From the NCBI GenBank assembly GCA_037379345.1, contig CM074524.1:34791644-34855643 (forward strand): a DNA stretch of 64,000 nucleotides, read 5' to 3'. The notes below the pieces were generated by a model. That model saw nothing but the letters and a program-made list of their open reading frames with translations, was not told the DNA's origin and ran no database searches. The position numbers and the translations under genes are program-made. Of the stretch, positions 1 through 64,000 are shown piece after piece. Numbering within the stretch: position 1 is the stretch's first letter; the number at the start of each line of letters is the position of its first letter. Origin of the DNA: Perna viridis (lineage: Eukaryota).

Positions 1-3000
1 GTAATCAGCACTTTCTGATATGATGTCTGATGAAACATTAATTAATTTATCATCCTCGGGACATGAACTTTCAACCGGTGTTAGCTGCACAAAGTGGTTA
101 GCTGTGGATTTTCATTATCAACACCAGATGGGTAGTCTGACGATTGTGTAATGTTTTGTTCAGTGCCTAATTTATTGGAAATAATATTGTTATCTGCAGA
201 CATTTTTTCACAACTAGTCCATTGTTTTGAGCATATTATGTCTTTGTCCAAATTCGTTTGTACACTCTCTCGTTGGTATATATTTAAGAGATTTTGTTTG
301 ACGCTTTGGTGCATATAAAGTCTGACTTGTGAAACTGGAAATTATCTTCCGTATCTGTACTCATCATGTATATTATGATTGATGACTTTTACAAATCTCA
401 ATTTAGGAGTCTGTAATAACTAGGACAACGGCTCACCATCTGGCAATTTTCCACATTTAAGCCTTTCCCCAACATACGGAAAATATGGGTCTTTCTCGTA
501 TGGACTTGATGATACGTTCTCAGAAAATTCTGGTTTCCTTGATAAAGCATCTGGTATTTCATTTCATTTGCGAGTTTATAAACAATGTCAAAATAATCGA
601 AATGTTGTAAGAGTGCGAGCCATCGGCCATAAATTGCGCCTTTGAATTTCTTTTGAAATAATGGTCTTAATGCTTGATGATCACACTCGACTATAAAATG
701 CCTATCACGAACAAATGAAACACAATCGAGAATACTTGTGACCATACCTTACAATTCCAATTTTGTTGGACCATAGGACCTTAGCCATATGGATAGCCCT
801 ATAGAGCCAAACCGGACTACGTTTTTACTTCCGTCTTTATAAATTTTGTAAAGAATGTATCCAACACCTCTGTAAGAAGTATCAACAGCAATTCGAAATT
901 TACAGTCATAATTCGGGAATGACAAAATCAGTGAATTAATCAAAAAATGTTTCAGTTCATCAGAAGCAGACTGGTGATCAGGTTCCCATTTGAATTTAAT
1001 GCTTTTGCGCATTAGTTTTGTCAAAGGAGCTGCTATCATACTTAAGTTCTTAATGTACTTTCTAAACCAGTTAAATAAGCCTAAAACTCTTCTCAATTCT
1101 TTCAAATTTTTTTCGGAACAGGAAAATTTCTGATTTTCTCTATTTTTTGACTTGGCGGTTTGATCCCATCTTTCCAGATTTCACGACCTAGAAACTCACA
1201 TTTTGACACTGCAAATTTACATTTCGAGGGATTCAACTTCAGTTCCGATTCCTTTAATCTCTCAAATATATAGCATAACATTCATCTAAAAGTTAGTCCA
1301 TCTAATTCTTTGTCCATTACCATTTGAAAAGATTGCGGATTTGTACGTAATCCCATCGGAAGTCTGACAAATTGTATCTCCCAAAACACGTGTTGAATGC
1401 AGTATATTTAGTTGACTCCGGGGAGATAGGCAAATGACTCTATTAATTCTTGTAAAACGGGAAAGTTATAATGAAACTTTTCCATCTGAGAATTCAAAAA
1501 TCTAAAATCTATAAGATGACAACCTAAACTCTTTTGTTATTTCATATTTTGGTTTTAGCCTTTTTGACACAAGAACAATTGGACTAGTAAGATTTTCCTT
1601 GTCATTGTACAATAATACCTTGTTTTAACAACTCATTTAATTGACGTCGTAAAACCTCTCTCTTTTATCAGGTGCCAACCTGTATGGTTTGTGATGCTTA
1701 TATTGATTATCAGATTTCAGTGTAATTCTATGTTCAACAATCTTTGTATAACCCAAATCTGGGTTATCATCAGTCACAAAAATTGACTTATATTTGTACA
1801 ATTTATCAAGTAAAACATCTTTCTGACATGAAGTAAGATTTCCACTGATATTAACACTAAATTTGAAATTTTCAAACAAAGTTTCAAAACCCTGTGTATC
1901 TTGCATATTTGCACATTCTAATCTGTCTATCTTAAAATTATCACCAATGCAATGAAAAGAAGCTAATAAAGTATCCTTACAATTGATTACCTCTCCAACA
2001 TTTAATATCCTCACAGGAATTGTATGGTCACTAGAAATACTACAGAAAGCTTTTGGAAATTAAACAAATATCTGTGAATGTTTTATGTGCAATGTAAACT
2101 CCTTGCTGTCCTATCCTCTGTTTTTTTAGTCACTTTTGCAAAAATGCTAGTTCTGTTTTTGGCGGTACTGACAATGATTTGGCGCATACGACTTTAGTGG
2201 TGTTTTCATCACGATAATATGAATACATTAGCATAATCCCCATAGAAATTAGATACTGACAACCTAAAATTAAAGGATGAGAAACGGCATTCAAAATATG
2301 TACTATAATATTATAATTGCCTCTTGAAAGGGACGTTTTAATCTGAATTTTGGCAATTCCCAAAATATCAACAACCTGATTATTAGCCGAAGTAACAGAC
2401 TGAGATGTAGATCTAAAAGTAGATATCACTGAATTTGATAATCGTTTGAAAAATGAATGAGAAATAATATTAATATTACTACCAGAATCCAGCAATGCAG
2501 AAATCTTAAAATTATACAAATCTACTGGTTAATATAAAAGCGGATCTTGGCTCTGCACATCATCGTCCGCACTAGAATTAATGTCTGGACCACAAGTTAC
2601 ATACGCTGATGACTTCTTGGGCTCGACGGCGCGTTTCCCTGTCCCGTCTATAATTTCTCGGTTTTGATAATCCAAAACGGTTACTGGTAGGAGCACTATA
2701 TCCGAATTGTTCACACAACTGACACTGTGTTTCCGGATATTTGCAACCACGACCGTCCAAATTGAAAATTCTTTCTATATAATTTAGCCTGGAACATTTA
2801 TAGCATGTTATTGATCTCGTATCAGTGGTGTTAGGACGACGAACGTGATCTTACCTTGGAACTTCTGATCTCGAAATGCGGTCTGAGAGGTCTTTTACTT
2901 TACTGTCCATCATTTCTGTATTGTTAGAAGCTGCTGTCACCGATGTATTCTGTTGTCTATATCTGTATGTCTCTCCAAGCTTTGCTGATGTCAACGCTTC

Positions 3001-3695
3001 TTTCAAAGTTGTGATTGATCTAGCACGCACGAAAAAAGCTAACTTGTCTGGTAATCCATTAACAAATCGGGAAATCATGTCTTTTGGTGTTTTACTGAGT
3101 TTCGAGCCCTTTTCCAGAATTTTGACATGGAAATCTTTGATCTGCTGATTAGGTAGAAGAGGTAAAGATTCAAAGCACACTGCCTTTACATTGATGGACC
3201 AAAAACGTCTATTTAACATGTTAAGTAATTGTCATGTGTGTTTAGAAGGTCTGGACTGGTACTGGGGCATCCTCCCAAGTCAGGGTTTTGAGTCTGCTCT
3301 CGCTCCTTCAAACCCCTGACATCATTCATTCATATTTAGCGGGTATCGTCCAGCACCATCTAGTGAGTTACTTAAATTTAACCCGGATCCAAAATCCAAT
3401 CAAATCACTCGTAGTAGAAACTCTTCGATATATCTTACAAAGTGGCTACACATAACGTCATTTTTTTCAGTAAAGACTCTAAACCGAATCTACAGTTATC
3501 ATTTTTGATCATATTGCTTCATTTATGATATCATACAACTTTCAGTTACTATATCGGATCGTCCATTACCTCGTATTGCTGTTTACCTTTCCAAACATTT
3601 TATGTTAAATCGATTTTCATCGGTGCTTCCTACCCAGAGAGGCAACCAATCGGAATTGGCTGGACGATACCCGCTAAATATGAATGAGTGATGTC
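1..3695 (-). mobile_element. Degenerate Ty3/Gypsy LTR retrotransposon (gag, zinc knuckle, protease, RT, RNase H), running off the left edge
   Basis: Frameshifted ORF pieces in Gypsy order: gag 2851..3219; CCHC-like knuckle CQLCEQFGYSA 2578..2760; protease LLDSGS 2130..2519; RT start HKPYRLAP 1637..2014; RT/RNase H LRRVLGLFNWFRKYI...VDTSYRGVGYIL 749..1105; ECDHQAL 398..745. Confidence 0.9.
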
Positions 3696-3699
3696 GGGA

Positions 3700-3885
3700 T
3701 CACAGATGGAAAACAGACATACACAACAAAGAACATAAAGTAACTAAAATCATACGTACAAAGTAACAAAAGCAAATGAGCAACTCGGACTCCACTAAAA
3801 ACTGGGAGCATGGACCAGGTGCACCGATAGGGTAAGCGTCCTCTGCTTTTCTAGAAACACCCACCGAGTCGCTCACAAGCGTCAC
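3700..3885 (-). mobile_element. Fragment of the Penelope-like element 3' region
   Basis: Near-identical to the non-coding 3' part of the RT-bearing copy at 23257..24073 and to the copies near 46.3 kb and 58.2 kb. Confidence 0.85.
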
Positions 3886-5701
3886 AAAAAAGTTTGGGTT
3901 CGATAAACACTGTTACTAAATGATAAAACTTATTTATATTCATAGAATTGCATCGGGTGTACACTACTTATTTGTCTAACAAGAACACAAAACCGAAACA
4001 CTTAACTGGACGGTAAAAAGATTATTTGAGCTAAAATAAAAAAAATCTCTGCTATAACGTAAAGATGCTTTTATATTTCATTTAATTATTCAAAATGAAA
4101 AAAAATGCTATGTTTTGTTTCATACACGATTATATCAATCACTATATCTACGAGGTCAATGTCCGATGTTTGCCGAAGCAGGTATTCCAAAGATAGATTT
4201 ATCGTGTAATACATGGTATGACTTAAAATATCTGAAATAACAAAAAAGACACAACAGTGGCATGACTGACCAAACCTTACGTAAAAGCGCCCCTGGCTGC
4301 AAGTAAGCAAGCATGGGTTCAACACAAACAAACACCACAATAAACCCAAAACCCGGAGGAAACCAGGTGCCAAAAGATAACTTCGAGGTTAAGATTCATA
4401 CCTTTTCTCTTCTGGAAGTCCGTAAGAGTGTAAAGGGTTAAAAAAATCAGCGGTTAGAATGGTCAAAGTCCAAAGGGTCGGTGGTTCACTTCCGATTATG
4501 GGTGCCCAAATGTGTCTTGGAATAACAGCGAGAGACGTAAGACAATGAAATAGTAAATAAAATAGATAAAAATAAGTGTTTCTAGTTGTATAGTACAACT
4601 ACACTAAAGAAAAAGAAAAATGGACTCCCTCCTTACAAAAAGGGGGGTACAAAAACCGTTAGCGATAGCATATCAAGCACAAACACTTTCTCAAGCGTTT
4701 ACCTGGTAGAGCCTCATAACACGGGTCAAATCACGTTTGTGTGTAAGTGACTTGAAAACATTAAGAAAACTATAGCAGAAAAAACGTCCAAAATCCTTAT
4801 AAAAAAGAAGACAAACATTAAACGGTAATACATGTCTCAAATTTAAACCAAAAAAAGGAGAGCGTAGAAAACAAACGACAATTGAAAATATCGAGAGAAA
4901 ATTAAAATCCGTCAATGGTTTACCCAACAGACCCCCATAACATCAGGTCAAGTACACGCGACGTGTAAATATTGAAAGTATGAAAAATAAATCGGTTTAC
5001 CCGATAGAGCCCCATAAAAATGAAAAGGTAGAATCCATCTGTTATAGGTGATGAATAAGTCGACTATAAAAATCTAATTATCATAAGAATGAGAAGCAAT
5101 ACACCATTCAAAAGCTCTTAACGTTCCGATTGTACAACGTGTAAACCTTACGATAATCAGTATAGTCAAAATAGAAACATTAATTATTCGAACTGAATAC
5201 AAAAAATATTAAAATAAAAATAATTAAAACAACGATAAAAAATTAATGTTCGAGAGGTAAACATTGCACAACACGTTCTTGCACCTGTAATGTATTTATA
5301 AAGCACAATAAAAACGGCTAAAAATCAATACATAGGCTACTGAAATCACCAGTAACATGGAAAGTTTCAAACATCTGTCTAATCCGTGAGACATCTATTC
5401 AAATTACACAGTCAAATTGAACACAAAGAAATTCAAATAAAACTTTAAAAGTTCCCACTCAATTTGGCATTATTACACAAAGACAAGGAAATTACAATTA
5501 ATTTACAAAAAATAATTAAAAAAGCTATTAACGTTAATGAAAATAAAGAATTTAAAAACAATATGAACAAAGAAAGATAACTCTTGTCATAATACGCCCT
5601 CTTTTTTTTTATATTTACCTGTTTACACCATACTATATAATGACACTAATAAGGACACTTAATGAAGATACCTAAGGAGGTCGTTTCCCCCTCCTAACCT
5701 T

Positions 5702-5757
5702 TGATTGATTGATTGATTGTTGGGGTTTAACGTTCGAGCAGCAATATCTCAGCTATA
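5702..5757 (-). mobile_element. 3' tail fragment of the structured-head SINE family, with a (TGAT)n tail
   Basis: ttggggtttaacgttcgagcagcaatatctcagctata matches the 3' end of the SINE copies at 52-63 kb. Confidence 0.7.
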
Positions 5758-5794
5758 AGGCCCCTCCTACATCAAAAGTCCCCATGTTTCCTTT

Positions 5795-5944
5795 ATTGGT
5801 CCCCCATCTAAGCCCACTTCCGGTCACCCAAGGTCCACTTCCGGTAATATCCAAGGTCCTCTTCCGGTCCCCCTCCCTTTCCGGTCACACCCAAGGGTCA
5901 CTTCCGGTTTATGACCACCGGATAAGACGTCATGCGCATGCGCA
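5795..5944. promoter_or_regulatory. Promoter-like motif cluster: five ETS-type (A)CTTCCGGT sites, CRE-like GACGTCA, NRF1 palindrome TGCGCATGCGCA, CCAAT box
   Basis: TTCCGGT cores at about 5816, 5837, 5861, 5879 and 5900; GACGTCA 5926-5932; TGCGCATGCGCA 5933-5944; ATTGG 5795-5799. Function is inferred from known motif consensus only. Confidence 0.55.
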
Positions 5945-6530
5945 TCGGGGTGCTCTCATGGCTCCACCTGAAAAAAAGTGACCTGAAACCTTCATGTATA
6001 CTTCTGTTAAGGCACATGTCAACAGAAACAAGAATTTACGACAATGCTAGCTAAAGCAGCTTTAAGTGGGGAAGTGCAGATAAAGGTCTATAACCATGTC
6101 TCACTTGTCATGTAACATTACAGGTAAATTTTGAACCGTATTTTTTTCATGAAGCAACACTACAATAGCTTCATTTCAAAGAACCACCAGTATATGATAT
6201 TTTACTTTTAATTCAGGAGTAGACATACAACAAAACCAGTAGACAAAATATGAGAGACCCTTCTGACAACATCGAAAATGAATGTAAAACTTTCAAGATT
6301 TCGTTTGATTAAAGTTTATGCTACTTATAAAAAAATATATAAATTTGTCTTAATTGTTACATTGAAATGTCTTGTGTTTTTAAGATACAATGAAAGGAAC
6401 AACAATGTACACGTCTAATGTAGCACGTAGTTTTACATTAACCGCCTTTTTTGCATCATGCTGGTGCTCACTTTTGCTTTCAAATTATTCCATGCGCTTC
6501 ATACTTTCTACTTAATTTTGCTAGCTTCCC

Positions 6531-6725
6531 ATCGACTCTCCCAGTAGCGTAACTAAGGGAATATTGTTTCATTGACCCTCTCAGTAGCATAACTAAGGGA
6601 GTATTGTTTCTTTGACTCTCCCAGTAGCATGACTAAGGGAGTATTGTTTCATTGACCCTTCCATTAGCATAACTAATTTAGTATTGTTTCATTGACTCTC
6701 CCAGTAGCCTAAGGAAGTATTGTTT
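6531..6725. repeat. 40-bp minisatellite, about 5 copies
   Basis: Unit attgactctcccagtagcataactaagggagtattgtttc starting at 6531, 6571, 6611, 6651 and 6691. Confidence 0.95.
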
Positions 6726-8400
6726 TTTGCTTGTAACCTTTGCATGATTTACATTGTGTCATGTGTAATGGACTTTTAATTAATACAGATACTTTTATTT
6801 ACTTGTCTTTTGTTGTTATATAAGTTGTTATAAATAATAAGTTTATAAGTTTTCTGTAATAAATGATTCGCCACTCGACTTTTTTTGCTATGTGCATGTT
6901 ATTCAAATCAAGTAGGTAAACGGAAAGGCCAAATGGCAAAAGGCGAAGAGACATTATGACAACAGAAGATCAAGAAACAATCAAAAACTTAAAAGATACA
7001 ACCTGAAATATCAAAATGATAACAGGCGAAGGGAAACATATGCAATGAACACAAAAAAAGAAATAAAATCCAACTGTGTGAACGACAGTATCAACCGGAA
7101 AAGTGCAACATGCAAAGAGAAATTCAAAAGATCGTGTCCAATCATTAAATGGGAGAGAAGCTATGATAGTTAGCCATGCTGAAAACTGTTTACTCCACGG
7201 AGGATGCACAACCCGGCGTAGGCTGGTTAAATTTGGGCGGAATTACTGATTGAATTGTAACGATACATTGTAGCTTACAAATTTTCACAATATTTTGGAA
7301 TTCCATTAAGCACAAAGTTCTGCTTCAGTGCACTTTTATGGACCACTTGGTACCTCATTATCTAAAAAAAACAGTAAATAATGATAGAGAAAACTTGCTT
7401 AGCATTTTTCTTTAAAAAAGCTCTTGTATTTAGACAGAGATTTTTTTTTATAAAGAATCCTATATAAATATTTCAACATCGCACCAAAAATAAAAAAGTT
7501 TATTTTTCGTTTTGGCAAGGTCCATTTTGGCACCTGATAACTCGAAACTGTAAGAGATATCTTAAAAAATAACTGTAAATCACAGGCAGTGAATTTCACG
7601 AGGAAAATAAAATAATTCAAAATCAGACCAGAAATTAAAACAAACAGTTTTTTGGGCATGGGCCCATTTTTGCCCCCATAGACTGACGATGATAATTGCA
7701 ATTTAGAATCTGATTATCATTCTTAAAACAAAATTTTAGATGATACCAATAAAGGAAAGAATTGACAAAATTGAATGAAAGTAAACCTTCGACATTTATT
7801 TTAAATAAACACCTATGTTACCCTTTTCCCAAAGCCCTTTTTGCAGAACGGTATGGGCAAGTGACCCATTTTAAATGATAATTTTCCTCAAGCAACATGT
7901 AGCAATATATCAAAGTTTCAAATGACATTGAGTTCACTACAACTTCAGTTGCAGGAAACGAAAGAAACAATACCAACGACGACATCACAACATAATACGA
8001 CCGCTATTTTTCTGGTATGCAGATCGCCACATATCTCCGGCATGAATTCATTTCTTGTTTTTAATGTAGAGGGGAAAATTAAAATTATAAGTAGATTCGG
8101 CCAATTTTAAACAAGAGCAGCCATACTGTTAAGTTGGATACTTAAATGAATCTATGGACAGATGAGTCTTGTCTGTTGTTTTGTGTAAAACGCTGAGTAG
8201 TTTACAGTGTGATTTTATTCTAAATAATGACATTTTGAGCTTTATATGTTTCATATACATGTATAATTATGGGGACGGAATATTTTATAGAGTGCCCCTG
8301 GACCTGCTGTCTGTAAATAACAACTATAGTAAATATTTTCCTTTTTCTTATTATTTAAAAGTTTGTATCAATTAGAATTTTTATATCAAACAGAATAGTC

Positions 8401-8600
8401 CTAAATAGTTCTCACAGAGGCATTTATATTGTGTGCATTTTCTTGAAGCCGTTTCCATTGGTCAGGTGTAAGCCTTATGCCTCGTTCTGATTCTGAAAAT
8501 GTTTTCTCTTCCGAGAACTCCCTGATGTCAACAACAACTTCTTCTCCTATAGCGTAAACACCTATACGGCGTTTCCATGACAACGAAAATAAAATCCAGT
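8401..8600 (-). CDS. Exon 2 (terminal) of the predicted zf-PARP/PC4/PC4 protein: second PC4 domain
   Basis: Acceptor tattttttAG (AG at 8602-8601). Translation FSLSWKRRIGVYAIGEEVVVDIREF...ERGIRLTPDQWKRLQENAHNINASVRTI* aligns with the PC4/SUB1 ssDNA-binding domain (DIREY...KGISLNPEQW). The phase matches exon 1. AATAAA on the minus strand at 8219-8214. Confidence 0.8.
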
Positions 8601-8774
8601 CTAAAAAATAAATGTTCGAAATAAGGATTATTTTTTAAAATTGATTTTAACCAAGTTAGACACAGACCTTTTCCTTTCCAAAGGGTAGGACTGGGGGTTG
8701 GAACGCTTGTTCGGTGAAAGGAATCTTTCACAAAAGCGTTTTTTTTTTTTTTAAATAATCTACATGGTTAAGAA

Positions 8775-8960
8775 ATGGGGGAAATATTGAATCATATTTT
8801 TTTTGTCTAACGTATGGGTGACATAATGAATCATTTATTTTTTCGTCTAAAGAAAGGGTGGAATATTGAATCATATATTTTTTGTCTAAAGAAATAAAGA
8901 AAATATTGAATCATATATTGTTTTCGTTTAAAAAATATAGTGGAAATATTGAATCAAAAA
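8775..8960. repeat. About 41-bp degenerate tandem repeat (intronic)
   Basis: Recurrent aaatattgaatcatattttttttgtctaaagaa...gtgg, about 5 copies. Confidence 0.75.
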
Positions 8961-9324
8961 TTCTTTTGGCTGACTTGGTTTTCTAATTTTGAATTTTTTT
9001 TTCAAACAAATCCAAAGACTACTCTTCGCTTGGTTGGTGCCTTACGTGATATGGGTAACATAAACTTTGGAACAGTTTACTCTTAATGAATTTATGAGTT
9101 TGCAATTTATGCAAGTCATAGAACATAAATTATTATATAGATAGCAGTGTTTTATCGAATGTTCCCAGTGAAATAAATTTGGATAATTCACACTGTGAAA
9201 TAAATTCGGTAATTTCACTCTCGGACTTTCTCCCGCTAAAACGTCACAACTTTGAAATCAATCCGCCGTTCACAAAATTTGAAATTTATGTTGAAAATAG
9301 CATCGAATAGGAACTCTATATAAT

Positions 9325-9468
9325 AAATAGGATAATCAATTAGTTATCGTGAATAACAAAATATGATCACTCATGCCAAGAACACTTTAAAATCGTTAAA
9401 TCTATGCGTTCTTAGGCATTCGTGATAATATTTTGGTTATTCACTCCTTCAAATCAATTATCCTATTA
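9325..9468. mobile_element. Short hairpin-like MITE remnant
   Basis: Inverted arms aataggataat...gtgaataacaaaatatgatcac...atgcc versus ggcattcgtgataatattttggttattcac...attatcctatt. Confidence 0.55.
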
Positions 9469-10739
9469 ATATCCCTACGTTAGTTAGCCATATTTAACTT
9501 GGTCAGAAATTAAACAGTCCAAAAAACATTCGATTCTACTTTTAATCAAAATTTATTAATTCGATTTATCAAAACGGTATTGAGTTTGAAATTGTTTCTG
9601 ACTATAAACCAAAGACGTCACCAGCGGTGGATTTGAATGAGGCACGACAGTCGTGCAGCCTCCGTAAAATTGGCAAAGTATCGACTGAAACAGAAAAAAG
9701 AACGTGAAAGGTGTGGCACAATATTTACCCAGTAAAACATTACAACAATTACCGTATTCTCTTTAAGTAGGGCAGATAAATCTTCACTTGGGCTCTACTC
9801 TGCTATCTACCTATCTTCAAACTTCAAATCCGCCCACAGCTTTAAACACAAGAGAGCCAAATTTTCAGAAAACTTATCATTAGTTATCTGGGAGGGGCTA
9901 GTCAAAATGTTGGGAGGGGGTGGTGAAGTTTTATTTATTTATTATTCTGGAAATGGGGTTTCAATCCTTTTCTTCGATTAGAAGAAAAGGGTAAATTTCC
10001 ACATAGCATCAAATGGACATGTGGGGTCATTTGTTTTTGGTTTGAACATTACAACAATCAATTGTTAAGGTATTTTATACCTCTTTAAACAGAACACACG
10101 ATTGATAATTCACTGATGTACATCTATCCATGTTCATTCATTTGCATAAAAAGGGGGATAAAACAAATCAATTGTGGCGTTCGAAATTCATAAATAATGA
10201 TAAGCCCTTTGGTATAAACTATGTTGAATTATTTTGAATTCGTTGAAACTAGACATTCCCCCTAACGGGACTTACACCCCCGCAGCTTGTTAAACTATGT
10301 ACATTGGGCGTACGATTCATATTGGACACAATTTCAATGGTGGATAGACTATGCACTTTTTGACACAAAATTTGCCGTCATTTCTAAAAAAAAAAAATAC
10401 AAAAAAGCAATCAATACCATTTTTTGTTGACAGTACATTAACAGAATATGACTAATTTCTGACAATACGCCCATCTCCATATGATAATATGACACCCCAT
10501 AAAGTTTCATAACTATCATGCAAGATATTGAGGAGGAGTTGCGGACAACGCATCTGACCAGGTTTCGCTGAAAAATGCCTGGGTTCCAACAGCCTTCATT
10601 TCTAAAATTTTTCTGCAAACAAAAATTCCTGACAATATGCACATCTTTATATGGTAATCTAACACCCCATTAAGTTTCATAACAATCATGCTTTAAAGGA
10701 CAGATGTTCGGCACACAACAAGTGGTTGATGTCTATTCC

Positions 10740-10990
10740 GTCTTGTCTCTCCCTATCAATCTCTTCCACAGAGATATCGGTCATGTCTCTTCTACTGAGT
10801 TTTCATATCAGTCTCTCCCTCAATATCATTCTCTTCAAGAGGGTTTCATGTATCGGTCCTTTCTCTCCCTATCATTCTTTTAACAGAGTTATCAGTCCTT
10901 TCTCCCCATCACTCTTTTCAACAGAGTTATCCGTCCCTTCTCTAGCTATCATTCTCTTCAGCAGAGTAAATTATCGGTCCTATCTCTCCC
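10740..10990. repeat. Degenerate pyrimidine-rich tandem repeat (intronic)
   Basis: Recurrent tatcattctcttcaacagagttatcggtcctttctctccc-like units. Confidence 0.65.
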
Positions 10991-11143
10991 TTACAGTGTA
11001 AGAAAGAGATAAGACACGAAAACTCGGTGGAAAAGAATGTTGTGGATGGAGCACCAGTTTGCAATGCAAAGGACCGGGTTCCATTTTCAGTTTCAATGGT
11101 TTGTTTTACATATACGTCTTGGTCTACTATCATTACAACGTAC

Positions 11144-11789
11144 CTGGTGAGTCTGTCTCGGATTGTTTTATTTTATTTTTATCTTTCTGTCCACGCTTCT
11201 CTTGTTCTTTGTCTTTAATTGACTTTTGTGTAGTGGAAATAGCATCACAGACATCGTCGAAGTAGGATTCTAGCTTTAGCCATTGATCGCTAGACAGAGT
11301 AATGCCGGATTTCGTGGGTTTGGCAATCAAACCTCCTCTAGGAATGAAATATTTCCGAATGCTTACCAACACAGTGCTTTGTATTTTTATCGCAGCAACA
11401 CACAGCAGATTACCGAGATCGAAAGTGTTTGGGTCAAGTTCATAGTCTCCACCCGCCTCTGATCCTTCAAAGATTGCTTCCGGTTTTACCTTACGGCCTT
11501 CTGCTGTTGTCGCTGTTGAATCAACGACGAGTTTATTTCTATCACTTAGTCCTAATTCGTTTAAACCGTCGACTAGCTCTGACAAAATGTTCCCATTTAT
11601 TCCCCGTAAATGGTTTCTATAGTAACACTTAGTCCAGAAACAAGTGTAGTGGAACCAAGACGTCGTTTTGTACTCCTGAACACCTAGCCGAAGGCTGTCT
11701 GAATTGACAAGAGATTTGCAGCCACAACAACGCACTATGTTTTTGTCTGGTTTAGAGGAAATTACAAACGGCAAAGCATTCTTCTTCAT
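11144..11789 (-). CDS. Exon 1 of the predicted 281-aa protein: PARP-type zinc finger plus first PC4 domain
   Basis: ATG in AAAATG context. C21-x2-C24...LRLG...WFH47-x2-C50 and DGLNELGLSDRNKL match the PARP1/ligase III zinc-finger pattern. FDLG...VLVSIRKYF...KPTKSGITLSSDQWLKL matches PC4. Donor CCAG|GTACGT at 11144/11143, phase 1. Confidence 0.85.
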
Positions 11790-12179
11790 TTTTACTATGA
11801 CATTCCAATGCCGTTAGGTTAGAACGTAAACAAACAAGGGTTATCGTTCTTTGTTGATTGTCGGTTTTGACATTTAAATATTCGCGTAATATTCATTGGC
11901 AATTTTTCAGTAGATATATTTTGAAATATATATTCACATGAGGAACGATATATATACAAGTTCATAAACTCGTTAATCCCCCTTCCGCATTGTGGTCGTA
12001 CAAGTAGTCTTTGTTTTATCTTTGTTTTAACACGTACAAAGTTTGGCAAAAGCGAAAAACAAAAACTAAGCAATATTGTACACATTCATTTTTAAGTCCA
12101 AACCACAGTTGAAGCAATAAAAGGAAATAAAGCCTTAATCAATATGCATGGACAGAGGAAAATATGAGACCGAAGCAAT

Positions 12180-12472
12180 GATTGGAGTAGTAGAGAATTG
12201 GCTGTAGTTGTACGGCCTTTTAACACGTTACTGAATAGAATCTAAAGACAATCGAACAAACTCTGCATAATATTTAGTCCGTGCACTAGCTGACAGAAGC
12301 CATGTAAATCCACCTATTCCCTGGAAACATTATTCTGACTAGTCGTCACTATTTTCTGTTTGTCGCGTCATTGGTGGAGGAGCAGTGTTAACATGGAAGG
12401 TCTAGATCCGGATCGATTTCACGACCTCCCGCACTCAAGGTAAGCAAGCCACGAATGTACAGCCATACGACC
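12180..12472 (-). mobile_element. Degenerate tRNA-derived SINE
   Basis: Minus-strand head ...cttgagtgcgggaggtcgtgaaatcgatcc resembles a decayed tRNA-like SINE head. Boundaries are approximate. Confidence 0.35.
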
Positions 12473-14581
12473 GATATGGTCATTTATTTTGAACAAAACA
12501 ATAGTACTTAGAAATGGTCAATAAACTGTTGTACTGTTAATGGGCATAGTGATAGTGTAAAGACAATTGAGTTCATGATGTTGGATACAACTGGTAACAC
12601 GTTGGCAGACGACTTAAGGTTACAGACCACTAACTCAGCCAATCAGATTGTAGAACGTACAAAAATAGTCCACTGGCCATTTTTCCCAAGGATTCTGACC
12701 TCAAGTGGGGCCAATTTAAAAAAAAAAATGTTCAATTATCCGAAATAATTATTAAATTATGTTGAAAGAAACCTATTGTTCCCAAAAATGTAAATTTGAA
12801 AAAAAAAAAAAAAAACAGGTAGAGGAAAAGTAATAAATTCGCAACAAAAGTCGTTGAAAATATGTTTTCGACATTTTTGCTCTAAATTGAACTCTTTCAG
12901 TCGGCAATATCCATAGAAGCAGTGTAGCAACCATTGCAATGGAAAATACATCGTCTAAAAGCACAAGACGGTTGATAAGGTGCTTTAAGTTGAAAGTGAA
13001 AAAATGTATTTTTTGTTAGAAATATAAAACACAGAAAGCAGTAGTCCAACTGACATGACAGTTGCATTCTATATACATTGTTAAAGAGGCAATTTTTTAT
13101 GTTTTGTATTGTTGCTGGTTAAAACGTTACTAGTATATTGCTATTTCTGTTTCAGTAATGGATTAGTTTTACTTTGTCAAAGGACACAACAGTTTGTCCC
13201 GGTGTTTACCAGTCAGCTAAATATAATCCATTCTTCAAGCTTAATAATAAACAAGATACAGTGAAAGATGGCCCGAATCCTTTTAGTGCAATAGTGTTAC
13301 GTCGCTGTGGAAATCAGCAAAGTGAATCTATTTGTAGCAGAGAATTGTATAAATGACTTTTTGAGCATATATTTTAAAAAATTATTATATTCCATTCAGT
13401 GGCCGGTGTACGAGTAGTAACTGATACAAGACTGTTACCCCCCTGTCCCCATTTTCATAAATGACAAATTCCATATTTTGCTAATGTGAAACCCGAAAAT
13501 TGATTTGACTGAAATATAAATTAGAAGATATACTGAATTATACATTTCGTATATAATAAATAATCTGTGAAAATTTCATTAAATTCCATTTGGTTTTGGA
13601 GGCGTATCACATAAGAGATGGGTACTGTTTATAACGGAGGGAAGGAAGAACACATATCCTGTTATTATATACCAACCCACTTTTGTAAGTGAGGTAATAT
13701 AAAGTAGAGTTGTGTGTAGATGATATATTTCCAGCTTTGCAACATCCCGGATGTAAATAGACATATATATTATACAGTGAAACAATTACATGAACGTTTT
13801 GATTTGAACAAGAATTAATATAACAGTAGGAAAAAAATAACAAAACATTGCAAGGAGTTTAAAGGTGGTGCACAAGAGGATAGACAAATATGATTTAAAA
13901 ATGCGAGGGTATCACTGATTCATCCGTCTTCATTTCAACAGAACATTTTATTTCAAAAACTGATTTACAGTAACAGCAATTACTGTCTAGATGAGTGGGG
14001 AAGGAAAGAGAGACTGGTGCCCAGTGTTAAACTGCTACCAGTACAGCTGTCATGGTAACAAAGCATTGTAATAGCTCCATCTCTCATGGTAAATAGGAAA
14101 GGAAAAAGCCCAATGTAAGACTGGTACCAGCACAAATTTCAGGAATGAACGATCGGTGCCCATACGATGTAAGTCTGTTACTGGTATAAGCAGGTATGAG
14201 CGATCGATATTCAGCGTTTAGTAGTATAAATATATATAATAACTGTCAGGTTTTGGCTCTGAATCTGAATTTCCATTATCATGTCTACATGTATAACAAT
14301 GTTATGCATTATGATGAAATGATGACAGCCTCCTTGCTTTAAAGCAATACCGTTTAAGATACTCATAATTCATGAGAATGGTCATATTTATTTCATTAAA
14401 AAATCCTAATTCAATATGGCATATTGATCACAATTGCCTTATCCTACGTATTCTGTTTCAAGAATCATTGCCAGCTGAGTTTGCATTGTAAATTCTACAG
14501 TTGCTCTTATTAGTACTGCCCCTAACAATAAAACAAAAGCAAACAACAAGCCACCAGGTTTATAAATAAATCATATATCTG

Positions 14582-14755
14582 CTACAAGTCACCACCGAGC
14601 CGATCGATTTCTTCCACCAAAAACTCTACGTCACTTTTCAAGACGGCCATATTTGAAAAAATCATTCTGAAAAAGTTCACAAGGTCACCATCTGGCTGAT
14701 ATCCAATCAAAAGAGTTCCTTTTTCAACCATTTTCCGTTTGATTTCTGGAGCTAC
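14582..14755 (-). CDS. CSAD: CSAD/GADL1-like exon 11 (terminal)
   Basis: [21 protein letters not shown]...NFFRM...[10 protein letters not shown]; acceptor tttcAG. Confidence 0.93.
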   Translation of the reverse strand, partial: VAPEIKRKMVEKGTLLIGYQPDGDLVNFFRMIFSNMAVLKSDVEFLVEEIDRLGGDL

Positions 14756-17700
14756 CTGAAACAATTTTACTTTTCGTTATTTGTTGTTGAGTTTTACATC
14801 AACAAAGAAATACTTACAAAGGAGAATGGATATAGTAAACATGTTACAGAGAAAACAACCCCACCGTGATGAAAAATGTCTACTCAAGGTCAACCAAAGG
14901 ACGATGAGGAAACACCACTGGACAGGCTGCAGCTGGCTTCAAAACAACATTATTTACATGCTGCAGCAACATATAAGTAAACTGAACGTGAAAAAGATAA
15001 ATAGATGCCAGAAATTAAATCCTGACCTGGGACAAGCGCAAAAAATGTGGCGGTGTTGAAGTACTTTGTTTGGCGTGGTCACAACCCTCTCCCTTTAAAA
15101 TTGGTCACTGTAGAAAATATTATATTATAAAAATATATAATTAATCATACCTTCAAATCAACTGAAAAAGGTGGGAGTCCCTATTTAATATATAAATAAA
15201 GAAACTGATTGTACCTTTACACAAATGCACCAAGGACTACAAGCAGTTAGCTAGCAGTTAACTGATATGCAAGCTCTCCAGACCAGTTTAAACCTACAAA
15301 AAGCTATGTTCTCATATTTGGGCTTAGTCAATCGTGATATGGTGTTAATGATAAAATTTGAAGTTAGATTTCGAACTTTATACCTTATACATTGATGATA
15401 ATTCACATTTCCTTTTAGAGTTAGCAGTAAACATAATAATGTACTCTCTCTTAACATAGACCAAACAAACTTTAATAACGTTACGGTTTATGAAGTTACC
15501 TTTCCCAGCTGTTCCCACCACTCTTTAGTTTCCGGTTGACCTCTGAACTTTTTGGGTATGTACCAGAAACACACATTTGTACACTGAGGCTACAAATGAT
15601 CGAAAACATTAGTATACACTTAATGTGATTTCGTCTGTTTTTTCATAAAGTTGTGTGACCAGTTTCATGAAAATAATGTCAAGTCATTATGACGCCATAT
15701 ATTAACATGTTTGCTGTGGAAACATATTTTCCAATACTCGTTGAGTTTTGTATGCAGGCTTACTGTAAATGAATGTTTGCTAAACCAAAATTCGAATGGC
15801 TTACCCATGAACGTATATAACATTTCCTCTAAAAACCCAGTGTAAAAGTTACGATTTTTGCCAATTTTGTTAAAAACAATTTTAAGGTTTATAATACTTT
15901 TTACAACAATTGAAATTGGTTATAATTTCTTAATACATTACAGGTACGGATACGGGCTACATAGCATATATCAGCTGTACGGAAGATCCCAAAAACAGGT
16001 ATATTCGACACTTTTTATTGTGTAGCGGCGGTAGCGTAAAGGCCTTGAATATCGTCCGTAAACAAATGATCACAGTATACCTCTTGTACAAGCCTAAATC
16101 CCTCTGTCGTCTTCACAAGTTTTGCCAGATATCTATATTAAATAAAAAGGATGTCATCACATTTACGACAAAACTTGTTATTTAAATTCTAAACATTTTA
16201 ACTTGAATTAAACGAGGTAGTAAGTAACAAGCGAATCTTAATCTACCAAACCTTTGCAAATTATTGTACATTCGTTTGTTCTCTATTTGTTTATTCCAAA
16301 AAGCAACGGCACACGGAAAGGGTTATTATTTATCATACACGTATATAAAACTCTCAACATATTTTAATAAAAGGGAAACATGTTTCGCCTTTTGAATAAC
16401 TATTTTACAAAATAGTTGAACAACTTTGGGTGATATGTGGTTCTATGTATGTTACAGCTGTGTATGTTTCTTTTGCCTCTTTGATTCCCCATTGAACGTG
16501 ACATGAAACCTAAATTAGCCAATATCACACTATACAGAGCTGTATTATCTATTTTCGGTCTATATATACATTGTTAAGGTAACCACCTTTGGCCTTCCAG
16601 GGTGCCTTTGGTCTGAACATACTACATACATGTATATAAAGAACGACAAACCTAGAGCATTCAAACAAGTGATCTACACCAGCGGCCATACCAGCGTCAC
16701 CTTTGGACTTCCACATCGTCCAGATTTTCAAAGCATCTACTTTCCTGCCACACTGTACGGACTTATCTCCAGTGTCGTACGTGACGTCATAAAACTTATC
16801 TTGTTGGAATAGGTACTTAGCCTTGGCAGAATGGGCGTCTAAGAGCAAAGTCTGAAATACAGAAACTCAATGAAAGCTTTTAGGGATGATTGGGCATCTA
16901 ACAACAAACAATAGAAACGCCATCATAAATATGAAAGGTCAGACTGTATAATCTGGTTTTGTTTGTTTATTTTTATGTCAAGCGTTGCAATACCTTGGTC
17001 CTTCGCAAGTTGGTATTATTCAAACTGTCATTGTTTTACAACAATCATATTTCCAAGTTTTATTACTATTTTTTACATTGTTTTGATTTCATGCACAATA
17101 TGAGTATATTTAAAGAACGACTGTAGCACACTTTCTTCTGTCGAATGTATACTTTCGGCGTGAATTCAGTCGAGTTCCGCTATGAATTCATAACATTCAT
17201 CGGGGTGTCTTTTTGTTTTATTATCTTGAGATGTGTTTTTGTAGTGACTTCCGAAGAACCTGAGTCGCTCTCTGTTTTCAGTCAACGAGTTTCGTGACGT
17301 TCGTTTTTCCGAGTGAACTATTCATCTGTTGTCCTTTATATGTTATTGTGTCCCGCCACGATCCTTCAGTATCACTACTACTTCATTATTAAAAGATCAT
17401 TCAGTTAATGCTATATGTCAAACCAAGAAAATGTATACGTCTAAGAGTACCGAGTGAATCGAAATCGCTCAATAAGTTACAAGATTACAAGAAATAAAAG
17501 CTCAACAACTTCTAGAGCACAAACTACGTCGTTTGGCAACTAAATTATCAATTCTATATTCTGTTATTTCTGTAATGAGCAAATCATTTAAAACTAAAAT
17601 TTTAACAGAAAAAAAATCCTTAAAATTTGCATTTCATTTTGCCTCTACTTATACAACAACTAATCATTTCTATTAAATTGAAGTTTTATTTTACAGCTCG

Positions 17701-20700
17701 AGTTATCTTTCCTTATTCTCTAGGTGGCTAACAGGAATTGGATGGATGTGAGAGAAGAAAATTTTAACGATAGTCAGACGCAAAATGACGCTTAAATCTC
17801 AAGTGAGCTAAAAACTAACTACAAGTTTAAATATGATAAACGAGAAATAAGTTTTGTAAATACAAAGTAAAAACTAAAGCTATATACATTGCATAGGAAA
17901 CCATAACATATAACTACAGTTCCCCAGTGGTCGTACAATGTGTTATATAGTGAACCAAACCTTATGTTTTGTTAGAAATGCCGCTGCTTGGAGGTTTGCT
18001 CCCAACATCTTATGTGGATTCCACGTCAGTGAGTCCGCCCTAAACGATATGCACAATAGTTTATCGCGGTGGACGTGTTAGAATTGTGTCCACATTTGAC
18101 CTTTGGCAAGTAATACATAATTACAATGTTTATATAGGATGTGATTACTTACAGTGCACTCGGCAGTTGTCACTTTCATGACTTAGATTCATCAAATTTG
18201 TTCCTCAGTGGCGGATCCAGGAAGGAAGAGGTTCCGGGGCTCGGAACCCCTCTTTTGAAAAAAAGTTTTTCTTAACTACGTGCAAAATTTGAACAAAAAT
18301 TAGCAATTAAGAGCCAAGGACACTCCCCCCCCCCCATTTTACTACATGTAGGATCTTTTCAAATTTTCTGGATCCGCCCCTCTTCTTAGTGTTAGCCATA
18401 TGTTAGGGAGCGTTAACATTCAACAACTCTCTAATTAGATTCATACAAGCAAGAAACCTAACGAACATCACACATATTTCCTTTCACGTGTGATGCCGAC
18501 ACCATAACAGTGGTTTAATTAACTAATTTGTGGTTCATGTCATGCCCTAAAGTTTTTTTTTATTTCATGATTTAAATACAGACTCATTTAAGACTCGTGC
18601 AGAGGGTGATATGTCTGTATTTTTGCCAACTTTCTTTTACTATACATGTAAGTACATCCAATTACCGATCAAAGTAATGAAAAAAAGGGAAAGTGGAGGA
18701 AGCAATGCTTATTTTGTGACTTGTGGTGGAAAAAGTCAGAAAATTTTTAATGCAAATCAGCAATACTGTTATCGTTGAAGTTCATTACTTTTCCAAAAGT
18801 ACATGCTGTCAGTATTTTTATCAGAGTTTATGAGAGATTTTAAGTGGATTAGAAAGTTGTCAAAAAATTAGAATATCGCCTTAATTTAGATAAACGAATA
18901 TCCACATTTTTTTTCCTGGCGTTCTGTGTCATCTTGATTACTTAGTACATGATATGTTAGAATGAACCACCAACCATTTTCTAACCGATATTATGGGCTC
19001 TCGAAAGATATTTTTTCTGGTCAACATTGTAATTTAATATTCGCATACAATATTAAGACTTAGGTATTTTAACATATTAGGTAGTAAAAAACTCGGTTTT
19101 AATGACTTAGACGGGTTTTTTTTAAATCACAGACTCAATCAATAATAAAATGGTGTTTGTTGTACCACCCACCAGATACAAATAACATGTATTTGAAATG
19201 TACATGTATTTCACAATTTATATTTCTTTTCTCACCTCATTCACATTCACGCACTTACTTATAACCACACAACTTTCACACTCATATATTGAGTACAAGA
19301 GACAGAATAAAAAAGGTCATATACTACACGTGTATAGGAGTCTGTCATGATATGGTTACATTGGGAATAAAGGGATTGGCTCAAAATGAAAAACAGGCCC
19401 CAACCTCTAAGATCATACACTGAATATTAGTTCTTACCTTTCAATACCATTCATGTAATGTTTGTATTTGTCAGACACTAGGGCTGAAGCACCCCACGCT
19501 CCATCCACATGCAGCCAAAGCTTGTACTTCTGGCAGATATCAGCAATCTCAGGAAGAGGGTCATATGCCCCGAGCACGGTGGAGCCGCCTGTGGCATTGA
19601 CTAGATATGGTACCATTCCCTGGAATAAAAACCAGGTATTAAACATACATGTACATGTATATCTCATATGGTTGTTCTTGTACCAAATATTACTCTCATG
19701 GTTGTACAAGTATCGCCAAAGATTGTACATGTACCGAATATAACGCACATAATTAGAAAAATATCACATTGTTGTACAAGTAATAATGTGTACCAGCTAT
19801 CTGTGAATGACCTTTTATCACACTGTATACCTATATACATGTACCGGGTGTGTTTGATATTTTATCATTTGTACCAGCGATATGCGAGTAACTTTTTTCT
19901 CATATGTAAGGAATAACTGTGGGTGACTTTTTATCAGGTCTACTGGTTAACTTTGGGTGACCTTTTGATGTGACCAGCTAACTGTGATTGAGGTTTTATC
20001 ATGTGTACCGCCTTATTGCGTGTCTTTTTATCACGTGTACCGGCTAACTGTTCGTTACCTCTTACAACGTGTGATGTCATTGAGTGATTTTTAGTGAGTT
20101 TCACTGGTTACAAAGTTTGTTTTTAGTTTTGGCAAGCACCCTGTCTATGTCAACGGCTAGCTGTTTAAGCTAGGGTGTACCGCAAAAGCGTTAAAGAGCA
20201 AGCTCACTACTTAAGATGGAAAGAAAAGGATGTATTATTGAGTTAATTTAAAGTTAGTTCATTAAACCGGCAATCAAGTACATGTAGAACACTGAAGTTT
20301 AACTGAGCTTCATGTGCATCTACATACATGTATGTTATCTATACCCGTAATAAAAGGTGTTTGGGGTCAAGTTTAACTATTATAATATTATACAGTTCAG
20401 GAGTTTCGCTTAAAACTTAACATCTTAAATTAAAGTCACTTTATGAATGGCGAATTATTATTGAGATTTTCTATAATAAAATCAGTTATTTTTTTTCAAT
20501 TGTCTTATCCTCACAAGAACTTTTCTATACCTACCCCTACTTATGATTTTTGACATGACTGTATCAATATATATTTCTGGTTTATGCTTTGGAATCGTCA
20601 TAAGTTGTTGTCAGAACCTGTTTTGAATCTAGATTCACTTAGAATACTGCATAAATATGCATATTTTCATCTAAATGAGGCTAAAAAAGCTTTTATTTAT

Positions 20701-23700
20701 ATTAGTACCATTTCCTAAAACCACACCACCAACTCCATTCCACACTTTAGTACATACCAAGAAAGTACCAGAAACTATTATTGATGACTGAATTTACATT
20801 GTAAAGAAATAAAGCATGACTAAAAGAGGAAAAATGAAGTATATCTCCTAAAAACTAGAAAAAAATAGAGATAAAAATACTCTCATTGAACTTAAACATA
20901 TTTCCTAGATTGCTCAGTGACACATGCAAGTAGTTTATAAATGACTGATGTTTTTCATAAAAGTGATTTAAATGGAAGCAAAACTTTGAATTATTTCAAT
21001 TCAGGCCTATTTTACCCCAAAATCTCCAAAATTTTAAGAAGAATCACCATCGAAGGCTGATATAAGGTTTTTAATAGACTGAGTTCCACATTTTTCCTGC
21101 AAGTTTGGCCACCTGGAGCCTCTTGTTTACCTTATATTTCACAATAAACAAACAGCAAATTAAAAAAAATACTACAATTCCTTACAGTTTGTTAAATTAT
21201 AGAATATCTAATCCCTGAAATTTGGTACTGCCTCAAAAGATGCAATTTTAAATTGAATTTGCATTATGGACCATATACGGGCCAAAATTATGCATTGTTG
21301 GGTGGTATAAAAAGCATCATTACATGAAAAGTTGAAGAAATGTCATTGTTTTAAGTTCTAAAATATAAGAAAAGTACCTAATCAACATGAAAATATAAGA
21401 AATGGAGCAAAAAATAGACAAAACTTAATTTGAGAACATTTTTTATATCTTCCCATGTTGAATAATGGGAGAAATCAAGAAATGCAGACTCAGCAAAATT
21501 TCATGAACCTGCTCAACAAATAATTTTAATATTTATATATTCAACTATCTGGAATGATTTCTTCAATTTCAGGTACAGGAAGAATTAGAAAAAAACCTGG
21601 AATATTAATTTTCTCAGTTTTGCCAAAAATCAGTATAGGTAGAACGGTACTATATATTTCCCATAGGCGACAACAGTGAAAATTTTGAAAAATTTACACC
21701 TTTGAAACAATGACGGAGCTATAAACTGACTTTTTTCCAATGATATCTTCATTTCTCTAACTAAAATTGCAATCAAAGTCATAGCAAAACTGCCTCGATT
21801 CTTTGGTATTTTAAGCAGATAATGTTTGGGGTCAAACTTCCCCCCTTTTTCTGGGAATGGCACATACATTTTAAAAATTCATAATGTTTATATGAATGGT
21901 TTTCAAAAAATATAATGCAATTTTTTAAAAATATAATAATGTTAGAGCCTGGAATTGATAAAACATTTTGGGTTTCAGCACAATTTGTCCAATCACAGTA
22001 TCCGGAAGTAATTACTTAAGTAGGGTACACAAAAGGCGAACCTAAAATAATGAGAAATTGTACCGTTCTGTCTATTCACTGACAATCCAGAAAGAATACA
22101 TCAGTTTCAACTAGACGTTTGTTACTTGAATAGCCGCTTCAACACGCCGTCGAAAAGTACCAGGAACACGTGACCAGGAATAAGATATGGGATAGTGCAA
22201 TATCAACACGGTTCTCTTCCCGTAATATAAATAGGAAGGTATTATGTTACGGTTGCGAAGTAAGCATACTTGTATATGATGACATAATACATACAATAGT
22301 TTACATTTCTAGTATTTGCACATTAGTTAAGTGATAGTCCTGGCAGTTTTTAAGTGCCTGATATTTTAGAAAACCTGTTTTTTTGACAAATAATTTTGGG
22401 AAGGCACCCAAAATTTGTTATGAAAACTGATGAATAATTTTATTATGTTACCATGGCTACAGATTTTCATAACAAAATAGAAAATAATATCTATCTTTAT
22501 TTCATGGATCTCCATAATTTAAGGTTTTGAAAAATATATACTTTTTACAGGAAAAAAGTGCTGGATTTGCTTGTTCGAGTGTCTCAATAAAGCTTTATTT
22601 CCACAAATTGTCATAAAGTTGTCTACAGTGACCTTTCTATATAATGGAACCAAAAGGTGTGTTTACACTTGATGAAAACTTTTTGGTGAAAGTATTTATT
22701 ATTTCGTACAACATTTTTTTTCTTTTTTACAGTACTATACAGAGTGATATAAGTATCTTGAATATTGAGAAAAATTGATTGAAAATGGAGCATCCATCAT
22801 CCTCAAGGTAACGAACATTTTCAGTGACGTCATACGTTTAGAGATACCTTTTCCTGACACTCTAAGATTGATTTCTCTAGAGCTTCTGGTGACATCCGCC
22901 CTTGGTCGTCAGTTGTAACAGGGATAACATTGTCCATACCAATCCCAAGTAATGCTGCTCCCTTCTTCACAGAGTAATGTCCCTTGAAACAGATAAAATA
23001 AATTCGTCTTCACAGTAAAAACAAAGATGAATATACCTGCTTATAATGATCAGATATGTTAAACGGTTATAATGATCAGATATGTTAAACGGTTATAATA
23101 TACTCCGATCACAGCCCAACTAGTATATAAACACGAAGTTTATACTAGTCGGGCTGCATATTTGATAGTGGGAGTAAGCCCGTGAGTTCCGATATCTTCG
23201 AAGTCCGAATGAAAAGCATATGATGTTTTTCTGGAAGTAGAGGTGACGTCAGATAAGAGTAATCAAGGGAACCAAGGTTATAGCGGTAATCAAAATAATG
23301 TAATCCAGGGACAAAGACCAGACATGGAAAACAGACATACACAACAAAGAACACAAAGCAACTAAAATCATACATACAAAGTAACAAAAGTAAATGAGCA
23401 ACTCGAACCCCACTAAAACTGGGAGCATGGAACAGGTGCACCGGTAGGATAAGCGTCCTCTGCTTTTCTAGAAATACCTGCCGAGTTGCTCATAAAAACT
23501 CAAGTCCGGGGTAGACAAACGAGGAAAGGAAAACTATGACCCGTTGAATAAATCAGTTTTCATGGTGCTGATGGATACACCATAACGATCCACGAGTTCA
23601 TGATGACGACCATAAAATTTCTGTAGTGATGACTTCAATCTTGTAGCAACATAACCCTGTTCCAGAAGCCTATTTGTTAGAGTTCTAGCGCGATACAAAA

Positions 23701-26700
23701 AGTCTGCGTAGTTTCGGCAAGCTCTGGCATAACGTATGAGTTGTGATAAGAACACTCCATACGCAGGAGCCGAAGGGATGTTGCCACAGATGAAAGGAAA
23801 GTTGACAATTCTGAATGAAAAGTCATCACGTTTGTCGTAAAGTGTGGTCAATAGTTTTCCTTTACCATCGATTTCTAAGTGTAGGTCAAGATATGAGGCT
23901 GACTTCACAGTGTCTGTAGTATCTTTTATCTCAAGTTCTTTTGGGTAGATGCGATGTATCAAATCCCCGAAATTAGGATTGTTTAAAGATAACACGTCAT
24001 CTATATAGCGGAATCTGAGATTGAAGGATCTAGCCAAACAATATTCTTTCTTTCTGATCAGATCAGCTATAAAACAGGTACTTATGCTTTTCATTATAAT
24101 AAGAAAGTAGAAATGATAATTACTGGATCAAATACAACAGTCTTTTCTTGCAATTTTTCTTTGCAGGCTCAGTAGGTACTTCCGCGAGTTCCCTTAAATT
24201 TCTTACATTGTTTCATACGTCATGGTAGTCGACCCTGACCGAATCTTCTCAGAAATTAGCACGAAAGGGTTTATTCTTCCGGAATCAATTCAAGCTTAAG
24301 GAACACAACACTACTCGTGTTCATGGCTAGAAAGGAACACTCACCCACTTGTTTTGTTTTGATCGCATACGTTTCATGACATTTAAAATGAACTTCTACA
24401 AAGCAAAGATCGATAAATCATGAGTTGGTCAAAATTATTGTAAACACACAGAAACATCCAAACAATCACCTTCTCTGAAGTGAGAACACAGATCCTGGGT
24501 AGAGCGTGCATTCCCTTTGATTTGATGTCAGGGAATTTCTGGTAGCGAGCTAAATTTAATGAATACATATTTGCTATGGAGCCACCTGTAAAACACGAAG
24601 AAACAATCTTATAAATTATGTATTAGGGTAAAAAATGTTAGTAATGATTGTTTTAATTGGTGACCTCTTTATGTCAGATTTCTAAGAGTGACCCGGCCTA
24701 GAGTTCGTTATATACCCTTTATATATGCTAAGTTGATGAGCATGTCCAATTTACATTTTTACGAGGTAGGGCTTGGGTAGAACAAAAGATTTTTTCTCCG
24801 GGGTAGTGTATATCATAATAGTATAAAAGGTCAATAGTACCGGTTATTATGATCGTATTAATGAATGTGTTTTTTTATGGACCAGTTACAAGTACTAGTA
24901 TCTGTCCAAAGCCAGTAATAATGGCCTAAGGAAGGCAGAGTACTATTACACTCTACAACTGGTTGCCTATTGAAAAGTTTCTTATGCGACTCGGCTGTAT
25001 GCACAATCTACATGTAATTGTATCAAATACTAGTTGTGTTATATGCCGACATGTACATGTGTCCCTGTATTACATTTTTTTGATTACCGCTATAACCTTG
25101 GTTCCCTTGATTACTCTTCCTTAATATTCCCATTGAAACATGGGCTCCAAAATCAGTTTCTGAGACTTTTTTCGAATATTTTTAAATTTTAAAACTTTTT
25201 GATCGGTGGTCCTTTTGGAATGACAGCAATTTTTAGTTTTCAATATGGCTAATAGGAAGCCTCTGTGGTGACTTATTTTTAAACTTAATATCAAGAATCT
25301 ACGGTTTATTTTCCTATTTTTATGATTTTTTCGTCTTTAAACAAATTTAATTAGATCTAGATTGTTCACAGTAGCCTGTAGCCGAAACGCGTTCCCACTA
25401 TCATCCTCTTCAATTGAGAATTTAACAATAGGACAGTACCTGGACAAAATATACCATCTCCGTTAGTAAAGCCCACCAAACTTAGCATCTTCTTAATTAT
25501 CGTCTGTTCTATTAGTATAAAAACAGGAGCCACTTCAAATGTATATCTGAAAAAGAAATATTGATCTACAGAGTAATCAAGGGAACCAAGATTCAAACAG
25601 AAATCAAAAGAGTACATGTATATTACCAGGGTAACGACTAGACAGGGAAAACATACACACACAACACAAAAATGAAATAACCAAAATAACACGTACAAAG
25701 AAACAACAGTAAATGAAAAACTCACACTGCAGCGGTAGGGCAAGCGTCCTCTGCTTTCCTAGAAACACTCGCCGAGTTGCTCATATAACGTCATGTCTGG
25801 GGCAGACGAAAAAGGAAAGGAAAACTATGACAAGATGAACAAAACAGTTCTCCTGCTGCAGATGGATACACCATAACGATTCACGATTCATGACTTGAGC
25901 TATACTTCCAATGAATACCAAGAATAGAAGTACTGATAATTTATTCACAAGTCAGGTCGCCATTGAAACAATGCCTTACATGTATGCATTAGATTTAAAG
26001 TTTATAACAAGAATAGGTATGGTGAATATGTCTAAGAGACAACAACCCCACCTGGAGGAAAATTTCAGCCCAAAGCCAACCATTGGTCTCCAGTGAACGG
26101 CGAGGAAACCCTCACACCACAGGGCAGGCTGCAGCTGGTCCCATACATCATTATACACTGATACATCGAAATAGTTGCCCCTATATACTCAAGTAATATG
26201 AAAATAAACTACATGTTAAAAGAAACAAAACAATACAGATACCATGAATTCCTGGTTTGGGACAGGCGCCAAAAAATGGAGTTAAAAGTAATCACGTGAT
26301 CACAACACTCTCTCTTAAAAATCTTGCAACTACAAAGGTTACCTGCATTACGAGTCCTTGTGCTACGTTTACTTACTGACTGGTGTTTAATGTCTCCGTC
26401 AGCCATGATCCTCCCAGTGTATAGTCATCTAAGCCACCATATAACTGGTTAAAAAATCTTGGATGTCCTATGAAATAATAAAAACATATAATGTTGATGC
26501 CTAAGCTAGAATCCACGCATAGGAAAAAAACGAAAAGAATTTAAGGTAAAAAAAAAACTTACAAAATATTTCATTTGAAAAGAAAAGGCAAGAAAAGCAC
26601 AACCGACAGAACAAAAACAAAAAACAAAACAAAATCAAACAAAACAGATAAAAAAACAAACAAAATTTTGATTTAACAAAACAAAGTAAACAATACGTAT

Positions 26701-28044
26701 ACTATGAAAATCAAATATGATTCTTGAAATAAAATGCTTGGCAGTGCGCAGCTTGATACGATCGCAGATGTCCAATACTGAACAGTAGGGGCAATTCAAG
26801 CTTGATACAGCTGCTCGGAATTTTGATTGCGATCGAATATTCGACATAAGAAAAGAATTTGACTAAAATCGCAATGGTGCCTTTTTTGGCCCATTATTCC
26901 TGAATAAGCACGAACCCAAAATCATTCTAGCCTTCCTTTAGCGGGTACATGAATGACACTTTTGGTACAATTTCAAAAAGATCGATTCAGGGACACTCAA
27001 GTTATTATCTGTATATCAACAAAATGCTTGTTTTTGGCCCTTCATTCCTCATCAGTTCAAGCGGCAACATCTACAAATAATCCCAACGATCCTTGAGGTG
27101 TACTACCTTGTACTACAATGTCAGAGAGATACTGTACCATTCACTTATAGTCAAGTTATTGTCCTGACACCATGGAAATGCTTGTTTCTGGCCCTTAGTG
27201 CATAAATGTTTCAAGGTCAATCACAGACTTTCTGTGGTTGTATGACAGCCTATGATACAGTTTCAAAGAGATTCATTCGCCGGTTATTGTACGGACATCA
27301 TGAAAAAGTTGGTTTGTAGCCCTTTTTTGCCACTAATTCTTAAATGATGCACTGTATAAGTCACAACCCTCAAAATCAATCTCACCCTTCCTTGTGTGAT
27401 ATGACACTGTACTACAATTCCAAAGAGATCCAATAACAATTAGTCAAGTTAGATTTTTTGTTTAAACTAATCTAATTATTGTAATTACTCTTCCTCTGTG
27501 GGTCCTTGATTTTAGAAATAATTTATTTGTATTTGTATTAATTGTCCGGACATGAACGACGACGACAGCATCACACCATTATACGACCACATTTTTTTTT
27601 GTTGTCGTGTAAAAAATCTGTCTTCATGGTGGAATAAACATGTCGACACACAAAATCTATCCACAGTCAAGTTCAAGACGAAAAGGAATTATACACCAAA
27701 CTCTTACCCGTTTTAACACTATACTTTATGACATCCTCACAAGCCGACAGGAGTCGATCGTCCGACGTCGGTTTTGTAATGTCGAGGTCAAGCATCTGTT
27801 CAAGTTCTTTAGGGTGTTTAAATTCAACAATTTTATTGTTTCTGTCGTTCGCTTTATCAAGTCCATTCGTCAGCATCATGTCAAACAACTTAGTAAGGAA
27901 GTAATGTTGGTCGCCATTTTGTCCCAATCCGTTACTGGCGCCATTTGATGTTCCGTTCGAGTGCACAATCTTGGATTTTTCTGCTTTTGTCTTCTTCGTT
28001 GGACTACATGCTACGCCATTTGCTTTCGCGTGACCGCTCTCCAT
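14582..28044 (-). CDS. CSAD: Cysteine sulfinic acid / acidic amino acid decarboxylase (CSAD/GADL1 type), 11 coding exons, 520 aa
   Basis: Exons 28044-27708, 26467-26377, 25546-25440, 24585-24470, 22982-22848, 19619-19438, 18039-17961, 16851-16652, 16132-16081, 15589-15500, 14755-14582. All introns are GT-AG with consistent phases, 1563 nt in total. Motifs [29 protein letters not shown] (PLP lysine), QCGR. CSAD versus GADL1 orthology cannot be resolved without a tree. Confidence 0.93.
15500..15589 (-). CDS. CSAD: CSAD/GADL1-like exon 10
   Basis: [30 protein letters not shown]; flanked by AG and GT. Confidence 0.92.
16081..16132 (-). CDS. CSAD: CSAD/GADL1-like exon 9
   Basis: [17 protein letters not shown]; phase 2 to 0, fits its neighbours. 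Confidence 0.88.
16652..16851 (-). CDS. CSAD: CSAD/GADL1-like exon 8
   Basis: [38 protein letters not shown]. Confidence 0.95.
17961..18039 (-). CDS. CSAD: CSAD/GADL1-like exon 7 (PLP-binding lysine)
   Basis: [26 protein letters not shown]. Confidence 0.95.
18206..18382. mobile_element. Short MITE
   Basis: Terminal inverted repeats cagtggcggatccag and ctggatccgcccctc. Confidence 0.75.
19438..19619 (-). CDS. CSAD: CSAD/GADL1-like exon 6
   Basis: [22 protein letters not shown]...WLHVDGAWG...MNGIE. Confidence 0.95.
22848..22982 (-). CDS. CSAD: CSAD/GADL1-like exon 5
   Basis: [45 protein letters not shown]. Confidence 0.95.
23257..24073 (-). mobile_element. 5'-truncated Penelope-like retroelement (RT C-terminal half plus 3' UTR) in a CSAD intron
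   Basis: ORF 23534..24094: FRYIDDVL (catalytic DD), [24 protein letters not shown] thumb region typical of PLE RT. It stops at ...DLFNGS* with no C-terminal GIY-YIG. Confidence 0.85.
24470..24585 (-). CDS. CSAD: CSAD/GADL1-like exon 4
   Basis: [38 protein letters not shown]. Confidence 0.95.
25440..25546 (-). CDS. CSAD: CSAD/GADL1-like exon 3
   Basis: [35 protein letters not shown]. Confidence 0.95.
25570..25893 (-). mobile_element. Older Penelope-like 3' fragment, ending about 23 nt upstream of the exon 3 acceptor
   Basis: Diverged, internally deleted copy of 23257..23605. Confidence 0.75.
26377..26467 (-). CDS. CSAD: CSAD/GADL1-like exon 2
   Basis: [30 protein letters not shown]. Confidence 0.95.
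26725..27616. mobile_element. Probable non-autonomous Helentron-type (HINE-like) element with internal diverged ~150-bp repeats
   Basis: Repeated ...tacaatttcaaagagatc...caagttatt...gcttgtttttggccc units, a (GAC)n microsatellite and a terminal tatacgac...gtcgtgtaaaaa hairpin. Family assignment is inference. Confidence 0.5.
27708..28044 (-). CDS. CSAD: CSAD/GADL1-like exon 1
   Basis: [10 protein letters not shown]...[17 protein letters not shown]...[10 protein letters not shown]; donor G|GTAAGA. Confidence 0.9.
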
Positions 28045-29261
28045 TTTTACTCACTGGAATAAGTTAAGAAACTGGTAAGTCATTCTTAAACAGTGATTGG
28101 TCGGGGAGGCATGCACTGGTATGGACGAAATACAACTTGTTCCGGATATTCTTATGCCAAAAATGAATATGTCTTTCTAATTTAATGATTAAAAAGAATC
28201 TACGTTTTTTTTGGTTCAATGGTTTCTAAGTCAAGGTTCTGCTTGTTTTTGCTACAAGACTGATATCAAATATCGGCAACAAGAAGTACCGTCACCAGTG
28301 GGATAATTCAAATACGTCAAAATCCCAAAACTTGACCTGAACACAGAAAACAATGACAATCTACATACACAATGTGGAAAATCGAATACAATAGAACAAG
28401 ATGTTACACCAAAACAAAACAAAAAAAACTAATTTAGGCACTTGCAATATGAACTCCTACAAAAAAACCTGGTGTATTGTACGTGTACGGGTATTATCGA
28501 TTTGTACATTTATAATTTAAATATACATGTATATGGCTATTTTCCACAGTTTATAGCAAAAGTAAATGAATTGGTTCAAAAGTAGTGTGTCGAGCTCAAA
28601 AGCATTGTCGTATTTAATATATAATGCTGCTGAAATGTTTTATATTTTTATTAAGTTGCAGTCTTTATAAAAAGCAATCTGGACGTGATTCATGCATGTC
28701 AAAAACTCACCAAATTTACTTTCACTTCTTGTTTAGGAACAGTTACAGTACAGACCACCTAACCAAAAGCTGTTCATTTGGCTATTGCGCTTGTGAGATA
28801 AAAAACTTATTAGACAATAGTCTTTTGTGTATTGGGATATTTATTTTTGAGAAAACTGCGCTATAATCTCCCACTACAATCAACCAAATCAAACAAAAAT
28901 CAAGAAAGGAAACTCTTGCAAAGTGCTAATTTCATGTAAAATCTATATAAAAATATAGCATGAATGGACCAAAAAAGCATCGTTTATTCGGTGGGTTTTT
29001 CTATACAGTGAATCACCTTACGACAGGCAGTGTCTGAATTTTATATGGACTGGTACTTAAATTGTCACAATGAACTTATTGTACTGAGTATGTATGTAAT
29101 ATTCATCTACAATGTATATGGCTACTACTCGGCACGATTCGATAGAACCCCCTGACCTTTACGATTAGAGACAACCGATCTTGCCGAACAAACTGGTACA
29201 ATCTATTATGTATTTATAATTGTGTAAACAACAAACATCAAACGGGGTTTAACAAGAGTTA

Positions 29262-29700
29262 GTCTTCTCCCTATACAATAAAGTTTTCTCCCTAGACAAG
29301 AAGGTATTCTCTCTATACAATAAGGTCGACTCTTTAGACAATAAGGTCTTCTCCCTATACAATAAAGTTTTCTCCCTAGACAAGAAGGTATTCTCTCTAT
29401 ACAATAAGGGCGACTCCTTAGACAATAAGGTCTTCTCCCTATACAATAAAGTTTTCTCCCTAGACAAGAAGGTATTCTCTCTATACAATAAGGTCGACTT
29501 CCTAGACAATAAGGTCTTCTCCCTATACAACAAAGTTTTCTCCCTAGACAAGAAGGTATTCTCCCTAGACAAGAAGGTATTCTCCCTATACAATAAGGTC
29601 TATACTCTCTAGACAATAAGGTCTATACTCTCTAGACAATAAGGTCCTCTCCATATACTCTAGACAATAAGGTATTCTCCCTAGATAAGGTCTTCTCTCA
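29262..29700. repeat. 21-bp minisatellite organised as an 84-bp higher-order repeat
   Basis: Monomers such as tctccctatacaataaagttt and tctccctagacaagaaggtat. The four-monomer block repeats about three times (28-aa periodicity in ORF 29206..29616). Confidence 0.92.
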
Positions 29701-29890
29701 AGACAGTAAGATGTTTTTGGCGAAAGTTGCTAGTCTACGCCTTAGAAAATTAGATGTTCCTTATCATAAATACTGATGTTGACCCCTGACATAACAAGGT
29801 GACCCTGGTTTTTGTCAAACTGATCAAAAAGTTTAATACTTCATCAACTAGAACTAAGCACTTTGAATGAGTCTGAAATGGACGAATTTC

Positions 29891-30834
29891 TATGGCAAGC
29901 CAAAGTGGACAAAAATCAATATTTTGTCATATTAGAAAATGAATTTCTAATATTACAAAATCATTTTTTAATATTAGAAAAGATTTTTTAATATTAGAAA
30001 TTCAATTTGTAATATTAAAAATTCATTTTCTAATATTACAAATTCTTGATTTAGTAATATCATAAAATATCACACATTTTGTAACATTACAAATTGAATT
30101 TGTAATATTAGAAAATGATTTTGTTATATTAGAAAATGACTTTGTAATAATAGAAAATCAGTCACATTTTTTAATATTACAAAATGATTTTCTAATATTA
30201 AAAAATCGCAGCTGAATACGACAAATCCATTTTCTAATATTAGAAAATGAATTTCTTATATTAAAAAATTGTTTTTTAATGTTAGAAATTCAATTGAATT
30301 TTTAATATTAAAAAAGTGTTTTGTGATATAAGAAATATAATTTGTAGTATTAGAAAATGAATTTGTAATATTAAAAAAAACTTTTTTCAATATTAGAGAA
30401 CACTTATTTTCTAATATTACAAATTCATTTTCTAATATAAAAAAATCATTTTCTAATATTACAAATTTCTGATTTAGTTATATAAAATATCATACATTTT
30501 GTAACGTTACAAATCGAATTTTTAATATTAGAAAAAATAGTTTGTAATGTTAGAAAATCAGTCACATTGTTTAATATTACAAAATGATTTTCTGATATTA
30601 AAAAAAGCGTCACGAAATACGACAAATCCATTTTCTAATATTAGAAAATCAATTTCTAAAATTCAAAAATAGTTTTTTAATATTAGAAATTCAAATGAAT
30701 TTTTAATATTTAAAAAAAGTTTTTGTGATATAAGAAATCCAATTTGTAATGTTAGAAAATGAATTTGTAATATTAAAAAAATCATTTTTTTAATATTAGA
30801 AAATGCTCATTTTTGTTCACTTTGGCTTGCCATA
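29891..30834. mobile_element. MITE / foldback-like element filled with palindromic AT-rich microrepeats
   Basis: TIRs tatggcaagccaaagtggacaaaaat and atttttgttcactttggcttgccata; flanking direct repeat AATTTC (29885-29890 and 30835-30840); interior of repeated tttctaatattagaaa units. Confidence 0.88.
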
Positions 30835-30983
30835 AATTTCCAAGTTAACTTAACTGACACTAGTACAAGCATAGTACAAAGCTGTCAAAAAGGAGAAACA
30901 ATGCTGCATAAAAAAATAAATAAACGATGAAAGACGATTTAGTCAACCTACTACTCTGAGAACGTTTTGGTTGGTTGAAATAA

Positions 30984-31079
30984 TCGTGAACTGTGTGAGC
31001 CGTTCACACATGGCTAGTACCCATTACTTGGTCGTGAACTGTGTGAGCCATTCACACATGGCTAGTACCCATCACTTGG
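30984..31079 (+). repeat. 48-bp direct duplication at the 5' end of the L1/Tx1-like element
   Basis: tcgtgaactgtgtgagccgttcacacatggctagtacccattacttgg x2 (30984-31031, 31032-31079); each unit contains a tgtgtga/tcacaca hairpin. Confidence 0.9.
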
Positions 31080-33154
31080 AATACATTATACGAGTTTAAA
31101 ACATCTTAAATTAATGAAATAGATATCAATTAACATAACCTGTTTTGAAATTTTTCCGTAATGGCAAACTACCAATTTACCCGACATGCAATAGTGATTG
31201 TTGCTTTATGTGCTACTGATTTTAGACCAAGTTCACGACTTAAAATTTTCTGATATCATCATCTTCTGCAAAACTTTCCATCAGTTCTATTGATAATCCA
31301 AGGGTAATTCAGGGTTAACCAGCTGTATACACTGGTGCCCTTGAAACAAGATTAAATGTGATAGGTTGTGAGAATGTAATGTCACAGTTGATGACCCTGA
31401 AAACATAACACATCCTTCTTACCAGAGGAATTAACTTATAAGACAGATACATAAAAATGGTTGATGTTGAAAAGCAAGTTACAAACATGACAATAAACGA
31501 TGCTCCTTGTGAAATGAGCGATATGACAATAAGTTACATATCTAAGTATGGAGAAGTAGTCCAAGGATCTATGAATAGGGGCACAATAAAAGAAACAAAC
31601 ATGGAAACTGGCTCTCGTTATGTCCAACTTATGAATCGTGTCCCTGTCATTCCAAATACTACTAAATTTGGAAGGTTCGATGTGCGTCTATTTGCTGACA
31701 AGAACAGAACAGGATGTCTCTATTGCTCAAAAACCGACCATCCCTCCTACAAATGCATCCAAAAAGCCTGCACGTAGAACTCCACCGTAAATGCTATAGA
31801 TGCAACAGTCTGACACATACTATTAAAGACTGTCCACATACAGGCATTGTCTGTTACCGGTGCGGCGTGGAGGGCCACGGGCATCGCCAATGCGTGGCGG
31901 AAGATCGAGTGATATACGGCGTTTATATTCATGATATTCGGGAAGGACGGAGCGCCAACCGTACGGATGACAAAACTAAAGCGACCGTCCATACAGAGCA
32001 CGACAAACAAGTAATAATAAAACTATTGAATCCGTGCTGGAAAATGAAAATGAGCCAATCTCCATTCCCGAACAGTCGGTAATTCTAGGTGCGTCAAACT
32101 GCATAAGAATTGAACTTGAACAAGCTGTTGATAATGTACATATCTTTGCAGTTTCAGGAACCACATTAGAAAACGATCAAATTTTATTTGACAAGTCAGA
32201 TTCAAATGTGGAACCAGAATCAGTGAAAAATGTCATAGTGAACTTGGGTACAAATGATATAAGCACCTTCAAAAATGAGTTAGAACAGGTCATTGTTAAT
32301 CTCACTAATTGTGTAGATAAGGTAAAGGCAAAATATCAGTCAGCCAAAATAGGTATTTGTAGTGTTATGCCTTGAAGAGTCAAGAGTGCTTATATTCAGG
32401 ATCTTAATAAGAATGCTGAGTTTGTTAACAACTTTACTAGAAAACCATGTAAAAACAGTCAAATGTTACAATTCATTGGTTTATGGTCAGAGTTTACACC
32501 AAATAATGTACCAAACAAGGTATTATATGATGTAAAAGATCTCATAGGGATCCACACAAGTCATACTGGTGCTGAGATAATCAGTGACATTTTCTGTGAT
32601 TTCATGCATACAAGTGCTGAATGTGAATATAACCCCCCCCCCAAGTAAGGAAAAGGATTCGCAGCTCAGAATCCTCTACACCAGGATCTATCAGTAAACA
32701 ACAAGCTAAAAATACTTCAAGATAAAGTGTGCCTCTGTAGCTACATTGTACATGTCTTTTAAGGTCACAATTGTTTGCATATATTGTTGTGGTTTAAATG
32801 TCTATCGATTGTATTGATTGTTATATCATGATCTCCTTAATAACTTTAAATGTGATTGTAGACGATAAAAAGCGCAATTTTCAATTGGTGTGAACAAAAC
32901 AAAACCGATATAATATGCCTGCAAGAAACGCATAGTTCAAATGAGGTAAAAAGTAAATGGACCCGCGAATGGGTCGGCAAGAGTTTGTGGTGTCATGGAA
33001 CTAGTAAATCTAGGGGGATTGGCATTTTATTTTCTGACAAATTTAACCATGACATAGAACAAACTAGGTGTGATACTCACGGAAGGGTTGTTTCATGTCG
33101 AGTTAAAACAGTTAATGAACTATGCCTAAATATTTTTACCATATATGCTCCTAA

Positions 33155-36100
33155 GATTCATTGATTCATTCAGCACTGAACATACCCCTACCACAAACTT
33201 TACAAAAAAGGGGAAGATCCAGATCTACTAGAAGGGGGAGGGGTAGAGGCAGAGACTCACAATAAATATTTTTATTTACAAAATGTACACAAACTATTAA
33301 TTTGTTATGTAAACCAGGATTTGTGAAATACTTTTTGGTTTCGTACATGTAAATGCTTTGAAGTGAATGTAAACATTTTCCCTATATGTATCACACAAAT
33401 TTATATGGTATATATATATATTACCAGTATTATGCTGTGGTCAGCTTTGTGCATTACGTTGTGTTTTGTTTTTTCGAATCATTAGTTCAGATTATAATAT
33501 TGTCTATATGATATGTTACTGACATCCATACAGTTTTGAAGGAATCAAGACAAAAATGGGGGAAAAACAAGTAAATACTTGCAATATCACAACTGACAAA
33601 GAGTTAATTATATTATACACATACATACATGTATATATAAGAAACATCAAATATTTCCTCACTAACTGTTTGTTAAGTTTTCCTCAATTGAACACAGAAG
33701 CTCTAAAGCCCCAGTTTAAGTTAAAGTATACATTGATATAAATCATAAGACCCAGTTTAAGTTAAAGTATACATTGATATAAATCATAAGACCCAGTAAT
33801 TGAAATTGATTAGAATCCGATTTCTATCTTTATTTTTCTGTAGCACGTAAACTTAAATTGTTGAAAATGACCTCAATTAAAATGGGGTTTTGGAACATTG
33901 GGGGCATGATTACAAAATATAACAATAAGACAGACGACCCATCTTTCATAAATAAAGTTAACAATTTTGACATACTGTTCTTGGCAGAAACTCACTAAGG
34001 TGCAAATAAATCACTGACAAATATTGGTAAGATGTACTGCCATACTGTATGTAGAATGGCTTCTAAAGTTAATAACAGGCACTTTGGAGGTCTTGCAATT
34101 TTATGCAAACCTGAAATTAAAACCATATGTGAAAATTCTTAAAACTTCTGTTGCTGACTATCAGTGGGTGAAACTAGGAAAAAGTTTTTTTGGATTTCAA
34201 AAGGACCTTTTTGCTTGTGTTTTATACAGTCCACCAGAGGTGTCACCTTACCTACAAAACTAATCTGTGGAGAATTGAATGCTCGCGCTTCCACACTACT
34301 TGACTTTATTGAAAGAGACAGCAGTATGTACATGCCCTTACATTCAGATTATACTCATGATACCCCACTTTTGAAACGTCTAAGTAAAGATACTAAAATT
34401 GATAAGAAAGGATAAGAGCTTGTTGGACTTTGCATAAGTCATAATTTAAGAATATTGAATGGGCGAACACTGGGTGACCCCTATGGTAACTTCACATGTT
34501 TTACACCAAATGGTGCAAAATGGTTACACACTTGTGTCGGAGAGTATCCTAAAGAACATTTTAACATTTCTAGTTTAACCTTTTATACCATTATTGTCAG
34601 ATTGTCATTGTTTTATACCATTATTGTCAGATTGTCATTGTTTTATACCATTATTGTCAGATTTTTATTGTTTTATACCATTATTGTCAGATTGTCATTG
34701 TTTTATACCATTATTGTCAGATTTTTATTGTTTTATACCATTATTGTTAGATTGTCATTGTTTTATGCCATTATTGTCAGATTGTCATTGTTTTATACCA
34801 TTATTGTCAGATTGTCATTGTTTTATGCCATTATTGTCAGATTGTCATTGTTTTATACCATTATTGTCAGATTGTCATTGTTTTATACCATTATTGTCAG
34901 ATTTTCATTGTTTAATAGAATGGTCTTTAATTGCAAAATATAAATGTATTGAACTTAGTGAAAAATATTTCAACAACTCAAAAATCACCAAATTTTATAT
35001 GGTCAGATGATTCTGCAGAACCATTTCAATCAGCATTGTTGTCTGATGAAATTCAACAAAAACTTACAGAATTTGAAGAAAAGCATATAGAAGATTCCCA
35101 GGAATCAATTGATGGTGCAGCACTGGAACTTGCCAAAATCATAATTTTGGCTGCAGAAAAATTATTGAAACGAAAATAGAGTAAAAAAAACTAAAAAGAA
35201 AAAGAAATGGTTTGATACTGATCTTTTCCTTAAGAAAAAAACCTAATAGATTATGGAAATTTTTTTTCAAAATATCCAAAAGATCCAATTGTAAAAGGAC
35301 ACTTTTACAAACTTTACAGATAATACACTAAACTTAGAAAATTTAAGTGCAGAAAATATAAACAATCCCTTCTATCCGAACTAGAAAAGCTTAATGAAGA
35401 AAACCACAAATTATATTGGCAATTAATAAATGATCTGAAAGACAAAGAAAGAAGGGATGAAAGTTTCACAGTTGCATCATCAAGCTGGTTGTCACATTTT
35501 AAAAATTTAAGTGACCCAAAATCTAGCTGTATTACACGTATTGAAGAGCTAGATAATATCCTAGAAAACTTAGAGAAAATTGATACATTTAATGAGCTTG
35601 ATTTTATAATTAGCACCTTCTGAAATAACAAAAGCAATTTCTGAAACAAAATTAAACAAATCACCTGGGCGAGATAATGTATCCAACAACATGATAAAAC
35701 ATGGCCAGTTATCACTCATGAAAAGTCTTCATAAGATATTTAATCTTTGTTTGTCTAGTGGGCTCTCGGATATATATCGCCTATCTTTAAAATGGTGATA
35801 GTTCTTGTCCCAATAACTATAGGGGAATTACTGTCACTAATGCACTTGGAAAATTACTCAACAAAATTCTTGATATAAGACTCGATAAATTTTTAAAAGA
35901 AAGAAATGTTATTGACAACACACAAATTGGATTTACACGAAAAGCTAGAACATCTGACCATATGTTTATTATGAAAACCTTAATAGATAAGTATTGTAAT
36001 GTAAAAGATGGTAGGATGTTTGCCTGCTTTGTTGATTTTCAAAAAGCTTTTGATACAGTCATTCACACAGGTATTAAAATAAAACTATTAAAAAGTGGAG

Positions 36101-38233
36101 TTGGGTCAAAATTTTATAATGTCATCAAAAGTATGTACAGTCTAAGTAAGTCTTGTGTTAAAATTCAGAACCAGTTAACTGATTTTTTGAAGTAAAATTG
36201 GGAGTAAAACAAGGGGACAACTTGAGTCCAAATTTATTCAAAATATTTATAAACGACTTGCCGGCTTACTTGAAAAATACTCCTGACCCAGTATATATGA
36301 ACTCAAGCCCACTCCACTGTTTAATGTATGCAGACGCTATAGTATTACTGTCATCTTCAGTAACAGGCATACAGGCTAAATTAGATATGCTACACTTATA
36401 CTGTAAAGATTGGTGCTTAAATATTAATACCTCGAAGACAAAGATTTTGAATTTCAACAAAGCAGGCAGACTCATCAAACATATTTTTTTTTATTTTATA
36501 ATTCACAAATAGAGTGTGTGTCCAAGTATAAGTACCTTGGCATTACATTCTGTTGCTCAGGCACTTTCTCCTTTGCTCAGAATGAGTTATATCAAAAAGA
36601 ATTGAAAGCATATCATAAGCTTAGAAATGATTTTTTATCTTTAAATCCTTCAATAAAGCTTCTATTAAAGTTTTTGATCATACCATCAAACCAATTCTTC
36701 TATATGGTGCTGAGATATGGGGATATTTTAACCCATACAAAACTAGACTTAAAAAAGAAGTTTTACCACTCGATGATATATACCAAAGACTTACATGTGA
36801 AAAACTTATGTAAAATTTTCAAAATTCATTTTGGGTGTTCATAAAAGGTCCACAAATTTAGCAGTATTGTCAGAACTAGGTCGCTTTCCACTTCACTTTG
36901 ATATTATCAAATCGGTGATAAAGTATTGGTATAGACTAGAAAATTTACAGTCGGACTTTCCATTGCTTCAACAGGCCTATGCAGAATCTAAAAAATTGTT
37001 TAGACAAAATAAACACTCATGGTATGGATCAATAAAATACAATATGAACATTGTTCAGGATATAAAAGATAGTCTAACAAACATGACTCAATTCTCATTT
37101 GAACGAATCTCTAAACTGATCCTTTCTCAGCACTATAGAGAAACATGGGTAAGAAATTTGAGAAAGAACAGTGAAGGCAAACTTAATGTATATGCTAAAA
37201 TTAAAAACATTTTTGGGTTAGAGAAATACTTATCTCAAGTCAATTTTGAGCAAAGGAGAAAAATTACAAAGCTGCGCATCTCATCTCATAGACTAGAGAT
37301 AGAAACAGGGCGTTATCATGGTATTCCTAGACAAAATAGATTATGTCGCAGGTGCAGCTCAGGAGAAGTAGACGATGAAGTACAATTTCTTTTTTCATGC
37401 TCACCAAATGAAAGAGAGAGAGATATACTTATGTCTATATGAGTCAATAATATCTACATGTCCACATTTTATTAACCTCAGTGATTAAAACAAATTGATA
37501 TGGATCTTAAATTGTGAAAACTCTATTATTTTATCTGGTTTAAGTGATCTTGTTATATCAAGTGGTGTTTAAATTATAATTTTTCTATTTTCTTTTTGTA
37601 TATGTTATTTATTATTATTATTATTTTTTTATCTATCATTAATATCTTCCCATATCTTTTTCTGCTTATATTGTAATATGTAATGTAAGAATTTTGGGTA
37701 ATTAAAAGCCCAGTATATGCAAAGTTGATCCTTAATTTTCATTCTTGAAGCCTAGAGCACCGCCCCTTGGTGTCCTTTGTCTTGAAGCAACTCAAAAGAC
37801 TTGCTTCTCTGCACTGGACACAAGGAGGCTTCTAGTGAGAATTATGTCCACTGCATTATTTATTTATTTATTTATTTTTAATGCATTATTATCACTATTG
37901 CAAATAGATATGCCCTTAAGTGAATATACATTTACATTCTTTATTCATATAATAATTTGATGATCATAATTATAATCTCCATTATCATAATCCAATTTTG
38001 TAAATGAAACTGAGGTGTGTCAGTATGATAACTAAACACTGTGCTGATTACTATGATGTATTACTCATAATGCAAGTACTAGCTAAAAAAATGTGACAAT
38101 TATTTAGTTTGTGAATTAACTGTTGATATTATATGTTATTATATATGTTCAATCAAAACTGTTGTATGTAAAAAAAATTGTATTGTAATCATGCCCTTTA
38201 TGGGCCCTTTATTGGTGAATAAACAGTTCTATT
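33155..38233 (+). mobile_element. Degenerate RTE-X/CR1-group LINE inserted in the L1 endonuclease region
   Basis: EN start MGFWNIGG near 33868, LAETH, FVDFQKAFDTV, GVKQGDNLSP, LMYADA, C-terminal LEIETGRY...RLCRRC zinc-finger region; AATAAA near 38218. The host L1 frame IYAP(N)IPGH is split by it. Confidence 0.85.
34581..34910 (+). repeat. 30-bp tandem repeat, 11 copies, inside the LINE endonuclease
   Basis: Unit ttttataccattattgtcagattgtcattg in exact 30-nt register. Confidence 0.97.
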
Positions 38234-38886
38234 CATACCTGGACACCGCAGACGATTTTTTATAGATAAAATTCGAGTAAATGCTGGGGAAACACGTTTT
38301 ACTGGGCGATTTCAACTGCACGTTCAATAAGGAACTAAATCGAAAATATGTGCCAAAAAAAAAAACGACGATGTTGGTACTTCGGAATTACGAAAACTCA
38401 TACAAGATAATAATCTTGTCGATGTCTGGAGAGTCTGATATCCGAATGAAAAACAGTACACATTTAGTAGAGGGAATTCAAAGTCACCAATAGACTATTC
38501 TTATTAGCAGCGAGATGCAATATATGATAAACAAAACAAAATTAGTACATTTTCCGTACAGTGATCACGACGGGGTCCTTGTCAAAATGAAACTTATGGA
38601 ACCACAGCGCGGACCGGGTATTTGGAAACTGAACTTCTCCGTGGTACATTCAGATGAATTCAAAAACGTATTTGAAACTTTTTGGAGTTCGTGGAGTTCA
38701 CAATATCCGAATGGTGGGAAGCCACTAAAGTTAAAATCAAGAGTCTTTCTATTGAAGTCTCTTAAAAACTGAATATTTCTGAAAAAGTAGTTAAAGAATG
38801 GGTAAGAGAAGTAGAAAATATCGACGAAAATGAACCTGGCCTAATTGATAAAATAAATACTTTAAAAAATAGAATAAAAGAATATT

Positions 38887-39702
38887 ATGATAAATCAATT
38901 GACAAATGAAAATGAGGTACAACAAGGGTATCCTTTGCAACCGAATTTGCAAGTTGTATTACAAGATATTCAATTGAAATTAAATAAACTTGATCTGCTC
39001 GATAGCGTGTGTGAAAGGTTGTCGGTTATAGAGCGTAAATTTGATGCTGTTGACAAAGATATACACCAGTTAAAACAGGCGGTACAGGATCAAGATAGAA
39101 AATTAAATGTTAACGAAACCGATATGGCACAGTTTCATAATAGAATATCAGAATTAGAGTTTTCCCGTAGGGAGTTAGAATCACACACGAACGATCTTCA
39201 TGAAACACTGTTGGATCAACAAACGAGATCTATGAAATATAATTTAATGTTTGAAAATATTAATGAAACATTTAATCAAGATCCAAATGTGAACGAAGAT
39301 ACGGAGGCGGTATTGCAATACTTTCTAGTCCATGAGCTGAAATTGGATGGCAACATAGACTTCCAAAATGTACATCGGCTCAAAAGAAATAATGATCGTA
39401 GCAAAACACGAGGAATAGTTGCTAGGTTCGTTCATTTTAGGGACAAAGAATCGGTTATAAAAGCAGCACAAGAAAATCTAAGGGGGAAACCGCAAAAAGT
39501 TTACTCACAGTATCCACCGGAAATCAGCAATCGACGTAAGGAACTTGTACCGATAATGAAAGAATTTAGAGATCAAGGGAAACGCGCATCTATAGTCGTG
39601 GACAAACTGTATGTAGATGGACAACGCTTTGTGCCAGGCCAGCAAACAGCCGGGGGCCGAGACAGAAATTTGCCAGGAAATCAGCATGTCAGATTCAAGT
39701 AG
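38887..39702 (+). CDS. LINE ORF1p (coiled coil, L1-like RRM, CTD), 5'-truncated
   Basis: Heptad coiled coil, then RSMKYNLMFENI...VHRL...RGIVARF...SQYPPEISNRRKEL...DKLYVDG. Confidence 0.85.
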   Translation: MINQLTNENEVQQGYPLQPNLQVVLQDIQLKLNKLDLLDSVCERLSVIERKFDAVDKDIHQLKQAVQDQDRKLNVNETDMAQFHNRISELEFSRRELESHTNDLHETLLDQQTRSMKYNLMFENINETFNQDPNVNEDTEAVLQYFLVHELKLDGNIDFQNVHRLKRNNDRSKTRGIVARFVHFRDKESVIKAAQENLRGKPQKVYSQYPPEISNRRKELVPIMKEFRDQGKRASIVVDKLYVDGQRFVPGQQTAGGRDRNLPGNQHVRFK

Positions 39703-42700
39703 GACAGGCGGGATAGAGAGAGAAACCCTAATATAAACAACAATTTCTGTAACTTACATAAATTAAAAATAGGTTGTCTGAATGTATGTGGACTTAAGTC
39801 AAAGTTTTTGAACCCAGATTTTTTATTATTTATAAAAGATTATGATATTCTCATGTTTCAAGAAACTATAACTGATATGTATGACAATTTAGAACTACCT
39901 AATGGATATTCATTTAAAGCAAAACATAGAAAAAAATGTACAAAAAAATCAGGTGGTCTTATTATTGTTTATAAAACCTTATTTAAAGAAGTAATTGAAT
40001 TTATAGATTCAGAGTCAGACTTTGTATTATGGATGAGAATGAAAAGTGAAAGGTTAAAATATGATTTATTATTAGGGTGTATTTATATTCCACCAGAAAA
40101 CACAAAGTATGCATCAGATGAAGCTTTTACTGAGATAGAATCTGAAATGTTTGATTTTTATAAAACGGGTGAAAAAATATGTCTTTTAGGTGATTTTAAT
40201 GCCAAAACAAGTAATTTACCAGATTTTGTTCAACCAGATAGTTCTTTATTGGATACTTTTGATTTGTTTGATGATCCAGATCTTATAACTTTTATGTATG
40301 ACTATGAAAACTTATTACGGGCTAGTCTTCCTCTAGAAAGGAAAAGTACTTGTACAGGCAAGCCAAATACATATGGTCACAAACTTTTAGATATGTGTAG
40401 AAAAAATAATGTCTATATAATAAATGGTAGAGTAGGTAATGATCGGTTCAAAGGTGAGCGTACTTGTAAAGATTTAACTATAGTTGATTATTGTCTATGT
40501 TCATCCAATTTACTGTTTTATATATCTGCATTTGAGATAGGAGAGTTTTCCCCCATGTTCTCGGACGTACATAAGCTGATTTCTTTAACTTTAGATATTA
40601 TCAGAAATATAGAAACGGAAAGTTATGACGATGATAAGCGAAATGATCATGGAGAAAAGGCGAAACGTTGGGATAACGAAAAGCATGATGATTTCATCGA
40701 TCGTATCCTTGAAGATGAAGAGTTCACTGAATTAAATTTTATGGTCGATGAGCTTTGTAATCTAGAGGATGTGAGTAGTGAAATTAACATGGAGAATATT
40801 AACGAGATAGTCGATGGCATACATAATCTTTTTAACCGAACAGCTAAGGCCACTTTCGGTACTATTAAACAAAAGTCGTCGGTCGGCAAGAGTACGACGA
40901 AACTTCGTCCGTGGTTTGACGAAACTTGTAAAGTGAAGAGGCACGAGTTTAATATAGCGAGAAAGCAATATAATAAATCGAAAACTGAAGTAAATCGATT
41001 AATATTAGCGGACACGAGTAAAGAATACAAGCTCGCTATGAACAGGAGTTTTCAAAAATTTCAAAATAATATAACTGCTGAAATTCGAACATCCCCGAAG
41101 TCAAATCCCAAAAAGTTTTGGAAACTGCTGAATCGTTTTTCTGAAAATAAGAGCAGTTCGATTGAAGTCTCCTTGGAAGATTTATTTGATTATTTTAAAG
41201 AAATGAACGAGTTTGATGACGAGGACACGGTTCCGAATGTCGATATAGATATAGATAATGAAGTTAACTTTGAGAGCAATGAGATTCTTAATTCTCCTAT
41301 ATCCCGTGCAGAAATAGAAAATGTTATATTGAATCTTCATAATGAAAAGGCAAGTGGCCTGGATTGTGTAACTAACGAATACATAAAACACTCATTACAT
41401 GTTATGATTCCTATATATGAAAAATTGTTCAATTTTATTTTTGATACGGGAATTGTCCCGGATAGTTGGTCAGTAGGAATTATTACCCCTGTATTTAGAA
41501 ATAAAGGGAGTCAGAAAGAACCCAAAAATTATAGAGGGATTACTTTGATGAGCTGTCTAGGGAAGGTATTCACTGGTATTTTGAATAATAGGTTATGTCT
41601 GTTTTCAGACGAAGTTAATCTTATATCACAGTCACAAGCAGGGTTTCGAAAATTTCACTCGACAGTTGATAATATTTTTATTTTACATTCACTTATTAGC
41701 TTATATCTCTCAAAGAATAAAAAAATCTTTTGTACATTTGTAGATTTTAGCCGAGCATTTGATACTGTCTGGAGAGCCGGCTTATGGCAGAAATTACACA
41801 AAAATAATATAAGCGGAAAATGTTATAATGTAATTTACAACCTCTATCAGAATGTAAAATCTTGTGTAACTAAAAATGGAATTAACTCGGATTTTTTTGC
41901 TTGTAATATTGGGGTTCGTCAGGGAGAAAATTTATCTCCCTTCCTTTTCTCACTTTTCATAAATGATATAGAGAAGTATTTAGAAAATAATGATGTGGTA
42001 TCACTAGGTTTAATTGACGATTTAAGTAATGATATGTTAGAATTTTATTTAAGAATCTTTCTACTTCTTTATGCTGACGATACAGTACTTATCTCAGAAA
42101 GTGCTGAAGGTATGCAAAAAATGCTTGATACTTTTAGAGATTATTGTAAGGAATGGAAGTTAAATGTTAATGTGGAGAAGACAAAGGTGGTCATATTTTC
42201 TAAAAAGAAGATCGCTCAAAATGTAAAATTTATGTTCAATGATAATAAGCTTGATGCATGTGATTCCTATAATTATTTAGGCATCTTGTTCCATTATAAT
42301 AGTAATCTTGATAATACTAAGAAAAAGCTTGTTCAACAAGCACAAAAAGCGTTGTATTCTGTATATTATAAGATACGAAACATTAATATACCCATAGATT
42401 TACAACTTAAAATATTTGACACTTTAGTCCGACCCATTTTTCTCTATGGTTGTGAGGTAATCGGGTATGAAAAGAATGATACTATAGAAAAGGTGCATTT
42501 GCAATTTTTAAAGAAAATTCTTAAAGTTCAAGCAACAACCTCTAGCCATCTAGTTTACGGTGAACTTGGTCGGTTTCCATTGATTGTTGATATTAAATGT
42601 CGAATACTGTGCTTTTGGAACTCTTTAGTTGGCTCTAATAAGTTATCTGCAAAATTTGCTCTTTTACTATATAACCTGAACAAGAATGGTTTATTAGATA

Positions 42701-43404
42701 CAAAGTGAATCAAATTTGTTAAATCAACTTTTAATGAAGTTGGTCTGACTTTCATTTTCTCAGATTATCTACATGTAAGCTCTTTATGGCTGAAGACTCA
42801 TGCCAAACAGATATTAAAAGACCAATTCGTTCAAAAGTGGTATGCTGAACTTACTAATACATCGAGAGGGCAATTTTATCTTAAGTTTAAAAATGAGTTC
42901 GTGTTGGAACCATATTTACTTCGCCTAAACCCTACTCAAAGATTATATATTACAAAACTTCGATTATCAAACACTAAATTCCCCGTAGAGACAGGACGAT
43001 GGAGGAATGTCCAAAGAGACAATCGAATATGCACTAAATGTAATTCCGGAGAGGTTGGCAGTGAATTTCATTATCTATTTATTTGCCAGTACCCTGATAT
43101 ACTTGAAAAACGGTTGAAGCACATTCCTCGATATTATATCAACAATCCCAGTGAAACCAAAATGATTGGTTTATTAAAATATTGTCATAACAAATTTCTT
43201 ATTAATTTAACATCTTTTGTTAAACAAATATGTCCATTATTTTAAAACTGTCAACTCACTATCCCCCATGTTTTTGAATTCATTAATTGTAATTCTATGT
43301 ATATTATATTGTCTTTATATATTTGATTAGTATTGTATATCATGCTTATGTTGCACTGTAATGTGCCTGAGTTTCAACATAAAATCTTGAATCTTGAATC
43401 TTGA
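38890..43404 (+). mobile_element. Young, 5'-truncated RTE-X/CR1-group LINE nested in the L1 element
   Basis: Open ORF1 and almost open ORF2, 3' tail (ATCTTGA)n at 43384-43404. The host L1 frame EYYDK|TSDAARIR is restored when the insert is removed. Confidence 0.92.
39703..43245 (+). CDS. LINE ORF2p (APE endonuclease, RT, C-terminal zinc finger) with one internal TGA at 42706-42708
   Basis: LKIGCLNVCGL, FQET, LGDFNA, SDVH; FVDFSRAFD, GVRQGENLSP, YADD; PVETGRW...CTKC...EFHYLFIC. ORFs 39808..42708 and 42901..43245 are in the same frame. Confidence 0.92.
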
Positions 43405-45084
43405 ATAAAACATCTGATGCAGCTAGGATAAGATCCAAGGTAAATTGGTATGAAAAGGGGGAGAAACCCACTAAGTATTTTTTTAATTTAGAAAAAAAGA
43501 GGGGATGCCAAAAACTTTGGACAAAGGTAAAGACAGCTTATGGAGATTACAGAGAAGGTATAGACGCGATTTTAGAAGCACAATTAGCATTTTATGAAAA
43601 TCTTTTTACATCAGAGGGATGGGATAATGATGCAGCAGAAACATTGTTGCATAACGTAGATATATATTTGGGAGAGGAAGACAAATATTTTTGTGAACAA
43701 GACATAACCTTGGATGAAATCTTAAAAGCTGTAAATAAATTTAAACCAGAGAAATCCCCAGGAGAGGATGGGATACTAAGTGAGTTTTATAGGCTTTATT
43801 GGTACTTTATAGGAGAAGATTTTTGTAAGGTGGTTAATGAAATACTAGAAAAAAAATGCATTGTGTGACTCCCAATATAAAGGAGTAATTACACTTATGT
43901 TCAAAGCTGGGGAAAGGGAAGATATTAAAAACTGGTGTCCAATTACATTTTTATATACGGACTGTAAAATTATTTCGAAGTTGATGGCAGAAAGGTGAAA
44001 GCATGTATTACCTATCATCGACACTGATCAAAAGGGATTCGTGAAGGGTCGTAATATCTTTCAAGGTAATAGACTGCTTCAAGATATTATAGATTCGTTT
44101 AACTCACCAGCTCACCACTATTTAGCTCACCAGGAGTTAAAAAACTGACTTAGCATACACAATGACTAATAAATCTACATATTGCAAGCTTGCAAAGAGA
44201 TTTTAGGCAGAAGATGACACTTTAAAACCTTAACTTGAGAAAAATACCCCAAAATTTGAAATATGACCCCAAATTTATGAAATTTCAACAAACTTGCATA
44301 AAATGAGGCTACTAACCAGAAAAAAGAAGACCAGAAGACAAGAATGGTCTGTTTAGTATTCCTTAGGTGTCAAACACTTAAACTTACCCCAAAAAGATGA
44401 AAATTGAGTACTTTTATTTTTTTCCATATTTCTTAATAGGTGTCATACCACTATATCTGGTCTCCATTACTTTCTATGTTAAATTCAGCTTTTTATAAGG
44501 CTCAAAATTTTTTTTTACATCAGTACAGATGGTGCTAGAGGGGTATCATTATGATGGTCACCCTTTACCTTAACTCTCATAAAAATACCAACATACCTTA
44601 TGTGCCTTCTAAGAAAGAATGGTAAAGTGAAAGTAGACAGGTGCAGAAATCACTACTTTCATTTTGAAATTTAGTCAGATCAAGGGGCCTAGAGTTTTTG
44701 TTCATAACTGTTTTACCCTACACTGAATAAAGAAAATGAAGTTTTTAGAGTATTGATGATTCATTTAGCTTTCAGATGATACCAAGTTAGTATACCTCTA
44801 CTAAACAAGGAGAATGATAGTGTGCAATATAACTACTTCCTTCTATGTGCAGGTGACTGGTTTCCAAAATAGCGGTATTACACCTTTACGTTTAAATGTT
44901 TGTCCATAAACCGAAGAACCCAGAATGCATTTCGGCGTTAGTTCGGATTTATTCTATGTGAAGAAAGTACAATACCGAGAAGTTTATCAAGCAGACGAAT
45001 GTCATCGGAGTTCGACGGGAACTTACGAACTTCGTTTGTAAACAAATCGTCCCGCAGAAACCAATATTGGCGGATATTAGTATG

Positions 45085-45180
45085 GGATTTTCCACGGGAC
45101 TCGAACTCGTACTGCTGTGACATCTATGGCAACACCGCCTGCACTAAGTCCAGCGCCCTAGACCACTCGGCCAGCTAGGC
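45085..45180 (-). mobile_element. tRNA-derived SINE head / tRNA pseudogene
   Basis: A box TGGCCGAGTGG (45173-45163) and B box GTTCGAGTC (45106-45098); the acceptor stem does not pair. Confidence 0.65.
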
Positions 45181-46286
45181 TATATAGCTTTCGCTGGCCG
45201 GGTCATTCCTCCATACATATATATATATATATGTGTGACGTCGAGTATAATTGACTCAATTCTGTTAACAGTCCAGTGGGTAATTTGGAAGCACAGGAAT
45301 GCTAATAAATACCAAAAGAAGGTTGTAACCAAAGTAATAATTCGAAATATGTTAATAAATGAAATTATTTTTTTCTCAGATATCGTCAATTACGAATTAG
45401 GCGATGACATATATCATGCAATTTGTAAATTTTTTACACGTGTATAAGAACGGGTAGCATTTATTGTAGCTTACCCGGGGTTATCAATACTCCCTATATG
45501 TATATGTTGTTTTCAATGATTTTTTCAAGTTAGGCATATTATTGTGCATCTTTTTGATACCTTTGTATAAATATAGTCTTCATCATTATAGAATTTACTT
45601 ACATAATTTAAAATAATATATCCACACACTTTTAAAAGTTTCAGCCACGTGCTCTAATCTATCCCTTCAAATTCAATGATGCATGACATTTAAAGTCCGT
45701 GTGCCTCAGATAACGGTCAAATATTGATACTCTACGGTCCTTGGATTAATTTGTTTATATATGATTCTTTAACAGTTCATATAATATATAGAACGTTTGG
45801 TTGACATGAGTGATATAGTAGGTATACAAATCAAGAAACGGGAGTAACTCTCATACATTCCCTGGATATGAGAGGTGTAAAAACAGGGAACCCCTTATTC
45901 AGCTACCCTGGGCTGTAAGGGGATTTCGATGTACTGCAGGAATTAATAATGAATTTATGTATTTAAAAAATGGAGAGGAGATTGATAAGTTGTTAAAACC
46001 CGAGTCCAATCCTTTTGTTTTATGGACAATAAAATGTTAAATATATTCCTTACGTATATACAATACCTGTATATTGCCGGAAAAAAATATCAAATTTATG
46101 TGACGAGCTTCAGGAACAGTGGGATTACGAGGGTTCTCCAAGCTAGTTTGACTGCTTCGAAGCGAGTACAAATAAATTTATCCTGCAACACATTTTCTAA
46201 ATAAAACATAGGAATTTCGTCCAAAATAATTCTTTTGAGCACTGTCAGCGAGGGCACCTTTAAACTAGATACCTGTTCCCTGTTTT

Positions 46287-46624
46287 TGGATCGTTATGGT
46301 GTATCCATCTGCACCATGAAAACTGATTTATTCAACGGGTCATAGTTTTCCTTTCCTCGTTTGTCTAACCCGAACTTGACTTTTTATGAGCAACTCGGCG
46401 GGTGTTTCTAGAAAAGCAAAGGACGCTTACCCTACCGGTGCACTTGGTCCATGTTCCCAGTTTTTAGTGGAGTCCGAGTTGCTCATTTGCTTTTGTTAAT
46501 TTGTATGTATGATTTTAGTTACTTTATGTTCTTTTTTGTGTGTGTCTGTTTTCCATGTCTGGTCTTTGTCCCTGGATTACATTCTTTTGATTACCGCTAA
46601 AACCTTGGTTCCCTTGATTACTCT
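46287..46624 (+). mobile_element. Penelope-like 3' fragment
   Basis: [18 protein letters not shown] followed by the same structured 3' UTR. Confidence 0.88.
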
Positions 46625-48487
46625 TTGACGTTGCTCATAACAAAATCATAGCAAATCTATTGAATACTACTAATATTGGTATCCTCTTTATATCAATAAA
46701 ATTCTTTAGTAAAATTTATTGTAATCAGCAACATTTGGTGAAAATCAGGATAATTTAGCAACTATATTCAATGATTTTTTTTCCATATTTCAGAGAAAGA
46801 AAAAAAAATTAAGTTCAGTTTGTATAAGTTAGTGCAATGGTATCGACGATATTTTTAAGTCAGACAATAAGCAAAAATCGTATTCTGATAGTGCCAACAG
46901 TAATTGTACACTTATAGAGCTTAGATCCACCCTTCAATCAGCACTAAGTAGGATAAGTGAACTTGAAAAGAATGAAAAAGTACATTTTAAAGAAATTGAA
47001 ACTTTTAAAAAAAAAGCAATCAAACGTTAAAGACAGAAGTATCTGTGTATGTTGAGAAATTTGACAATCTTCTTGCGTGCTATGACCGTAAATGTGCACA
47101 ATGCGACAGTAACTTAAACTTTTTACGCAAAAATCGAAGTCAATAGGGGAATTCGATTACAATGAATATCTCGCGAATATTAAGCTTTCGGAACTTGAAA
47201 CGGTGTGACAAGCAAAGTTAATCGGTAGCTTACAGAAAAATGTGTCAGACTTAAAACTATCATGTCAACAGTCGTACGCTTCAGCTACCCAAGGGGAACC
47301 CTTAAAATCGAAAGTTGTAACTACCCGTGAAAATCTGTTAACCGCCATATAAGTGTGAAGTAAACCGATAAGTCTGCGCCTAACGGTACAACTCAAGTAC
47401 ATCTGATAATAACGTGAAAGCCCTAGGGCTTCGACTTCCGATCAGAACACTAAAAGCGCTACACTAAGCAATAATAACGGAACCGGAACTTCGAATTTTA
47501 ACGAATCTACCAAGTCACATTCACCTAATGACACTACGTATCATATCCCTGTACGATCAGGCGGTAAAACTGACAATTTAAAATCTACTTATAGCGATAT
47601 GTTCTTTTCGGGCGTAAAGAAACGTAGCAAAACTCCTAGATTCTATTTGTCGGGTATTGAATTGAAATCAACACGAGAAGGTATACTCGCCTTCTTGGAT
47701 CGTAAATGTGCAAATGTGACTTACCTACGGTTGTTCAATAGATACGAAGGGCAACACTTCATATCGGCTAATAACACGTTTCCCAAGATTGTGCTCAAGT
47801 CCTAAGCGACAAAAACTTTTGACCAAACGGCGTATCTTGTTGTGAATGGCTGAGCGAACTTGAATGGCATAAGAGACTAGCAGAATCCCCCTATCAGTAT
47901 AATCACAGTGCAACTTGTATCAATTATCATGATTAAGTACATTATACTAACTTGTACTGTTTATGTTGCTATTTATTCCATCATTTATGAACAGTCTTAA
48001 AATTGTATCATGGAATGTAAGGGGTATCATGTCTACAACAGTCTGTCTTAGCGCACTTATTAATTTGGCAAAATGTGATGCCCTACGGGGAATTTGGTTA
48101 ACAGAAAACAACTAACTTACAGTCGGCAACAACAAAGTATGCGATTGACTGTTACAAAATACAAATGTTTATCCAAGGCGATAACTCTCAAATAAAAGAT
48201 GTTATCAGGCGTGATGAACAAAACAAAGTAGCCCCTGAGCCAAGTCAAAACAACCATGCCTTAGTCGTAGATTTGCAAGTAAACGTCCAAATGTTGTTAG
48301 AAAAAGTGTCTCAGCTTGAGAAAACGGACGCATATAATACGAAAACTGTCAAAAAGTTACAAGCGGAAAATCTAAAGCTCATTTCTGATTTAGATGAACT
48401 GAAGGAAAAACATGAATTGTTGAACAACGAGGTAACTCGAAAGTCTATTCTATATGATTCAAAACTGAAACGATTATCTCAAGATAC

Positions 48488-51400
48488 TGTAGTGGTCCGG
48501 GGTTTAGGTCGCCCCAACAGGATGCAGCTTTGGGGAATTCCCGACACTGTTCCCGCCAAAAACCAGCCAGCCGGAACGAGGCAGAAGATTTCCAGACTCT
48601 AGCCTAACCAGACGCATATAACCTAACAGCAAGATCAAGTTGATTGCAGTCCAGTGTACACACACACATATATATATAGTAAGTAGTCGTAAGAACTATA
48701 TTGGCACTGCGACTATTTACAACCTGCGGGATTTTCCAGCCGCAGATTTAGTGGAAAATTCTGGTTTTTTTTCTTCTTCAAAATTTGAGGGAGGGAACTC
48801 GTTGACCGCGTGGTCGAGGGTCGGCCATTACGATCGCTCCCGATTTTCGTTGTTCACCCGGGAAGTTTTAGGGATTTAGAGGAATCATCTCTGTTTATCT
48901 CGGTTAGGGATAGCACAGTGAGAATTCGTTTTTCTTTTCTGTAAGAATTTTCAGGTGGAAATTATTTTTCCCAAATCCTAGGGTATTGCCTGGAAGGGCT
49001 GGTACGCTGTGGGACAGCTAGGTCTAGGACATATAGGAATAGGGAAGATAAGTTTACATCACAGCAGTTAATCTCTTACAAAAGAACATTGTTTTGAGTC
49101 ACAGGAAAAGGGACCTAGTGGAAAAATCTAGTTTTCCCTTAAAAAACCTACATACACGCATAACAGAAAAAAAAAGCCCATGCCCAATTATTCCCCAATT
49201 TTTGGACTATTTTGGAAACCTATGGATATTTTTTTTACATAGAAGAGGGTGCAGCCATCAGCCACTTAGCGTACGATGGGTACACAGGTAAGAGTGAATT
49301 ACTGCTCATATGAAGAGCTTCTAGACCTCCCAGGTATAGGTAGAATTTTAGCGGGGCAAATTCTTGATTTGAGGGAGGAACAGGGATCCCTAAATTTTCA
49401 CGACCTTAGTGAGGTCCCGTACTTAAGGGTGACCCACAGTTAGTGGAATTAATGGACTTTACCCCATATGAGGAAGAAATAGAGGGGGATTATAAAGATG
49501 ACGTGGGAGCATGGAGAAACGGTCAAAAGAGTTGACGAGTTGGTAAGGACAAAGTCCAAACCTGGCCAACAGGGTTATGTAACCCTAAGCACTACCCGGT
49601 TTGGAGGGGAGTTCGGTAGTGAGGGAAAATCGTAGACAGAAAGAGCCCCTTCACCCCCAGAGTTAAGTGAGCTATCCCTAGATGATATTGGAGAGCATGA
49701 CTCTGCGTTTTATGTTACCCCTGGCCCCACATCACAGGCAACCCCATGGTGGAACACCACTCCTGGCCCGAGATACCCCCACCAGAGACAAAGGTCAGTG
49801 TCGCAAAGGTTGACGTATGAAACCCCACTGGTGGAAGGTTATGATAGGGGGAGAGAAGGTCAAGGAGGGATACATTTGTTGGTAGTAGGGGTTACAACCG
49901 GAATAGGTCAAGCTTTGAACCTAATGAGGTGGAAACACCAGCAGGTGGGAGGGGTCATTTCAAAGAGAGGTGGAGTGGGAGAGCAGACCCGAATAGGGGG
50001 GGGGAACAGGGAGAGGTACAGGTACGCCCTCCGGTGGGAGGAACTGTAGGGACGAACCTTATAGAGAAGGTAGGGGAGACGTATTTAGGGGTAGGCCCCA
50101 GGGTGTAAGAGTCCACAGGGATAAAACACCATCGGGCAGGATAAGTGAGCAACCCTACTCGGGTCGTGCAGGTTCAGCACCTATGGGTAGAGATGATTGG
50201 GAACAAGATGAGAGAGGGAGGGGAAATGCCAAATGTGTCACCATCCTAAAGGCCTTAAAATATGATGGGAAGTCTAACTGGCAAGCTTTATATGCCAAGT
50301 TCTCCTGGTACTCAGAGGTGAAAGAGTGGTTCCCACAGGAGTGCATGGACCAGTTGTGTTGGGCCCCGGGAGGAAAGGCCAGTGAGTATTACGCACTTCT
50401 GGTGGAGCGCAACCACAATATGGCTTATGGGGACTTTTTTTAACGATTTGGGTTTAAAGAACTCCCAGAGACGGCCCAATTGCAGTTAATAATGCCCGAC
50501 AAGCCCCAGAAGAGTCTCTTGAGGACTGGGCTGACAGGGTACTAACCCTGACTACTAAGGCATTCAGGTCTCTCCCTGATCCCCACATGCACCAGCAGGC
50601 AATTCTGAAACTTTCAGGCTGCGGCAGACAAAGAAGCAGGGAGCTATGCTTCTAATATACGCCCCACAAGCATTGAGGAGGCAGTTGATAAGATGCGCTG
50701 GTTTCACTATAACCACCAAGCTATATATTGTAGGGGGCCCGTAAGGGAAGTTAAAATGGTGGGTCCGGAACGGGGGTGGTGCAGCCACTCAGAGAGGGAA
50801 GAGCTTCTTCAAGTATGTGCAACTGCAGAGGGGGAGGGAAGGCGAATCAGGCTCCCTGGAAAAATGAAATTGAACGGCTGGAGGGAAAAATTGAGGAGCT
50901 GGTTACCAATATGGCTGGTCAATTCAGGCCCCCAGTCTCCCGTAGCCCATCCCCTAGCTCAAAGGGGGAACGTGTTTCCATTGCCAGCAGGAAGGCCACT
51001 TTAAGAGGGAGTGCCCAAATAGAAGGCCTGATTCGCCATAACCAAAGAGCGTAAGTCTTTCAGAGAGGCCGTTAAACAGCAACGGGTCAGTTCACGAGGC
51101 CTGAACTTGACCCCTCAACTCAAAGGTCTCACCGGTAGTGAAGCAGTTAGGGCAGACAGTACACTAAGGGTGCAAGGGTCTATTCTAAAAAAAAGCAACT
51201 TAAACCGGGGGCTCATGTGGATGGCAATGGGAAGCAAGTTACCCCAGAGTATCCTAGGACCCGACCTGGGGTAAAACCTCAAACCATGGCCCAACTGGAA
51301 TCAAACACAATGTTGGAGAGTCCCCACCCTAGGCAAGTGTCTCCAGGGTGGGGTAGAGCCCAACAAGGTTACCCTAGAGAAACGATAGGAAGGACCCATC

Positions 51401-53662
51401 TGGGACTCCACTCCTAGGAGACCCAAACTTGTCAAGCCGTGCCAGTTCTTACAGCCCATCACCACAAAAGGGGGTGCGGGTGACTCGTTATCCAAATCAT
51501 GGACTAGTTAGCACATCCACATCTAGTCCAGCCCATAGTGAGCAAAGCCTAGAACGTTCTCCTAGCCCAAGCCCAGAAATTTCTGATCCGCAAGCCCAGG
51601 TGGCTATACATTGTTACCACATGACACTAATAGGGACAAGAAGCTATCCCATGGGGACCCACATAATGTAACCGCAACTCCAGAAAAAGGCTGAGTCTGA
51701 TACGTCTGATGAGTTGGATAAGGAAGTGGGGCAGTACTTCTTTTGGGCGTCAGTCAATAGGGACGATTCGTCTGGTAGTGATGACACCATACGCCTGAAT
51801 GCAGGGGAGATAACAATTGATAGTACTGAGTTGGAAAATTGGTCGAAATGAGGAGAAGATTAGGTGAACAAAGGGGGCCCTCCCCTCTGCAGATCTGGGA
51901 GATGTTAGTGGGTCAAAAAGGGGAATTTGATCAAGGAATACGGGATCATGGGGCAGTAGATACTGAAACGGTAGGGGATAGGATAAAATCACCCGGTGAG
52001 ACAAGGGGGGTGACAGAGGGAAGGAATCGGGGGGATTCTGTCGACCTTGTTGAAAGTTGTTTGTTTGTTGGGGTTTAACGTCCGAGCAGCAATATTTCAG
52101 CTATATTCAGACAATGAACATGAAATTGATGATAAAATGAGCATGAAATGATGATGGAATGAAAAAGGGATGGGACACAAGGACAATGGGGTCGACAAAT
52201 TTTGATTGCCACTGGAAATAGGGAGAGGTGGGTAGGGTCGGGCAATTTAGCCTCCTGTGGCGGAGCCCTATGGTTTTCCGTATTATAGCATGACAACCCC
52301 AGCATGTAACATACCAGGGGTACCCCATTACACCACCTGGGGCACACAACCCAGTTGCTCTGTGGGCAGAGCGCCATAGCCCCCGGCCAAGGTTCTGAGC
52401 ACTATTTAGTTGCCTTTTACGACAAGCTTAGCGCTGCTGCAGGCCTATTCTGTTAACACCCGGACCTGCACGGGGCCACCACCCATTAAGCGGGAGGTAG
52501 TAATGAACACTGCAGGCAGAGATATGCAGTGGAATGGGTTAGTAGCAGGGCGTGTGAAAATTGGGATTGGTAGGCAAACATTTGAAGCTGATGTTCATGT
52601 AGCCCCAATAAGTGATGAGATGTTGCTGGGAATTGATTTCTTGAAGCAGCAGGGGGTGGACCTGCAGTTGGCTAAGGGTACATTTTCAGTTAGGGGAGAG
52701 TCAGTCCCAATGAGCAGTGTGCCAGTCTCAGAATGTCCCCAAGTTCCAAGGGTGGCTCTGGATACAAGAGTAAAAATACCCCCGAACTCTGGTCCGACTG
52801 AAGGGTAACTTAAGCGAAACTTTGAATCGGGATTATTTCCTAGGGGCAAGCACGGTCAAAGAGATCTTGATGCCACGTATACTGAATAGAGCTCAGAGCC
52901 CATTGTGTGTCAGACAGGTTCATAAAGCTAGAAAAGGGGATTGAGCTGGCTCATGCGGAGGAAGTGGAGAGTGTTGAAGAAAGAAAGGGAGGGGCTGTTT
53001 AAAGGGTCCTACTATAGGCCAGATATGAAGCTCAGAGGACACGCCCCACTCTAGTGTGGAGGTACCCCCCACCTTAGGGAACTGTATACCAGGTCGATGA
53101 GAATGCTTGGGGAAGAACACCACCCTAAATTAGCGGTGCTTCTACAGGAGTTTCAGGATGTATTTGCAAAAAATAAATTTGACCTTGGGAGTTTTGATCA
53201 CATAGAGCATGCGATTGACACTGGGGACCACCCCAATTAAGCAGCGTATGCGCCGCACACCCCCCCCCATGGTTTTGCTCATGAAGAAGCCCACCTGAAG
53301 AAAATGTGTGAAGCAGGGGTGATCCAACCTTCCATATCAGAATGGGCGTCCAGTATTGGTACGTAAGAAGGATGGTGGGGTAAGTGGTGTACAGACTACC
53401 GCAAGCTCAACCACCTCACTCGCAAAGAAGTCTTCCCCCTTCCATTGGTAGAAGAGTGCCTTGATTCCCTAGCGGGTAATGTCTGGTTTCCGACACTGGA
53501 TGCTAACTGCTTATTGGCAGGTTGAAATTAAGGAGTCTGACCGCCCGAAAACGGCCTTTATTACCAAGTATGGGCTTTTCGAGTTTGCCCGTATGGCCTT
53601 TGGTTTATGCAGTTAGCCAGCCACATGTGCCCGGGTGGTGAACCAGAACCTCGTCCTCAGGG
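48488..53662 (+). mobile_element. Degenerate Gypsy LTR retrotransposon, 3' part missing
   Basis: LTR begins TGTAGT at 48488, PBS-like tggcactgcgac near 48702; gag YDGKSNWQAL..., knuckle CFHCQQEGHFKREC, protease tail MLLGIDFL, RT VRKKDG...DYRKLN, KTAFITKYGLFEF. Confidence 0.85.
52056..52476 (-). mobile_element. Structured-head SINE, full 5' end, internal deletion
   Basis: Head gccccgtgcaggtccggg; tail (AAAC)n; lacks the segment between two aacc(atag) microhomologies. Confidence 0.9.
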
Positions 53663-54177
53663 GCTCCGTGCAGGTCCGGGTGTCAAAAGAATAGGCCTGC
53701 AGCAGCGCTAAGCTTGTCGTAAAAGGCGACTAAATAGTGCTCAGAAACCTAGCCGGGGGCTAGGGCGCTCTGCCCACAGAGCAACTGGGATGTGTGCCCA
53801 GGTGGTGGAATGGGGTACCCCTGGCGTGTTACATGTTGGGGTTGTCAGGCTATAATACGGAAAACCTGACCGCAAACCATAGTGGTGCACCGTGTTTGGG
53901 AAAGATGCCACGTTCCTCGCACGTTAAAGAACCCTACTGTGGTATTCTCCCGGAGTAGGAACCATAGGGCTCCGCCACAGGAGGCTAAATTGCCCGACCC
54001 TACCCACCTCTCCTTATTTCCAGTGGCAATCAAAATTTGTCGACCCCATTGTCCTTGTAACCTATTCCTTTTTCATTTCATCATTTCATGTTCATTTTAT
54101 CATCAATGTCATGTTCATCGTCTGAATATAGCTGAAATATTGCTGCTCGGACGTTAAACCCCAACAACCAAACAAAT
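53663..54177 (+). mobile_element. Structured-head SINE, full length, non-matching flanks
   Basis: About 515 bp; contains a gcacgttaaagaaccc (Deu/Nin-like) core and the gctgaaatattgctgctcggacgttaaacccc tail. Confidence 0.9.
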
Positions 54178-56305
54178 AACTGTACAACAAACGACGAACA
54201 TTATTCGAGTTTCAAAATACCGGTTCGGGTAGAAGGTGTTACAGAAAATATTCAGACCCCAGAATCGGAAAACGTTTTCGTTGGTGTCTCGCGGAGACGT
54301 ACAGCCAGATTTTACTTGTGGTGCTAGGACGACTCGTTCTGGAATGATACACTTTCTTGAATGCAAAGGTGTTAAAGTGACTCATTTGCAACTCTTTCAC
54401 GGAAAATATAATCCGAACTTTACTTCAGCGAAGTCCAAATAGAGTCCGCCCATATGCTAGAAACATCGAACTTTTGGCCTGATGGTGTACGTTGTCGGAA
54501 ATGGTTAAATAACCGTGAATGGTCAAATAGATATTATGACGATAAAACCAGCGATTAACAACGGATTACACAATAAACAATATAAAAATCGCGCTAGTGT
54601 TTATCTTGTCTGTAACATTATTGTATATTATGTCTGTTGATATTAATATTATTAATTGGAATGTTAGAGGTATTATGTCCTCCACATTATGTCTTTCGAA
54701 CTTACTTAGGTATATAAATCCTGATATTGTGGTTATAACTGAGCACAAGTTAAAACCAAATTCGTTGCCTTACTTGCATAGTATTGATTCAAGATATATG
54801 TCGATTGCGAAGTCAGATTACCTAAATGATAGTTATAATTGTACCCATGGTAAAGGTGGAGTAGGAATTATGTTCATACAAACACTGCAATCTGCAATTG
54901 GTGAAATTGAAAACAAAGACAATTAAAGAATTGTTGGTATTAAACTACACACTAATGCATCTAGACCTATATTTTTGTGTGGTACATACTTACCTTCTGA
55001 CTCGTCGATTGATGATTATAGAGGTGATAATTGTTCTTGATGACTTATGAAAATTATGGCAATGTTATTATAGCTGGGCATTTTAATGCTTCATGTATGC
55101 AAAGAGACACTGATCACACAAATAGGCTTAAATCCCATGAATTACAGAAATTTTTAGAAAGGCATTTTTGTACAACGAGTTTTGTGTTGGTTACGTGCCC
55201 TTTAAAGGGCCATTTTTACATTCCTTAATAAGAACACAATGCTTGATTATATATTTTTTCAAGATTCATTTGCGAGAGAGGTAGGTTGCTATGAAATCCT
55301 TGCGTAAAGGACGTTTAGTTCAACGTCTGACCATTTACCAGTTCTATGTTCTATCAAAGTAACTGAAAACCCACATGTCGAATTAAAATCGTACTATGAC
55401 AGCTTGGAACAAATGTAACTCTGAAACAGAACTGGTGTATCAAAACAGACTCATAAATTGTTTGTCGAACTTGATTGCAAATACTGGATACGAAATTGAT
55501 GACAATGATTCTTTCTGTACGAGTTTTGTAATTATCTAATTGAATCGGCGAAATCATCTTTTCCTAATTCTACTTTTAATAATCACACTAAACCTTATTG
55601 GAACTCCGATGTTAAATCAGCACATAAAAGAGAACGTGAGATGGGAAAAATGTGGATTTCAGATGGACAACCAAGGGGAATGCAGCACGATTCCTATTCA
55701 GCATACAAAAAGGTGAAAAGAGACTACAAGAACATCCAGACGATGGCTTATACACAATACATCGAACAAACGTATGAGGATATCAATACGGCTGCCGAAT
55801 GCGATATAAGACTGTTTTGAAAGTTGGTGAAAAAGCAAAAGCCTAATCAATCCAAAGTTCTCACAGGAATACGGAATGACACTAACGTATACCTTACTCC
55901 CGAAACCATTACGCAAGCACTTTTGACAATACTTTCTATAATGAATTAGAAACAAACCATTCGGAAATAAATAATTTCTGCAAAAGTGATCATTTTCCCT
56001 ATCTTCCAGGTGGTTCGATTTCGGAGAACGATACTGCGAATGTAATCAAACCATTAAAGCTACGAAAAGCATGTGGCCCTGACAAAGTGCAAAACGAACA
56101 TTTAGTACATGATGGTTATCCTGTTAATCAATGCTTGACATTTCTATTTAACAATATTATTACGAAAAAAAAAGTTCCAAGTCAGTGGAAAAAAGGACTT
56201 ATTGTGCCAATCTACAAAGGTGGCGACAAACCAAAATACTGCACCGGACAGTTACAGGCCGGTCTGTCTACTCTCTTGTGTTCTAAAAGTGTTCGAGAAA
56301 ATTAT

Positions 56306-56702
56306 GTTTGTTTGTTTGTTGGGGTTTAACGTCCGAGCAGCAATATTTCAGCTATATTCAGACAATGAACATGAAATGGAAAAAGGATGGGACACAAGGA
56401 TAATAGGTCGACAAATTTTGATTGCCACTGGAAAAAGGGGGAATGGGTAAGGTCGGGCAATTTAGCCTCCTGTGGCGGAGCGCAAAGGTTCCTACTCCTA
56501 TCGAATACCGCAGCAGGATTCTTTAACGTAAAAGGAACGTGGCATCTTTCCAAACACGGTGCACCACTATGGTTTGCGGTCAGGTTTTCCGTATTATAGC
56601 CTGACAACCCCAGCATGTAACACGCCAGGGGTACCCCATTCCACCACCTGGGGCACACATCCCAGTTGCTTTGTTGGCAGAGCGCCTAGCCCCCGGCTAG
56701 GT
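56306..56702 (-). mobile_element. Structured-head SINE, 5'-truncated, 14-bp TSD
   Basis: TSD ttcgagaaaattat at 56292-56305 and 56703-56716. Confidence 0.92.
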
Positions 56703-58211
56703 TTCGAGAAAATTATCCTACAGCGATTACAAACGCACATTTTAACTCTCGATTTGTTTCCAAACCCCTTCCAGCAGGGATTTCAGAGAGGCTTTAGCTG
56801 CCTCACAGCCTCATTTATTGTACATGAAACTATTTATCATAATCTTGAATTGAATAGTAATGTATATGCTGCATTTCTCGATAGTCGAAAAGCTTTTAAC
56901 ACAGTATGGCGTAAAGCTTTAATGTATAAATTGTATAACTTAAAGGTGAAAGGTAAAGCATGGTGTATAATAAATGACTTATATAGTAATACTGAAAGTG
57001 CAACAGCTTTAAATCAGTGTAAATCTAGATATTTTAAAATGTCTGAAGGGGTGAGACAAGGGAAAGTATTACCTGGTTTACAATATATATATTGTTTTCA
57101 TTAATGACCTCCTCGTCGACCTTGAAAAATGTAATAACAAAATGGATATTAACAACTTAACCTGTTGAGCACCTTGTCTTGCTGATGATATTGCATGTCT
57201 TGCCACATCGCCTCCAAAGTTACAACAGATGTTAGATGTTTGTTCAAATTATGCAAATAAATGGCGTTTTGAATTTAATGGACTGAAATCTTGTATTATG
57301 TGTTTTTTCAAAAAGAGCAATGCGACCTAGTTACGGTTGGACAATTTGTCATCAAGATATACCAGTTACTGAAAACTATAAACACCTTGGAACAGAGTTA
57401 AATTGTAACTTCAGATCTTATGACAGAACCCAAAACGTATGCAGAAAAGGTCGAAATACATATTTTGCAGTTGCTAATATACGAATGGAAAATATCAACC
57501 CTACATCTATAATTAAACTATAAAACTTGTTTTGCCAACTTGTCTTTACGGCTGTGAAATATAGTCGAATCTTCGTAATCAAGACATTAATTTGTTTAAC
57601 AGATTTCAACATATGCGTAAAGACTACCGACTCGTATCAGGTCTGACATGTGTGAGAGCATGGTAGGACTCCTTCCAATATTCTGCGAATTGAAAAACGT
57701 AAACTTTCATTCTTCGGGAAACTGTGTTCGTTAGATTGTAACATTCTACCCTAAAAAGTTTTCCTCTATCGATTATATAACGTGCCTCACTAACATTAAT
57801 CTACACATGAGATTTATACCTGATCTTGTTGACATACTACAGAAATACAGACTATTTAATGCTGTGACACACTACTTGAGCTCGGGACAATTTCCCAACA
57901 AATCTGTGTGGAACAAAACAGTGAAAACAGCCATCAACTCTATACAACACGATGATTGGACTACACGTTTGACCATAGACTCCGAATTCTCTAGATTCTA
58001 TAAACTTCATGACTCGATATCTGTGGCAAACATTTGGAAATATCCAAAAAGTGCAATTGAACTTCGTAGAGCCTTTTCCATAGCCAAATTATGGACTTCG
58101 ATTTTAGAAACCGAAATGAAGTTATGTGCTGTAGACATTATGATTCATGCAACATGTGACTGCTCAATTACAAAACATTTAAACGATACATTATTTGATT
58201 TAATCATCGAA

Positions 58212-58652
58212 AGAGTAATGAAGGGAACCAAAGTTATAGCGGTAATCAAAAGAATGTAATCCAGGGACAAAGACCAGACATGGAAAACAGACACACACAA
58301 CAAAGAACAAAAGGTAACTAAAATCATACATACAAAGTAACAAAAGTAAATGAGCAATTCGGACTCTACTAAAAACTGGGAGCATGGACCAGGTGCACCG
58401 GTAGGGTAAGCGTCCTCTGCTTTTCTAGAAACACCCGCCGAGTTGCTCATAAAAGTCAAGTCCAGGGTAGACAAACGAGGAAAGGCAAACTATGACCCGT
58501 TGAATAAATCAGTTTTCATGGTGCTGATAGATACATCATAACGATCCACGAGTTCATGATGACGACCATAAAACTTCTGTAGTGATGACTTCAATCTTGT
58601 AGCAACATAACCTTGTTCCAGAAGCCTATTTGTTAGACTTCTAGCGCGATAC
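58212..58652 (-). mobile_element. Penelope-like 3' fragment
   Basis: Matches 23257..23697 ([20 protein letters not shown] plus UTR). Confidence 0.9.
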
Positions 58653-60799
58653 ATTTTGTTCTGGATCTCTATGTAGAACTATCTCATTACGATAGCGAAA
58701 CACTTTTTTCGTATTCATCTTGGGAGACTACCATCTACTTATCTATGTGACACCGATTGAAAGAGTTTTCGTTCATTGTGCAATTTACATATTGTAAAAT
58801 CAGCTGCCGAATATAATCGTTCTCTAGCCTCTTTACAGAGACCTATTGAGATTTTATCTTGAAGACGTGCAATGTCATCTGTAATACATCGGTTGTACGG
58901 AGATTTTGAGTGGTTGTAGTTACTTTGCATAATATTGTATTAAACAACACTTGTATATACATATATTTTACTTGTTCTATATATAATTATGGTGATATAG
59001 TTTGCTTTTTTCTATTATGTAAACTCTGTATAATTTGTATCATATCTCTTTTATAGAGGAAATAAAGACATGACTGAATGAATGATTGATTGATTGCTTG
59101 ATTATAAAGCATACCGTGGAAAAGGGGGCATAGAAATATTATATAAACGTTCTCTACAATTCTCTGTAAATGAAATTTAAGATACACACTGAGAAAGAAT
59201 TGTAGGAATAGAGTTGAAAAATCAATTATTCAGTTCATTGTATATATTTGGTGTTTACATTCGCTTGGACGAGTATAATACTGTGTTAAATTCCTTAGAT
59301 ATGTTATACTTATATTATAGTAATCAAGGGAATGTTTTGATTGCAGTCTATTGTCAAAAGATAGATTGGTGTCTAATGCACTCAAATCAAATCAATTATT
59401 GAAATTACAAACAGAAATAATTTACGATATGTAGGTAACAAAATACATTACAAAGGTCCAAACTATACATTTGAAACAAAAAAAAATCAATTTTAGACTA
59501 TATTCTGTTTGATGATGTTGTATGTAGACAGACAGATGAGGATTGCTGAAGGGGAGATAAGCAGTACTTCCGATCATTTACCAATATATGTATCTATCGA
59601 ATTAAACTCGAATCCTCACATAGTTTTAGAACAGTGTTATAAACGTCCATCATGGCATCGTATAACAGACGCTCAAATTGATCATTATCAACAGTGTTTA
59701 GTGGAGTCCTTAAACTCTTTATTTTGTGGATATAGAAAGTGGGGTTATAGATACTGACTCTGGATATGATGCATTTGTATCCGTCGTCCTCGGTGCGTCA
59801 GAGTGTGCTGTACCAAAAAACTGTTTCAACCCAAATACAAAACCATTTTGGACTAATGACGTTAAAGAAGCGCACCAAGAGGAGCGCAGACTCCGTAGAA
59901 TATGGATGTCCGATGGAAGACCGCGGGGTTATCACTTTGACAGCTACAAAAACTATAAAAAAGGCTGAATACAATTTTAGAATATCCAACAAACTGCATT
60001 TGAAAACTTTGAGAAACAATGTTATGACGATTTAAATAGATATGCGGAATTGGACATTCCAATGTTCTGGAAGTCGCTTAAACGTTTTTCGGAAAAAAGT
60101 CTAGTTTTTACCCGGAAATTATATATAATAACAAAGTATGTAATACTCCTGAGACTGTAACAAATGTCTCATACTTCGAAAACATTTACATTGAAAAAGA
60201 TCATGATTCATTTGTTTCGGGTTTCTAATTTTAAAAGTGACATATACAATATGTATGATGACATTTTACTAACGTGCAGTGGTAAAGTAGAAAACCTCCC
60301 TGGTGGATGGATTACCGAAGATGACATTTCTAAAGCAATACTAAACTAAAAAAATCTCCCGGTCATGATCGTGTACAGAACGAGCATATAAAATATGGTG
60401 GTAAAAAAACTGGTGAAATTCATTACTACGCTGTTTAATCGTATTGTACTTCCGAGAAAGTGGAAGTGCGGTCTCATAGTTCCCATATATAAAGGTGGAA
60501 CAAAAAGTAAAACTACTCAGGAGAGTTATAGATCTGTTAGTCTTGTATCTGCTGTCCTAAAATTATTTGAGAGTGTTCCAAGATCACGTATTACCTCCCA
60601 TGTTCTATATGAAAAATTCCCAAACCCCCAACAGCAAGGATTTCAACAGTGTCTCGGCTGTATGACAGCTTCCTTTAATGTACATGAAACTATATACCAC
60701 AATATTGAAATGTGTTACATACAACTATCTATCCGATGTTGGTTTCTCAATTAGTATCGCCGCGCGTATGAATAAATATTGTAGATCCGATCAATATTA

Positions 60800-61227
60800 C
60801 TAGCCGGGGGCTAGGGCGCTCTGCCCACAGTGCAACTGGGATGTGTGCTCCAGGTAGTGGAATGGGGTACCCCTGGCGTGTTACATGTTGGGGTTGTCAG
60901 GCTATAATACGGAAAACCTGACCGCAAACCATAGTGGTGCACCGTGTTGGGAAAGATGCCACGTTCCTCGCACGTTAATGAACCCTGCTGTGGTATTCTC
61001 CCGGAGTAGGAACCATAAGGCTCCGCCACAGGAGGCTAAATTGCCCGACCCTACCCACCTCTCCCTGTTCCCAGTGGCAATCAAAATTTGTCGACCAAGT
61101 TGTCCTTGTGTCCCATCCCTTTTTCATTTCATCATCATTTCATGTTCATTTTGTCATCAATTTCATATTCATCGTCTGAATATAGCTGAAATATTGCTAC
61201 TCGGACGTTAAACCCCAACAAACAAAC
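60800..61227 (+). mobile_element. Structured-head SINE, 5'-truncated, inserted in an LTR
   Basis: TSD atatta at 60794-60799 and 61228-61233. Confidence 0.9.
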
Positions 61228-62990
61228 ATATTATTGATTATTAAAGTAGTTCCAAGTTTGTAAACAATGTCTGACTGATGCCCTGATATGACCCCTCAGC
61301 CGCAAACATAACAACTGGCGACAAGGATAAACTAAGACAAGAAACAACTTAAAGAATGTCCACAGATTGGTACAATCTCGCCACTGCCACTAATAGAACT
61401 TTTCATTTAATTGAGGTGATTGACCCGATCCTTTGTTTCGACCTACCACGTGCTCCAAACAAAAACTCTGCCGTACAATCAAAGAATAATGGCAGCATTC
61501 GGTTTAATAGGGAAAATAGAACCATTCGATGAATCAATTGAACCCTGGGAATCATATATTGAAAGACCTGGACAATAAAAGAAATAGATAATGCAAAGAA
61601 AGTACTATCACTGCTATGCCTAATCGGGGGAAAATTATATTCTCTACTCCGAGACCTCACATTTCCCGATAAACCAGCAGACAAAACCTACGATGATCAT
61701 CTGTCACCCAAACCGTTACAATCCACAGAAAGATTTAGATTTGACACACGTGATATTAAAGAGGGAGAGTCCAATTAAGAAAACTGTCAATAAATTGTGG
61801 TTTCAATGCAGGGTTAAAGGAGAAATTAAGAGACAGATTGGTCTGTGGGATTAAGAAACCCAACATCCAGAAAAGACTATTAGCTGAAAAACAAACTCAC
61901 ATTTGAAAAAGCAGTTGAGATAAGTGTAGCTATGGAGACAGCAGCAAAAGATGCTACAGAGTTACAAGCAAAACATAAAGCTGAAAGGGTATACAAAATG
62001 CAGACAAAACCAAATCACAAAGCTAAATTTCCAACAACTAGAACAAATGACAAAGGGAACTCATGCTACAAATGTAACAAACCACGGCACCCACCACATA
62101 AATGCAGATTCAATGACTCAGTTTACTATAACTGTAATAAAAGGGGACACATCAAGAAAGCTTGCCGGTCCAAAGTAGATAAACCTAATCCACAAACAAA
62201 ACCAATCAAGAAGAGAGTATATGCATTAGAAACTGACACAGACAGTGATAACTGTATCGCTAGTCTAGAAACTTATGAAATGAACAATAAAAACAAACTG
62301 GAAGATGCTATTCGGGTTACACCTACAGTCGAAGGAAAGAAACTTAAAATGGAACTTGATACTGGATCAGTAGTATCAGTCATGTCCAAAGAAGATTACA
62401 AGAAGACATTCAGCAACATGGGGTTAATGAAATCCACTGTAACACTAAAGACTTACTCAGGAGAATATATTAAGCCTTTAGGGTATATTAATGCCAAGGT
62501 TGAGCATTTGCTCTACGGTAGAAGCTGAACTCGATAGATTGGACTAAAGAAGGCACAAAAGTACAACATAGTGAGTGGGCTACCCCATAGTGCCAGTTTT
62601 AAAGAAAAATGGCAATGCAAGAATATGTGGAGATTTCAAAGTAACTGTAAACCCTGTAAGACATGTTAACCATCAATACTCATCGTGGACTTTATCGATA
62701 CAACCGTATGGCTTTTGGCATATCATCAGCGCCAGCAATCTGGCAGCGAACAATCGAACAAGGTTTGAATTGAGTTACAAGAACTCCATGCATTTTAGAC
62801 GACATGATAATAACAGGAAAATCTGATGACGAACATCTTAACAACTTAGAAAATGTCTTAAAGAGATTAGATCAGTACAGACTAAGAGCGAACTTAGAAA
62901 AATGCAAATTCTTTAAAGACCAAATAACATTCTGTGGTGATGTCATCGACAAGAATGGACTGCACAAAACGCCGGACAAAATAGAAGCCA

Positions 62991-63514
62991 GTTTGTTTGT
63001 TTGTTTGTTGGGGTTTAACGTCCGAGCAGCAATATTTCAGCTATATTCAGACAATGTGTGAAACATGAAATTGATGATAAAATGAATATGAAATGATGAA
63101 ATGAAAAAGGGTTTGGACACAAGGACAATGGGGTCGACAAATTTTAATTGCCATTGGAAATAGGGAGAGGTGGGTAGGGTCGGGCAATTTAGCCTCCTGT
63201 GGCGGAGCCCTATGGTTCCTACTCCGGGAGAATACCACAGTAGGGTTCTTTAACGTGCGCGGAACGTGGCATCTTTCCCAACACGGTGCACCACTATGGT
63301 TTGCGGTCAGGTTTTCCGTATTATAGCCTGACAACCCCAACATGTAACACGCCAGGGGTATCTCATTCCACCACCTGGGGCACACAACCCAGTTGCTCTG
63401 TGGCCAGAGCGCCCTAGCCCCCGGCTAGGGTTCTGGGCACTATTTAGTCGCCTTTTACGACCAGCGTAGCGCTGATGCAGGCCTATTCTTTTAACACCCG
63501 GACCTGCACGGGGC
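62991..63514 (-). mobile_element. Structured-head SINE, full length, inserted in Gypsy RT
   Basis: TSD gaagcca at 62984-62990 and 63515-63521; 5' end gccccgtgcagg. Confidence 0.93.
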
Positions 63515-64000
63515 GAAGCCATCAGAAAAGCACCACCACCTGAAAATGTATCTCAACTAAAATCAGTATTAGGATTGATAAACTACTATGCAAAGTTTTT
63601 GCCAGATTTGGCAACATTACTCAACCCGCTACACAAACATTTAAAGAAAGACACACATTGGAAGAGAACTAAAGAATGCAATGAAGCATTTGAGAAGGTC
63701 AAGGACTTAGTATCATCTGATATAGTGTTGACACACTTTAATTCTGAAGTCCCAGTAACATTAGCGTGTGATGCCTCAGCCTATGGACTAGGTTGCGTGA
63801 TTTCTCACATTTATCCTGATGGATCAGAACGCCCAATTGTATTTGCTTCAAGAACTTTAGCACCTGCAGAGAACAATTACTCTCAGATAGATGAAGAGGC
63901 ACTAGAATAGTGTGGGGTATAAGGAAATTCCAGTCATATTTATATGGCAGTAAATTTAAACTGATAACCGACCATCAGCCACTTATCTACATCTTTAAGC

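What the first reader, a model, noticed from the sequence alone, without database searches (positions are those of the whole stretch)
8401..11789. Hidden two-exon gene encoding a PARP-type zinc finger fused to tandem PC4 domains (candidate single-chain DNA-break/ssDNA sensor)
Seen: the ORF track shows two separate ORFs 2.5 kb apart. A donor (CCAG|GTACGT, 11144) and an acceptor (tttttAG|AC, 8600) join them in frame (646+200=846 nt, junction codon GAC). The product is 281 aa: zf-PARP (C21,C24,H47,C50), PC4, a charged linker, and a second PC4. Established: PARP1/ligase III zinc fingers recognise DNA strand breaks. PC4/SUB1 binds ssDNA as an obligate homodimer and normally has one PC4 domain behind an unstructured N terminus. 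Inference: two PC4 domains in one chain could fold as an intramolecular pseudo-dimer tethered to a nick sensor. That would make a non-catalytic reader of nicked, gapped or melted DNA, possibly in repair, transposon or virus sensing, or transcription. I do not recognise this architecture from any characterised protein. Both exons are free of stops although decayed repeats surround them.
Basis: partly seen in the sequence, partly recalled or inferred. Interest (0 to 1): 0.88.

Follow-up and report, generated by a model that had tools for sequence, protein, structure and literature searches.

The report
Mussel zinc-finger plus double-PC4 gene
This is a real, expressed two-exon bivalve gene for a small protein with a PARP-type zinc finger and two PC4 DNA-binding repeats, but its scallop counterpart was already published as a heat-tolerance candidate ("AiPC4"), so it is a new member of a known, biochemically unstudied family.

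Summary
The two minus-strand ORFs (11789-11144 and 8600-8401) are joined by a GT..AG intron of 2543 nt. In four runs from four studies, one contig each carries exactly this junction. The product is 281 aa. It has a zf-PARP-like finger (C21, C24, H47, C50), a PC4 repeat, a Lys-rich linker and a second PC4 repeat.

The gene is single-copy in this genome and under purifying selection. Mussel, oyster and scallop orthologues all have one phase-1 intron at the same site.

The architecture is not unrecorded. The bay-scallop orthologue Arg0230340.1 / WBW30868.1 was described with zf-PARP plus two PC4 domains (PMC9223095). It is also the top thermal-tolerance GWAS gene, "AiPC4" (PMC8328476).

An AlphaFold2 model of the Mytilus orthologue places the two PC4 repeats as an intramolecular, PURA-like "type I" PC4 domain, and the finger overlays PARP1 Zn1.

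The nick-sensor idea remains untested and is weakened. Mussels lack the PARP1 base-stacking loop, and the main ssDNA-stacking residues of PC4 are replaced.

Verdict: a real gene and a new member of a known kind, of moderate-to-low interest.

Seen in passing: an expanded CARD plus double-PC4 family.

The parts
11790..11825 (-). 5' untranslated region; transcript contigs begin at 11824-11825 in three runs
   Evidence: table 8 (records 1, 8, 16)
11144..11789 (-). Coding exon 1 (646 nt): residues 1-215 plus the first base of codon 216
11520..11768 (-). PARP-type zinc finger, residues about 8-90. Ligands are C21, C24, H47, C50; R34 is conserved. The family signature is CFW-x2-C-x-Y.
   Evidence: Pfam 30.2 bits. 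Alignment to PARP1 Zn1. Family profile versus PARP1 Zn1 gives E about 1e-12 for Zn1-only chains, down to 3e-24 for the F1F2 chain. Orthologue model Z 12.5.
11232..11456 (-). PC4 repeat a, residues about 112-186
   Evidence: Pfam 26.9 bits. Human PC4 E 1.5e-6.
11145..11231 (-). Lys-rich charged linker, residues 187-215 (9 K+R, 6 D+E)
   Evidence: Helical then disordered in the orthologue model.
8601..11143 (-). Phase-1 intron, 2543 nt, GT..AG. It lies at the same position as in Mytilus (410 nt), Saccostrea (651 nt) and Argopecten (526 nt).
9130..9470 (.). Interspersed repeat inside the intron, about 340 bp. It has thousands of genomic copies and very deep RNA contigs. It is not part of the gene product.
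8401..8600 (-). Coding exon 2 (200 nt including TAG at 8403-8401): PC4 repeat b, the best conserved part
   Evidence: Pfam 41.6 bits..
8361..8400 (-). 3' untranslated region, at least 40 nt, as far as the spliced contigs reach
   Evidence: record 22
11872..11880 (-). TATTTAAAT, a possible TATA box, with CCAAT at 11895-11899. This is inference only.
   Evidence: sequence read

Best explanation
SHOWN: a real, expressed, single-copy, two-exon gene on the minus strand. It encodes a 281-aa protein with a PARP-type zinc finger, PC4 repeat a, a Lys-rich linker and PC4 repeat b. It is the orthologue, in this mytilid-like bivalve, of a gene conserved in mussels, oysters and scallops. The scallop member is the published 'AiPC4' (Arg0230340.1). 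PREDICTED, from an AlphaFold2 model of the natural Mytilus orthologue: the finger has the PARP1 Zn1 fold. The two PC4 repeats pack on each other as one intramolecular 'type I' PC4-like domain (four strands and a helix, a linker, then four strands and a helix), as in PURA repeats I-II. INFERRED: a non-catalytic reader of nucleic-acid structure. The finger would give a duplex or backbone contact; the Arg34 grip is kept but the base-stacking loop is lost in mussels. The asymmetric double-PC4 domain would hold unpaired strand on at most one good face. Repeat a keeps R86 and an aromatic residue at the W89 position. Repeat b keeps the basic KRR of strand 1 and R86, but has Ser at the W89 position. 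The likely role is in transcription or genome maintenance under stress, because expression of the scallop orthologue tracks thermal tolerance. My odds are about 0.95 for the gene and architecture, about 0.75 for the intramolecular PC4 pairing, about 0.5 for DNA-structure binding as the main activity, and about 0.2 for specific nick or break sensing.
For: Spliced contigs in four runs from four studies. Pfam hits on each exon. Single copy in the genome. Full-length orthologues with the same junction: Mytilus (287 aa), Magallana, Saccostrea, Argopecten, Mizuhopecten and Pecten. The same phase-1 intron site in three other genera. dN/dS is about 0.12 for exon 1 and 0.04 for exon 2, with dS saturated. 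The domains are more conserved than the linkers. Repeat-a and repeat-b sequences each form a clade (100/99) that follows taxonomy. The family profile hits PARP1 Zn1, LIG3 ZnF and PC4. The model has pLDDT 81.3 and pTM 0.77. Overlays: PARP1 Zn1 Z 12.5 with rmsd 1.6 A over 82 residues; PC4 Z 8.0 with rmsd 0.9 A over 64; PURA I-II Z 9.0 with rmsd 3.8 A over 131, covering residues 123-285. Among the fetched PC4 proteins, chains with 2 or 4 repeats (102 and 34) far outnumber those with 3 (8). Type I PC4-like domains are an established class (PMC7549692). Scallop data: the top GWAS SNP for thermal tolerance, and expression correlated with Arrhenius break temperature at r 0.675-0.962 (PMC8328476). The scallop gene is also up-regulated after heat in mantle and haemocytes (PMC9223095).
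Against: There is no binding, localisation or knock-down data for any member. The finger is below Pfam's cut-off in this species (30.2 against 39.3 bits). It lacks the six residues matching PARP1 V39-F44. PC4 F77 is Ile in both repeats. W89 is Phe in repeat a and Ser or a gap in repeat b. K78 and K80 are Q and T in repeat a, and G and E in repeat b. The net charge is -2 for repeat a and 0 for repeat b. The fold evidence is a prediction for a 58%-identical orthologue, not for the window protein. I did not see the PAE or the coordinates. The scallop association is correlative. No heat-shock element stands out upstream.
Confidence: 0.6

Rival explanations
1. One reading: a dedicated sensor of nicks or strand breaks. 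The finger would recognise the break as PARP1 Zn1 or the LIG3 finger does, and the PC4 pseudo-dimer would hold the frayed strands.
For: The finger of the orthologue model has the PARP1 Zn1 fold (Z 12.5). R34 of the phosphate grip aligns. Pairing of the PC4 repeats is predicted. The scallop authors invoke DNA-damage repair under heat and oxidative stress.
Against: The base-stacking loop (PARP1 V39-F44, with M43 and F44) is deleted in this protein and in Mytilus. The loop is variable in length and sequence in oysters, scallops and the gastropod relative. The PC4 stacking residues are not kept. There are no experimental data.
Confidence: 0.2
2. An RNA-binding or mixed RNA/DNA-binding protein, like PURA, whose type I PC4-like domain binds ssRNA in the cytoplasm. 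The finger would be an accessory.
For: The best single-chain structural match for the double-PC4 module is PURA repeats I-II. PC4-like domains bind RNA as well as DNA (PMC7549692).
Against: The sequence kinship is to PC4/SUB1 (PF02229), not to PUR repeats; identity to PURA is about 9%. zf-PARP fingers are known from DNA-binding proteins. The Lys-rich linker looks like a nuclear signal, though this is inference.
Confidence: 0.1
3. A protein-interaction adaptor or regulator whose nucleic-acid surfaces have decayed. It might, for example, modulate canonical PC4, PARP1 or the transcription machinery.
For: Several DNA-contact residues are lost in both PC4 repeats, and the finger loop is lost. Both repeats have neutral or acidic net charge.
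Against: Strong purifying selection acts on exactly the strand 1 basic motif (SWKRR), R86 and the (R/K)G of repeat b. The zinc ligands and R34 are invariant.
Confidence: 0.08
4. Not one gene: two unrelated ORFs, a decaying pseudogene, or an assembly or processing artefact.
For: The ORFs lie 2.5 kb apart among repeats. The run type (RNA) is only a guess in the run table.
Against: An identical GT..AG junction appears in four studies at 5-20 times the intron depth. There is no intron-less genomic copy. Intron position and phase are conserved in three other genera. dN/dS is far below 1.
Confidence: 0.02

Closest known systems
Bay scallop AiPC4 = Arg0230340.1 (GenBank WBW30868.1; XP_069107135.1), Argopecten irradians
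   Same: The architecture is the same: zf-PARP, a low-complexity linker and two PC4 domains (PMC9223095). It has two coding exons with a phase-1 intron just before repeat b. It is 292 aa against 281 aa. It aligns end to end with the Mytilus orthologue at 39% identity. Each domain falls in the same clade.
   Different: Identity to the window domains is only 37-46%. The scallop finger keeps a near full-length loop, where mussels have a six-residue deletion. The scallop gene has an extra 5' UTR exon. Its genomic neighbours differ. Its link to thermal tolerance is correlative and has not been examined in this species.
Human PC4 / yeast SUB1 (PF02229; PDB 1pcf, 2c62)
   Same: Both repeats pass the Pfam cut-off. 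Repeat b of the orthologue model overlays the PC4 C-terminal domain at rmsd 0.9 A over 64 residues with 36% identity. R86 is kept in both repeats.
   Different: PC4 has one repeat and forms a homodimer (type II). Here two diverged repeats sit in one chain (type I); BLASTP finds no alignment between them. PC4's Ser/acidic and Lys-rich N-terminus is replaced by a zinc finger. F77, K78, K80 and W89 are not conserved.
PARP1 zinc finger 1 and the DNA ligase III zinc finger (PF00645)
   Same: The ligand pattern is C-x2-C...H-x2-C. R34 and the W-x-H-x2-C-F-W motif align with PARP1 Zn1. The family profile gives E about 1e-12 to PARP1 Zn1 and 4.6e-12 to the LIG3 ZnF. The fold overlay gives Z 12.5 and rmsd 1.6 A.
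   Different: There is a single finger, with no catalytic, BRCT or WGR parts. The base-stacking loop is deleted in mussels. An eight-residue insertion follows CFW, with an invariant Cys and Tyr. The window sequence scores below Pfam's gathering cut-off.
PURA repeats I-II, Whirly, MRP1/2: type I PC4-like domains (PMC7549692)
   Same: The topology is a single chain of four strands and a helix, a linker, then four strands and a helix, with the two halves paired. The model overlays PURA I-II across both repeats (Z 9.0).
   Different: There is no detectable sequence kinship (7-10% identity). Here the halves are bona fide PC4-family repeats. The resemblance is in how it works, not in family membership.
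Other bivalve PC4 fusions: CARD plus two PC4 repeats (this genome and oysters), and BIR plus PC4 'G3' IAPs (PMC7831173)
   Same: The PC4 module is reused behind a different N-terminal domain. The CARD form is also predicted to fold as a type I domain (PURA Z 12.5).
   Different: Those families are multi-copy and carry death-fold or BIR signalling domains. This gene is single-copy and carries a DNA-type zinc finger. The domain tree does not resolve a common origin of the tandem.

Membership tests
zf-PARP (PF00645) | Zinc ligands C-x2-C ... H-x2-C | tested here: met
   C21, C24, H47 and C50 align to PARP1 C21, C24, H53 and C56. They are invariant in the family alignment.
zf-PARP (PF00645) | Score at or above Pfam's gathering cut-off (39.3 bits) | tested here: not met
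   The window exon 1 scores 30.2 bits and Mytilus 29.8 bits. Distant members with the same CFW-x2-C-x-Y signature pass, at 47.6-56.2 bits. The family profile hits PARP1 Zn1 at E about 1e-12.
zf-PARP (PF00645) | PARP1 Zn1/Zn2-type fold | tested here: met
   The orthologue model overlays 3od8_H with Z 12.5 and rmsd 1.6 A over 82 residues. This is a prediction for Mytilus, not for the window protein.
zf-PARP as a DNA-break sensor (PARP1 Zn1, LIG3) | Base-stacking loop with a hydrophobic tip (PARP1 M43/F44). That this loop matters is established knowledge of PARP1, recalled from memory and not tested here. | tested here: not met
   A six-residue gap lies opposite PARP1 V39-F44. The loop varies in length among orthologues.
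zf-PARP as a DNA-break sensor (PARP1 Zn1, LIG3) | Binding to nicks or breaks | not testable with these tools
   Needs EMSA or damage-recruitment assays.
PC4/SUB1 (PF02229) | Score at or above Pfam's gathering cut-off (25 bits) | tested here: met
   Repeat a scores 26.9 bits and repeat b 41.6 bits.
PC4/SUB1 (PF02229) | Fold of four strands and a helix | tested here: met
   DSSP of the orthologue model shows strands 126-170 then helix 171-205, and strands 223-264 then helix 266-286. The overlay on 1pcf gives rmsd 0.9 A over 64 residues.
PC4/SUB1 (PF02229) | ssDNA-stacking residues F77 and W89 and the basic K78/K80 loop | tested here: not met
   F77 is Ile in both repeats. W89 is Phe in repeat a and Ser or a gap in repeat b. 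K78 and K80 are Q and T in repeat a, and G and E in repeat b. R86 is kept in both.
PC4/SUB1 (PF02229) | One repeat per chain, forming a homodimer, behind a Ser/acidic and Lys-rich N-terminus (canonical coactivator layout) | tested here: not met
   There are two repeats in one chain behind a zinc finger. The canonical single-repeat PC4 gene lies elsewhere in the genome, on C3 (L005).
Type I PC4-like domain (PMC7549692) | Two four-strand-plus-helix halves of one chain paired with each other | tested here: met
   Model residues 123-285 overlay human PURA I-II (Z 9.0, rmsd 3.8 A over 131 residues) and Drosophila Pur-alpha (Z 8.7). pTM is 0.77. This is a prediction only.
Bivalve zf-PARP + 2xPC4 orthologous group (scallop AiPC4 / Arg0230340.1) | Same domain order over the full length | tested here: met
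Bivalve zf-PARP + 2xPC4 orthologous group (scallop AiPC4 / Arg0230340.1) | Shared gene structure: one coding intron, phase 1, just before repeat b | tested here: met
   Mytilus, Saccostrea and Argopecten; the window.
Bivalve zf-PARP + 2xPC4 orthologous group (scallop AiPC4 / Arg0230340.1) | Single best counterpart in this genome, with gene trees following taxonomy | tested here: met
   Only one locus matches exon 1 strongly. The repeat-a and repeat-b clades each have 100/99 support and separate mussel, scallop and oyster groups.
Bivalve zf-PARP + 2xPC4 orthologous group (scallop AiPC4 / Arg0230340.1) | Conserved neighbourhood | tested here: inconclusive
   A pyridoxal-dependent decarboxylase (CSAD-like) is the neighbour both in the window (exons at 14585-14764 and 15494-15613, minus strand) and in Mytilus, but the relative orientation differs. 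It is not seen within 10 kb in Saccostrea or Argopecten.

The most novel reading that the evidence does not exclude
The protein is a single-chain reader of damaged or melted DNA, specific to molluscs. A PARP-type finger would be tethered to an asymmetric intramolecular PC4 domain, and the protein would protect the genome or transcription during heat and oxidative stress. It would be one of several bivalve inventions that reuse a double-PC4 module as a nucleic-acid-sensing head; the others would be CARD plus two PC4 repeats, and BIR plus PC4. That would give the scallop thermal-tolerance GWAS hit a mechanism.
Probability: 0.3. Interest if true: 0.55.

Novelty: new member of a known kind. Interest (0 to 1): 0.33.

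Why it matters
The gene is the mussel-lineage counterpart of the top thermal-tolerance GWAS candidate in farmed bay scallops. That candidate has been discussed in print as if it were ordinary PC4. The scallop papers record the extra finger and the second repeat, but not what they imply. This work shows three further things: the family is conserved across mussels, oysters and scallops; the two PC4 repeats are predicted to form one intramolecular domain; and several canonical DNA-contact residues are missing. That reshapes which experiments make sense, namely structure-specific DNA or RNA binding rather than assumed coactivator function. It does not open a long-standing question, and the architecture is already in the databases.

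Tried and rejected
- Complex prediction with PC4 repeat a (exon 1, residues 108-192) and repeat b (exon 2) as two chains did not complete and was finally declared unavailable. Nothing was folded, so there is no verdict.
It worked later.
- The protein Atlas gave no usable hit and holds no model.
- Rfam found nothing in 8000-12400.
- A heat-shock-element scan gave 29 matches against 26 expected, with none near the promoter.
- BLASTP of repeat a against repeat b gave no alignment. The two repeats are old and diverged.
- dN/dS by YN00 failed, and dS by NG86 is saturated above 2. The ratios are therefore only rough upper-side indications.
- A paper search for the oyster locus tag LOC105331461 found nothing. 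A search for CgPC4 also found nothing new.
- I looked for PC4-like exons within 10 kb downstream of the paralogous finger exon on C9 and found none.
- The domain tree cannot say whether the tandem here and the tandem in the CARD family share an origin, because those forks are unresolved.
- Rejected readings: two independent ORFs, a pseudogene, a retrocopy artefact, and a transposon or viral gene (single copy, conserved intron, cellular orthologues).
Each exon was searched by reference, and the natural full-length Mytilus protein P0003 stood in for the fold.
Full report
WHAT IS THERE

On the minus strand an ORF opens with ATG at 11789 and runs to 11133. A second open stretch ends with TAG at 8403-8401. 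The donor is CCAG|GTACGT, with GT at 11143-11142. The acceptor is tttttAG|AC, with AG at 8602-8601. Together they join 646 nt to 200 nt in frame, through a split Asp codon. This gives 281 residues.

I searched each exon on its own by reference. I never submitted the joined product to a tool. Pfam results:
- Exon 1: zf-PARP at residues 20-87 (30.2 bits, E 7.9e-7, below the 39.3 cut-off) and PC4 at 139-174 (26.9 bits, cut-off 25).
- Exon 2: a full-length PC4 (41.6 bits).

Against solved structures, PC4 repeat a in exon 1 and repeat b in exon 2 match the human PC4 C-terminal domain (E 1.5e-6 and 1.7e-5). The finger matches PARP1 Zn1 (E about 1e-3).

IS IT SPLICED AND EXPRESSED?

I laid four runs from four different studies on 8001-12400. 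Each holds one contig of 820-878 nt that skips exactly 8601-11143. The skipped part ends CT..AC on the plus strand, which is GT..AG on the gene's strand.

The contigs reach from about 8361 to 11824/11825. They carry no further joint and no extra upstream sequence. Their depth is 22-55, against roughly 1-5 for most intron pieces outside the repeats.

The run table only guesses that these libraries are RNA. However, a six-frame search of the whole 723-Mb assembly finds exon 1 at one place only. No intron-less DNA copy exists that could explain the joined contigs. I take the splice as shown.

Only one coding difference was seen: 11432 G>T in one run. By my own reading of the codon this is P120T, at a site that varies among orthologues.

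RELATIVES AND CONSTRAINT

The closest named protein is Mytilus galloprovincialis LOC143054351 (287 aa). It has the same junction context...FP-D-WILFSLSWKRR.... Further full-length members are annotated in:
- M. edulis, M. trossulus and M. coruscus
- Magallana gigas (LOC105331461)
- Saccostrea cucullata
- Argopecten irradians
- Mizuhopecten yessoensis
- Pecten maximus

More distant finger-bearing relatives with degenerate PC4 halves occur in Ylistrum and in the gastropod Littorina saxatilis.

The annotated genes of Mytilus, Saccostrea and Argopecten each have exactly one coding intron. It is phase 1 and lies one or two residues before the (I/V)(L/V)FSL(S/A)W start of repeat b. Their introns are 410, 651 and 526 nt, against 2543 nt here.

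Against Mytilus, dN is 0.34 for exon 1 and 0.14 for exon 2, while dS is saturated above 2. The ratios of about 0.12 and 0.04 are rough, but they are clearly far below 1.

Identity to orthologues is highest in repeat b (82% to Mytilus, 46-54% to oysters and scallops). It is lowest in the two linkers. In a tree of single PC4 repeats, all repeat-a sequences form one clade and all repeat-b sequences another. Each clade has 100/99 support and separates mussels, scallops and oysters. The tandem therefore predates the split of these groups.

A pyridoxal-dependent decarboxylase (CSAD-like) is a neighbour both here (exons at 14585-14764 and 15494-15613) and in Mytilus, though the relative orientation differs. 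Oysters and scallops have other neighbours within 10 kb.

THE ARCHITECTURE IS ALREADY ON RECORD

A full-text search for PC4 together with zf-PARP returns one paper, PMC9223095 (Genes 2022). It lists five bay-scallop PC4 genes. By SMART analysis it states that Arg0230340.1 (292 aa) has a zf-PARP domain, a low-complexity region and two PC4 domains.

The GenBank entry WBW30868.1, 'PC4 [Argopecten irradians irradians]', sits in the same 90% cluster as P0006. P0006 is the scallop protein that aligns end to end with the Mytilus orthologue.

An earlier paper by the same group, PMC8328476 (Front Genet 2021), reports a GWAS of thermal tolerance:
- The most significant SNP lies in 'AiPC4' on chromosome 15, a gene with two coding sequences.
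- Two further associated SNPs lie in CDS 1.
- Expression correlates with the Arrhenius break temperature (r 0.675-0.962).

The paper's qRT-PCR primers translate to EDEEDGQ and VDIRDFS. I translated them by hand. Both strings are present in P0006, at the end of the linker and in repeat b. AiPC4 is therefore this orthologue.

The same literature already notes the expansion of PC4 genes in bivalves, for example 18 in M. galloprovincialis. None of these papers tests binding or discusses what the finger or the second repeat implies.

STRUCTURE

I therefore folded the natural Mytilus protein with a 34-row alignment. The model has mean pLDDT 81.3 and pTM 0.77. Two linkers are disordered (99-116 and 207-218). 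There are two units of four strands and a helix, at 126-205 and 223-286.

Structural alignment gives:
- Finger 5-95 on PARP1 Zn1 bound to DNA: Z 12.5, rmsd 1.6 A over 82 residues.
- Repeat b on human PC4: Z 8.0, rmsd 0.9 A over 64 residues.
- Residues 123-285 as one body on human PURA repeats I-II (Z 9.0, rmsd 3.8 A over 131 residues) and on Drosophila Pur-alpha (Z 8.7).

PURA I-II is the textbook 'type I' PC4-like domain. In that class two halves of one chain pair with swapped helices, in contrast to the 'type II' homodimer of PC4 itself (PMC7549692).

Two further observations agree with this. A CARD plus double-PC4 paralogue of this genome is also predicted to form a PURA-like body (Z 12.5).

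HOW FAR DOES 'BREAK AND ssDNA SENSOR' GO?

The finger. The zinc ligands, R34 and the W-x-H-x2-C-F-W core align with PARP1 Zn1. The alignment has a six-residue gap exactly opposite PARP1 V39-F44. From established PARP1 structural work, which I recall from memory and did not test here, M43 and F44 form the loop that stacks on the exposed base at a break.

Scallops and oysters keep a longer loop, but its sequence is not conserved. The family instead has its own invariant feature: an eight-residue insertion after CFW that carries a Cys and a Tyr.

The PC4 repeats:
- Human F77 is Ile in both repeats.
- W89 is Phe in repeat a and Ser in repeat b.
- The K78/K80 loop is neutral in repeat a and acidic in repeat b.
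- R86 is kept in both repeats.
- Repeat b keeps a basic SWKRR strand 1 and an (R/K)G that matches K101-G102.

I read this as an asymmetric domain with at most one good strand-binding face. The review says this is typical of type I domains. Nucleic-acid binding remains the most economical function for a zf-PARP plus PC4 protein. Specific nick sensing is not supported by the sequence, and nothing has been measured.

VERDICT

The gene and its domains are real, and the intramolecular PC4 pairing is predicted. The sensing mechanism is unproven and partly contradicted. The claim of an unrecognised architecture fails, because a published scallop orthologue and many database models exist. I class this as a new member of a known kind, with interest about 0.33.

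SEEN ON THE WAY

This genome gives at least 34 PC4 matches. Several belong to single-exon ORFs with a CARD followed by two PC4 repeats.

For the one I followed, the CARD passes Pfam's cut-off. In the model it overlays the Apaf-1 CARD at Z 16.4.

That ORF has 65 relatives at E <= 1e-5, in mussels and oysters. Many carry the RIG-I/MAVS-type CARD_2 hit, and every named relative is called 'uncharacterized', 'unnamed' or an automatic PC4-domain label. I found no paper on this fusion. BIR plus PC4 IAPs are reported in clams and mussels (PMC7831173).

This CARD plus double-PC4 family may deserve its own look more than the present gene does.

Noticed in passing
G000:C13:19096321-19097202 (L013 1195-2076, + strand). 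Relatives at L010, L011, L012, L014 and L015.: A single-exon ORF of 293 aa has a CARD (Pfam 27.5 bits, cut-off 23.9) followed by two PC4 repeats and a C-terminal C-x-E-C-x-P-F motif. In the AlphaFold2 model the CARD overlays the Apaf-1 CARD (Z 16.4) and residues 95-238 overlay PURA I-II (Z 12.5). It has 65 relatives in mussels and oysters, many with a CARD_2 (RIG-I/MAVS-type) hit, and none has a characterised function. No paper on this fusion was found. It is a candidate nucleic-acid sensor with a death-fold signalling domain.
   Followed up: partly
G000:C2:7351432-7352364 (L003 1144-2076, + strand): A 310-aa single-exon ORF made of three tandem zf-PARP fingers and nothing else. Each finger scores 52.8-68.5 bits. 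P0010, from a Logan contig, is almost identical to it.
   Followed up: no
G000:C9:25143301-25143687 (L002 1462-1848, + strand): A 128-aa exon encodes a zf-PARP finger (47.6 bits) with the same CF(W/F)-x2-C-x-(Y/F) signature as the gene studied here. It resembles the diverged subfamily found in Ylistrum, Littorina and P0046. No PC4-like exon was found within 10 kb downstream.
   Followed up: partly
window 9130-9470 (inside the intron): An interspersed repeat of about 340 bp with an internal inverted part. The first look found 4174 genomic candidates at 82-94% identity. Contig depth in the RNA-type runs is 700-2700, so copies are abundantly transcribed somewhere. There is no Rfam match.
   Followed up: partly
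window 14585-14764 and 15494-15613, minus strand: Exons of a pyridoxal-dependent decarboxylase (CSAD/GAD-like), 72-80% identical to the Mytilus neighbour gene. The gene lies upstream of the PC4 gene in the same orientation. In Mytilus the two genes converge.
   Followed up: partly
window 38887-42708, + strand; also 56559-57104: A LINE-like element. It has a 271-aa ORF followed by a 966-aa ORF with an endonuclease/exonuclease/phosphatase domain and a reverse transcriptase (RVT_1, 128 bits). A second reverse-transcriptase fragment lies at 56559-57104.
   Followed up: no
L004 (Mytilus galloprovincialis OZ263156.1) and the cluster of P0003: M. galloprovincialis and M. edulis each list two 287-aa loci of this gene on the same chromosome-scale record, 96% identical (LOC143054351 and LOC143054347; XP_071143484 and XP_071143485). 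This is either a recent tandem duplicate or haplotype redundancy. This genome has one copy.
   Followed up: no
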